Source of the DNA: an uncultured Eubacteriales bacterium
GTDB taxonomy: Bacteria; Bacillota; Clostridia; Oscillospirales; Acutalibacteraceae
Length of the DNA stretch: 36,740 nt
Direction of reading: 5' to 3'
NCBI GenBank assembly: GCA_964597515.1
Contig: CAZQXZ010000001.1
Coordinates: 1 to 36,740 of the forward strand
Each line of letters begins with the position of its first letter. Position 1 is the stretch's first letter. The notes below the pieces were generated by a model. That model was not told where the DNA came from. It saw only the letters and a list, made by a program, of their open reading frames with translations, and searched no databases. The position numbers were made by a program, and so were the translations under genes. Shown here piece by piece: positions 1 through 36,740 of this stretch.

Positions 1-38
1 TTTCGTATCTTATCAAATTATCGTCCGCTTGTCAACAC

Positions 39-90
39 TTTTTTTCGGTTTTTTTATGGTTTTTTAAGGTTTTTTAAATTCTGATTTTTT
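39..90. repeat. Phased T-tracts (curved-DNA signature) upstream of sleB
   Basis: Five T6-T7 runs at 39-45, 49-55, 60-65, 70-75 and 85-90. The first four start every 10-11 bp (GGTTTTTTTAT GGTTTTTTAA GGTTTTTTAAA). Confidence 0.5.
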
Positions 91-224
91 GCGCCGCCGT
101 TTATGGCGTATATTTTTATGAAATGCTGTTTATACACTATTTTCCACAGCGTTTAAGAATATAACGCCAATTGTCAGGATAGTATAAAAATGTATCCGGA
201 CAGATAAAATCAGGGGTGTTATAA

Positions 225-932
225 GTGACAAAAAAAACGATTGACAGAAAAAAACTTAAAAAAGCGTGGGATATATTCGTAATAATCCTGCTTAACATTC
301 TGATAATCACTTTGGTGGTTTCCGCCGCCACCAAAACCGCGCCCGCAGAGAGCGCGCAGGTGCTTTCAAAGCTCGGTTCAAGGGGCAACGAGGTAAGGCA
401 AATTCAAAACGCGCTAAAAAACCTTGGGATTTACAACGGCTCCGTAGACGGTATATACGGAATAAAGACCGTGAACGCCGTCAAGCAATTTCAGAGAAAC
501 TGCGGGATAGCGGCGGACGGGATAGCGGGACCGAAAACGCTGCTTTATTTAGGGCTCGGCGGCTCGTCCTCGACAGCGAGCCAAAACGATTTATATCTTT
601 TGGCAAAGGTAATCGCCGCGGAGGGCAGGGGCGAAAGCTACACGGGACAGGTGGCGATCGGCGCCGTAGTACTCAACAGGGTAAAGCATCCGTCCTTTCC
701 CGACAGCGTATCGGGAGTTGTTTATCAGTCGGGGGCGTTCACCTGTGTAAGAGACAGCAACTGGAATACCGAGCCCGGCGCGACATCGAGAAAAGCCGCT
801 CAGGACGCGCTCAACGGCTGGGACCCGTCCGGCGGCGCCATATACTATTATAATCCCGCGAAAACTTCAAGCCGCTGGATGCGCACAAGACCCGTCGTCG
901 TCACAATCGGCAGTCATATTTTCTGCAAATAA
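225..932 (+). CDS. sleB: Spore cortex-lytic enzyme SleB (membrane anchor, peptidoglycan-binding domain, Hydrolase_2/SleB catalytic domain)
   Basis: GTG start 8 nt after AGGGG (212-216). Hydrophobic N-terminal segment. PG_binding_1-like repeat (GNEVRQIQNALKNLGIY..VDGIYGIKTVNAVKQFQ..GIAADGIAG). The C-terminus, GWDPSGGAIYYYNP...IGSHIFCK, matches the Bacillus SleB C-terminus as I remember it. Confidence 0.85.
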   Translation: MTKKTIDRKKLKKAWDIFVIILLNILIITLVVSAATKTAPAESAQVLSKLGSRGNEVRQIQNALKNLGIYNGSVDGIYGIKTVNAVKQFQRNCGIAADGIAGPKTLLYLGLGGSSSTASQNDLYLLAKVIAAEGRGESYTGQVAIGAVVLNRVKHPSFPDSVSGVVYQSGAFTCVRDSNWNTEPGATSRKAAQDALNGWDPSGGAIYYYNPAKTSSRWMRTRPVVVTIGSHIFCK

Positions 933-954
933 CCGCCGCGCGCCGCAGGGGTCT

Positions 955-990
955 AAGAAAGCAAAGCCGTTTTGCGGGCTTTGCTTTCTT
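955..990. terminator. Bidirectional intrinsic terminator between convergent sleB and the radical-SAM gene
   Basis: Perfect 14-bp stem AAGAAAGCAAAGCC / GGCTTTGCTTTCTT (955-968 / 977-990) with an 8-nt loop and A/T-rich ends. Confidence 0.6.
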
Positions 991-1007
991 AATTATAGTG
1001 TTCTGTT

Positions 1008-2495
1008 TTATGATTTATTGGTTTTCGCGGGAGGGATAGCGGATATTATTTCCACAGATGTTTCCGTTTTCCCCTTATCCTTTATGTGCTTTTGCCCCTC
1101 GGGCGTATCCCTGTAATACTGGGTATGAGTCTTGGGATGCTGCGTGGAATTCCAAAGCTCTTCGGCGACAGGCTCCCAAGCGCGCGCGAACGCGTCGCAC
1201 TTTGAGCAGAGCGTCTCAACGTCCTCGTATGACAGAAAATCGGAGGATTTCGCCCCTGTCTGTTTTATTATTTCACGCAGCCTGTCAGGATTTTCAAGCA
1301 TCGGGCAGGGGCGCAGATGGTTGTCATTAAAAGGCTGGTTTTTTCTGTAAGCCATAAACAAAGGATTGTTCAAAGCCTCCAAAAGCGTATGCGTGCGGAT
1401 GTTGGAATCGGAATAATGAATAAAGACGCAAGGCTCGATATCGCCCGCGGAATTGATGTGAAAATAGTTCCTTCCGCCCGCTATACAGCCGCCGACATAT
1501 TCGCCGTCGTCCTGAAAATCCACAACGAACAACGGCTTGCCCGTTTTGGCGTTCCTGATTTTCCGCATCCAGCCGTACATAAATTTTCTCTGCTCGGGAG
1601 TCGGGATAAGCTCTTTGTCGGCGCCCTGCCCCAGCGGCATATAATTGAAGTACCACGCGTATTTCGCGCCGTTTTCCACAAGAAAGTCCAAAAAGGTTTC
1701 GTTTGTAACGCTCGGAATATTCTTTTGCGTGTAGCAGACCGATACGCCGAATAAAACCTTGTTTTCCCTTAACAGCTTCATGGCGGACACGGTTTTATCA
1801 TAAGAACCGCCGCCCCTTCTGAAATCCGTATACTCTCTTTCACCCTCAATGCTGAGGGCAAGCGTGATGTTACCCGCTTTATGAATATCCTCGCAAAACT
1901 TTTGGTCAATTAGCGTGGCGTTTGTGTATATAAGGAAAAAACAATCCGTATTCTCCATGCACAGCGTCAGGACATCGTCCTTTCTCATCAGAGGTTCGCC
2001 GCCGGTCATCATATAGTTATGGGTGCCCATTTGCTTGCCCTGCGCAACGATACTCCTCATCTCGTCAAGCGTGAGGTTCTGCTCATACCCGTACTGAGCC
2101 GACCAGCAGCCCTTGCACTTGCGGTTGCAGGCGCTCGTCGGGTCAAACAGTATGGTCCACGGAATGTTTATATTAAGCTTATCGCGTTTTTCCCTTACGG
2201 TTTTCGTGCCGTAGTATCCCGCGTGAAGTCCGAGCGCCAAAAGCATCGTCTTGATGTCGTTCCTGTCCACATCGGAAAGAACGCTCAAAGCAAGTTTGCG
2301 GTATACATTATCGGGGTCGCCAATTCCACTTTTCAGAGCGTCAAAGTATTTTTGGGGAAAGAGTCCCCCAAAAAACTTTTCAGCCCTTACAATCAGCTCG
2401 AGCAGATTTTTTTCAGGGTCCTTATCAACATAACTTAAAATTTTATCAAGTATAAATGAAGCCGACGCGTGCTGTGTTTTGTGTTTCATAGCCAT
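1008..2495 (-). CDS. Radical SAM enzyme with ~110-aa N-terminal extension and Cys-containing C-terminal domain; monocistronic
   Basis: CX3CX2C motif CNRKCKGC followed by GGEPL. Downstream Cys motifs GGCIAGG..EPCVF..RPCP. RBS AAGGAGAG lies 8 nt before the ATG. The gene has its own promoter and terminator. Confidence 0.85.
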   Translation of the reverse strand: MAMKHKTQHASASFILDKILSYVDKDPEKNLLELIVRAEKFFGGLFPQKYFDALKSGIGDPDNVYRKLALSVLSDVDRNDIKTMLLALGLHAGYYGTKTVREKRDKLNINIPWTILFDPTSACNRKCKGCWSAQYGYEQNLTLDEMRSIVAQGKQMGTHNYMMTGGEPLMRKDDVLTLCMENTDCFFLIYTNATLIDQKFCEDIHKAGNITLALSIEGEREYTDFRRGGGSYDKTVSAMKLLRENKVLFGVSVCYTQKNIPSVTNETFLDFLVENGAKYAWYFNYMPLGQGADKELIPTPEQRKFMYGWMRKIRNAKTGKPLFVVDFQDDGEYVGGCIAGGRNYFHINSAGDIEPCVFIHYSDSNIRTHTLLEALNNPLFMAYRKNQPFNDNHLRPCPMLENPDRLREIIKQTGAKSSDFLSYEDVETLCSKCDAFARAWEPVAEELWNSTQHPKTHTQYYRDTPEGQKHIKDKGKTETSVEIISAIPPAKTNKS

Positions 2496-2536
2496 TTACA
2501 CAACTCTCCTTTCCAAAAGGCGTATGCGCATTTGTG

Positions 2537-2565
2537 ATTTTAACATAATAATTCGCCTTTGTAAA
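2537..2565 (-). promoter_or_regulatory. Putative sigma-A promoter of the radical-SAM gene
   Basis: Minus strand reads TTTACA, 17 nt, TAAAAT, about 40 nt upstream of the ATG. Confidence 0.4.
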
Positions 2566-2751
2566 CATCCGAAACCGATTATTTTTAATTATTGCCAATT
2601 TATACTTAAATAGTCCCGCTCTTTTTTATACTGCAAGCAATATGCGCCCGCCAAAAAGATCGTTGCCCCGAAAACGCCGCTTTAATAAAAGACGCGCACG
2701 GGCGGCACTTTTATAAATATAAATTGTTCGGTAATTGAGTTCACGGTATTA

Positions 2752-2780
2752 TTGACAACATGTTTATATAGCTATATAAT
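2752..2780 (+). promoter_or_regulatory. Consensus sigma-A promoter of the MFS/DUF4091/HExxH/GNAT operon
   Basis: TTGACA (2752-2757), exactly 17 nt, TATAAT (2775-2780). Confidence 0.6.
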
Positions 2781-2808
2781 GGAAAAAGGAAAATAAGGGG
2801 ATGAGTTT

Positions 2809-4173
2809 TTGGAGAAAAGCAAGCTCGGCGGGCGCATCTGGTTCAACCTCATAATTTTCGGATTTATGGGGCAGATAGCGTGGAATGTGGAGAATATGTA
2901 CTTCAACACATTCCTGTACAATTCGGTCTATCACGGCGCTTCCCAGGCGGCGGTTGACGGCTCGGTTGACGTGATGACCGCCATAAGCGTTATGGTCGCG
3001 GCGAGCGCCGCCACTGCCGTTATCACTACTTTTCTTATCGGGACGCTGAGCGACAAGCTCGGCAGGCGAAAGATTTTCATTTCCCTCGGTTATGTGCTGT
3101 GGGGGCTCGTAACTGCCGCCTTCGGCTTTATCACGCGCGAGCACACTGCCGCGCTGTTCGGTATTGCGGACGAGGTTTCAATACTCTCTCTCACCGTCGC
3201 GACAGTAATTGTACTCGACTGCGTGATGACCTTTATGGGCTCCACAAGCAATGACGCGTGCTTCAACGCGTGGGTTACGGATGTTACGACGGTTAAAAAC
3301 AGGGCTACGGCGGAAAGCGTCCTCGCCATTCTCCCCATAGCCGCTATGGTCGCCGTAATGGCTTTAGCGGGCGTTATCGCGGATTTCGGATACCAGGTGT
3401 TTTTCTATCTGCTCGGCGGCGTCGTGTCCGTCTGCGGTATTATAGGCATTGTATCCTTAAAGGATTCCGGGGACAAAGTTAAAAAGGATACCTCGTATTT
3501 CGGGGAGCTTATTTACGGATTTAAGCCGTCGGTTATAAGGGAAAACAACCGGCTTTACCTTGCGCTTGCGTCCGTCTGCATCTTTTCGACGGCGGTACAG
3601 GTATTTTTCCCATACATATTTATATATATCTCAAACGGTCTCGGGCTTGACCTTGACAATCTCTTAGGCGGCCTCACGCCCGGGGCTATGGCGGGCGCCG
3701 CAATAGGATTTGCCGTTGTCGTCGCCGTTATTGTTTCAATGGGCAAAATTATTGATAAATTCGGCAAGGACAGGTTTATAATCGCTTCAATCGTTGTTTT
3801 TATAATAGGTCTTACGCTCGCGGGCTTCGCGAAGAAGCTTTCGGTGTTCTCCGTCGTGGCTATTCCGGCTCTTTTGGGCTACGGTCTTTTGATGATTATG
3901 CTCAACGCCGCTGTGCGCGACTTTACGCCGAAGGACAAAACAGGTCTTTTTCAGGGCGTCAGAATGATATTTTTCGTCCTTATACCGATGGTTGCGGGAC
4001 CTTTTATCGGGAACCTTGTATGCAGGGTATCCGAGGTAAAATATATAAACGAATACGGCGTTTCAACCTCCGCGCCCGGCTCCGTAATGTTTATCGCGGC
4101 GGCCGTTATCTCTCTGTTCATCTTTATCCCTATTCTGTCTTTAAAGAAAAAGGGCTTTGATCCTGAAAAATAA
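2809..4173 (+). CDS. MFS transporter (probably sugar/glycoside type)
   Basis: 454 aa with about 12 hydrophobic segments. TTG start 8 nt after AAGGGGA. The ATG at 2801 is out of frame and stops quickly. Confidence 0.8.
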   Translation: MEKSKLGGRIWFNLIIFGFMGQIAWNVENMYFNTFLYNSVYHGASQAAVDGSVDVMTAISVMVAASAATAVITTFLIGTLSDKLGRRKIFISLGYVLWGLVTAAFGFITREHTAALFGIADEVSILSLTVATVIVLDCVMTFMGSTSNDACFNAWVTDVTTVKNRATAESVLAILPIAAMVAVMALAGVIADFGYQVFFYLLGGVVSVCGIIGIVSLKDSGDKVKKDTSYFGELIYGFKPSVIRENNRLYLALASVCIFSTAVQVFFPYIFIYISNGLGLDLDNLLGGLTPGAMAGAAIGFAVVVAVIVSMGKIIDKFGKDRFIIASIVVFIIGLTLAGFAKKLSVFSVVAIPALLGYGLLMIMLNAAVRDFTPKDKTGLFQGVRMIFFVLIPMVAGPFIGNLVCRVSEVKYINEYGVSTSAPGSVMFIAAAVISLFIFIPILSLKKKGFDPEK

Positions 4174-4185
4174 AAGTAAGGTTGT

Positions 4186-5850
4186 GTGTTTATGAAAGCG
4201 GTTCTGCTGACCTCTCTTGCCAAGGTTTTTCCCGACTGCGCTCCGAATTACGGCGAGAACGCGTCCGTATCCGTGTTGAAAAACGAGGGCTTTTCGTTTC
4301 AGCTTGCTTTTATGCCCGAGGTTTCGTCGGAGGAAGCCGTTGCAATAAGCGTCCGCTCGCCGTTTGGAGACGGGCTTTCTGCGTATCTCGTAAAAAGCGT
4401 TCCCGCCGGAAGAACATCATATGACGACAGCGACAGTTATTTTTTAAACAAAAACCGCAAAGCGTATCCCGACCTGCTCTCCCCTCTTTATAACGGAAAA
4501 TGTGCGGCGCAGCGCGATATGTGGACGTCCCTTTGGTTCAAGGTGTCGCCCGAAAGCGTAAACAGCGAAGGTTTTAAGAAAATTGCCGTAACGCTCAAGG
4601 CGGGTAAAAGCGAAATCAAAAAGATTTTTACGGCGGAGGTTATCTGCTCTGCCCTGCCCGAGCAGACGCTGCTTCACACCAACTGGTTCCATAACGACTG
4701 CCTTTGCACAAGATACGGCGCAGAGCCGTTTTCTCCCGAATACTGGGATATTGCCGAAAACTATATAAGAAACGCCGTAAACCACGGAGTCAATATGCTG
4801 CTTACGCCGATTTTTACCCCGCCCTTAGACACGGAGATTGGCGGTGAAAGACCTACCGTACAGCTTATCGACGTTGTGAAGACAGATGCCGGCACATACA
4901 GCTTTACCTTTACGAATTTCAGGAAATATGTGAAGCTCTGCTTGGAATGCGGCGTAAAGGCTTTTGAGATTTCGCATTTGTTTACGCAGTGGGGCGCCGT
5001 CGCCGCTCCTAAAATTGTCGCTTCGGTAGGCGGAAAAGAGGAAAGGATTTTCGGCTGGGACACAAAGGCCGGAGGCAAGGCGTATTACGCTTTTCTCCTC
5101 GCGCTCGCCCCCGAGCTTAACAGGGAGATAGAACTTCTCGGCATCAAGGATAAATGCTGGTTCCACGTCTCCGACGAACCGAGCCTTCATCAGATTTCTT
5201 CATACAGAAAAGCGGCTAAAATTCTCAACGAGCTTTTCCCGGGGTACCATACCTTTGACGCGCTTTCAAATATTGAGTTTTATAAAAAAGGTCTTATAAA
5301 AACCCCCGTGCCCAATGTCAATGAAGCCGATGAGTTTTACGGCAAGGTCGAGAATTTCTGGACTTACTACTGCTGCGGTCAGCATAAAAACTTCGTCCCG
5401 AACCGATTTTTCGCCATGCCCTCCCTGCGCAACAGAATTCTCGGCTTTCAGCTTTACAGTTATAACGCGAAGGGTTTTCTCCAATGGGGTCATAACTTCT
5501 GGTATTCGCAGTACTCCAAATTCCCGATAGACCCGTTCGAGGTGACTGACGCGGGCGGAAGCTTCCCCTCCGGCGACTCGTTTGTAGTCTACCCGGGCGA
5601 TGGCGGCAAACCGCTAAACTCTCTGCGTTTTGAGGTTTTCGCCGAGTCTCTTCAGGATATGAGAGCCTTACAGCTCCTTGAAAGCCTGTCCTCGCGCAGA
5701 TACGCGCTTGAAGTCTTAAACAGGGATTTGGACGCGCCGCTATCAATGACTGAATATCCGCACAGCGTGAAATGGTTTGAGGCTAAGCGCGAGGAAATAA
5801 ACCTTGAAATAAAACAGCTCAGTTCGATTGGGAGAGATAATAATGGCTAA
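4186..5850 (+). CDS. DUF4091-type (GH123-like) putative glycoside hydrolase
   Basis: 554-aa soluble protein 12 nt downstream of the MFS gene. Length and motifs (HTNWFH.DC, FTPPLDTEIGGERPT, WFHVSDEP) recall DUF4091/GH123 proteins from memory. The start could instead be ATG 4192. Confidence 0.6.
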   Translation: MFMKAVLLTSLAKVFPDCAPNYGENASVSVLKNEGFSFQLAFMPEVSSEEAVAISVRSPFGDGLSAYLVKSVPAGRTSYDDSDSYFLNKNRKAYPDLLSPLYNGKCAAQRDMWTSLWFKVSPESVNSEGFKKIAVTLKAGKSEIKKIFTAEVICSALPEQTLLHTNWFHNDCLCTRYGAEPFSPEYWDIAENYIRNAVNHGVNMLLTPIFTPPLDTEIGGERPTVQLIDVVKTDAGTYSFTFTNFRKYVKLCLECGVKAFEISHLFTQWGAVAAPKIVASVGGKEERIFGWDTKAGGKAYYAFLLALAPELNREIELLGIKDKCWFHVSDEPSLHQISSYRKAAKILNELFPGYHTFDALSNIEFYKKGLIKTPVPNVNEADEFYGKVENFWTYYCCGQHKNFVPNRFFAMPSLRNRILGFQLYSYNAKGFLQWGHNFWYSQYSKFPIDPFEVTDAGGSFPSGDSFVVYPGDGGKPLNSLRFEVFAESLQDMRALQLLESLSSRRYALEVLNRDLDAPLSMTEYPHSVKWFEAKREEINLEIKQLSSIGRDNNG

Positions 5851-6343
5851 GAGCAAAAAAACAAAACGCACAAAAACAAAGAGACCCATTCCGCACGTCG
5901 CGTCCAAAGGGTTTGACAGGTTTATGTTCTACTTCTGGCAATTTACATGGGGTCTGCCCGTCAATATTGTCGGACTAATCGTTTTTCTTGTGACCTTTAA
6001 GGGTCACAGGCGAGAGAAGTTTTGCAACGCGATTATCACATACATACCCGGTAACTGGGGCGGGCTTTCTTTGGGCATATTTATTTTTATGTGCGAGGGC
6101 AGAGACAAAGCGTGGGAGCACGACACCAAAATTCACGAGTACGGTCATACGATACAGTGCCTTCTTTTAGGCGTTTTCTACTGGTTCGTGATAGGAATTC
6201 CGTCCGCCGTCTGGTGCAACTTTCCCCCTTGCGTAAACTACCGCAAAAAGAACGGCGTTTCATATTACGCGCTATACTGTGAAAAATGGGCAAACAAATG
6301 GGGCGAAAGCTGGAGCAGACAAAAGAGGGGAAAGATTGTATGA
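5843..6343 (+). CDS. Small polytopic membrane protein with HExxH motif (possible membrane zincin)
   Basis: ATG 5843 lies 6 nt after GGGAGAG (5830-5836) and overlaps the upstream stop. Basic N-terminus, 3-4 TM segments, HEYGH motif. Confidence 0.6.
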   Translation: MAKSKKTKRTKTKRPIPHVASKGFDRFMFYFWQFTWGLPVNIVGLIVFLVTFKGHRREKFCNAIITYIPGNWGGLSLGIFIFMCEGRDKAWEHDTKIHEYGHTIQCLLLGVFYWFVIGIPSAVWCNFPPCVNYRKKNGVSYYALYCEKWANKWGESWSRQKRGKIV

Positions 6344-7497
6344 TTATAAGAAAACTCGGCCAAAACGATATCAGTCAGCACAACGAGGTGTCCTCCTCCT
6401 CTTTTATCTGGAAGGTCAGGGAAACGGACGACAGCCTTCCGGAGGGAATTCTTCTCGGCGCGTTCAAGGACGACAATAAAACGCTTATGTCAACCCTTGA
6501 ATGTATAACGTTTTCGACTTATTTCGGCAGCGGCGTCTTAAAGTGCTTAGGCATCGGCGGCGTGGCGACAAAGCCTGAATACAGGCGCGGCGGGCTTGTG
6601 CGCGCCCTGTTTGACAAGGCTTATTGTATGAGTACGGAACACGGTTGGGATTTCAGCCTTTTGTCCCCGTTTTCAACCGCTTATTATAGGAAATTCGGAT
6701 ATGAAACCGTTATGTGGCATATAAGCGCGAAAGCCGCCTATTCCTCGCTTTCCCATATCGACAGGTGCTTTGATGTCGAGCTTGTTACAGAGAATAACGT
6801 TTCCGAGCTTATCAGGCTTTACAACGGCATTGCCAAATCCTCAGACCTGCTCGTTGTAAGGGAAGACGGCAAGGACTTTTTCCACGAACCCTTTTCAAAA
6901 TGCGAATATACCTATATGTATAAGAAAAACGGCGAAGGACGGGGATTTGTCAGCTTTAAGATTGACAGGTCACAAAGCCTTTTATCCGTAAACGAAATAT
7001 ATTTTTATGACAGCGAGGCGCTTTTAGGGCTTCTCGGATTTCTGCGCGTCTACGAAGGCAACCTTAAATATATTGAGTTTTCAAGGCTGCCCGCCACAAC
7101 TCCCTTGATCGGCGTTATCGGCGAGCCTCGGGCGTTTACGATATCGCTTTCACCCGGGAACTCCGGCAGAATACTTAATATGGAAAGTGTTTTAAGCGCA
7201 AATGTCTATCCGAAAGAATACGGCGGGTTTTCATTTTTATCCCTTGACAGCGTACCCGCCTGTTCGGGCGTGTTCTGCGTCGAATATGAAAACGGCAAAT
7301 GCCAAATCACGCGCGGCAGCGGCGGTGATTATGATTTTTCGGTATCTCCCGGCGCGGCGGCAAGGCTTTTCCTTTCGGGTGAGGGTTTGCCGGAAAATCT
7401 GCTTTCCTTTGTTGACGGTTTTGAAAAAAAGCGTGATATAACGGCTTTTGTCAGGGCTTTTCCGAGAAAAAGCGCGGATTTTAACAAGGGCTTTTAA
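6340..7497 (+). CDS. Eis-like GNAT N-acetyltransferase (GNAT plus C-terminal SCP2-like region)
   Basis: ATG 6340 overlaps the upstream TGA (ATGA). GNAT motif A is GVATKPEYRRGGLVRALF. The ~385-aa length is typical of Eis-family enzymes. Confidence 0.75.
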   Translation: MIIRKLGQNDISQHNEVSSSSFIWKVRETDDSLPEGILLGAFKDDNKTLMSTLECITFSTYFGSGVLKCLGIGGVATKPEYRRGGLVRALFDKAYCMSTEHGWDFSLLSPFSTAYYRKFGYETVMWHISAKAAYSSLSHIDRCFDVELVTENNVSELIRLYNGIAKSSDLLVVREDGKDFFHEPFSKCEYTYMYKKNGEGRGFVSFKIDRSQSLLSVNEIYFYDSEALLGLLGFLRVYEGNLKYIEFSRLPATTPLIGVIGEPRAFTISLSPGNSGRILNMESVLSANVYPKEYGGFSFLSLDSVPACSGVFCVEYENGKCQITRGSGGDYDFSVSPGAAARLFLSGEGLPENLLSFVDGFEKKRDITAFVRAFPRKSADFNKGF

Positions 7498-7505
7498 GGA
7501 TTGTT

Positions 7506-7527
7506 AACAGAATTCTTTCTGTTTTTT
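7506..7527 (+). terminator. Intrinsic terminator ending the MFS-GNAT operon
   Basis: AACAGAA-TTCT-TTCTGTT followed by a T run. Confidence 0.55.
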
Positions 7528-7813
7528 AAAAATTAGTTCATACCCAGTACACAAACATCTGTTATTATTTGGCTGTACTTAAAAAGATTAGGGAGCCGCA
7601 CCCGAATTTTGGAAAGTACACTCCGCAAGGCGGAGTTATCCCTCCTCAAGTAAATCTGTTTTGATTGTCCGGTTCTCCGGCAATCGGAAAATGGGCGACT
7701 GTCCCCTCGGTCGCTCATTTTTCTTTCAGGCAATGCGCAAATTGCGCGCCGCTTTTGTATATTTTTCCCTAAATCGGGGAATAACAGTACAAAAAGAGAT
7801 GAGGAGAAAATGT

Positions 7814-8551
7814 ATGAGTGACAAAAAGAAGCCTAATCAAATCGGCAAATATATGAACGTAAAAAGCTTTTATACCGTCCTAATTCTGCTCGCGCTGACG
7901 CTGGCGCTGATAACCAAGTTCGTATCGGAAAACAGCTTTGGAAAGCTGTCCGTTGAGGACGACTATTCATACGGCGATTTCAGCTTTTCCTTCCCCGTTT
8001 TAACGGAGCCGCCCGTTACCGCCGGAGTAAACGACCCCGTAACAAACATTCCCGACACGCGTCCTCCCGCAACTGACAGCGCGACTGCCGCCGAGACGGT
8101 CCCCGACACACTTTTTGAGGCCGCCGTCCCATATACGGGCAATTTCAGCCTGCCGCTTGGCGAAACGGTAAGCAAGGGATACAGCAATTCCCTGCCCGTA
8201 TACAGCAACACCATGCGCGACTGGCGCGCGCATAACGCAGTGGACTTCGCGGGGGTAAAGGGCGACAGGGTATCGGCTATTTCGGCGGGCAAGGTGACTG
8301 CCGTATATCAGGACGCGCTTTACGCAACAGTAGCCGTTATTGACCACGGCGGCGGTATAGCCGCTTACTACTGCGGACTCGCGCCGGAGGGCTGCGCACA
8401 AGCCGGAGATATCCTGCAGACGGGCGATACCGTCGGATACCTCGACACCGTTCCCTGTGAGAGCGAGGACGGAAACGAGCATCTTCATTTTGAGATAACC
8501 GTGAACGGAGAAAGGGCTGACCCCCTCGCCGTAATGGGAAGGGCGGACTGA
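7814..8551 (+). CDS. Membrane-anchored M23/LytM metallopeptidase (SpoIIQ-like architecture)
   Basis: ATG 7814 lies 7 nt after GAGGAG. One N-terminal TM segment and a Pro/Thr-rich linker. The LytM motifs are intact: HNAVD (HxxxD) and HLH (HxH). Confidence 0.8.
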   Translation: MSDKKKPNQIGKYMNVKSFYTVLILLALTLALITKFVSENSFGKLSVEDDYSYGDFSFSFPVLTEPPVTAGVNDPVTNIPDTRPPATDSATAAETVPDTLFEAAVPYTGNFSLPLGETVSKGYSNSLPVYSNTMRDWRAHNAVDFAGVKGDRVSAISAGKVTAVYQDALYATVAVIDHGGGIAAYYCGLAPEGCAQAGDILQTGDTVGYLDTVPCESEDGNEHLHFEITVNGERADPLAVMGRAD

Positions 8552-8588
8552 GCCTTATATTGCGAACGGCGCGAAATTTTAAAAACCC

Positions 8589-8617
8589 TTGCATTTTGTG
8601 CGATATCGTGATAGTAT
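8589..8617 (+). promoter_or_regulatory. Putative promoter of the lysine-riboswitch leader
   Basis: TTGCAT, 17 nt, TAGTAT, with an extended -10 TG (TGATAGTAT). Confidence 0.45.
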
Positions 8618-8632
8618 AGCAATAATATTTTT

Positions 8633-8793
8633 GGTAGAGGCGCGGCTTATCATTATTAGCTGCCGCAAACCCCAAAGGCGGGGGCGGTATTTGAAAGGGA
8701 TAGTCGCCGAGACTTTCCGGAAGCCTTTTTCCGGAATGTCGGGACGCCGCATAAAATGCCGCGTTCTGTCACAGAAATGTGGAGCGCTATCAC
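8633..8793 (+). promoter_or_regulatory. Lysine riboswitch (L-box)
   Basis: GGTAGAGGCGCGG ... TTGAAAGGGATAGTCGCCGAG ... GGGACGCCGC ... TCTGTCACAG ... GGAGCGCTATC. These match the conserved L-box blocks of the B. subtilis lysC leader (AGAGGUGC, GAAAGGGGAGCGUCGCCGAAG, CUGUCA) as I recall them. Confidence 0.8.
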
Positions 8794-8804
8794 ACGTTAA
8801 AACA

Positions 8805-8835
8805 CCGTGGTGTGCTTTGCGCGTCGCGGTTTTTT
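8805..8835 (+). terminator. Terminator (expression platform) of the lysine riboswitch
   Basis: CCGTGGTGTGC-TTT-GCGCGTCGCGG (11 pairs including G-U) followed by TTTTTT. Confidence 0.6.
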
Positions 8836-8861
8836 ATCATTTATGAAGGGATGTAATCATT

Positions 8862-9713
8862 ATGAAGAAAGTTTTTTGTCTTTTGCTTGCCGTACTTGCA
8901 ATCTTACCTCTCGCCGCTTGCTCCGGCAACAAGCAGGAGGGGCTTGCGGAGCTTGACAAGATTGTCGAAGGGAAGGTCATAAAGGTCGGTATGGAGTGCA
9001 ACTACGCTCCGTTCAACTGGACCCAGGCGCAGAAGACCGATACCGCCGTCGCCCTTGACGGAGGCGGATACGCCGACGGCTACGACGTTCAGATAGCCAA
9101 AAAAATAGCCGATTCTCTCGGCGTCGAGCTGAAGATTGTCAAAACCGAATGGGAGGGTCTTATTCCGGCTCTTACCTCCGGCACTGTCGACCTTGTTATC
9201 GCGGGTATGAGTCCTCTCGCGGACAGAAAGGTTTCTATCGATTTTTCCGAATACTATTACGCGAGCGAGCTTGTAATCGTCGTTAAAAAGGACGGCGCGT
9301 TTAAGGACGCGGCTTCTCTCGCCGATTTCAGCGGAGCGAAAATAACGGGTCAGCTCAGCACCTTCCATTATGATGTTATCGACCAGATAACAGACGTTAA
9401 AAAGCAGACCGCGTTAGCCGATTTCCCCTCAATGATCACCGCCCTTGAATCCGGCGCTATTGACGGCTATGTCTCCGAGCTTCCGGGCGCGGTTTCAGCC
9501 GCCGCGGCAAACAGCAAGCTTACATATATTGAATTTGCAGACGGTAAAGGCTTTACGTTTAAGCCCGACGAGGTCAACGTATCCGTAGGTCTGAGAAAAG
9601 GCAGCGATATGACCGCGAAGATTAACGAAATCCTCGCAAAAATAACCGAGGACCAGAGGATTGAGCTGATGAACACGGCTGTCAAAAACCAGCCCGTCAA
9701 CGTTGAGGAATAA
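8862..9713 (+). CDS. Amino-acid ABC transporter substrate-binding lipoprotein (predicted lysine/basic amino acid)
   Basis: Signal peptide with lipobox LPLAAC. Family-3 SBP-like sequence. Lies directly behind the L-box. Confidence 0.9.
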   Translation: MKKVFCLLLAVLAILPLAACSGNKQEGLAELDKIVEGKVIKVGMECNYAPFNWTQAQKTDTAVALDGGGYADGYDVQIAKKIADSLGVELKIVKTEWEGLIPALTSGTVDLVIAGMSPLADRKVSIDFSEYYYASELVIVVKKDGAFKDAASLADFSGAKITGQLSTFHYDVIDQITDVKKQTALADFPSMITALESGAIDGYVSELPGAVSAAAANSKLTYIEFADGKGFTFKPDEVNVSVGLRKGSDMTAKINEILAKITEDQRIELMNTAVKNQPVNVEE

Positions 9714-9724
9714 GGACTGTTAAA

Positions 9725-9816
9725 GTTTGAAAGATAAATCTTTCAAACGGGAACTTTTGTCCTTTTGCATCGTAGGTGAAGATGCAAATCGGCTTCGCCG
9801 AACGGACAAAACTTCC
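9725..9816 (+). other. Structured intercistronic RNA element (hairpin plus three-stem domain)
   Basis: Perfect 10-bp hairpin GTTTGAAAGA-TAAA-TCTTTCAAAC (9725-9748). This is followed by an outer stem GGAACTTTTGTCC/GGACAAAACTTCC (9750-9762/9804-9816, 12 of 13 paired), which encloses TTTGCATC/GATGCAAA (9764-9771/9781-9788) and CGGC-TTC-GCCG (9790-9800). Confidence 0.5.
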
Positions 9817-9843
9817 GCCTCGCAGCGAAAGGATGTCATACTT

Positions 9844-10626
9844 ATGCCCGACAGCTTTTTTGGGTGGGTAGCGCGGATATTATCGGAGTATTACCCCCTC
9901 TTTCTGCGCGGTGTATGGACCACGCTTGAAGTATCTATAACGGGTACTGTTTTCGGATTTATAATCGGGCTTTTTGTAGCCGCCGTGAGAACGGTGCCTC
10001 TGACCGAAAACGACCCGCTTATCAAAAAAATTCTTCTGAAATCCGTGCAGGCGGTATTGGTCGCCTATATCGAAATTTTCAGAGGCACGCCGATGATTGT
10101 CCAGGCAATGGTCATATTCTACGGAATTCCGCAGCTTTTAGGCATACATCTGCACGTTATCCGCGCGGCGATACTGATTATCTCTATCAACACCGGCGCG
10201 TATATGGCGGAAATTATCAGAGGCGGCATCGTTTCCGTGGACAAGGGGCAGGCCGAGGGCGCGAACTCCATAGGCATGACCCACACTCAGTCAATGACAA
10301 GCGTTATTCTCCCGCAGGCGGTACGCAACATTATGCCCTCGATAGGCAACGAATTTGTCATTAATATAAAGGACAGCTCCGTCCTCAACGTAATATCTGT
10401 GACAGAGCTGTACTTTATGACGAAATCGGCCGCCGGAACCTATCTGAAATATTTTGAGTCGTTCTTTATCACCGCCGTCATTTATTTTATACTGACCTTT
10501 ACGGTTACGCGCATACTGCGCCTTGTCGAGAAAAAGATGGACGGCAAGGACAGTTACACGATTTTCGGCTCGCAGAGTGACCACAAGGCCACAATCCGTA
10601 TAAAGGAGGAGGCGCGCCGTGACTGA
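9844..10626 (+). CDS. Amino-acid ABC transporter permease
   Basis: ATG 9844 follows AAAGGA. The sequence between 9727 and 9843 is the structured spacer and is not protein-like. Typical His/Glu/Gln/Arg-family permease sequence ([18 protein letters not shown]). Confidence 0.85.
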
Positions 10627-11359
10627 CGTATTTCAGGTTTCGGGACTTATAAAAAAATTCGGAGATAACGAGGTTTTAAGGGATATCAACCTCAATGTCG
10701 AGCAAAGCGAGATAGTAAGTATCATAGGTTCGTCCGGCTCCGGCAAAAGCACGCTGCTTCGCTGCCTGAACCTGCTTGAAACCCCGACAGGCGGCGAAAT
10801 CCTCTACCACGGCGAGGATATTCGGGCAAAAGGCTTTTCGCTTCCTAAATACCGCGCGAAGGTAGGTATGGTTTTCCAGCAGTTCAATCTGTTCAACAAT
10901 ATGACCGTGCTTCAAAATTGCGTGTCGGGACAGATGAAGGTGCTCGGAAAAAACCGGACGGACGCCGAAAGAACGGCGAAGGAGCACCTCGCGTCTGTCG
11001 AAATGCTCCAATTCATCAACGCCAAGCCCAAACAAATTTCGGGTGGGCAGAAGCAGCGCGTCGCGATAGCCAGAGCGCTGTCCATGGGTCCCGAGGTCAT
11101 CCTCTTTGACGAGCCGACGAGCGCGCTTGACCCCGAGATGGTCGGCGAAGTGCTTGCCGTTATGAAAAACCTTGTGAACACGGGGCTTACAATGCTTGTC
11201 GTTACGCACGAAATGGCTTTTGCCAGGGAAGTGTCTGACCGCGTCGTATTTATGGACGCCGGAGCGGTAATCGAGATAAACCCCCCGACAATAATCTTCA
11301 ACAAGCCGGATAAGGAAAGAACAAAGGATTTTCTGTCAAGATTTTTAATCAATAATTAA
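10619..11359 (+). CDS. Amino-acid ABC transporter ATP-binding protein
   Basis: Walker [10 protein letters not shown], signature SGGQKQR, Walker [15 protein letters not shown] start overlaps the permease stop. Confidence 0.9.
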
Positions 11360-11365
11360 AAGTTC

Positions 11366-11394
11366 TTGCGTTTTTCCGTATTTTATGCTATTCT
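11366..11394 (+). promoter_or_regulatory. Putative promoter of the THI-box leader
   Basis: TTGCGT, 17 nt, TATTCT. Confidence 0.4.
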
Positions 11395-11408
11395 AACAGT
11401 TGCCAAGT

Positions 11409-11503
11409 AAATACAGGGGTGCTGATTAAAATCGGCTGAGATGAGAGCTATTAGCTTTTAAACCCTTAACCTGATGCGGATAATGCCGACGAAGGGAGTA
11501 TGG
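11409..11503 (+). promoter_or_regulatory. TPP riboswitch (THI element)
   Basis: ACAGGGGTGCTG...GGCTGAGA...AACCCTTAACCTGATGCGGATAATGCCGACGAAGGGAG. This is the canonical THI-box core (GGGGUGC, CUGAGA, ACCUGAU..GGAUAAUGCC..GAAGGGA). Confidence 0.85.
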
Positions 11504-11524
11504 AAGCAGCAATTCCAAAACCTA

Positions 11525-11556
11525 AATCGCCAAGCGTGTATTCGCTTGGCGATTTT
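11525..11556 (+). terminator. Terminator (expression platform) of the TPP riboswitch
   Basis: Perfect 12-bp stem AATCGCCAAGCG / CGCTTGGCGATT with loop TGTATT, followed by a T-rich tail. Confidence 0.65.
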
Positions 11557-11587
11557 AATGTTCTGACAAAACAGGAGGTTTTTGAAA

Positions 11588-12175
11588 ATGAAAAAAGTAA
11601 GAATACTTGTCGAGAGCGCCGTTATGATAGCCTTGGCGACAATTTTAAGTGTTTTCTGCGTATATAAGCTTCCGTTCGGCGGCTCGGTAACGCTTTTAAG
11701 CCAGCTTCCCATTATACTGATATCTTACCGTCACGGTATAAAGCACGGTCTGATAGCCGGTGTCGTTATGGGAGTTTTACAGATGCTGCTCGGCGCACAA
11801 AATTTCAGCTATGTCACGGGCATTGCCGCGATGATAATCCTCGCCTTTTCGGATTATCTTGCCGCATTCGGCTCCTTGGGACTTGGCGGAATATTCAGAA
11901 AACGCTTTGACAGACCGGTTTTAGAGCTTGCCTTAGGTTCTGTCGCCGTGTCTTTGATGAGATATTTATGCCATATCATATCGGGCGTCACTATATGGAG
12001 CGGCTACGCGCCGGAAAATCAAACAGTACTTTATTACTCGGTAACATACAACGGTCTGTATATGCTTCCCGAGCTTATAATAACCGCCGCAGGCGCCGCC
12101 GCTATCGGCTCCGCCTTCGACCTGCTCTCCCCCGAAATCAAGCTGCGCCCCAGAAAAAAGGACGGCAAATATTAG
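11588..12175 (+). CDS. thiT: Thiamine transporter ThiT (ECF S-component)
   Basis: ATG lies 9 nt after AGGAGG. Six TM segments. Resembles B. subtilis ThiT/YuaJ (GGSV, RY..HIISG, YS.TYNG.YMLPE). Lies behind the THI-box. Confidence 0.8.
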   Translation: MKKVRILVESAVMIALATILSVFCVYKLPFGGSVTLLSQLPIILISYRHGIKHGLIAGVVMGVLQMLLGAQNFSYVTGIAAMIILAFSDYLAAFGSLGLGGIFRKRFDRPVLELALGSVAVSLMRYLCHIISGVTIWSGYAPENQTVLYYSVTYNGLYMLPELIITAAGAAAIGSAFDLLSPEIKLRPRKKDGKY

Positions 12176-12272
12176 GAAAACGAGCTGTGCTTTATAACGC
12201 AAGCACAACTTTAATTCAAGCAGGGACGCAGTCTCCCGAAGCCTTTATCTTCCCGCCCGCCTCAATATACTC

Positions 12273-13757
12273 TTATTTATGATACAACTGTTTTCTCTCA
12301 TAATGCGGCTCGCAGGTCAGGTTTATCCCGAGCTTCCTGTAAACGTCCCTGTCCACCTGCGAGAGAATGACCGTGGAGTGTGCCTCGCATCCCCGCAGCT
12401 GCGGCAGCGCGCCGAACGCGAGGGCGGCGTTTTCGCTCGTCGTGGCGCTCATGGAAAGCGCTATTAAAACCTCGTCCGTATGCAGGCGGGGGTTTCTGTT
12501 GCCTAAAAACCGCGTCTTCAAATCCTGAATAGGCTCTATAATCTTCGGGTCGATAAGCGTTATTTCATCAGCCTGCCCGCTTATGCTTTTCAGCGCGTTG
12601 AGCAGGGCGGCGGAGGATGCTCCCAAAAGGTCGGAGGTCTTGCCCGTCACCGTCGCTCCGTTTTGAAGCTCTATGGCGACGGCGGGCTGATTGCCCGTCA
12701 TCTCGCTTTTTTCGATTGCCTTTTTAATTACCGTTCTGTAATCTACGCTTATCCCCGCCTGATTCATCAGGCTTTCTATTTTTAAAATCGCCTCGTCGCA
12801 TTTATGACCGTTTCTCGCGTCACAAAGTGTCGCGAAATACCTGCGTACAATTTCCGCTTTCGACGCTTCGCGGCAAGCCTCGTCGTCGCTTATACAGTAG
12901 CCCGCCATATTGACGCCCATATCCGTAGGAGATTTATATGGGCTTTTGCCCTCGATTTTTTCAAATATCGTGTTAAGAACCGGAAACACTTCCACATCGC
13001 GGTTGTAATTTACCGTTTTCTCTCCGTATGCTTCAAGATGATACGGGTCTATCATATTTACGTCATTTAAGTCGGCGGTCGCCGCCTCATAAGCGAGATT
13101 TATCGGGTGCTTGAGCGGAATGTTCCATATCGGAAAGGTCTCAAATTTGGCATAACCGGCTTTTATGCCCCTTAAACTGTCGTGGTAGAGCTGCGAAAGG
13201 CATGTCGCCATCTTGCCGCTGCCCGGACCCGGCGCGGTTATAACGACCAGAGGACGCTGTGTTTCAATGTATTCGTTCTTCCCGAACCCGTCCTCGCTGA
13301 CGATTTTCGCCACGTTGTAGGGATACCCCTCGATAGAATAATGGACGAACACCCGAACGCCGTGCTTTTCAAGCTTCTCCCTGAAAACCGACGCGACCTC
13401 CTGACCGCTGTACTGGGCTATAACGACGCTGCCCACATAAAGCCCGACGCTGCGAAACGCGTCGATAAGCCTTAAAACGTCGCTGTCGTATGTAATCCCG
13501 AGGTCGCGCCTTATTTTATTGCTCTCTATGTCCCCCGCGTTAATGACTACAACCACCTCGACGCTGTCGCCGATATTTGTAAGCATGCGCAGCTTGCTGT
13601 CAGGCTCAAATCCGGGCAGCACGCGCGACGCGTGGTAATCGTCAAAAAGCTTGCCGCCGAATTCCAAATAAAGCTTGCCGCCGAACTCGTTGATACGCCG
13701 CTTTATCTGCTGCGATTGCTCTTTAACATACAAATCAATGTCAAATCCCGTTTTCAT
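12273..13757 (-). CDS. DUF1846 / UPF0371 family protein
   Basis: 494 aa. N-terminus ...GKLYLEFGGKLFDDYHASRVLPGFEPDSKL is characteristic of UPF0371 proteins. Confidence 0.85.
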   Translation of the reverse strand: MKTGFDIDLYVKEQSQQIKRRINEFGGKLYLEFGGKLFDDYHASRVLPGFEPDSKLRMLTNIGDSVEVVVVINAGDIESNKIRRDLGITYDSDVLRLIDAFRSVGLYVGSVVIAQYSGQEVASVFREKLEKHGVRVFVHYSIEGYPYNVAKIVSEDGFGKNEYIETQRPLVVITAPGPGSGKMATCLSQLYHDSLRGIKAGYAKFETFPIWNIPLKHPINLAYEAATADLNDVNMIDPYHLEAYGEKTVNYNRDVEVFPVLNTIFEKIEGKSPYKSPTDMGVNMAGYCISDDEACREASKAEIVRRYFATLCDARNGHKCDEAILKIESLMNQAGISVDYRTVIKKAIEKSEMTGNQPAVAIELQNGATVTGKTSDLLGASSAALLNALKSISGQADEITLIDPKIIEPIQDLKTRFLGNRNPRLHTDEVLIALSMSATTSENAALAFGALPQLRGCEAHSTVILSQVDRDVYRKLGINLTCEPHYERKQLYHK

Positions 13758-13862
13758 AGCAACGCCCTACCTCCGCAACTTTGTGTATTTTCTCTCTTAT
13801 GACATAAACCTAACTCCGTTTGCCGAAATGCGTCCGGCAAACAGTATTTCATAACAATACGG

Positions 13863-13892
13863 TTATTCTAACTTATCTTAACATATTCTAAC
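13863..13892. repeat. Three tandem 10-bp repeats overlapping the putative DUF1846 promoter
   Basis: TTATTCTAAC TTATCTTAAC ATATTCTAAC. On the minus strand, TTGAAA (13913-13908), 17 nt, TAGAAT (13890-13885). Confidence 0.4.
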
Positions 13893-13931
13893 AGTTTTAA
13901 GCCGCTTTTTCAAGGACTTTAAGGATTAAAT

Positions 13932-14324
13932 TTAACATAATCCTTCGCCGATATTTATAATTGTCAGCCCTTCCTCTGACGCGTACCGAACCGTCCGAGC
14001 CGTCCCGCCAAAAGAACGCGTCATTGCACAGAGGCAATAGACCGAGCACCCAACCATATAGCGGTTGCGCCTGTCCATACATCCGCCGTCATATTCCTGT
14101 GAAACATAGACGATCTCATCCGCTGTGCTAAGCTGGGCGCGGTACGCTCTTTTCTGCTCCTCGCTCCAATACTTGTCCTGCCCCTTACATGGCAAAGCAA
14201 AAATCAGGCGTATTTTTCTTTGTGTCTCTTTCTTTGAAATAATCAGTGATGCGGCAAGCTGGTCAAAGCCGAGCGCACCACCCGAAATAAAGTTTGTTAC
14301 GCCTTCGTTTATGAGGTTTTCCAC
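13932..14324 (-). CDS. YpsA-like SLOG/DUF1273 protein; the annotated GTG start truncates the conserved N-terminus (possible pseudogene)
   Basis: SGGALGFDQLAA and the C-terminal GGT..T motifs are typical of DUF1273. The frame stays open upstream to 14414 and encodes VTCCFTGHRKLP, but there is no ATG/GTG/TTG between the in-frame TAA (14417-14415) and GTG 14324. Confidence 0.6.
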   Translation of the reverse strand: MENLINEGVTNFISGGALGFDQLAASLIISKKETQRKIRLIFALPCKGQDKYWSEEQKRAYRAQLSTADEIVYVSQEYDGGCMDRRNRYMVGCSVYCLCAMTRSFGGTARTVRYASEEGLTIINIGEGLC

Positions 14325-14536
14325 CTCGCGGTTAAGGCGCTTTTTAATTTGTCCGATTTCATCCGCGGGCAGCTTGCGATGTCCGGTAAAACAACAGGTA
14401 ACGCTTCTGTTCGCTTATATAACAATCCTTTCGGTAAATTTAACGCACTTGTTATTAGTGCATATTTTAACATTACCACAATATTCACTTAAAATAAAGG
14501 TGTATTAAGTGCAATTTTAGTTAGAGGGTGAATTAA

Positions 14537-14719
14537 GTGAAGAAATACAAGCACATAAGCATCCGGATTGATGAAGATATTCTGAATAAGTTTCATTATG
14601 TGGCAAAATATGAAGACCGCTCTGCAAGCAGGCAAATTATGTTCTTAATAAATAAATGTATACGGGATTATGAAGAGGCTCACGGGAAAATTGATTTAAG
14701 TGAAATAAATCAACCGTAA
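14537..14719 (+). CDS. Small ribbon-helix-helix (CopG/Arc-like) DNA-binding protein
   Basis: 60 aa. The N-terminal beta-strand pattern KHISIRIDEDILNKF is followed by two helices. GTG start lies after GAGGGTG. AT-rich codon usage, unlike its neighbours. Confidence 0.6.
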   Translation: MKKYKHISIRIDEDILNKFHYVAKYEDRSASRQIMFLINKCIRDYEEAHGKIDLSEINQP

Positions 14720-14760
14720 AGCCTGTTAGTATCCACGCGTCTGCCAAGGATAATAAGCAC

Positions 14761-14794
14761 AAAAAACTCCCGCCTGAGCGTTGCCTCAGACGGG
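14761..14794 (-). terminator. Intrinsic terminator of purC
   Basis: Minus strand reads CCCGTCTGAG-GCAACG-CTCAGGCGGG (9 of 10 paired), then AGTTTTTT. Confidence 0.6.
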
Positions 14795-14853
14795 AAAATC
14801 TATTTCATTAAATATCAAATTACGGTTTCGGTCTTTGAAATGCTATGTTGGCA

Positions 14854-15537
14854 TCAGCCTATCTTTTCCAAAAGCATCTTTGCGCAGTCAATCTGATTTG
14901 GGATGTCGCCGTTTTCGTCCTTGATACGCCAGATATCGGGCGTGATTTCATCCGCCACAACGACTTTTCCGTTTTCGTCATAGCCCAGCTCAATCTTAAA
15001 ATCTATCAGGGTATAGCCCATTGAGGCAAGCTCCTTTTTCAACACTTCCCCGACCCTCGCAAGCACGCCCTGCGCCTCCTCATACTGCCCGGGCGCGAGA
15101 AACCCCTTAATCAGGCACAGCCGCTCGCTTATCAGCGGATCCCCTTGCTCGTCACTCTTTAATGTGACCTCGGGATACGGCGGGTCAAAAGGTATTCCCT
15201 CCTCAAGGGAAAAACGGCGGCACATGCTACCGGCTGTAAAATAGCGCAATATGAATTCCAGCGGCGGCACCGTAACCTTATGTACGCGCATCAGCCCTTT
15301 GTCAATGTCCGCGCTTATGTAATGCGTCGGGATACCGTTTTTCTCCATAAGCTCAAAAAAGTAGGCGGATATTTTAAGACCGGTTTTCCCTTTGCCCTCA
15401 ACGCTTCCGCCTACTGTGTTGGAGCCCGGGTCAAACACGCCGTTTTCACCCGTCGCGCTGTCCTTAAACAGCAGATAGACCGCGCCGGACTCGTCCGCAA
15501 GCACATTTTTTGTTTTGCCCTCATACAAGGTTTTCAT
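14854..15537 (-). CDS. purC: Phosphoribosylaminoimidazole-succinocarboxamide (SAICAR) synthase
   Basis: MKTLYEGKTKNV N-terminus and overall PurC-like sequence. 227 aa. Confidence 0.9.
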   Translation of the reverse strand: MKTLYEGKTKNVLADESGAVYLLFKDSATGENGVFDPGSNTVGGSVEGKGKTGLKISAYFFELMEKNGIPTHYISADIDKGLMRVHKVTVPPLEFILRYFTAGSMCRRFSLEEGIPFDPPYPEVTLKSDEQGDPLISERLCLIKGFLAPGQYEEAQGVLARVGEVLKKELASMGYTLIDFKIELGYDENGKVVVADEITPDIWRIKDENGDIPNQIDCAKMLLEKIG

Positions 15538-15618
15538 TTTGACTTCCCCTTTTATCTTTTAACTAATCAGACGTTCAATTTATTTGGCGGCTGTTTTAAA
15601 ACAAGCCGCTATCATCTA

Positions 15619-16842
15619 TTAATTCTCCGGCTTTATCTTCTTCGGAATTTTTAACAGCATCGTTATAATCAGCGAAACCACACACGCGCCCGCCGCAACG
15701 ATAAAGGAATACGTATAAGCGCCGGCAGCGGCAAGCCTGTTTGACAAAAGCGGAAAGAACAGCGCCGACACCCCGAACCCAATCATAACGCACCCGTAAT
15801 TAAGACCCATATGCTTGGTTCCGAACAAATCGGCGGCAGTCGCGGCATACACGCTTGCCGTCCCGCCAAAACAAAACGCGATTGTCACAACGCATATTAA
15901 AAACATTATATCTTTCGCGGATATCATCCCGAGGGAAGCTGCAAACATAATAACGGCGAGTGTTATAATCCCCATTTTCCTGCCGGCATAGTCGGAAAAC
16001 CATGACGCGAGCAATCGCCCGCTCGCACTTGCGACACCCGTCAGCATAACGCCGAACGCCGCCATATTATCCGTAAGGCCGCGCTCTACGCCAAGTGATA
16101 TGAATAAGGGATTGAGGATAAAATAGGCGGGTAACAGGAAAAACATAGAAAGAGTCAGCATATAAAACTGTTTTGTTTTCAGCATTTCCAAAGTAGTATA
16201 CTGCTTTTGCGCGCTGACCGGCGGTACCGTTTCCCCTAAAGCTTCGGAGTTTTGCGGCTCTTGGGGGCGCGGATTGGAAAGAAACAGCGAGCAGACACTG
16301 CAAACGGCTATAAATAAAATCCCCCAAAAACGAAACGTGGCGGGAACTCCCCAATTGGCAAGCATATATTTAGTCGTGGGCGCAAACAGCACCAGTGAAA
16401 AGCCGAACGCGCTTACCATCATTCCGGTTGCAAAACCGCGTTTGTCCGGAAACCATTTCTGCACTACGGATACCGTCGCGGTGTAGACGCATCCTACGCC
16501 AAAACCGCCGATAACCCCATAAAAAATATAAATAAGCCACGGCATAGACAGGGGCGTAAACGCACTCAATATCATGCTCAGCCCTAACAGCACGCCGCCG
16601 GACAGCGCGACCGGTCTGGGGGTGTAGACATCCTGCAAACGCCCGCCGATAATGATACCGAGCACAAACATAGCGAGCATAACCGAAGAAGTGACGGCAG
16701 CTTTTGCGGGGTCCCACGCGAGATGCTGCGCCACCGGACCCTTAAACACGCTCCACATATAGAGTATCCCGGCAGAAAGCTGCAAAATCATACCCGCGGC
16801 AAGGACAAGATATCTGTTTTTAACCGCAATTCCAATCTTCAT
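15619..16842 (-). CDS. MFS transporter (oxalate/formate antiporter-like family)
   Basis: 407 aa with 12 predicted TM segments. The WFPDKRGFATG loop motif is typical of OFA-type MFS proteins. Confidence 0.75.
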   Translation of the reverse strand: MKIGIAVKNRYLVLAAGMILQLSAGILYMWSVFKGPVAQHLAWDPAKAAVTSSVMLAMFVLGIIIGGRLQDVYTPRPVALSGGVLLGLSMILSAFTPLSMPWLIYIFYGVIGGFGVGCVYTATVSVVQKWFPDKRGFATGMMVSAFGFSLVLFAPTTKYMLANWGVPATFRFWGILFIAVCSVCSLFLSNPRPQEPQNSEALGETVPPVSAQKQYTTLEMLKTKQFYMLTLSMFFLLPAYFILNPLFISLGVERGLTDNMAAFGVMLTGVASASGRLLASWFSDYAGRKMGIITLAVIMFAASLGMISAKDIMFLICVVTIAFCFGGTASVYAATAADLFGTKHMGLNYGCVMIGFGVSALFFPLLSNRLAAAGAYTYSFIVAAGACVVSLIITMLLKIPKKIKPEN

Positions 16843-16939
16843 AATTCACCTTTACAGCATTTATTTTTATTTTATTGCCCTTTATTTTATCACATTAAAG
16901 CTAATACCACAACAAAAAATTTTCGCGTTTTTCAAATCA

Positions 16940-17716
16940 TCACGAACCCGTTGATTTATACCGCCGCAATCCTATACGGAAAAAAGCATAACACGGTATT
17001 ATAAACAACAGGGCTATCAGCGGCGTAAACATATAAAAGACACTTTGCTCCCTGTCCAATAAATATAAAAGCGGATAGTATTGATACAGTGCAAGGGGAA
17101 CTATATAAGTCAGAAACTTCAAAACCCCGCCGCCGTAAATCGCAAAGGGATAGCGACCGAACTCGCGTCCGCCATATGTCAATATATTCATAAACTCCAA
17201 TCCCTCGGTAGTAAAGAAAGCAAAGGAAGCGTATACAATATACAAGCCAAAAAAGACGACAGAACCGCAGGAAATCATTAAAAACAACGTAAAAATTTTG
17301 TCTGGCATCCATGTCACGCCGCTGTTCGGTACGGCATAACACAATACGCCTACAGCTTGAATAAATATTCCGAGACGCAAAAATTCCATATGCGACGCTA
17401 AAACCTGAAAAATAATTCCACGCGGTCTGACGAGAATGCGGTCAAACTCGCCGTTACCAAGCAATCTCGGAAAGATATCAAATCCCCGCGCAAAAACCTC
17501 AGCCATAGAAAACGCCATTGTTACCACGGATGTGCATAATAGTGTTTGACTAAGAGTAAAACCATCGACCTCATTAAAGCGCGTAAACATAAATAATACA
17601 CCGGCGACAGTGGCGAAAGACATTAACATTCTTCCAAAGATATTGAAGGCGAAAGCGGCTTTATACTGCATTTGGCTTTTGAGGTGTATGGAGAAGTATT
17701 TTAAATACAGTTTCAT
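16940..17716 (-). CDS. ABC-2 family transporter permease
   Basis: 258-aa polytopic protein, last gene of the ATPase/permease/permease operon. Confidence 0.75.
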   Translation of the reverse strand: MKLYLKYFSIHLKSQMQYKAAFAFNIFGRMLMSFATVAGVLFMFTRFNEVDGFTLSQTLLCTSVVTMAFSMAEVFARGFDIFPRLLGNGEFDRILVRPRGIIFQVLASHMEFLRLGIFIQAVGVLCYAVPNSGVTWMPDKIFTLFLMISCGSVVFFGLYIVYASFAFFTTEGLEFMNILTYGGREFGRYPFAIYGGGVLKFLTYIVPLALYQYYPLLYLLDREQSVFYMFTPLIALLFIIPCYAFFRIGLRRYKSTGS

Positions 17717-17719
17717 ATA

Positions 17720-18517
17720 TCAACCCCCCTGCGTTATAACGCGTTTAAGTGAACGTTTCATAAGCCGCTTTCCAAAAACCAGCATCACTGCCACCCAAAA
17801 CAACTGTAGCGCAATTCCTCGAACAGCGTCCATACCCGCTATGTCCCCGCTGTAAATCCGCAGGGGCATATTTTGCATAGCCGCAAACGGCAGCAGCTCG
17901 GCTATTTTCCTGAAAGGCTCCGGAAAAAACGGAATAGGCACATATCCTCCGGCGAGAAAATCCGCAAGGATTACAAAAATCACATTATATCGGCTCATGG
18001 TATAAAAAGCAGACATATAGTCTATAAGGCAGTATGCCGTAACAGCAAACATTGCTATCGGCGCAGAAATAATAAACATTGGAAGTTGAAACAAATCTGA
18101 CGGTAGTATCATTTTGAACGGTTCGGGTAAAACAAACGCCACAACCAATATCGGAGCGCATCTCAGTACGGCTTTCGATACTCTATCGGCTATTGTTTCA
18201 AAAAACCAACGGTTATAAATATCCATTGGCCGTGCCAAATCGTAAGCAATATTTCCACTTACAATGGTTTCAACGGCGTTTCCGCTTACACCCCACGGCA
18301 TAAACAAGGCTAAAAAAGCCTGTTGTATCCATATGTAAGAAACTAAATGAGAAAATTCCATTGGAAACGCGGCAGGGTTTGCACGGTAAAACGCCGCAAA
18401 AGCCAATATTTCCATAAATCCCCACGCAAACTGCGTGGATAATCCCGCCAGCGCCGCCGCGCGGTATTGAAGCCCGTTAATGAAGCGTATCCGAAACAGG
18501 GAAAGGTATTGCTTCAT
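17720..18517 (-). CDS. ABC-2 family transporter permease
   Basis: 265-aa polytopic protein. Overlaps the ATPase stop by 4 nt. Confidence 0.75.
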   Translation of the reverse strand: MKQYLSLFRIRFINGLQYRAAALAGLSTQFAWGFMEILAFAAFYRANPAAFPMEFSHLVSYIWIQQAFLALFMPWGVSGNAVETIVSGNIAYDLARPMDIYNRWFFETIADRVSKAVLRCAPILVVAFVLPEPFKMILPSDLFQLPMFIISAPIAMFAVTAYCLIDYMSAFYTMSRYNVIFVILADFLAGGYVPIPFFPEPFRKIAELLPFAAMQNMPLRIYSGDIAGMDAVRGIALQLFWVAVMLVFGKRLMKRSLKRVITQGG

Positions 18518-19488
18518 ATCTCGTACTCCTTGTACAGTGAAGCAGCCATTTCTTCCGCCGATATGCCGGATACCGATACATCAACCAACTCAGTATGCGA
18601 AGCAAGGCGGGTTATCGCGTCGGATACCGATAAAACCGACGGGTCAAGGGCGATCACAAGCCGTCCGTCCTTTTTCTCGGAAACGCTCATCCCGTCGGTA
18701 ATACCGGGGGCGGCTCCGTTGTATTCAACAATAAGCGTTTTTCGCTCCGACGAGTGTTTTTTCAGTTCGTCAAGGCTGCCGTCGAGCAATATCCTGCCTT
18801 TTCCGATGAGCAGTATCCTTTCAACCAATGCTTCAATATCCTGCATATCGTGAGTCGTTAAAATAACGGTTGTACCATGTTCGGCATTCAGCTTTTTAAT
18901 GAATTGCCGGACAGCGATTTTAGAAACCGCGTCCAGTCCGATTGTCGGTTCGTCAAGAAATAAGATTTTAGGCGTATGTAAAAGCGACGCGGCAATTTCG
19001 CACCGCATGCGCTGACCAAGGCTCAAACTGCGCGCCGGCGTTTTAAGTAACTCTCCTAAATCAAGAAGTCCGGTTAATTCTTCAAGATTATTTTTATAGG
19101 TTCTTTCGTCCGCTTTATAAATATCGCGTATCAGTTCAAAGCTATCAATAATAGGAACATCCCACCAAAGCTGGCTGCGCTGACCGAACACGACACCAAT
19201 TTCGCTGACATGGGCAATGCGCTCTTTCCACGGTGTTCGCCCGTCAATATTGCAAATTCCGCTGTCCGGTGTTAAGATACCGCACATAATTTTGATGGTT
19301 GTGCTTTTCCCTGCGCCGTTGGGACCGATATAGCCAACCATTTCACCGTCATTGATTGTAAAACTGACGTCATTTAGGGCATGAACAAGCTCATATTCAC
19401 GAGAAAACAATGCCTTAACAGCGCGGCCAAACCCGGCTTGCCGTTTAGCAACACGAAAAGTTTTATTAATGCTTTCAAGTGTGATCAT
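18514..19488 (-). CDS. ABC transporter ATP-binding protein
   Basis: Walker A GPNGAGKST, signature LSLGQRMR, Walker B ILFLDEPTIGLD, plus a C-terminal extension. Confidence 0.9.
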   Translation of the reverse strand: MITLESINKTFRVAKRQAGFGRAVKALFSREYELVHALNDVSFTINDGEMVGYIGPNGAGKSTTIKIMCGILTPDSGICNIDGRTPWKERIAHVSEIGVVFGQRSQLWWDVPIIDSFELIRDIYKADERTYKNNLEELTGLLDLGELLKTPARSLSLGQRMRCEIAASLLHTPKILFLDEPTIGLDAVSKIAVRQFIKKLNAEHGTTVILTTHDMQDIEALVERILLIGKGRILLDGSLDELKKHSSERKTLIVEYNGAAPGITDGMSVSEKKDGRLVIALDPSVLSVSDAITRLASHTELVDVSVSGISAEEMAASLYKEYEI

Positions 19489-19526
19489 AAATCCTCCCGC
19501 ACAATCCCCATCACCCTATTCCTGAT

Positions 19527-20834
19527 TTACTCCCACTCAATCGTGGCGCTTGGTTTTGGGCTGAGGTCGTAGAGGACTCTGTTTACGCCGTCCACCTCGG
19601 AGAGGATACGGTTTGTGATTGTTTGAAGGATTTTGGCGTGCGGGGGTTCTGCCGACGCCGTCATGGCGTCTGTTGTGTTGACCGCGCGGATTATTACCGC
19701 CCAGCCCTCAAATCTCGCGCCGTCCTTTACTCCCACCGACTTAATGTCGGGAATAAGCGTGAAATATTGCCAGACCTTTTTCGAGAGCCCGCTTTTTTTA
19801 AACTCCTCGCGGAGAATAGCGTCCGACTCCCTTACGGCGTGGAGCCTGTCGCGCGTGACGGCTCCCAAGCAGCGTACCGCGAGTCCCGGACCGGGGAACG
19901 GCTGGCGGTAAACAATGTCGTCGGGAAGCCCTAACTCCTTGCCGCAGGCGCGTACTTCGTCCTTAAACAGATATTTCAGCGGCTCCACAAGCTCGAACTT
20001 CAAGTCCTTTGGCAGACCTCCGGTGTTGTGGTGCGCCTTTACGGGCTTGCCCGTTTTCGTACCGCTCTCGACGATGTCCGGATAAATGGTGCCCTGACCC
20101 AAGAAGCTTATGCCGTCAAGCTTTCTTGCTTCCTCCTCAAAGACCCTTATAAACTCTTTGCCTATTATTTTTCTCTTCTTTTCGGGGTCCGATACGCCCT
20201 CAAGCTTGCCGAGGAAGCGGTCGGCGGCGTCAACATATATACAATTCGCGCCGAACTGCCTTTGAAACACGTCGATAACCTGCTCGCTCTCCCCTTTGCG
20301 CAGCAGACCGTGGTTGACGTGCACGCAGTGAAGCCTGTCCCCTGCCGCTTTTAGGAGCAGCGCCGCCACGACGGCGGAGTCCACACCGCCCGAAAGCGCG
20401 AGAAGGACTTTTTCCCCGCCGATTTGTTTACGCAGCAGCTCTATCTGGTCGCTTACGAAATTCTTCATATTCCAATTGGGGCGCGCTTCGCATTTTTCAA
20501 AAATAAACGACGCCAACATTTTTTTCAGCTCGGCGTCCTTTTTCGGCAGCTTTTTAACGTCCGCCTTGCGAAAAGACGAGCTGTGGTCAACGGCGAGCAT
20601 AGGAATGGAGAGCGTATGTATACACCTTTTTTCGGTTACCGCTTTCCCGTTGACTATCCTGTTTTTTCCGCCGTTCAGGATGATGCCTTTAAGGTTTTCG
20701 ATTTCAAGAAGCTCTTTTCTGTTTATATCGTGCGCCCTGATCTCACTGTAAACGCCCAAATCCCTTACAGTTCTCGCAACCCTCGAATTATCCTCTCCCC
20801 CAAGGTCAAGGATTAATATAATGTCCTGTTTCAT
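19527..20834 (-). CDS. guaA: GMP synthase-like protein: complete ATP-pyrophosphatase and dimerisation domains, but a truncated and apparently inactive glutamine-amidotransferase domain
   Basis: P-loop SGGVDSAV, HHNTGGLP, and a C-terminus ending ...ATIEWE as in GuaA. It has only ~115 aa N-terminal to the PPase domain, where canonical GuaA has ~200. Confidence 0.85.
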   Translation of the reverse strand: MKQDIILILDLGGEDNSRVARTVRDLGVYSEIRAHDINRKELLEIENLKGIILNGGKNRIVNGKAVTEKRCIHTLSIPMLAVDHSSSFRKADVKKLPKKDAELKKMLASFIFEKCEARPNWNMKNFVSDQIELLRKQIGGEKVLLALSGGVDSAVVAALLLKAAGDRLHCVHVNHGLLRKGESEQVIDVFQRQFGANCIYVDAADRFLGKLEGVSDPEKKRKIIGKEFIRVFEEEARKLDGISFLGQGTIYPDIVESGTKTGKPVKAHHNTGGLPKDLKFELVEPLKYLFKDEVRACGKELGLPDDIVYRQPFPGPGLAVRCLGAVTRDRLHAVRESDAILREEFKKSGLSKKVWQYFTLIPDIKSVGVKDGARFEGWAVIIRAVNTTDAMTASAEPPHAKILQTITNRILSEVDGVNRVLYDLSPKPSATIEWE

Positions 20835-20874
20835 ACTCTGACATCTCCCTTACACAGCCATTTTTATACTGGTA

Positions 20875-20903
20875 ATTTTAGCAAATGCACTGTTGTTTGT
20901 CAA
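20875..20903 (-). promoter_or_regulatory. Putative guaA promoter
   Basis: Minus strand reads TTGACA, 17 nt, TAAAAT. Confidence 0.4.
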
Positions 20904-20913
20904 TGTATTTTGT

Positions 20914-20942
20914 TTGACAAGCGGCGCCGTTTATAATATACT
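20914..20942 (+). promoter_or_regulatory. Putative promoter of the ABC ATPase/permease pair
   Basis: TTGACA, 17 nt, TATACT. The two divergent -35 boxes form the inverted repeat TTGTCAA-10 nt-TTGACAA. Confidence 0.4.
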
Positions 20943-20977
20943 TGTTAAAATTAAAAAATTCTTTCGGAAGTGATTTT

Positions 20978-21659
20978 GTGCTGAAAATTGAGTGCTTAAC
21001 AAAAAAATACGGCGATAAAAAAGCTGTTGACAACCTCTCCCTGCACATTAAAAGCGGCGAGATATACGGCTTCATCGGTCACAACGGCGCGGGCAAAACC
21101 ACTACCATCAAATGCTGCGCGGGCATACTGAATTTTGAAGAGGGCGAGATATTCACAGATGGTATTTCCGTTAAGGAAAATCCTATTGAGGTTAAGCGGC
21201 GCATATGAGTTTTTGAGCGGCATAAAATACCTTAATTTTATAGCCGATATTTATCGCGTGCCTGAGGCTGAAAGAAATGCGCTTATTAAGAAATACGGCG
21301 ATATCTTTGAGCTGACGGCGGAGCTTGCCAAGCCGGTTTCGGAATATTCGCACGGGATGAAGCAAAAGCTTGCCGTAATCAGCGCGCTAATTCACAGGCC
21401 GCGCCTTATGCTGCTTGACGAACCCTTTGTGGGGCTTGACCCTAAGGCTTCCCACGCCTTAAAGCAGATTATGAAAGAGATATGCGCGTCCGGCGGCGCG
21501 ATTTTCTTTTCCACTCACATTTTAGAGGTCGCCGAAAAGCTCTGCGACAAAATCGCGATTATCAGAAACGGAGCGCTTGTCGAATGCGGTCCTACCGCAG
21601 AGGTCACGGCAAACGCCTCTCTCGAGGACGTCTTTTTGGAGTTGGTGGAAAATGTTTAA
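20978..21659 (+). pseudogene. ABC transporter ATP-binding protein disrupted by an out-of-frame internal deletion
   Basis: Frame A (GTG 20978) carries Walker A GHNGAGKTT and stops at TGA 21206-21208. Frame B continues with YEFLSGIKYLNF..., signature YSHGMKQKL and Walker B LMLLDEPFVGLD. Confidence 0.7.
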
Positions 21660-23322
21660 GTCGCTTTTTATTATTCAGCTGCGCGCAGTGTTTTTCACAA
21701 TGTTCGCGGCAAAAAAGACCGCAAAACCGAAAACCACCATAAATATCGGCAAAAAAATCCTTATCGCCATATTTGCCGTATATGTTATAGCCTGTATGTT
21801 CTTTTTCTTCGGGCTTATTACGGCTCAACTGTGCACGCCCCTGATTGAAGCCGGACTTGACACCGCCTATTTTGTATTAATCGGCTTAATGGCTTTTATG
21901 CTGATGTTTCTCGGAAGCGTTTTTTTGACTGAAAAACAGCTTTACGAAGCGAACGATAACGAGCTTTTGCTTTCGATGCCTATCCCCCCCGCCTATGTGG
22001 TGCTGACAAGAATAGCCTCCGTGTTTTTAATAAATGTCATGTACGGCTCGTTCACCCTTGTTCCCGCCGCAGCCGTATATTTTATGCAAAAAGGCTTTGA
22101 CCCGCTCGTTTTGCTTTTCATGATACCGAGCGGACTGCTTCTGTCTGTGCTTTCGCTTTCCGTTTCCGCCGCGGGCGGCTGGCTTCTCGCCCTTTTAGGC
22201 TCAAGCCTCAAACGGAAAAAACTGTTTTCCACCGTATTTATGCTTACTTTTTTCTTTACGGTTATGGGGTTTTATTTCAATCTCCAAAAAATCCTTGCGA
22301 AGCTCGTCGCCGAGGGAGCCGCCCTTTCCGACGCTTTGAGGAAGGTATTCCCTCCCCTTTTCTTTTTCGGGAAATCAGTTGCCGAAAGCGATTTTCTTTC
22401 CTTTTTACTGTTAGCGGCGGCAAGCCTTGTCCCCGCCGCTCTTATAACAGGGATGATTGCGAGGTCCTTTATAAATATCGCGACTAAAAACAAAGGCTCG
22501 GCGGGTAAATATATCTATAAGGAACGGCGCCTTTCGGCGGCGTCTCCGAAAAACGCCTTGTTGGTTAAGGAGGCAAAACGGTTTTTCACATCCGTAATTT
22601 ACTTGATGAACGCCGGCTTGGGCAGCATATTTATGATTATTTTCGCGATAGCCGTCGCGTTCAAGGGCCCTTCAATTATTGTGTCGCTAATGCAGTCTGT
22701 TACAAACAACGCCGCCGTCGCCTTGCCGTTTCCTTTAGAGTCGTTACTCCCCGCGATAATCGGCGCCGCCGTCTCCTTCTGCACCAGCGCGAACAATACG
22801 GCGTGCTGTTCGCTTTCGCTTGAAGGAAAAAACTTCCCGCTGCTTAAATCGATGCCGCTGAGTTATTATGATATTATTATCCCGAAAATCGCATTTAATT
22901 TTTTATGGGGCTTTATTCCTATTACACTTGTTTCGGCGGCAAGCTTTTTCAGGCTGGGCCTCACGCTTGCGGACTTTTTCCTAATTCTGCTTGGCGGGTT
23001 GGTTTTTCAGCTTTTTACGGCTGTCTGGGGAATGCTCTGCAATATCTTCTTCCCGAAGTTTGATTGGATAAACGAGGTTACGGTAATAAAGCAGAGCGCC
23101 GCCTCGCTGTTCGGCATGTTAGGCGCGATGGGCTTTTTCAGTCTGTTTATAGGGGGTTTTGCCTTTGCCGCCACAAAATTAAGCGGCGGCGATTTAGACC
23201 CCGCGCTAATTCTGCAAGCCGCTCTCCCGTCCGCCATCGCTTTCTTTGCGGTTATGTCCGCGCTGTGCTTAGCGTTGCTCGTAACTGTCGGGAAAAAGAA
23301 GTTTCACGCTATTTCGGCGTAA
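21652..23322 (+). CDS. Large polytopic permease partner of the ABC ATPase (putative ABC exporter membrane protein)
   Basis: ATG 21652 lies after GGTGGAAA and overlaps the ATPase stop. About 556 aa with more than 10 hydrophobic segments. Confidence 0.7.
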   Translation: MFKSLFIIQLRAVFFTMFAAKKTAKPKTTINIGKKILIAIFAVYVIACMFFFFGLITAQLCTPLIEAGLDTAYFVLIGLMAFMLMFLGSVFLTEKQLYEANDNELLLSMPIPPAYVVLTRIASVFLINVMYGSFTLVPAAAVYFMQKGFDPLVLLFMIPSGLLLSVLSLSVSAAGGWLLALLGSSLKRKKLFSTVFMLTFFFTVMGFYFNLQKILAKLVAEGAALSDALRKVFPPLFFFGKSVAESDFLSFLLLAAASLVPAALITGMIARSFINIATKNKGSAGKYIYKERRLSAASPKNALLVKEAKRFFTSVIYLMNAGLGSIFMIIFAIAVAFKGPSIIVSLMQSVTNNAAVALPFPLESLLPAIIGAAVSFCTSANNTACCSLSLEGKNFPLLKSMPLSYYDIIIPKIAFNFLWGFIPITLVSAASFFRLGLTLADFFLILLGGLVFQLFTAVWGMLCNIFFPKFDWINEVTVIKQSAASLFGMLGAMGFFSLFIGGFAFAATKLSGGDLDPALILQAALPSAIAFFAVMSALCLALLVTVGKKKFHAISA

Positions 23323-23334
23323 CGGGAAGGCATT

Positions 23335-24057
23335 GTGATTAAAATGAACGATGTTTTTTATCAATCGTTGTCAGACGCGCTTTGCGCGCTCGGTATCGCC
23401 GTAAGCGAGGAAGCTTCCGGCAAGTTCGCGAAATACGCCGATTTGCTTATCGAACACGGAAAGAACGTCAATCTTACCGCGATAACCGAGAAATCCGAGA
23501 TAGCGGTGAAGCATTTCGCGGACAGCCTTATTCTTCTGAAATATATCGACATAAAACCCGGCGCGCGTATAATTGACATCGGCACGGGCGCAGGCTTTCC
23601 CGGCGTTCCCCTGCTCATCGCCCGTCCCGATTTATCGCTTACGCTTATCGACTCCACAAATAAAAAGCTTAAATTCGTCAGAGAAGCCTGCGGGGAAATA
23701 GGGATTTCACCGGAAATCGCACACATAAGAGCCGAGGACGCGGGGCGCGACCCGTCGTTGCGCGAAAAATACGATATAGCCGTTTCCAGGGCAGTGGCAG
23801 ATTTGCGCGTTTTAGCGGAATACTGCCTGCCACTCGTCAAAAAAGGCGGTTTTTTCGCTCCGTATAAGGGTGAAGCGAAAAAAGAGTTAGAGGACTCACT
23901 AAACGCAGTCTCGGAGCTTTCCGGAAAGGTTGAGTCCGTATTTGAATATTCTCTTGACGGCTGCGGCAAAAGAAATATAATTATTATTAAAAAGATATCG
24001 CAAACCTCGCCAAAATATCCGAGAATAACGACACAAATTTTAAAAAAGCCTTTGTGA
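23335..24057 (+). CDS. rsmG: 16S rRNA (guanine527-N7)-methyltransferase RsmG
   Basis: SAM-binding motif DIGTGAGFPGVPL and GidB-like sequence. The start is ambiguous (GTG 23335 or ATG 23344). Confidence 0.85.
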   Translation: MIKMNDVFYQSLSDALCALGIAVSEEASGKFAKYADLLIEHGKNVNLTAITEKSEIAVKHFADSLILLKYIDIKPGARIIDIGTGAGFPGVPLLIARPDLSLTLIDSTNKKLKFVREACGEIGISPEIAHIRAEDAGRDPSLREKYDIAVSRAVADLRVLAEYCLPLVKKGGFFAPYKGEAKKELEDSLNAVSELSGKVESVFEYSLDGCGKRNIIIIKKISQTSPKYPRITTQILKKPL

Positions 24058-24079
24058 TTTTATCACAATAACAAATTAT

Positions 24080-24116
24080 AAAGCATTTTCGGGCGAACGA
24101 AAATGCTTTATTTTTA
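24080..24116 (+). terminator. Intrinsic terminator of rsmG
   Basis: Perfect 12-bp stem AAAGCATTTTCG / CGAAAATGCTTT followed by ATTTTTATTT. Confidence 0.7.
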
Positions 24117-24170
24117 TTTATTTGTGTGTTACTGTGTTATTGCAAAGAGGACAAGCAAAGGAGTGGTGAG

Positions 24171-24998
24171 ATGTTGAAGACGGCGTCAAAGCTCAAGCCG
24201 GGCGGACAGATTATGATGATTCCTCACGAGAACATCTATCCCAATCCCAACCAGCCGAGAATTCATTTCGACTACACAGAGCTTGAAGGCCTCGCCTCAT
24301 CCATAAGGTCAAACGGTATGCTCCTTCCGATTACGGTACGCACCGCCGCCGACGGCAACTTTGAGTTGATTTCAGGCGAAAGGCGGCTGCGCGCGGCAAG
24401 AATTATCGGTATGTCGAAGGTGCCTTGCATTATAATGGAGGCCACGGACGGGCAATCGGCGCTTTTTGCGGTAATAGAGAACATACAGCGTCAGGACCTT
24501 GACTTTTTCGAGGAAGCCACGGCGATTGAAAAACTGCTCAGCGAACACAATATGAGCCAGGAGTCCGTGGCGAAAAGCCTCGGCAAGGCACAGTCAACCC
24601 TTTCAAACAAACTCAGGCTGCTTCAACTCACCGAAAATATCCGCGACAGAATAAGCGACGCCGGACTTACCGAAAGGCATGCGAGAGCGCTTTTAAAGCT
24701 TCCCGACAACGCCGCAAGACAGCGCGCCCTGTCCATAATCACAGACAGACGCCTGAACGTGTCGGAAACGGACAAGCTAATATCACAGATGCTCAAAAAG
24801 AATGACGGTCAAAAAAAAGCTCCCGCCAAAACATACAGAGACCTGCGTATTTTTATAAACACGCTCAACCACGCCGTCGACGCTATCCGCAGAGCCGGAA
24901 TTGACGCTGACACCGCCAAAAGCGAGACGGATGAATACATCGAATACGTCGTCAGAATACCTAAGGTTGACGATACTGTTTACAGCCAAGCGGTATAA
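24171..24998 (+). CDS. ParB/Noc-family DNA-binding protein (Noc-like paralogue in the rsmG-adjacent position)
   Basis: ATG lies after AAAGGAGTGG. ParB box GERRLRAA and HTH region QSTLSNKLRLLQL. The C-terminus ...DEYIEYVVRIPK resembles the B. subtilis Noc C-terminus (..EEYIQLTIRIPK) as I recall it. Confidence 0.85.
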   Translation: MLKTASKLKPGGQIMMIPHENIYPNPNQPRIHFDYTELEGLASSIRSNGMLLPITVRTAADGNFELISGERRLRAARIIGMSKVPCIIMEATDGQSALFAVIENIQRQDLDFFEEATAIEKLLSEHNMSQESVAKSLGKAQSTLSNKLRLLQLTENIRDRISDAGLTERHARALLKLPDNAARQRALSIITDRRLNVSETDKLISQMLKKNDGQKKAPAKTYRDLRIFINTLNHAVDAIRRAGIDADTAKSETDEYIEYVVRIPKVDDTVYSQAV

Positions 24999-25056
24999 TC
25001 CCTTCGGGGCTTATATAAACAGCCATATCTTTCTCTTTCACACCCCACATCACAGT

Positions 25057-25088
25057 CCTAAGGGCGGCCGGAAACGGCCGCCCTTAGG
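25057..25088. other. Very stable GC-rich hairpin with GAAA tetraloop, downstream of the parB/noc-like gene
   Basis: Perfect 14-bp stem CCTAAGGGCGGCCG-GAAA-CGGCCGCCCTTAGG. No U-run on either strand. Confidence 0.5.
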
Positions 25089-25093
25089 GCATT

Positions 25094-25164
25094 CAGATGG
25101 CAGATGGCAGATATCAGATGTCAGACGTCAGATTTATAAGGAAAACGCAGAGCGTTTTTGGATT
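25094..25164 (-). repeat. Hairpin-plus-six-heptad element, copy 1 (minus orientation)
   Basis: Minus strand: AATCCAAAAACGCTCTGCGTTTTCCTTATAA + ATCTGAC GTCTGAC ATCTGAT ATCTGCC ATCTGCC ATCTGAA. It is homologous to 33826-33898. Confidence 0.8.
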
Positions 25165-25199
25165 GTAGTACAACGTATAGCTTTCACCTTATTGATTTT

Positions 25200-25215
25200 T
25201 GTTCCACGTGGAACA
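25200..25215. other. parS site (perfect 16-bp palindrome)
   Basis: TGTTCCACGTGGAACA, compared with the Firmicute parS consensus TGTTNCACGTGAAACA. Confidence 0.75.
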
Positions 25216-25334
25216 GAGAATTTAACTGGAAAACAGTAAATTAAGAGAGGGCTTGCGCCCTTGCCTGATTTTAATTGGGGTGCGGGGCGTTGCCCCGCCC
25301 ATAATTTTCCATTTTCAATTTTTAATTTATTTTT

Positions 25335-25350
25335 TGTTCCACGTGGAACA
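25335..25350. other. parS site (identical second copy)
   Basis: TGTTCCACGTGGAACA, 135 bp from the first copy and abutting the EF-G terminator U-run. Confidence 0.75.
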
Positions 25351-25383
25351 AAAAACACCGCCCCTCGCTCGGGCGAAGGGCGG
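25351..25383 (-). terminator. Intrinsic terminator of the EF-G paralogue
   Basis: Minus strand reads CCGCCCTTCGC-CCGA-GCGAGGGGCGG, then TGTTTTT. Confidence 0.65.
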
Positions 25384-25400
25384 ATGCCGATATTGCTAAT

Positions 25401-27479
25401 TTATTCCTCTTCTTCCTGTGCCTTCTTGGCTTCCTCGATAACCTTTTGCGCCACGCCCGCCGGAGCTTCCTCATAACGGGCGAACTCCGTTGAAAAATAG
25501 CCTCTGCCCTGAGTCACCGAGCGCAAAACCGTTGAGAAATCGCCCATTTCAGCCATAGGAACCTCCGCCACCAATTCCTGCATTTTCGGTTCGTTGGCGG
25601 GTCCCATTCCTAAAACCCTGCCGCGGCGTTTCGTTATATCGCTCATAATATCCCCGAGGTTGTCATCGGGCATATACGCCTTAAGTGTGCCGATAGGCTC
25701 AAGTATCGCCGGATTTGCCTCCGGAATGGCGGCCTTAAACGCAATTTGGGCGGCGGTTTTAAACGCAAGCTCCGAGGAGTCTACCGGGTGATAGGAGCCA
25801 AAGTGGAGCGCCGCTTTAATTCCGACCATCGGATAGCCTGCGACTATTCCTTTCGCCACGCTTTCCCTTAGCCCCTTTTCAACAGCGGGGAAATAATTCT
25901 TAGGTACCGCGCCGCCGACTACCTCGTCGGACGTAAACACAAAATCCTCCTCGCCTGAGTAAGGCTCAAAACGGATGTATACGTCGCCGAACTGACCGTG
26001 TCCGCCGGACTGCTTCTTATGGCGTCCCTGTTTGTCAACGACCTTGCGGATAGTCTCCCTATAAGCCACCCTGGGCACTGTAAGGTCTACCTCTACGCCG
26101 AATTTACTCTTCAGCTTGTTCACAATAATATCAAGGTGCTGCTCGCCGAGACCTGAAACCACCTGCTCCCTTGTTTCCTCGTTTGTGGCAAATCTGATTG
26201 TCGGGTCCTCTTCCATCAGCTTCTTAAGCCCCGAAGCGACTTTATCTTCCTCGCCCTTCTTGCGCGCCTTTACGGCCATCGAGAGGCAGGGAGACGGGAA
26301 ATCGACGCCTTTGAGCTTCAGCACTTCCTTCGCGGAGCAGATAGTATCACCCGTGTTAACGCCCGAAAGCTTTGTAAGGACGGCAATGTCGCCCGCGTTG
26401 ACGACAGACGTCTCCTCCTGCTTCGCCCCTTTTACAAAAAGGAGCTTCCCCATTCTTTCCGTCTCGCCGGTGGTGGCGTTATACGCCGGAACGTCCGACG
26501 ATATTTTGCCTGAAACAACCTTAAAGAAAGACATCTTGCCCACAAAAGGATCCGCAACGGTTTTGAAGCACACCGCGGCGAGAGGCCCGTTTTCGTCGCA
26601 GACAAGCTCTATTTCCTCATCGTTCGCGCCAAGCGCTGTCTCTTTCGCCGCCGACGCCGCCGGAGCTATCTCTGAAACGACGTCAAGTATCATATCAACG
26701 GCGTCGGGAGCGGTTCCCGAACACGCGAATACCGGATAAAGCTCTCCTGAGCCGACGCCGGCTCTAAGCCCTCTGAAAACCTCGTCGAGAGTAAGCTCTT
26801 CATCGTTAAAAAACTTCTCCATAAGCTCTTCGTCGGCGGAAGCTACCGCTTCCTTGAATATATCCCTCAGCGCGTCCGCGGCGGCATTCGAGGGGAGGGG
26901 AGTCTCTTTCCCCTTGCCGTTCGCGTATTCATACGCTTTGTTTGTTGTAAAATTTATAAATGTTTTTACACTGCCGTCCTCCATAACGGGAACGGTTACC
27001 GGACACACCTTTGCGCCGTATTCAGCTTTAAGAGCTTCAAAAGTTTTATAAAAGTCCGTGTTTTCCGCGTCCGTTTTCGTTATTACAAACATTTTCGCGA
27101 TAGAGCGGGAGTTCGCGGCTCTTACTGCCTTTTGTGCGCCGACGTCAAGCCCGCAACCCGCGGCCGTTACGATAATCACGCTCTCAGCAGCCCGCACACC
27201 CTCACTGACTCCGCCCGCGAAATCGAAAAAACCGGGAGTGTCTATAAGATTAATTTTCTTTCCTTTCCATTCAACCGGCGCGACAGCCGCGGAAATCGAG
27301 ACGCCTTTCCTTTTTTCCTCGGCGTCAAAATCCATAACGGTATTGCCGTCGGACACTTTGCCGAGCCTGTCCGCACCGCCAGAGACATAAAGCATCGCCT
27401 CGCACAGCGTGGTCTTGCCCCTGCCGCCATGCCCTGCCACCGCGATATTGCGGATGTTGCCCGCGTTATAAGCTTTCAA
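25401..27479 (-). CDS. Elongation factor G paralogue (EF-G2-type translational GTPase)
   Basis: 692 aa. G1 motif AGHGGRGKTT (a variant of AHIDAGKTT), G3 motif DTPGFFDF, and EF-G domains II-V recognisable. Confidence 0.9.
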   Translation of the reverse strand: MKAYNAGNIRNIAVAGHGGRGKTTLCEAMLYVSGGADRLGKVSDGNTVMDFDAEEKRKGVSISAAVAPVEWKGKKINLIDTPGFFDFAGGVSEGVRAAESVIIVTAAGCGLDVGAQKAVRAANSRSIAKMFVITKTDAENTDFYKTFEALKAEYGAKVCPVTVPVMEDGSVKTFINFTTNKAYEYANGKGKETPLPSNAAADALRDIFKEAVASADEELMEKFFNDEELTLDEVFRGLRAGVGSGELYPVFACSGTAPDAVDMILDVVSEIAPAASAAKETALGANDEEIELVCDENGPLAAVCFKTVADPFVGKMSFFKVVSGKISSDVPAYNATTGETERMGKLLFVKGAKQEETSVVNAGDIAVLTKLSGVNTGDTICSAKEVLKLKGVDFPSPCLSMAVKARKKGEEDKVASGLKKLMEEDPTIRFATNEETREQVVSGLGEQHLDIIVNKLKSKFGVEVDLTVPRVAYRETIRKVVDKQGRHKKQSGGHGQFGDVYIRFEPYSGEEDFVFTSDEVVGGAVPKNYFPAVEKGLRESVAKGIVAGYPMVGIKAALHFGSYHPVDSSELAFKTAAQIAFKAAIPEANPAILEPIGTLKAYMPDDNLGDIMSDITKRRGRVLGMGPANEPKMQELVAEVPMAEMGDFSTVLRSVTQGRGYFSTEFARYEEAPAGVAQKVIEEAKKAQEEEE

Positions 27480-27724
27480 TATTTTTCCTCCTTAAGGCCT
27501 TGTTTTTCAGTTCTTCCGCCAATTCCCAAAACACGGTGCTTTGCGGAAGCATATGGATGAATTATAGCATAACATCAAAATAATTACAATATTTTTTTTA
27601 GGCGTTTTTTAAATTAATGTTGAATTGCTGATCGAAATATGATAGTATCTATAAAGGAAATCTATACGCTGCTTCAAATGACGGCGCAAAAATATTTTAT
27701 ATTCGTTTCTCGGAGGTGTGTTTT

Positions 27725-29491
27725 TTGAAAAACACAGGTAAAATAGCTATTTTGGCAATGCTCATCCTTTCGGTTTCCATAGCTTTCGCAAGCTGTAAGA
27801 AGCCTAATAAGGGCGTGCCCGTAACGGACGAATACGGGAACCCTATTACAAACGCGAACGGCGAGGTTATAACCGTTATCCCCGAAACCGAAATAGTAAC
27901 GGTGACAGACGAAAACGGCATAGCCGTAACGGATAAAAACGGCAAAGCCCTTACAACCGTAATATACAACGATGTCTCCGTCGCCATCCCCGTTACGGAC
28001 GCACACGGCAAGGCCGTCACGGATAAGGGCGGCAACCCTGTTACCGAAAATATTGTCGTAAAGCCGACTTATCCTAAGGAATCGGGTAAATCCACAGGGA
28101 AGCCGGGCACTACTTCGATAATACAAGTGCCTCTTACAGACGGTTTGGGCAACACGCAGACCGATACGAACGGCAACGTCGTCACTTACGAGAAAGTCGT
28201 CTCCGACCCTCCCTCAACCACCTTTCAGGCGACAAAGACAAGCTGGAAAAAAACCTTTGGCGGAACTCTTCAGGACTATATCTCGGACGTCGCTCAAACG
28301 AGTGACGGCGGGTGTATTGCCACTGTCGTAACAAACTCCTCCGACGGCAACCTGAAAGGTCTTATGGAAGGATACAGCACTCCCGCGACAGCCGTTGTAA
28401 AATATGACAAGGACGGGAACATCGTATGGAGAAGCGTTATGGGCGGTACGGGAGTCGTAACGCTCACTACCGTTAAAACAGCGGGAGACGGCAGCATATA
28501 CGCCGCCGGTTATTCGACGGTGCCCGGAGACGGTCAGAGCAAGCGCGGCTCTTATGACGCCGTTGTCTACAAGCTCGACAGCGGCGGCAATAAACTCTGG
28601 TCAAGAAGCTTCGGCACTTCGACCGTTGATATGTTTATAGGTATAGAAACGCTCAGCGACGGAAGCGTGGTATGCGTGGGTTCGGTAGGCACCAATGACG
28701 GCGACGTCGCCGAGTTTAAACGCACTTTAACAGACTCCTCTTGCTGCGCCGTCAAGTATTCCTCCTCCGGAGAGAAGCTTTGGGCTAACGTGACAGGCGG
28801 AGCTCAGGACCGTTTTGTCAATATCTGCGCCGCTAAGGACGGGGGCTTTTACGTTTCCGCCGTGGTTTACTCGGACTTCTTCTTTAAGTGTATGGGAAAG
28901 AGTGACGCCGCCGTCATAAAGCTTGACAGCAAGGGCAAGGTAATATGGAAAACTTCGGTTTCCGGCTCCAACATCGAATATTTCCCGGGCATTGCTCTTG
29001 CGAGCAACGGCGACGGCTGCGTGATAGCCGGGCGTTCAAATTCTGCGGATGGCTTCTTCTCAGGCGAGCTGGAGGCTAAGGGCGAATATGACGCGTATAT
29101 TGTCAGGCTGGACGACGACGGGCTCATTTTTTGGGGCAGCCCGTTCAGAGGTCAGTATGACGACAGCTTCTCCGATATAATCTGTACGGCTGACGGATAT
29201 GTCGCCGCGGGTTACTCCAAATCTTCCATAAGGGATTTAAGGGTTGTCGGCAACAACGGCGGTCAGGATATGGTCGTGGCGTGCTTCACATACGGCGGCG
29301 AGCTTGACTGGGTCAAGGGCTTCGGCGGCAGTCATGACGAAACGGCCGAGGGGATTTGTGCCGTTACCGGCGGCGGAGGTTATATTTGCGCCGGCAGGAC
29401 GCTTTCCTCGGATAACGACCTGCAAGATATTTCGGGACAAAAAAGCAACGGCGAATACTCGGTTGGCGTACTGTTCAAGTTTGCTAAATGA
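27725..29491 (+). CDS. Lipoprotein with VTD-repeat linker and seven-bladed beta-propeller (SBBP-like repeats)
   Basis: TTG 27725 lies 8 nt after GGAGG (27712-27716). Lipobox IAFASC. Repeats of the form VTDxxGxxVT. Seven ~50-aa repeats each start with W (WKKTFGG, WRSVMGG, WSRSFGT, WANVTGG, WKTSVSG, WGSPFRG, WVKGFGG). Confidence 0.75.
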   Translation: MKNTGKIAILAMLILSVSIAFASCKKPNKGVPVTDEYGNPITNANGEVITVIPETEIVTVTDENGIAVTDKNGKALTTVIYNDVSVAIPVTDAHGKAVTDKGGNPVTENIVVKPTYPKESGKSTGKPGTTSIIQVPLTDGLGNTQTDTNGNVVTYEKVVSDPPSTTFQATKTSWKKTFGGTLQDYISDVAQTSDGGCIATVVTNSSDGNLKGLMEGYSTPATAVVKYDKDGNIVWRSVMGGTGVVTLTTVKTAGDGSIYAAGYSTVPGDGQSKRGSYDAVVYKLDSGGNKLWSRSFGTSTVDMFIGIETLSDGSVVCVGSVGTNDGDVAEFKRTLTDSSCCAVKYSSSGEKLWANVTGGAQDRFVNICAAKDGGFYVSAVVYSDFFFKCMGKSDAAVIKLDSKGKVIWKTSVSGSNIEYFPGIALASNGDGCVIAGRSNSADGFFSGELEAKGEYDAYIVRLDDDGLIFWGSPFRGQYDDSFSDIICTADGYVAAGYSKSSIRDLRVVGNNGGQDMVVACFTYGGELDWVKGFGGSHDETAEGICAVTGGGGYICAGRTLSSDNDLQDISGQKSNGEYSVGVLFKFAK

Positions 29492-29503
29492 TAAGGTTGG
29501 ATT

Positions 29504-30391
29504 ATGGAAAAAGTTTATTTTACCGTTGACAGCGCGGGTGATTTGCCTGACGGTTTCGCTTCGCGCTATACGGATTTTGAAATTGTCCCTCTCCACATTA
29601 TCCTCGGGGACAGTTGTTTTGAGGACGGCGTAAATATCACGGCTTCGGACGTTATAGCTTATGTGGACAAAACAAAAACTCTTCCGAAGACCTCCGCCGT
29701 CACGGCAGGGGAGTACGCCGATATTTTCACGAGACTTACGGGTCTCGGCTTTTCCGTCGTTCATATAGCGCTTTCCTCGACTTTATCGGCGTCATGCCAA
29801 AGCGCGCTTATCGCCTCGGAAGGCTTTGATAACGTACACGTTATAAATTCTCTGCTCGTATCCTCGTCAATTGCGCTGCTTCTTATGAAGGGCTGTGAAA
29901 TGCGCGAAAAAGGCTTTTCCGCTTCGCAAATCACCCATATGCTCGAAAAGATGAAAAGCGAGACCGTTACCACCTTTATAATTGACAAGCTTGATTATCT
30001 TCATAAAGGAGGCAGATGCTCCGCTGTTTCCGCTTTCGGAGCCAACGCTTTGGGCATTAAGCTTTGTATCGAATTGCGCGAAGGCTCGCTTTGTATCAGG
30101 AAAAAGTACAGAGGGCGGCTTTTGCAGTGCCAACAGGCATATATAGACGATGTTCTTACGGCTCACGGCTCAAATATTGACGACAGCGCCGTAATACTCG
30201 GCTATACGCCCGGGCTTTCCCCCGAAAACGAGGAAATTCTTATAAACCAAATAAAAAAGAATTATGCGTTTAAGGAAGTATTAGTCGCGCACCCGGGTTG
30301 CACCATCACATCCCATTGCGGACCCGATACCATCGCTGTCCTTTTTATGACTAATTCTAATGAATTGAGGAAATCGAATGTATCGTCTTAA
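29504..30391 (+). CDS. DegV family fatty-acid-binding protein
   Basis: 295 aa. N-terminus VYFTVDSAGDLP, internal GGRCS-type motif (LHKGGRCS), typical DegV length. Confidence 0.85.
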   Translation: MEKVYFTVDSAGDLPDGFASRYTDFEIVPLHIILGDSCFEDGVNITASDVIAYVDKTKTLPKTSAVTAGEYADIFTRLTGLGFSVVHIALSSTLSASCQSALIASEGFDNVHVINSLLVSSSIALLLMKGCEMREKGFSASQITHMLEKMKSETVTTFIIDKLDYLHKGGRCSAVSAFGANALGIKLCIELREGSLCIRKKYRGRLLQCQQAYIDDVLTAHGSNIDDSAVILGYTPGLSPENEEILINQIKKNYAFKEVLVAHPGCTITSHCGPDTIAVLFMTNSNELRKSNVSS

Positions 30392-31382
30392 TCCCGAATG
30401 CTGGGGCGGCTGTGTCGCCGTCCCCGATTTGGTGTTGGAAAGGCATTTGAAGCTTGCCTCCGGAGCCTGTTTTAAGGTTTTGCTTTACCTTCTCAAAAAC
30501 GAACCCCCGAAATCCGACGGCGATATCGCCGCGGCGACAGGACTGTCCGCCGGTGCGGTTTTAGACGCCCTTTTGTATTGGGAGCGGGAAAACGTGCTTA
30601 TCGCGAACAAAAATCCGCCGCAGGAAAAACCGGAAACGGCACAAAGTTCCGTTTCCTCCCCGCTGCCCTCCCCGCAAAAGGAAAAGGCGATTGTTAGTCC
30701 GCCTCCATTACTTCCGATAAAGCCTCCTACGCACGCCGAAATAGCAAAAAGGCTTTCCGAATCGGACGAATTGAATTTTGTATTCAGCGAGGCGCAAAAC
30801 GTTCTTTGCGAAACCTTCGGGTACAACACCCAGGCAATACTTCTTATGGTATACGATTATTACGCGTTCCCGGCTGACGTTATACTGATGCTCGTACAGC
30901 ACGCAAGACTTCTGTCGAACACCTCGTCCGCAGGCATTAAGAAAATTGCGGAGGGCTGGGCGAAAAACGGCGTCAAAACTCTTGCTGACGCCGAAAAAGA
31001 AATCGGCAGGCACAACAGGATGCTTTGTACATACGCAAACCTTTCTAAAACATTTCATTTTAACTTAAAAACGCCGAACGACACGCAGTCAAGATATTTG
31101 CACAGCTGGCTTGAAACGCTCGGTTTTGACGCGTGCGTAATATCTCTCGCGTTTGAGAAGGCACAGTCGGACGGCGCTGACAACTCTTTTTCACAGGTAA
31201 ACAAAACGCTCAGGCAATGGTATGACAGAGGATACCGCGACGCTGAAACCGTTTCGGCAAAGGTCTGCCCTGCAGGTAAATTTAAGACGAGCGAACCGGA
31301 GCGCTCTTATGACAAGGTAAAAATGGGACGCTCCGTTATTCATGACTGGATAAATAAAACGGAAGGCGGTAATACTGGATGA
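30378..31382 (+). CDS. DnaD-domain replication initiation/helicase-loading protein (DnaB/DnaD-like)
   Basis: N-terminal winged-helix-like region, a Pro/Ser linker and two DnaD-like repeats (...IAEGWAKNGVKT..., ...TLRQWYDRGYRD...). Translationally coupled to the dnaI-like gene. Confidence 0.7.
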   Translation: MYRLNPECWGGCVAVPDLVLERHLKLASGACFKVLLYLLKNEPPKSDGDIAAATGLSAGAVLDALLYWERENVLIANKNPPQEKPETAQSSVSSPLPSPQKEKAIVSPPPLLPIKPPTHAEIAKRLSESDELNFVFSEAQNVLCETFGYNTQAILLMVYDYYAFPADVILMLVQHARLLSNTSSAGIKKIAEGWAKNGVKTLADAEKEIGRHNRMLCTYANLSKTFHFNLKTPNDTQSRYLHSWLETLGFDACVISLAFEKAQSDGADNSFSQVNKTLRQWYDRGYRDAETVSAKVCPAGKFKTSEPERSYDKVKMGRSVIHDWINKTEGGNTG

Positions 31383-32362
31383 GGTACGGGGAAGAAGCTT
31401 ACAAGAGGGCACAGGAGGAGCTGAAAAGGCGCCGCGAATCTGCGGAAACGCTAACCTGGCTGCGCCGTGAAGAGGTGTTAAAAAAATGCCCCGAACTTAC
31501 GGTCGTTGAAGAGCAGATGAAATGCGCGGTGCTTGAGGCGACTTCCCTTTTGGGCAAGGATGAAAACATAGAAAAAACGATAAAGAAGCTGCGCCGCCAG
31601 AACCTTCATGCGCAAAAGGACCGCGAGGAGCTTTTAAAGCTTGCCGGTTTTCCAAAAAACTACCTTGAGCAACAGTATGAATGCCCTCTTTGCGAGGACA
31701 AGGGCTATGTTGACGGGCGCTATTGCGCCTGCCATCTCAATTTGCTTAAAAAATACGCCTGCGAAGAGCTTTCAAGAACCTCTCCTTCTGCGGCGTGTAC
31801 ATTTGAGAATTTTGATTTGTCGTTCTATCCGGTAAAAAAGGATCCCGATACCGGCGTGAAGACGCGCGACTGGATGAAAAGCGTCCTCAATTACTGCCAA
31901 AATTACGCAGATACATTTACTCTGAAATCGAACAACGTCCACCTTTGCGGCAGAACCGGACTCGGCAAGACGCACCTCTCCCTCGCTATCGCGAACGCAG
32001 TTACCCAAAGGGGTTACAGCGTTATTTACATAACCGCTCAGAATATGCTCAGAAGGCTTGAAAAAGAGCATTTTTCAAGGGATTTAGAGGAGACGAGCGA
32101 GGAGTTTTATCTTGACTGCGACCTGCTCATAATAGACGACCTCGGAACAGAATTCCAGACGTCTTTTTCCGACTCGGCTCTTTACAATATAATTAATTCG
32201 CGTATTCTCACAGGCAAGCCGGTAATCGTCAACTCAAACCTCTCGGCGGACGAGCTTGATAAGAAATACGGCGAAAGAATGGCTTCGCGGATAGGCTCCT
32301 ATGACCTTGTCACCCTCCGCGGCTCAGACATCCGGCAGCTGAAGGACAACCGGAAAGATTAA
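31379..32362 (+). CDS. DnaI/DnaC-like helicase loader ATPase
   Basis: ATGA overlap with the upstream gene. Zn-binding N-terminus CPLCEDKGY..YCACH. Walker A GRTGLGKTH and Walker B LLIIDDLGTE. Confidence 0.85.
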   Translation: MRYGEEAYKRAQEELKRRRESAETLTWLRREEVLKKCPELTVVEEQMKCAVLEATSLLGKDENIEKTIKKLRRQNLHAQKDREELLKLAGFPKNYLEQQYECPLCEDKGYVDGRYCACHLNLLKKYACEELSRTSPSAACTFENFDLSFYPVKKDPDTGVKTRDWMKSVLNYCQNYADTFTLKSNNVHLCGRTGLGKTHLSLAIANAVTQRGYSVIYITAQNMLRRLEKEHFSRDLEETSEEFYLDCDLLIIDDLGTEFQTSFSDSALYNIINSRILTGKPVIVNSNLSADELDKKYGERMASRIGSYDLVTLRGSDIRQLKDNRKD

Positions 32363-32487
32363 ATTTCCCATCCGTAAGCGCGGGCTGAAACGGTAAACGC
32401 GAAAAGCACTGCCCGCGCCTGTTTAAATCGTCAAGCGTGGGTTTATTTAAATTTTACATATAGAATATTTTAAGGACTGAGCGTTTT

Positions 32488-32913
32488 ATGCTTTTAGGAA
32501 TATCACCGATTATTTCTCCCGAGCTTCTGAAAATACTTTGTGAAATGGGTCACGGCGATGAAATAGTCATAGGCGACGGCAATTTCCCCGCCGCCTCCGT
32601 TGCCAATAGGCTTATACGCTGTGACGGACACGGCGTTTCGGAGCTTCTTACCGCCATTCTAAAACTGTTCCCGCTTGACTCCTATGTCGAAAGCCCCGTA
32701 ACGCTTATGCAGGTTACGCCGGGGGATACGACGGTACCCGTTATCTGGGACGAATACAAAAAAATAGTGTCAGACGCCTGTCCGAATACAAGGGTTTCGG
32801 AAATTGAGCGCTTCGCTTTTTATGAGAGGGCTAAAAACGCCTACGCCGTAATCTCGACGGGCGAGCCGGCTCTCTATGCAAATATCATTCTGAAAAAAGG
32901 CGTTATAAATTAG
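32488..32913 (+). CDS. fucU: L-fucose mutarotase (RbsD/FucU family)
   Basis: ISPIISPELLKILCEMGHGDEIVIGDGNFPA...RFAFYERAKNAYAVISTGE..YANIILKKGV closely parallels E. coli FucU as I recall it. Confidence 0.85.
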   Translation: MLLGISPIISPELLKILCEMGHGDEIVIGDGNFPAASVANRLIRCDGHGVSELLTAILKLFPLDSYVESPVTLMQVTPGDTTVPVIWDEYKKIVSDACPNTRVSEIERFAFYERAKNAYAVISTGEPALYANIILKKGVIN

Positions 32914-32952
32914 CCTTTTTCAAAGAAATAAATCGGAAGGAAGGAAAATTAT

Positions 32953-33816
32953 ATGCCGGTTACTTCATTCACGGATATCTTTAAGGTTTACTGGTCTGTT
33001 CTTTGCGCTCTGATGCTTATCATATCCGGTGTGCTGCCTCTGGCTGTCCCCGAGGGTGCTGTTCTTATTGACACTCAAACCTTCGTTATGACGGACGCTC
33101 TCACACGCGCTCAGGGTATGACTACCGATGGGGAATACTACTATTTCAGCTCTAATTATTTCCTTATCAAGACTACGCTTGAAGGTGAAACAGTAACGAA
33201 AAACCTAATGGCAATTCCCGCCGACCTTTTGCTTCGCGGCTCGAACCACATCGGCGGGTGCAGTTATTACGACGGGAAAATCTATGCCGCCGTAGAGGAC
33301 GGGAGCGATTATCTTTATCCGTATATCGTGATTTATGACGCTTTGACCCTTGAATATACAGGACAGAGATATTTGCTTCCGCAGGAGCTTCATATCGACG
33401 GCGTTCCGTGGTGCGCCGTGGATTCCGACAGGGGATACCTTTATACCGCCGAATGGAACCACGCCTGCGCGCTCAACGTTTTCGACCTTGACACGATGGA
33501 GCTTGTAAAGACCGTTCCTTTTGTGGATGAATTGAATAATTTAATTGAGCTTCACCGTATACAGGGCAGCGAGGTGTACGCGGGAACTCTCTACTGCTCA
33601 AGCGATATCGGAGAAACTCAGCCCGTATATTCCGTAAATCCCGATACGGGGCTTGTCGCCGAGCTTTTCAACCGCAACCTCGGCGAAGGAGCTGAAGCGG
33701 AGGGGATGACTATTCTTGAAGACGCAAGCGGCGGATTTATAATAGTAACTATGGATATCGGGCAGTTAGGCGGAGTCCCCATAAACGTTAATATAAGAAA
33801 ATATGTATTGAATTAG
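32953..33816 (+). CDS. Hypothetical exported or membrane-anchored protein, probably beta-propeller-like
   Basis: N-terminal hydrophobic anchor. Recurrent G-x-T/S-x-DG..YY / G.LY motifs. I do not recognise a family. Confidence 0.55.
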   Translation: MPVTSFTDIFKVYWSVLCALMLIISGVLPLAVPEGAVLIDTQTFVMTDALTRAQGMTTDGEYYYFSSNYFLIKTTLEGETVTKNLMAIPADLLLRGSNHIGGCSYYDGKIYAAVEDGSDYLYPYIVIYDALTLEYTGQRYLLPQELHIDGVPWCAVDSDRGYLYTAEWNHACALNVFDLDTMELVKTVPFVDELNNLIELHRIQGSEVYAGTLYCSSDIGETQPVYSVNPDTGLVAELFNRNLGEGAEAEGMTILEDASGGFIIVTMDIGQLGGVPINVNIRKYVLN

Positions 33817-33825
33817 CCCGATTAT

Positions 33826-33898
33826 AATCCAAAAACGCTTTGCGTTTTTCCTTTAAATCTAATGTCTAATATCTAATATCTAAAATCTAAAATCTAAA
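33826..33898 (+). repeat. Hairpin-plus-six-heptad element, copy 2 (plus orientation), directly upstream of the fucI SD
   Basis: AATCCAAAAACGCTTTGCGTTTTTCCTTTAA + ATCTAAT GTCTAAT ATCTAAT ATCTAAA ATCTAAA ATCTAAA. The hairpin at 33832-33851 also serves as the terminator of the upstream gene. Confidence 0.8.
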
Positions 33899-33915
33899 CT
33901 TCGGGGGTTTTATTT

Positions 33916-35748
33916 ATGAATTATCCTAAAATCGGTATCAGACCTATCATTGACGGACGCTGGGGAGGCGTCAGGGAAAGCCTTGAAGAAAAAACAGCGG
34001 CGATGGCAAAAGCCGCGAAGGAACTTATCGAGTCCAACTGCTTTTATACGGACGGCTCTCCGGCCAAGGTTGTCATTTCTCCGTGCTCGATAGGCGGCGG
34101 GGCGGAAGCCGCCAAATGCGCCGAGTATTTCAGCACCCAAAATGTATGCGCGACGCTTTCGGTGACTCCGTGCTGGTGCTACGGCAGCGAAACAATGGAT
34201 ATCGACCCCCTAACCGTCAAGGCAGTATGGGGCTTTAACGGTACGGAGCGTCCCGGCGCGGTATATCTCGCGGCTGTAATGGCTGCGCACGCGCAAAAGG
34301 GGCTTCCGGCTTTTTCTATTTACGGGCATGACGTTCAAGACGTCTCCGACAACATCATACCCGACGATGTCAGGGAAAAAATACTGCGCTTCGCGCGCTG
34401 CGCCTTGGGCGTGGGTCAGATGAAGGGAAAGACCTATGTCGGCATCGGGAACGTATCAATGGGAATTATGGGCTCTTACTGCGACGCCTCGTTTTTCCAG
34501 AAATATCTCGGTATCCGCCCCGAGTGGGTGGATATGTGCGAGGTCAGCCGCAGGGTAGAGCTTGGAATATATGACCGCGAGGAATTCCAAACGGCTCTTA
34601 AATGGGTAAAGGAACACTGTCCGGAAGGGTTTGATAAAAACCCCGCCGTCAAAAAAGAGGGTATAGACTACGTTCAGTCCACGCGTGAGCGCAAGGACTG
34701 GGAGTGGGAGTACGTCGTTAAAATGACGCTCATATGCCGCGACATTATGCTGGGCAACCCGAAGCTTGACAGCGTAGTCCCCGTCGGGGACCAGGCAAAA
34801 AAGGCGGGCGCCGTATTTACCGGCTGGCACGAGGAAGCGCTCGGTAAAAACGCGATTATGGGCGGCTTCCAAGGTCAGAGGCAGTGGACAGATCATATGC
34901 CCAACTGCGATTTCACCGAAGCTCTTCTCAACACAAGCTTTGACTGGACCGGCAAGAGAGAGCCTCTTGTTTTTGCTACCGAGAACGACGGTCTCAACGG
35001 AGCGTCCATGCTTTTCGGGAAGCTTATTACAAACGCGGCGGTCATGTTCTCGGACGTCCGCACATATTGGAGTCCCGAAGCCGTAAAAAGGGTTACGGGC
35101 TACGCGGTGGAGGGCAAGGCGGCAAACGGGTTTATCCACCTTATCAACTCGGGCGCGACCGCGCTCGACGCGACGGGCGCGAGCAAGGATAAAAACGGCA
35201 GCGCTCTTATGAAAAAGTGGTGGGACGTCACCGAGGAGGATATAGACGCTATGCTTAGCGCCACGGATTGGTGTCCGGGAGACAAGGGTTATTTCAGAGG
35301 CGGTGGGTACTCCTCGCACTTTAAGACGCTTGCCGAAATGCCGGTCACGATGATAAGGCTTAATATTGCCGACGGCGTAGGTCCGTTCTTACAAATAGCC
35401 GAGGGCTATACCGTAACGCTGCCCGACGAGGTTCACAAGACGCTCGATATGAGAACCGACCCCACCTGGCCTACCACATGGTTCGCCCCGAATTTGACCG
35501 GCGCCGGTCCGTTTAGGGACGTCTATTCCGTTATGGCGAATTGGGGCGCGAACCACGGCGCTATCGCTTACGGTCATATCGGAGGCGATATTATAACGCT
35601 CGCGAGCATGCTGCGTATTCCCGTCGCGCTTCACAATGTAAGCGACCGCGATATTTACCGCCCGCACTCCTGGGGCGCGTTCGGTACAAAGGAGCCGGAG
35701 AGCGCCGATTACAGGGCATGCGCGGCATACGGTCCGCTGTACGGATAA
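33916..35748 (+). CDS. fucI: L-fucose isomerase
   Basis: N-terminus [24 protein letters not shown] matches E. coli FucI ([24 protein letters not shown]). 610 aa. Confidence 0.9.
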
Positions 35749-35806
35749 ACCGTGTTTTCCGGTACCGGGACAGTCTGTGATTTATTGACAAAAGGGAGAT
35801 TTTATC

Positions 35807-36740
35807 TTGAATAATCTGTACGCCAAGCTGTTGGCAAAAGAGGAAAAACTGTCTCTTATAGGCCTCGGTTATGTCGGAATGCCTATTGCCGTGTCTTTCG
35901 CCAAAAAAGTCAGTGTCGTCGGCTTTGATTTGAACAGAGAGAAAATCGAAATGTACCGCTCCGGCGTTGACCCTACCAAAGAGGTCGGCGACGAGTGTAT
36001 CGCTAAGACTGCCGTTGACTTCACCTGTGACGAAACGCGCCTGAGAGAATGTAAATTTCACATAGTCGCGGTTCCGACGCCCGTAACCGACGACCATACG
36101 CCCAACCTGTCTCCGGTTGAAAGCGCAAGCGCCATTGTCGGGCGGAATTTAACGAAGGGCAGTATCGTCGTCTACGAATCAACCGTCTATCCGGGCGTTA
36201 CCGAGGATATCTGCGTCCCAATTCTCGAAAAGGAGTCGGGGCTTGTCTGCGGCGTTGATTTCAAGGTCGGCTATTCGCCCGAGCGCATCAACCCGGGCGA
36301 CAAAATCCACCGTCTGGAAACCATCGTTAAAATCGTGTCGGGCATGGACTATGAAACGCTCGATACAATAGCGAAGGTCTACGAACTCGTAGTAGAGGCG
36401 GGAGTGCACCGCGCCGAAAGCATTAAGGTTGCGGAAGCCGCCAAGGTCATAGAGAATAGCCAGCGCGACATCAACATAGCGTTTATGAACGAGCTGTCCA
36501 TCATCTTCAATAAGATGGGTATCGATACGAAATCCGTTATAGAAGCCGCCTCGACAAAATGGAATTTTTTAAGGTTTTCGCCGGGCTTGGTAGGGGGTCA
36601 CTGCATCGGCGTTGACCCGTACTATCTGACATATAAGGCGGAGCAGATAGGTTATCACAGCCAGGTGATTTTAGCCGGACGGCGCATAAACGATGATATG
36701 GGGCGATATGTCGCGGAAAATCTTGTGAAGTCTTTAATTA
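35807..36740 (+). CDS. Nucleotide-sugar dehydrogenase (UDP-glucose/GDP-mannose dehydrogenase family, TviB/WbpO/CapL-like), 3'-truncated by the window edge
   Basis: Not in the ORF track because it has no stop in the window. My translation from TTG 35807 (after AAGGGAG) gives [32 protein letters not shown]... (NAD fold GLGYVGMP) ...[11 protein letters not shown]...[15 protein letters not shown]...[14 protein letters not shown] (catalytic Cys). Confidence 0.8.

What the first reader, a model, noticed from the sequence alone, without database searches (positions are those of the whole stretch)
25094..25164. Conserved hairpin + six-heptad element, copy 1: homologous to 33826-33898 in inverted orientation, with a concerted one-position change across all six units
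The reverse complement of 25094-25164 aligns with 33826-33898. Both read AATCCAAAAACGCT(C/T)TGCGTTTT(T)CCTT(A)TAA followed by exactly six contiguous 7-bp units.
- Copy 1 (minus strand): ATCTGAC GTCTGAC ATCTGAT ATCTGCC ATCTGCC ATCTGAA
- Copy 2: ATCTAAT GTCTAAT ATCTAAT ATCTAAA ATCTAAA ATCTAAA

By my hand alignment, 59 of 74 columns match, including 29 of the first 32. The homology holds unit by unit. Only unit 2 starts with G in both copies, and units 1=2 and 4=5 within each copy. The RTCT core is invariant in all 12 units. Position 5 is G in all six units of copy 1 and A in all six units of copy 2.

Free microsatellite slippage would not preserve unit number, unit order and a concerted substitution. 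The pattern looks like an array of six constrained binding sub-sites.

Two established parallels exist:
- DNA level: contiguous 7-bp heptads (WATCACW) are the operator/centromere sites of the ribbon-helix-helix omega protein of inc18 plasmids. Re-registered, the units here read WRTCTAA / NRTCTGM.
- RNA level: the opposite strand reads (C/U)AGAYNN x6. These are NAG triplets with 4-nt spacers, the geometry bound by hexameric HutP. They sit 6-7 nt 5' of a hairpin plus U-run.

Copy 1 lies between the 3' end of the parB/noc-like gene and the two parS sites, so a role in a composite centromere-like region is also conceivable. I know of no described motif with this architecture.
Basis: partly seen in the sequence, partly recalled or inferred. 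Interest (0 to 1): 0.75.

Follow-up and report, generated by a model that had tools for sequence, protein, structure and literature searches.

The report
Dispersed hairpin-plus-heptamer-repeat intergenic module
The two copies are real and homologous, but they are ends of a dispersed, fast-changing intergenic repeat (a small hairpin joined to a slippage-prone 7-base tandem repeat) found in Oscillospiraceae/Ruminococcus gut and digester bacteria, not a fixed six-site protein-binding array or part of the chromosome's centromere.

Summary
Two inverted, about 80-nt homologous copies (25092-25172 minus; 33817-33898 plus) each read TAYAATCC, a 7-8 bp hairpin, CCTT, then six RTCTRNN heptads.

The "six constrained sub-sites" reading does not hold.
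- A sister genome (FucI 94.6% identical) carries both copies at the same sites, with 4 and 5 units and one broken core (ATTTAAA).
- A strain with 99% identical Noc lacks copy 1.
- Relatives at about 87% lack both copies yet keep parS.

A covariance model of the hairpin module finds 11 more copies in Ruminococcus contigs, with compensatory stem changes.
- There the hairpin is conserved, but the adjoining heptad array has quite different unit sequences.
- It usually forms the right end of a mosaic: purine-rich array, GC hairpin, variable core, this hairpin, pyrimidine-rich array, SD-ATG.
- Window copy 1 is the right end of such a mosaic (25092-25328), which encloses one parS. Copy 2 is a short form that makes up the fucI leader.

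Best reading: a REPIN/BIME/BOX-like dispersed repeat carrying a heptamer simple-sequence repeat, co-transcribed in UTRs. Any function is probably RNA-level tuning, as in the H. influenzae hmw (ATCTTTC)n leader. It is a new variant of a known but poorly understood kind.

The parts
25092..25133 (-). Copy 1 heptad array, six units on the minus strand: ATCTGAC GTCTGAC ATCTGAT ATCTGCC ATCTGCC ATCTGAA
   Evidence: The ortholog in L138 has only 4 units.
25134..25172 (-). Copy 1 right-module core: TGTACTACAATCC, hairpin AAAACGC-TCT-GCGTTTT (25142-25158), then CCTTATAA
   Evidence: Covariance model R1 scores 43.4 bits at 25123-25172.
25200..25215 (.). parS site 1 (TGTTCCACGTGGAACA), enclosed between the right and left modules. 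It is not part of the repeat family.
   Evidence: It is retained in ADurb.Bin300-like relatives that lack the element.
25239..25277 (+). Second left-module-like unit: hairpin AGGGC-TTGC-GCCCT (25248-25261) plus tail TGCCTGATTTTAATTGG. It sits head-to-head with the next part.
   Evidence: Model R2 (built without window sequences) scores 20.6 bits, E about 3e-3.
25264..25306 (-). Left-module core: ATGG, GC hairpin GCGGGGC-AAC-GCCCCGC (25282-25298), then ACCCCAATTAAAATCAGG
   Evidence: Model R2 scores 23.8 bits, E about 3e-4, at 25269-25306. The terminator scan shows the hairpin. The L135 ortholog has a variant hairpin.
25301..25328 (-). Left heptad array (minus strand): AAATTAA AAATTGA AAATGGA AAATTAT. 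Four units here, five in strain L135.
   Evidence: TRF. Sequences.
25335..25350 (.). parS site 2, just outside the left array
25057..25088 (+). Strong hairpin after noc (a likely noc terminator stem with no U-run). It abuts the copy 1 array.
   Evidence: Conserved with compensatory changes in L130, L138 and L145.
33817..33856 (+). Copy 2 right-module core. It starts directly after the stop codon of ORF 32953-33816: CCCGATTATAATCC (palindrome GATTATAATC), hairpin AAAAACGC-TTT-GCGTTTTT (33831-33849), then CCTTTAA.
   Evidence: Model R1 scores 42.4 bits.
33857..33898 (+). Copy 2 heptad array: ATCTAAT GTCTAAT ATCTAAT ATCTAAA ATCTAAA ATCTAAA. It ends 17 nt before the fucI ATG (33916), with the SD GGGGG at about 33903-33907.
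   Evidence: It is predicted to be single-stranded. The L138 ortholog has 5 units. Logan contig L001 breaks inside the array.

Best explanation
The feature is one module of a dispersed, mosaic intergenic repeat family in Oscillospiraceae/Ruminococcus-type Clostridia. The family resembles REP/BIME/REPIN or BOX elements.

**Module.** A conserved short hairpin ((T/G)AATC-M-AAAACGC-loop-GCGTTT-CCC/CCTT) is joined to a tandem heptanucleotide simple-sequence repeat.

**Full element.** Full elements are imperfect palindromes: a purine-rich heptad array, a GC hairpin followed by ACCCGATT, a variable core, this hairpin, then a pyrimidine-rich heptad array.

**Window copies.**
- Copy 1 is the right end of a full element (25092-25328) lodged between the convergent noc and EF-G-like genes. 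It encloses one parS.
- Copy 2 is a short form sitting between an inserted 287-aa ORF and fucI.

**Shown.**
- Homology of the two copies.
- Family membership by covariance model, with compensatory stem changes.
- Presence/absence polymorphism.
- Unit number that changes between close relatives.
- Turnover of unit sequence beside a conserved hairpin.
- A consistent orientation, with the pyrimidine-rich array just upstream of the SD/ATG.

**Inferred.**
- The modules spread by copying, by an unknown mechanism.
- The arrays grow, shrink and homogenise by slipped-strand mispairing, which would yield the all-G versus all-A position 5.
- The modules are co-transcribed with their neighbours.
- At fucI the element supplies the leader: a 5'-proximal stem-loop followed by about 42 nt of unstructured, G-poor sequence that is stop-rich in all frames, directly before the SD.
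- Unit number and structure therefore tune mRNA stability or translation in cis, as shown experimentally for the H. influenzae hmw (ATCTTTC)n leader.
- Copy 1 probably has no dedicated function.
For: **Homology and non-randomness:**

**Family.**
- The metagenome pattern scan returned 4 Ruminococcus loci with the same hairpin plus heptads upstream of unrelated genes: galE-like, htpG, rpsM and a secreted protein.
- Model R1 finds 15 modules in all.
- The stem has 3 pairs with changes on both sides. Its covariation score of 0.18 was reached by 0 of 500 shuffles, and slid controls score 0.04 or less.
- Left-module model R2, built without window sequence, hits window 25269-25306 (E about 3e-4), L135, and a goat-rumen Clostridia MAG.

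**Lability.**
- L138 has 4 and 5 units against 6 and 6, and one unit reads ATTTAAA.
- L135 lacks copy 1 and has 5 rather than 4 left units.
- Both copies are absent in the Bin300-like and L145 lineages.
- The rpmJ-rpsM spacer of Ruminococcus strains with identical S13 carries six different mosaics.

**Transcription and orientation.**
- A 12/12 consensus promoter sits 7 nt upstream of the left array of the htpG element.
- That leader folds into an array-array stem capped by three hairpins, z = -5.1.
- Every right module lying next to a gene start has its pyrimidine-rich array on the mRNA strand.
- The window arrays are predicted to be unpaired.

**Literature.**
- The hmw heptamer SSR works through a 5'-UTR hairpin and RNase III (PMC12721329).
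- Heptamer SSRs are the most abundant long SSR class in bacteria, with polymerase slippage proposed as the cause (Mrazek 2007, as cited in PMC4679880 and PMC4692102).
Against: - No transcript data exist. Transcription of either window copy is inferred.
- The window copies have no inverted partner array, so the hmw-like long-stem mechanism cannot apply to them directly.
- No transposase, RAYT, target-site duplication or clean empty-site boundary was found, so how the module spreads is unknown.
- Only two right modules were seen in 36.7 kb, and the rest of the source genome could not be searched.
- The shared fine structure of the two arrays (G in unit 2; a boundary after unit 3) is not fully explained by simple founder expansion.
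- The R1 and R2 models are short and their E-values are rough. The alignment used for pair counts was fitted to the model.
Confidence: 0.55

Rival explanations
1. Neutral by-product. The hairpins are ordinary terminator-like or UTR stem-loops, and the heptad arrays are functionless microsatellites. Replication slippage generates them preferentially beside stable hairpins, and the two copies are a chance local duplication.
For: - Unit number and presence vary freely among close relatives.
- Heptamer SSRs are generally over-represented in bacteria, with slippage proposed as the cause (PMC4679880, PMC4692102).
Many sit next to terminator-like hairpins.
Against: - The hairpin and its flanks are conserved in sequence across genera at unrelated loci, with compensatory changes.
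- Orientation relative to downstream genes is consistent.
- Array order is inherited between dispersed copies: G,G,A,G at position 5 in L126, L128 and L129.
- The promoter/terminator scan does not call the hairpin a terminator.
Confidence: 0.22
2. Single-strand RNA platform. The contiguous pyrimidine-rich heptads in the leader are landing sites for an OB-fold or cold-shock-domain protein (one protein per about 7 nt), or another ssRNA binder, which keeps the leader open or controls translation.
For: - Arrays lie immediately upstream of the SD/ATG on the mRNA strand and are predicted to be unpaired in the window.
- B. subtilis CspB binds heptamer units with one protein per heptamer, and Csp/S1 were proposed for the TAACTGA leader repeats (PMC4679880, section 17, citing Morgan 2007 and Sachs 2012).
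- From my own recollection, not checked here: the CspB preferred heptamer GTCTTTG/T shares GTCT, with C at position 3, with the RTCT core.
Against: - Unit sequences differ widely between family members.
- Copy 1 is followed by no gene.
- Unit number is not conserved.
- No Csp gene is linked and no binding data exist.
- Across phyla there is no clear sense-strand bias: 26 versus 20 in a crude count.
Confidence: 0.12
3. A double-stranded DNA operator or centromere accessory made of six heptad sub-sites, bound by an omega-like RHH or ParB/Noc-type protein. Alternatively, an RNA bound by a HutP/TRAP-like hexamer.
For: - Contiguous 7-bp units lie near parS.
- ORF 14537-14719 gives a weak, sub-threshold RHH_5 match (15.3 bits against a cut-off of 26).
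- Paired arrays of five tandem heptamers (MTYCTGA) in G. metallireducens were annotated as putative global-regulator sites (PMC2700814).
Against: - Orthologs have 4 or 5 units.
- Copy 1 is absent in a strain with 99% identical Noc and in relatives that keep parS.
- The units do not match WATCACW.
- On the fucI mRNA strand there is no NAG-N4.
- Family arrays have unrelated unit sequences next to the same hairpin.
- The context is chromosomal, not a plasmid.
Confidence: 0.04
4. The two inverted copies act together. Either they are recombination substrates that invert the 8.7-kb segment between them, or they form a trans antisense pair: a noc read-through 3'-UTR pairing with the fucI leader.
For: - The copies are inverted and 8.7 kb apart.
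- Plus-strand RNAs of the two copies would form a -70.8 kcal/mol duplex, against -20.9 kcal/mol for the two folded separately.
Against: - Complementarity follows automatically from inverted duplication.
- Gene order is identical in all relatives examined, with no inversion seen.
- L135 lacks copy 1.
Confidence: 0.04

Closest known systems
Haemophilus influenzae hmw1A/hmw2A 5'-UTR heptamer SSR, (ATCTTTC)n (PMC12721329)
   Same: - A tandem 7-nt repeat with an ATCT start and pyrimidine-rich composition, lying between the promoter and the start codon.
- Repeat number varies between strains.
- In full family members (for example L127 htpG) the pyrimidine array pairs with a purine-rich arm to form a long 5'-UTR hairpin.
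   Different: - The window copies have no purine-rich partner and only 6 units. The hmw repeat needs at least 10-11.
- A conserved small hairpin module is attached, and the unit is dispersed to unrelated genes.
- RNase III dependence and phase variation are untested.
TAACTGA heptamer direct repeats of Beggiatoaceae, cyanobacteria and Bacteroidetes (MacGregor 2015, PMC4679880)
   Same: - Short arrays (2-6 units) of a heptamer, mostly intergenic and in forward orientation just upstream of start codons of unrelated genes, including ribosomal protein genes.
- Indels between strains come in 7-nt steps.
- Function is unknown. S1, Csp and CsrA have been proposed.
   Different: - A different unit sequence and different phyla.
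- No attached conserved hairpin or inverted partner array was described.
- Here the SD is retained downstream of the array.
Geobacter metallireducens paired sites of five tandem heptanucleotides, consensus MTYCTGA (PMC2700814, Additional file 9)
   Same: - Multicopy intergenic elements made of about five tandem heptamers, mostly in pairs.
- The unit contains TCTGA, as in copy 1 (ATCTGAN).
- Function is unknown.
   Different: - Annotated there as putative global-regulator (IHF/HU) DNA sites, without evidence.
- A deltaproteobacterium, with no evidence of homology.
- I did not inspect the sequences.
REP/BIME/REPIN elements of Proteobacteria and BOX/RUP elements of Streptococcus pneumoniae (own knowledge)
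   Same: - Short, non-coding, multicopy intergenic repeats built from hairpin modules, often as inverted doublets.
- Modular with variable internal copy number.
- Co-transcribed in UTRs, lineage-restricted, and polymorphic for presence or absence.
   Different: - No sequence similarity.
- The arms here are tandem heptamer arrays whose unit sequence differs from locus to locus.
- No RAYT or transposase partner has been identified.
Long heptameric SSRs (Mrazek 2007), cyanobacterial STRR, and Xanthomonas/Nostoc GGGAATC repeats (PMC4692102)
   Same: - Intergenic tandem heptamers, often as inverted pairs, varying in length and sequence between close relatives.
   Different: - Those arrays are usually longer and more uniform, and some form G-quadruplexes.
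- They are not tied to a conserved hairpin module.
inc18 omega protein heptad operators (WATCACW) and HutP/TRAP RNA sites (own knowledge)
   Same: - Contiguous 7-bp periodicity (omega).
- 7-nt spacing of a triplet (HutP).
   Different: - The consensus is not matched.
- Unit number is not conserved.
- The strand is wrong for fucI mRNA.
- No cognate protein gene is linked.
- The element is dispensable in close relatives.

Membership tests
Heptanucleotide simple-sequence repeat (long SSR in the sense of Mrazek) | Head-to-tail copies of a 7-nt unit, more than chance would give | tested here: met
   TRF reports period 7 with 5.9 copies at both sites. The pattern test gives 8 matches against 0.04 expected.
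Heptanucleotide simple-sequence repeat (long SSR in the sense of Mrazek) | Unit number polymorphic between close relatives, in steps of 7 nt | tested here: met
   Copy 1 has 6 units against 4 in L138. Copy 2 has 6 against 5. The left array has 4 against 5 in L135.
Dispersed mosaic intergenic repeat (REP/BIME/REPIN/BOX-like) | The same non-coding module at several unrelated loci | tested here: met
   There are 2 copies in the window and 15 R1 hits in all, next to unrelated genes in Ruminococcus contigs. The copy number in the source genome itself is unknown.
Dispersed mosaic intergenic repeat (REP/BIME/REPIN/BOX-like) | Hairpin-forming modules, often as inverted doublets | tested here: met
   The stem is conserved, with 3 covarying pairs. 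Full left-plus-right elements occur in L126-L129, L153 and L162, and in the window at 25092-25328.
Dispersed mosaic intergenic repeat (REP/BIME/REPIN/BOX-like) | Presence/absence polymorphism at orthologous sites | tested here: met
Dispersed mosaic intergenic repeat (REP/BIME/REPIN/BOX-like) | A cognate mobilising enzyme (RAYT/TnpA), or TIR plus target-site duplication | not tested
   None was seen in the window or the loci held. Whole genomes could not be searched. No clean insertion boundaries were recovered.
hmw-type 5'-UTR SSR riboregulator | The SSR is transcribed within the 5'-UTR of the regulated gene | tested here: inconclusive
   Copy 2 ends 17 nt before the fucI ATG. A promoter-like site lies at 33716-33743. 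For L127 htpG a 12/12 promoter precedes the whole element. There are no transcript data.
hmw-type 5'-UTR SSR riboregulator | The repeat pairs with a purine-rich arm to form a long hairpin that RNase III cleaves | tested here: not met
   The window arrays are predicted to be unpaired and have no partner array nearby. The feature is met in silico for Ruminococcus L127. RNase III cleavage cannot be tested here.
inc18 omega heptad operator | Heptads match WATCACW | tested here: not met
   The units read RTCTRNN in every register.
inc18 omega heptad operator | A linked omega-type RHH repressor, in a plasmid partition or copy-control context | tested here: inconclusive
   ORF 14537-14719 gives only a sub-threshold RHH_5 match (15.3 bits against 26) and no NCBIfam hit. 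The context is the chromosomal gidB-noc region.
HutP/TRAP-type RNA site | NAG triplets at fixed spacing on the transcribed strand, in a leader upstream of a terminator/antiterminator | tested here: not met
   The fucI mRNA strand reads AUCUAAU. NAG lies on the opposite strand. The hairpin precedes the array rather than following it.
HutP/TRAP-type RNA site | Site number fixed by protein oligomer symmetry | tested here: not met
   There are 4, 5 or 6 units in orthologs.
parS/ParB centromere | Conserved together with parS in relatives | tested here: not met
   ADurb.Bin300-like genomes keep two parS sites with no element. L135 keeps parS2 without copy 1.
Intrinsic (Rho-independent) terminator | A GC-rich stem followed by a U-run | tested here: not met
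   The scan does not report either hairpin. There are only 3 G-C pairs, and the T's are part of the stem.
Any Rfam family | A covariance-model match at the gathering score | tested here: not met

The most novel reading that the evidence does not exclude
The hairpin-plus-heptad modules may belong to an undescribed, actively spreading class of REPIN-like mosaic elements in gut, rumen and digester Oscillospiraceae. Their arms would be self-renewing heptamer arrays.

On this reading the arrays are made and homogenised by a mechanism tied to the hairpins. They act as strand-specific, length-tunable RNA leaders and trailers: purine-rich on entry and pyrimidine-rich on exit toward the SD. This would give strain-level rheostat control of many genes, including ribosomal-protein operons.
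Probability: 0.18. Interest if true: 0.7.

Novelty: new variant of a known kind. Interest (0 to 1): 0.45.

Why it matters
If the family is real and active, it would be a REP/BOX-type repeat system for a large, mostly uncultured group of gut and digester Firmicutes.

- It would be a source of strain-level variation in leaders of core genes such as rpsM, htpG, galE and fucI.
- It would give a tractable handle on an old puzzle: why tandem heptamers are the commonest long simple-sequence repeats in bacteria, and why they cluster just upstream of start codons.

For this window specifically, the result removes a tempting but wrong link to chromosome segregation.

Tried and rejected
- **Rfam** at gathering and relaxed thresholds on the window and on L126-L129: no relevant family.
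- **BLAST** of both elements against plasmids and phages, and a module pattern scan of viral contigs: nothing.
- **Promoter idea for TAYAAT.** The consensus scan finds no promoter there. In the family this motif is 7 nt long (TACAAAT, TAGGAAT) and pairs with an upstream GATT(T)GTA, so it is part of a stem or tail rather than a -10 box.
- **Terminator idea for the small hairpin:** not called by the scan.
- **Cross-phylum orientation statistics on the 120 GTDB loci.** The count was 26 sense against 20 antisense upstream of starts. The crude ORF caller is confounded because the arrays contain stop codons in all frames, so I draw no conclusion.
The source genome's other copies could therefore not be retrieved.
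- **Considered from memory and set aside for lack of consistent fit across family members:** the SinR GTTCTYT heptamer, the Spo0A 0A box, primase CTG/CTA initiation triplets, Rho YC x6 primary-site ligands, integron attC, and IS200/IS605 PATE ends.
- **Coding potential:** excluded, because there are stops in all three frames within 21 nt.
Full report
**Observation**

Both copies exist as described.
- Copy 1, read on the minus strand of 25092-25172, is TGTACTACAATCC-AAAACGC-TCT-GCGTTTT-CCTTATAA followed by ATCTGAC GTCTGAC ATCTGAT ATCTGCC ATCTGCC ATCTGAA.
- Copy 2, on the plus strand of 33817-33898, is CCCGATTATAATCC-AAAAACGC-TTT-GCGTTTTT-CCTTTAA followed by ATCTAAT GTCTAAT ATCTAAT ATCTAAA ATCTAAA ATCTAAA.
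- TRF reports both period-7 arrays.
- The pattern (RTCTRNN)x3 matches only inside them, 8 times against 0.04 expected.
- The exact hairpin occurs only at these two places.
- Global alignment gives 57 identical of 74 columns. Homology ends at about 80 nt.
- The stated start of 25094 clips unit 6 by two bases.

**Context**

The window is the gidB-noc region of an Oscillospiraceae MAG close to "Firmicutes bacterium ADurb.Bin300".
- Copy 1 lies between the convergent noc/parB-like gene (ending at 24998) and an EF-G-like gene (3' end at 25401). Two perfect parS sites lie nearby, at 25200-25215 and 25335-25350.
- Copy 2 starts directly after the stop codon of an unannotatable 287-aa ORF. Its array ends 17 nt before the ATG of L-fucose isomerase, with the SD GGGGG in between.
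- No Rfam family matches. The consensus scans call neither a promoter at TAYAAT nor a terminator at the small hairpin.

**Orthologous sites**

This is the decisive comparison.

| Genome | Relatedness | Copy 1 site | Copy 2 site |
|---|---|---|---|
| L122, L124 | same strain | identical to window | not covered |
| L138 | FucI 94.6% aa, 90.5% nt | present, 4 units (ATCTGAT ATCTGAT ATCTGAC ATCTGAA), no G-unit | present, 5 units (ATCTAAC GTCTAAC ATTTAAA ATCTAAA ATCTAAG), one RTCT core broken |
| L135 | Noc 99% aa | about 150 nt holding the heptads, hairpin and parS1 are missing | not covered |
| ADurb.Bin300-like genomes | FucI 87% | no element; the noc-EF-G spacer is terminator-parS-21 nt-parS-terminator | no element; fucU abuts fucI |
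| L145 lineage | FucI 86.6% | no element | no element, although the 286-aa ORF is present |

- In L135 the neighbouring A-rich heptad array has five units rather than four.
- The element is therefore young and dispensable, and it is not tied to parS. Its unit number is labile.
- A Logan contig with identical FucI breaks inside the copy 2 array. This hints at heterogeneity within one sample.

**Family**

- A metagenome scan for hairpin plus heptads returned four contigs, all from Ruminococcus (R. difficilis-like). The same hairpin (AAAACGC-loop-GCGTTT-CCC) precedes 4-5 pyrimidine-rich heptads, an SD and an ATG of unrelated genes: galE-like, htpG, rpsM and a secreted protein.
- A covariance model of ten such modules (R1) finds 15 in the sequence held.
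  - These include variants with stems AAAGCC/GGCTTT and AACAC/GTGTT.
  - Three of seven pairs show changes on both sides.
  - The covariation score was reached by 0 of 500 shuffles and exceeds all slid controls. The caveat is that the alignment was fitted to the model.
- The modules are usually the right end of a larger mosaic: [purine-rich heptad array]-GG-[GC hairpin that covaries]-ACC(C/T)GATT...[variable core]...AATC-[this hairpin]-CCC-[pyrimidine-rich heptad array].
- A model of the left end (R2), built only from Ruminococcus sequences, hits three places:
  - window 25269-25306, directly beside the A-rich array at 25301-25328;
  - the L135 ortholog;
  - a goat-rumen Clostridia MAG, next to an RTCT-type array.
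- Copy 1 is thus the right end of a full element spanning 25092-25328, which happens to enclose parS1. Copy 2 is a short form in which the left-end tail CCCGATT is fused to ATAATCC.

**Array behaviour**

- Beside the same conserved hairpin, different loci and strains carry arrays with unrelated units: ATCTGTT, ACCATTC, ATTCCTC and CTGACCA.
- In Ruminococcus strains with identical S13 protein, the rpmJ-rpsM spacer holds six different mosaics or none.
- Units within an array are alike, while arrays differ from one another. That is concerted evolution of a tandem repeat.
- It accounts for the all-G versus all-A position 5 without six selected changes. A difference in one or two founder units followed by expansion is enough.
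- The G in unit 2 and the boundary after unit 3 do suggest that part of the array was copied along with the hairpin. Dispersed Ruminococcus copies behave the same way, sharing the position-5 order G,G,A,G.

**RNA level**

- In L127 a perfect TTGACA-16-TATAAT promoter lies 7 nt upstream of the left array. The whole mosaic is therefore the htpG leader.
- That leader folds into a long array-array stem, with one mismatch per heptad, capped by three hairpins (-55 kcal/mol, z = -5.1).
- Wherever a right module lies next to a gene start, the pyrimidine-rich array is on the mRNA strand. Between convergent genes, each incoming transcript meets the purine-rich array first.
- In the window the arrays have no partner and are predicted to be single-stranded, between the small hairpin and either the SD or the noc terminator stem.

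**Comparison with what is known**

- Heptamers are the most abundant long SSR class in bacteria (Mrazek 2007, as summarised in PMC4679880 and PMC4692102).
- TAACTGA heptamer repeats sit just upstream of start codons in Beggiatoaceae, cyanobacteria and Bacteroidetes. Their function is unknown, and S1, Csp and CsrA have been proposed (PMC4679880).
- G. metallireducens has paired sites of five tandem MTYCTGA heptamers of unknown function (PMC2700814).
- The H. influenzae hmw (ATCTTTC)n repeat acts as a 5'-UTR hairpin processed by RNase III and sets expression level (PMC12721329).
- The present element combines such an SSR with conserved hairpin modules in a dispersed, REPIN/BIME/BOX-like mosaic. 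I found no description of this combination.
- It fails the tests for omega operators, HutP/TRAP sites, a centromere component, an intrinsic terminator and every Rfam family.

**Verdict**

- The six-sub-site, centromere and HutP interpretations are not supported.
- The element is best read as a module of an uncatalogued dispersed mosaic repeat with heptamer-SSR arms. It is probably co-transcribed and acts, if at all, as a cis RNA leader whose length is tunable by slippage.
- Confidence that it is a dispersed repeat plus SSR is about 0.8. Confidence in the combined statement, including RNA-level tuning, is about 0.55.
- Novelty: a new variant of a known kind. Interest: moderate, 0.45.

Noticed in passing
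window 25011-25050 (+), just after the noc stop codon: A 40-nt block (TTATATAAACAGCCATATCTTTCTCTTTCACACCCCACAT, then CACAG) is almost invariant in every relative examined, down to 74% Noc identity, while the surrounding spacer diverges. In relatives it contains a DnaA-box-like ATCCACA. It could be a conserved 3'-UTR, sRNA or DNA site. Seen.
   Followed up: partly
L153-L162, positions about 4800-5000 (the rpmJ-rpsM spacer of Ruminococcus contigs): In strains with identical S13 protein the spacer ranges from 103 to 201 nt. It carries six different heptad-array/hairpin mosaics, which makes it a hotspot of strain-level variation inside a ribosomal-protein operon.
   Followed up: partly
L155 and L157 about 4815-4990; L129 1-623: A different MITE-like insert, with terminal inverted repeats TGTCATTCCGAGG...CCTCGCAATGACA, occupies the same rpmJ-rpsM site in some strains. 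Related copies occur elsewhere.
   Followed up: no
window 32953-33816 (+): This 287-aa ORF has no Pfam or NCBIfam match. It is inserted between fucU and fucI only in the window, L138 and L145 lineages. ADurb.Bin300-like genomes have fucU directly followed by fucI.
   Followed up: partly
window 25200-25215 and 25335-25350: Two perfect parS sites (TGTTCCACGTGGAACA). The number and spacing of parS sites differ between close relatives: two sites 21 nt apart in Bin300, one in L138 and L135. The repeat modules flank them, which suggests recombination or indels driven by the repeats or by parS itself.
   Followed up: partly
They occur in Bacteroidota, Acidobacteriota, Cyanobacteria, Planctomycetota and others. 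Many form inverted pairs or sit directly upstream of an SD/ATG.
   Followed up: partly
window 8627-8797 and 11405-11514 (+): Lysine and TPP riboswitch aptamers, both above the Rfam gathering score.
   Followed up: no
L125 3620-3698: A contig from SRR8655117 encodes the identical EF-G-like protein but diverges completely right after the EF-G terminator, with no parS. This is another structural variant of the spacer.
   Followed up: no
window 13864-13893 and 39-75: Short period-10 and period-11 tandem repeats (TATTCTAACA x3; TTTTTTTAGG x3.6). Their significance is unknown.
   Followed up: no

Follow-up and report, generated by a model that had tools for sequence, protein, structure and literature searches.

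Based on comparison with related loci, we propose that the 73-nt feature preceding fucI is the solo terminal 3' ('B') arm of a family of selfish cassettes that resemble rRNA intervening sequences (IVSs) and carry a PF05635 gene, and that it is passive at this locus. We put the probability of this reading at roughly 70%. PF05635 is the family of the 23S-rRNA-intervening-sequence protein S23p, an Avd-like four-helix bundle. The proposal draws on three bodies of evidence: the organisation of the element within the 36,740-nt stretch of DNA analysed here (the window), the physical coupling of heptad arrays and PF05635 genes in other genomes, and a covariance model built from PF05635 flanks that recognises both window copies. 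Coordinates of the features are collected in Table 1.

Table 1. Features of the window relevant to the fucI-proximal element
Feature	Position	Strand	Remarks
Long hairpin AAGAAAGCAAAGCC...GGGCTTTGCTTTCTT	953-1018		between convergent genes
Lysine riboswitch	8627-8797	+	87 bits, Rfam gathering score
TPP riboswitch	11405-11514	+	66.6 bits, Rfam gathering score
Copy 1, solo arm: AATCC, hairpin AAAACGC-tct-GCGTTTT, linker, six xTCTGxx heptads	25092-25164	-	AATCC 25164-25160, hairpin 25158-25142, heptads 25133-25092
parS-like palindromes TGTTCCACGTGGAACA	25200-25215 and 25335-25350		perfect palindromes
Empty composite element between the two parS-like sites	25216-25334	-	absent from L200
hyp, conserved hypothetical gene, 287 aa	32953-33816	+	no Pfam or NCBIfam match
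Promoter-like TTGAAG-16-TATAAT, candidate fucI promoter	33716-33743	+	inside hyp 3' end
Copy 2, central-spacer remnant CCCGATTATAATCC	33817-33830	+	upstream consensus ata.aAatccA
Copy 2, match to covariance model R1	33822-33881	+	35.7 bits, E = 1.2e-5
Copy 2, hairpin B AAAAACGC-TTT-GCGTTTTT	33831-33849	+	8 bp, -6.3 kcal/mol
Copy 2, CC-rich linker CCTTTAA	33850-33856	+	
Copy 2, six tandem xTCTAAx heptads, pyrimidine-sense arm	33857-33898	+	predicted unstructured
fucI ribosome-binding region	33899-33918	+	GGGGG at 33903-33907, start codon 33916

The element at fucI and its second copy

The open reading frame downstream of the element encodes L-fucose isomerase, FucI (equivalog-level match), and fucU lies upstream, with hyp between the two. 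Over positions 33826-33898 an AATCC motif, hairpin B, the CCTTTAA linker and six heptads (ATCTAAT, GTCTAAT, ATCTAAT, ATCTAAA, ATCTAAA, ATCTAAA) follow one another. The array had been described in the first-pass annotation as reaching to the fucI ribosome-binding site, and it does so: CTTCGGGGG stands directly 3' of the heptads and 4 nt separate the array from that site. The array is far beyond chance. It has a period of 7 with 5.9 copies and 91% matches (TRF), and a three-heptad pattern gives 4 overlapping matches where 0.01 is expected. A hairpin close to the hyp stop codon (33814-33816) had also been reported; it is present, at 33831-33849 rather than 33832-51, and starts 14 nt past the stop codon instead of 16 nt. 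Its assignment as the hyp terminator is unlikely, because the hairpin is weak, its U run is paired with an A run within the stem and the terminator scan made no call; it contains three G-C pairs. Read-through into fucI with the array in the 5' UTR, one of the two earlier suggestions, is plausible given this weak, uncalled hairpin.

A -35/-10 scan of positions 32400-34100, with sigma-70-type hexamers spaced 16-18 bp apart, returned a single promoter-like site, within the 3' end of hyp; the initial statement that no convincing pair is seen outside the array is corrected accordingly. This site is kept in the relative L200, and in L206 as TTGACG-17-TATATT, and falls in conserved coding sequence. 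hyp is a real conserved gene, since its protein is 58% identical over the full length to its L206 counterpart. An exact-protein look-up of hyp found no record. The syntenic contigs were reached through FucI homologues; besides the window, L200 and L206 alone have hyp between fucU and fucI, and the arm accompanies it in every case.

The states of these relatives indicate that the element is gained and lost and that its length is not fixed at six, a constancy that had been raised for comparison. L200 (FucI 95% identical) has the same element with five heptads and the ribosome-binding site GGAGG. In L206 (FucI 84%) the linker and first three heptads are almost identical to those of the window and are followed by debris and 70 nt, and the hairpin carries compensatory substitutions and a paired insertion (AAGAACCGC/GCGGTTCTT). 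L205 (FucI 89%) has the hairpin only and no hyp, and L201-L204 (FucI 87%) have a fucU-fucI spacing of 40 nt and no element. That the linker and three heptads are almost identical in the window and L206, when the hyp proteins share only 58% identity, is easier to reconcile with selection for a function, or with gene conversion, than with a relic in decay. Simple decay does not explain it, which leaves room for a trans-acting binder or for gene conversion. One public contig with an identical FucI (L199, positions 1-47) begins within the heptad array, so its assembly broke at the repeat. Fragments of an ISL3-family transposase lie directly 3' of fucI in L201-L203 (~12035-12484), and the polysaccharide-synthesis genes beyond them vary among relatives.

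The second copy of the module that had been announced exists on the minus strand (copy 1). Its heptads read ATCTGAC, GTCTGAC, ATCTGAT, ATCTGCC, ATCTGCC and ATCTGAA, with G at unit position 5 throughout where copy 2 has A. The order A, G, A at unit position 1 is common to both window copies, L200 and L206. Copy 1 is flanked by convergent noc/parB-like and EF-G genes and located between two terminators; it has four heptads in L200 and is absent from L201, L204 and L206. The conclusion that the module is not a fucose operator holds, as it is a dispersed repeat also found away from fucose genes.

Close to copy 1 lies an empty composite element. On the minus strand it runs from A-rich heptads through the hairpin GCGGGGC-aac-GCCCCGC with ACCCC and a spacer to the hairpin AAGGGC-gcaa-GCCCTC and a T-rich arm. 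Two perfect palindromes of parS-like appearance bracket the composite, and the noc/parB-like gene lies upstream of both. There is a single such site in L200; L201 and L204 each have a pair spaced by 22 nt, and in L206 two sites enclose a larger composite. At the other end of the window, three weak T-rich heptads (GTGTTCT, GTTTTAT, GATTTAT) follow the long hairpin at 953-1018, which may represent another degenerate arm or chance. Neither the window nor 15 related loci yielded an Rfam family for the element, whether matches were judged by gathering score or by E-value, and a tRNA search found none.

Heptad arrays flank PF05635 genes

What kind of element do these copies belong to? Scanning one genome per species for ACGC-N3-5-GCGT with ATCT heptads behind it yielded 79 loci, and the module AATCCA, AAACGC-N3-4-GCGTTT, CC-rich linker and G-poor heptads is dispersed in Ruminococcus/Oscillospiraceae genomes. 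Rumen Ruminococcus MAGs show it as a clear family with the consensus AATCCAAAACGCgaaGCGTTTCCCTTCAC(TGTTATC)n; one MAG has at least 13 copies, and copies mostly form inverted pairs. The usual Ruminococcus form is a composite whose A side comprises purine-rich AGAGAAY or AGATAAY heptads, AGTGAAGG and the GC hairpin A; the centre runs from ACCCGATT... through a spacer to ...AATCCA; and the B side comprises hairpin B, CCCTTCAC and pyrimidine-rich heptads. The 14 nt between hyp and hairpin B compare with this centre, and copy 2 retains CCCGATTATAATCCA, the central spacer of empty composites. The arms of the Ruminococcus composites abut neighbouring stop codons or ribosome-binding sites, and the genes beside them are unrelated housekeeping genes (rpsM, clpP, purF, htpG, murI, galE and rpe among them).

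In a metagenome scan the hairpin was found unchanged and attached to quite different heptad units, with 9% G in the downstream tract. The strict window-type pattern had no match in metagenomes, and a heptad-only pattern was discarded as unspecific (more than 119 viral matches). On viral contigs there was no clear bias for a hairpin upstream of the array (21 versus 17 of 118). The loci examined hold 291 period-7 arrays, 163 of them not pattern-selected. Two Verrucomicrobiota loci (L164 and L165, ~3840-3900) carry a hairpin and AATCTGA/AATCTTA heptads that end ~10 nt before a tRNA gene.

The identity of the parent element emerged from loci in which hairpins A and B are ~400 nt apart (L130, also L183 and L225): between the L130 hairpins lies a 119-aa open reading frame that belongs to PF05635 (E = 3e-22). 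A complete cassette consists of purine-rich tandem heptads, often hairpin A, a PF05635 gene of ~120 codons and its stop codon, followed by AATCYA, hairpin B, a CC-rich linker and pyrimidine-rich heptads, the two heptad arms being mutual reverse complements. An all-ORF profile search placed PF05635 genes exactly abutting pattern matches in Thermoanaerobaculia (L185), Acidobacteriaceae (L128) and Ignavibacteria (L175). The 3' arm in L128, TAA-tgg-ACGCgaaGCGT-tgttcctaa-AATCTAA CCTCTAA TATCTAA, shares with the window both the ATCTAAx heptad and the TTCCTAAA linker.

Heptad arrays also accompany PF05635 genes recruited purely through protein homology, and are reverse-complementary wherever both sides are seen: GGATAAY/TTATCCR in L230, GGTGAAG/CTTCACC in L240, TTAGGAG/CTCCTAA on the phage contig L241, GGTTAAC/GTTAACC with a triplicated B arm in L246, AGTGAAA/CTTTTCA in L247 and AGTAAGA/CTCTTAC with twelve B-arm units in L248; L244 has the same layout, with arrays flanking PF05635. 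L242 and L243 carry PF05635 genes without clear arrays. Altogether, 10 of 17 PF05635 ORFs have arrays of at least three copies on both sides, purine-rich upstream and pyrimidine-rich downstream, and arrays usually comprise 4-6 units. Of the inverted array pairs 349-449 nt apart, 8/9 enclose PF05635, and of those 15-210 nt apart, 0/~40 hold such an ORF. Empty versions (arms 15-210 nt apart) and solo arms far outnumber full cassettes.

The coupling is seen in Firmicutes, Acidobacteriota, Ignavibacteria, phage contigs, cyanobacterial plasmids and Riemerella. On curated plasmids, cassettes sit between nrd (ribonucleotide reductase subunit) genes in Nostoc edaphicum (L250; TAGGGAG x7/CTCCCTA x5), between cas6 and cas4 on pANA02 of Anabaena sp. 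90 (L251; TGACAGG x8/CCTGTCA x4), between cas10/cmr2 and cmr3 in Picosynechococcus PCC 7003 (L253) and before sufB in Riemerella (L254). Stanieria has the same layout, and Nostoc PCC 7120 an array on the 3' side only. In Ruminococcus (L122/L124) a PF05635 cassette or an empty version occurs in the operon between rpmJ and rpsM. Whole cassettes are predicted to fold into an RNA panhandle in which the arms pair over 30-34 bp around the ORF (z = -7.8 and -7.3).

Arms may also be multiplied, with three successive B arms behind one PF05635 gene in L246 (1852-2071) and two successive A arms ahead of the gene in L175 (200-420). Inverted heptad arms in L124 (2093-2497) and L215 (2032-2311) surround ~280-400 nt of non-coding DNA without PF05635, with a long internal inverted repeat GTCATTGCGAGG...CCTCGCAATGAC; this interior may represent another type of cargo or encode a structured RNA. 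A search for decayed PF05635 genes in these two interiors and in the window flanks found none.

The membership of the window copies was assessed with a covariance model, R1, whose only input was the 3' flanking sequence of six PF05635 genes; the window contributed nothing to it. R1 matches copy 2 (Table 1), and copy 1 with 25.2 bits (E = 0.0034), these E-values being rough owing to a short calibration. Over 100 kb comprising the window and syntenic loci, its only matches with E < 1 are copies 1 and 2 and the two orthologous L200 copies, and it detects 54 arms in 273 kb of Clostridia loci, among them A-side arms lying on the opposite strand. Both window copies have the arm architecture of AATCYA, short hairpin, CC-rich linker and tandem G-poor heptads. 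Neither the window nor the syntenic loci hold a partner arm, the sole TTAGAT-type array in the window being the opposite strand of copy 2 itself, and jackhmmer, hmmsearch and a six-frame search of the flanks detected no PF05635 in the 36.7-kb window or the syntenic loci. Copy 2 is therefore a solo arm, and a parent cassette in this organism is assumed.

Other readings of the array

An alternative that we regard as unlikely is that the array functions as an operator at the RNA level in the fucI 5' UTR, where a protein would bind one heptad per subunit or monomer and control translation or RNA structure. Possible binders are a PF05635 protein from another part of the genome and a cold-shock protein, whose domain recognises seven nucleotides. 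In the heptanucleotide bound by CspB, C is strongly preferred at position 3, as is T at positions 2, 4 and 6 (PMC1904285), in agreement with the xTCTxxx core that is invariant in 12/12 window heptads. The predicted single-stranded state of the array, its end just before the ribosome-binding site, the conservation of the linker and three heptads in L206, and the presence of a co-oriented ribosome-binding site and ATG within ~110 nt of 17/29 B arms all speak in its favour, as does the deposition of the PF05635 homologues 2RLD and 2GSC with five chains each, given arrays of usually 4-6 units. However, the unit varies by copy, and arms lie near gene ends or in convergent gaps about as often as at gene starts, with downstream genes that share no common functional theme. 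As a general rule, the cold-shock-protein TCT code is weakened because TCT/AGA occurs in only 70 of the 163 unselected arrays; GTTAACC, CTTCACC and CCTGTCA lack TCT.

It is less probable still that the solo arm has been co-opted as a host expression element, with the hairpin protecting the 3' end of the upstream mRNA or attenuating transcription and the G-poor heptads providing an unstructured ribosome standby for fucI. Compensatory changes preserve the L206 hairpin, the array is predicted to be unstructured, and many loci have arrays that reach the ribosome-binding site, 14-30 nt from the ATG. Against this stand the weakness of the hairpin, which was not called as a terminator, and L201-L204, which express fucI with a 40-nt spacer and no element. 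For copy 1, between its two terminators, such a role is impossible.

That the heptads themselves form the fucI promoter or a DNA operator, the second of the earlier suggestions, is very improbable. TAAAAT boxes recur within the heptads and TATAAT occurs at 33823-33828, within the spacer remnant, but the -35 partner is absent in both cases, kin arrays of other units (GTTAACC, CTCTTAC, CTTCACC) have no -10-like hexamer, copies occur in convergent intergenic regions, and a better promoter-like site lies inside hyp. We give equally little credence to a plain microsatellite generated by slippage, adjacent to a hairpin by coincidence and unrelated to the cassettes: among long simple repeats in prokaryotes, heptanucleotides are the most frequent (Mrazek 2007, as cited in PMC4679880), and relatives differ in copy number, but the shared A, G, A variants at unit position 1, the AATCCA, hairpin and CC linker flanks conserved across genomes and the matches to R1, built from PF05635 flanks, argue against it.

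Other classes of regulatory element were considered and set aside. The operators of HutP and TRAP are likewise periodic short motifs in single-stranded leader RNA, and HutP sites have a 7-nt period. The element here has no UAG or GAG triplets, in contrast to these, its units (AUCUAAN or AUCUGNN) vary between family copies, and no regulator is encoded nearby. Rho utilisation involves C-rich, G-poor RNA of ~60 nt with YC contacts at a period of ~10 nt, and the Rho primary binding site has a 10-nt period (bioRxiv 10.1101/2022.08.29.505764); the element resembles rut sites in being periodic and G-poor, but is A/U-rich, with a period of 7 and a span of 42 nt. We also considered that TAnnAT ahead of AATCCA might mark a promoter that would place the hairpin at the transcript 5' end; this idea was dropped, as the box does not recur consistently among copies and has neither a -35 element nor a TG extension. 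By inspection, the composite fits no consensus for a bidirectional promoter/terminator. Stop codons in all three frames are a property of the window arrays and not of TTATCTG or AATCTGC arrays.

Relation to known elements and implications

The closest counterparts of the cassettes are the IVSs in the 23S rRNA genes of Coxiella burnetii and Leptospira, where a PF05635/S23p ORF of ~120 codons lies inside terminal inverted repeats that form a ~28-bp stem. These IVSs are selfish, sporadic and horizontally acquired; that of Coxiella carries S23p and a 28-bp terminal stem cut by RNase III, with its origin and mobility unresolved (PMC4990558). The cassettes are predicted to fold alike. Unlike the IVSs, which occupy rRNA helices, they lie between protein-coding genes, have arms made of tandem heptads to which a further hairpin is often added, and have many empty and solo derivatives; in the window copy both the ORF and the partner arm are missing. 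A second parallel is the (ATCTTTC)n tract of hmw1A in Haemophilus influenzae, an xTCTxxx array of variable repeat number in a 5' UTR. When transcribed, it pairs with a purine-rich arm into a long hairpin processed by RNase III, and processing is needed for repeat-number change (PMC12721329). The window array has no complementary arm. hmw1A also differs in being an isolated contingency locus at which expression follows repeat number, with no PF05635 gene or dispersed family described.

Arrays with a similar arrangement have been reported without explanation: the TAACTGA repeats of Beggiatoaceae, cyanobacteria and Bacteroidetes, the paired sites of Geobacter metallireducens and the heptamers of Nostoc (PMC4679880, PMC2700814, bioRxiv 10.1101/2022.06.06.494920). 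They comprise 2-6 or more tandem heptads just before start codons or as opposite-strand pairs at many unrelated loci; their unit sequences are different, and those papers draw no link to PF05635 or to cassettes. Empty composites, with their terminal inverted repeats, small size, lack of coding capacity and multiple copies, recall MITEs and palindromic repeats (Correia, ERIC, RUP, BOX, REP/BIME), which are also short, non-coding and intergenic, including within operons, and the ends of the empties match a gene-carrying parent in the same MAG. The window copy has one arm only. In contrast to MITEs, no transposase was seen, inspection of the composites revealed no target-site duplications, the heptad arms vary in number, and the only gene of the parent encodes a four-helix-bundle protein. 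Empties and solo arms resemble MITEs and solo ends of a parent element. No mechanism of mobility was found for cassettes or arms. PF05635 also resembles Avd (PMC10053308) of diversity-generating retroelements, but no reverse transcriptase, template repeat or variable repeat accompanies the cassettes.

Based on these parallels, we suggest that the cassettes are relatives of rRNA IVSs living between genes. Given the shared design, they could sit inside host operons and be cut from the transcript, and would be tolerated there because the stem formed by the two arms is processed, presumably by RNase III as in rRNA IVSs and H. influenzae hmw. Empties and solo arms would be deletion derivatives. What remains at fucI is hairpin B, the linker, six heptads and 14 nt of central spacer. 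Such a solo arm would be unable to form the panhandle and most likely lies passive in the hyp-fucI spacer, transcribed by read-through or from a putative promoter inside hyp, where it would supply a weak hairpin and an unstructured, G-poor leader beside the ribosome-binding site. Slippage would drive the drift in heptad number.

What are the implications of this proposal? For fucI itself the outcome is deflationary, the array being read as a relic of a repeat family rather than as dedicated fucose control. The wider interest lies in two older puzzles. Bacterial tandem heptanucleotide arrays have been on record for decades without explanation, and genes annotated as PF05635 ('four helix bundle' or 'S23') are frequent orphans with no assigned function. 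Unexplained heptad arrays and S23p-carrying IVSs were both known already; as for a link between heptad arrays and PF05635, the literature searched, whose coverage is incomplete, gave no report that joins S23 or four-helix-bundle proteins with repeats of heptamer, STRR or tandem type. Here arrays and genes are physically coupled in at least five phyla and in phage contigs, in a structure that mirrors the RNase III-excised rRNA IVSs and that occurs inside operons (cas6-cas4, cmr2-cmr3, nrd genes, suf, rpmJ-rpsM). We venture, as a doubtful extension, that many unexplained bacterial heptanucleotide arrays, among them the cyanobacterial STRR-type arrays, TAACTGA repeats, Geobacter paired sites and window-type arrays, are arms, empties or solo ends of one unrecognised class of PF05635 cassette; that a PF05635 oligomer recognises the arms at about one unit per subunit to mobilise or regulate them; and that solo arms are sites acted on in trans that modulate their neighbours. 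In practical terms, the arms break assemblies and can pass for regulatory sites. Both puzzles now become questions that can be posed directly: whether cassettes are excised from host transcripts by RNase III, whether the protein binds the heptads and how the cassettes move.
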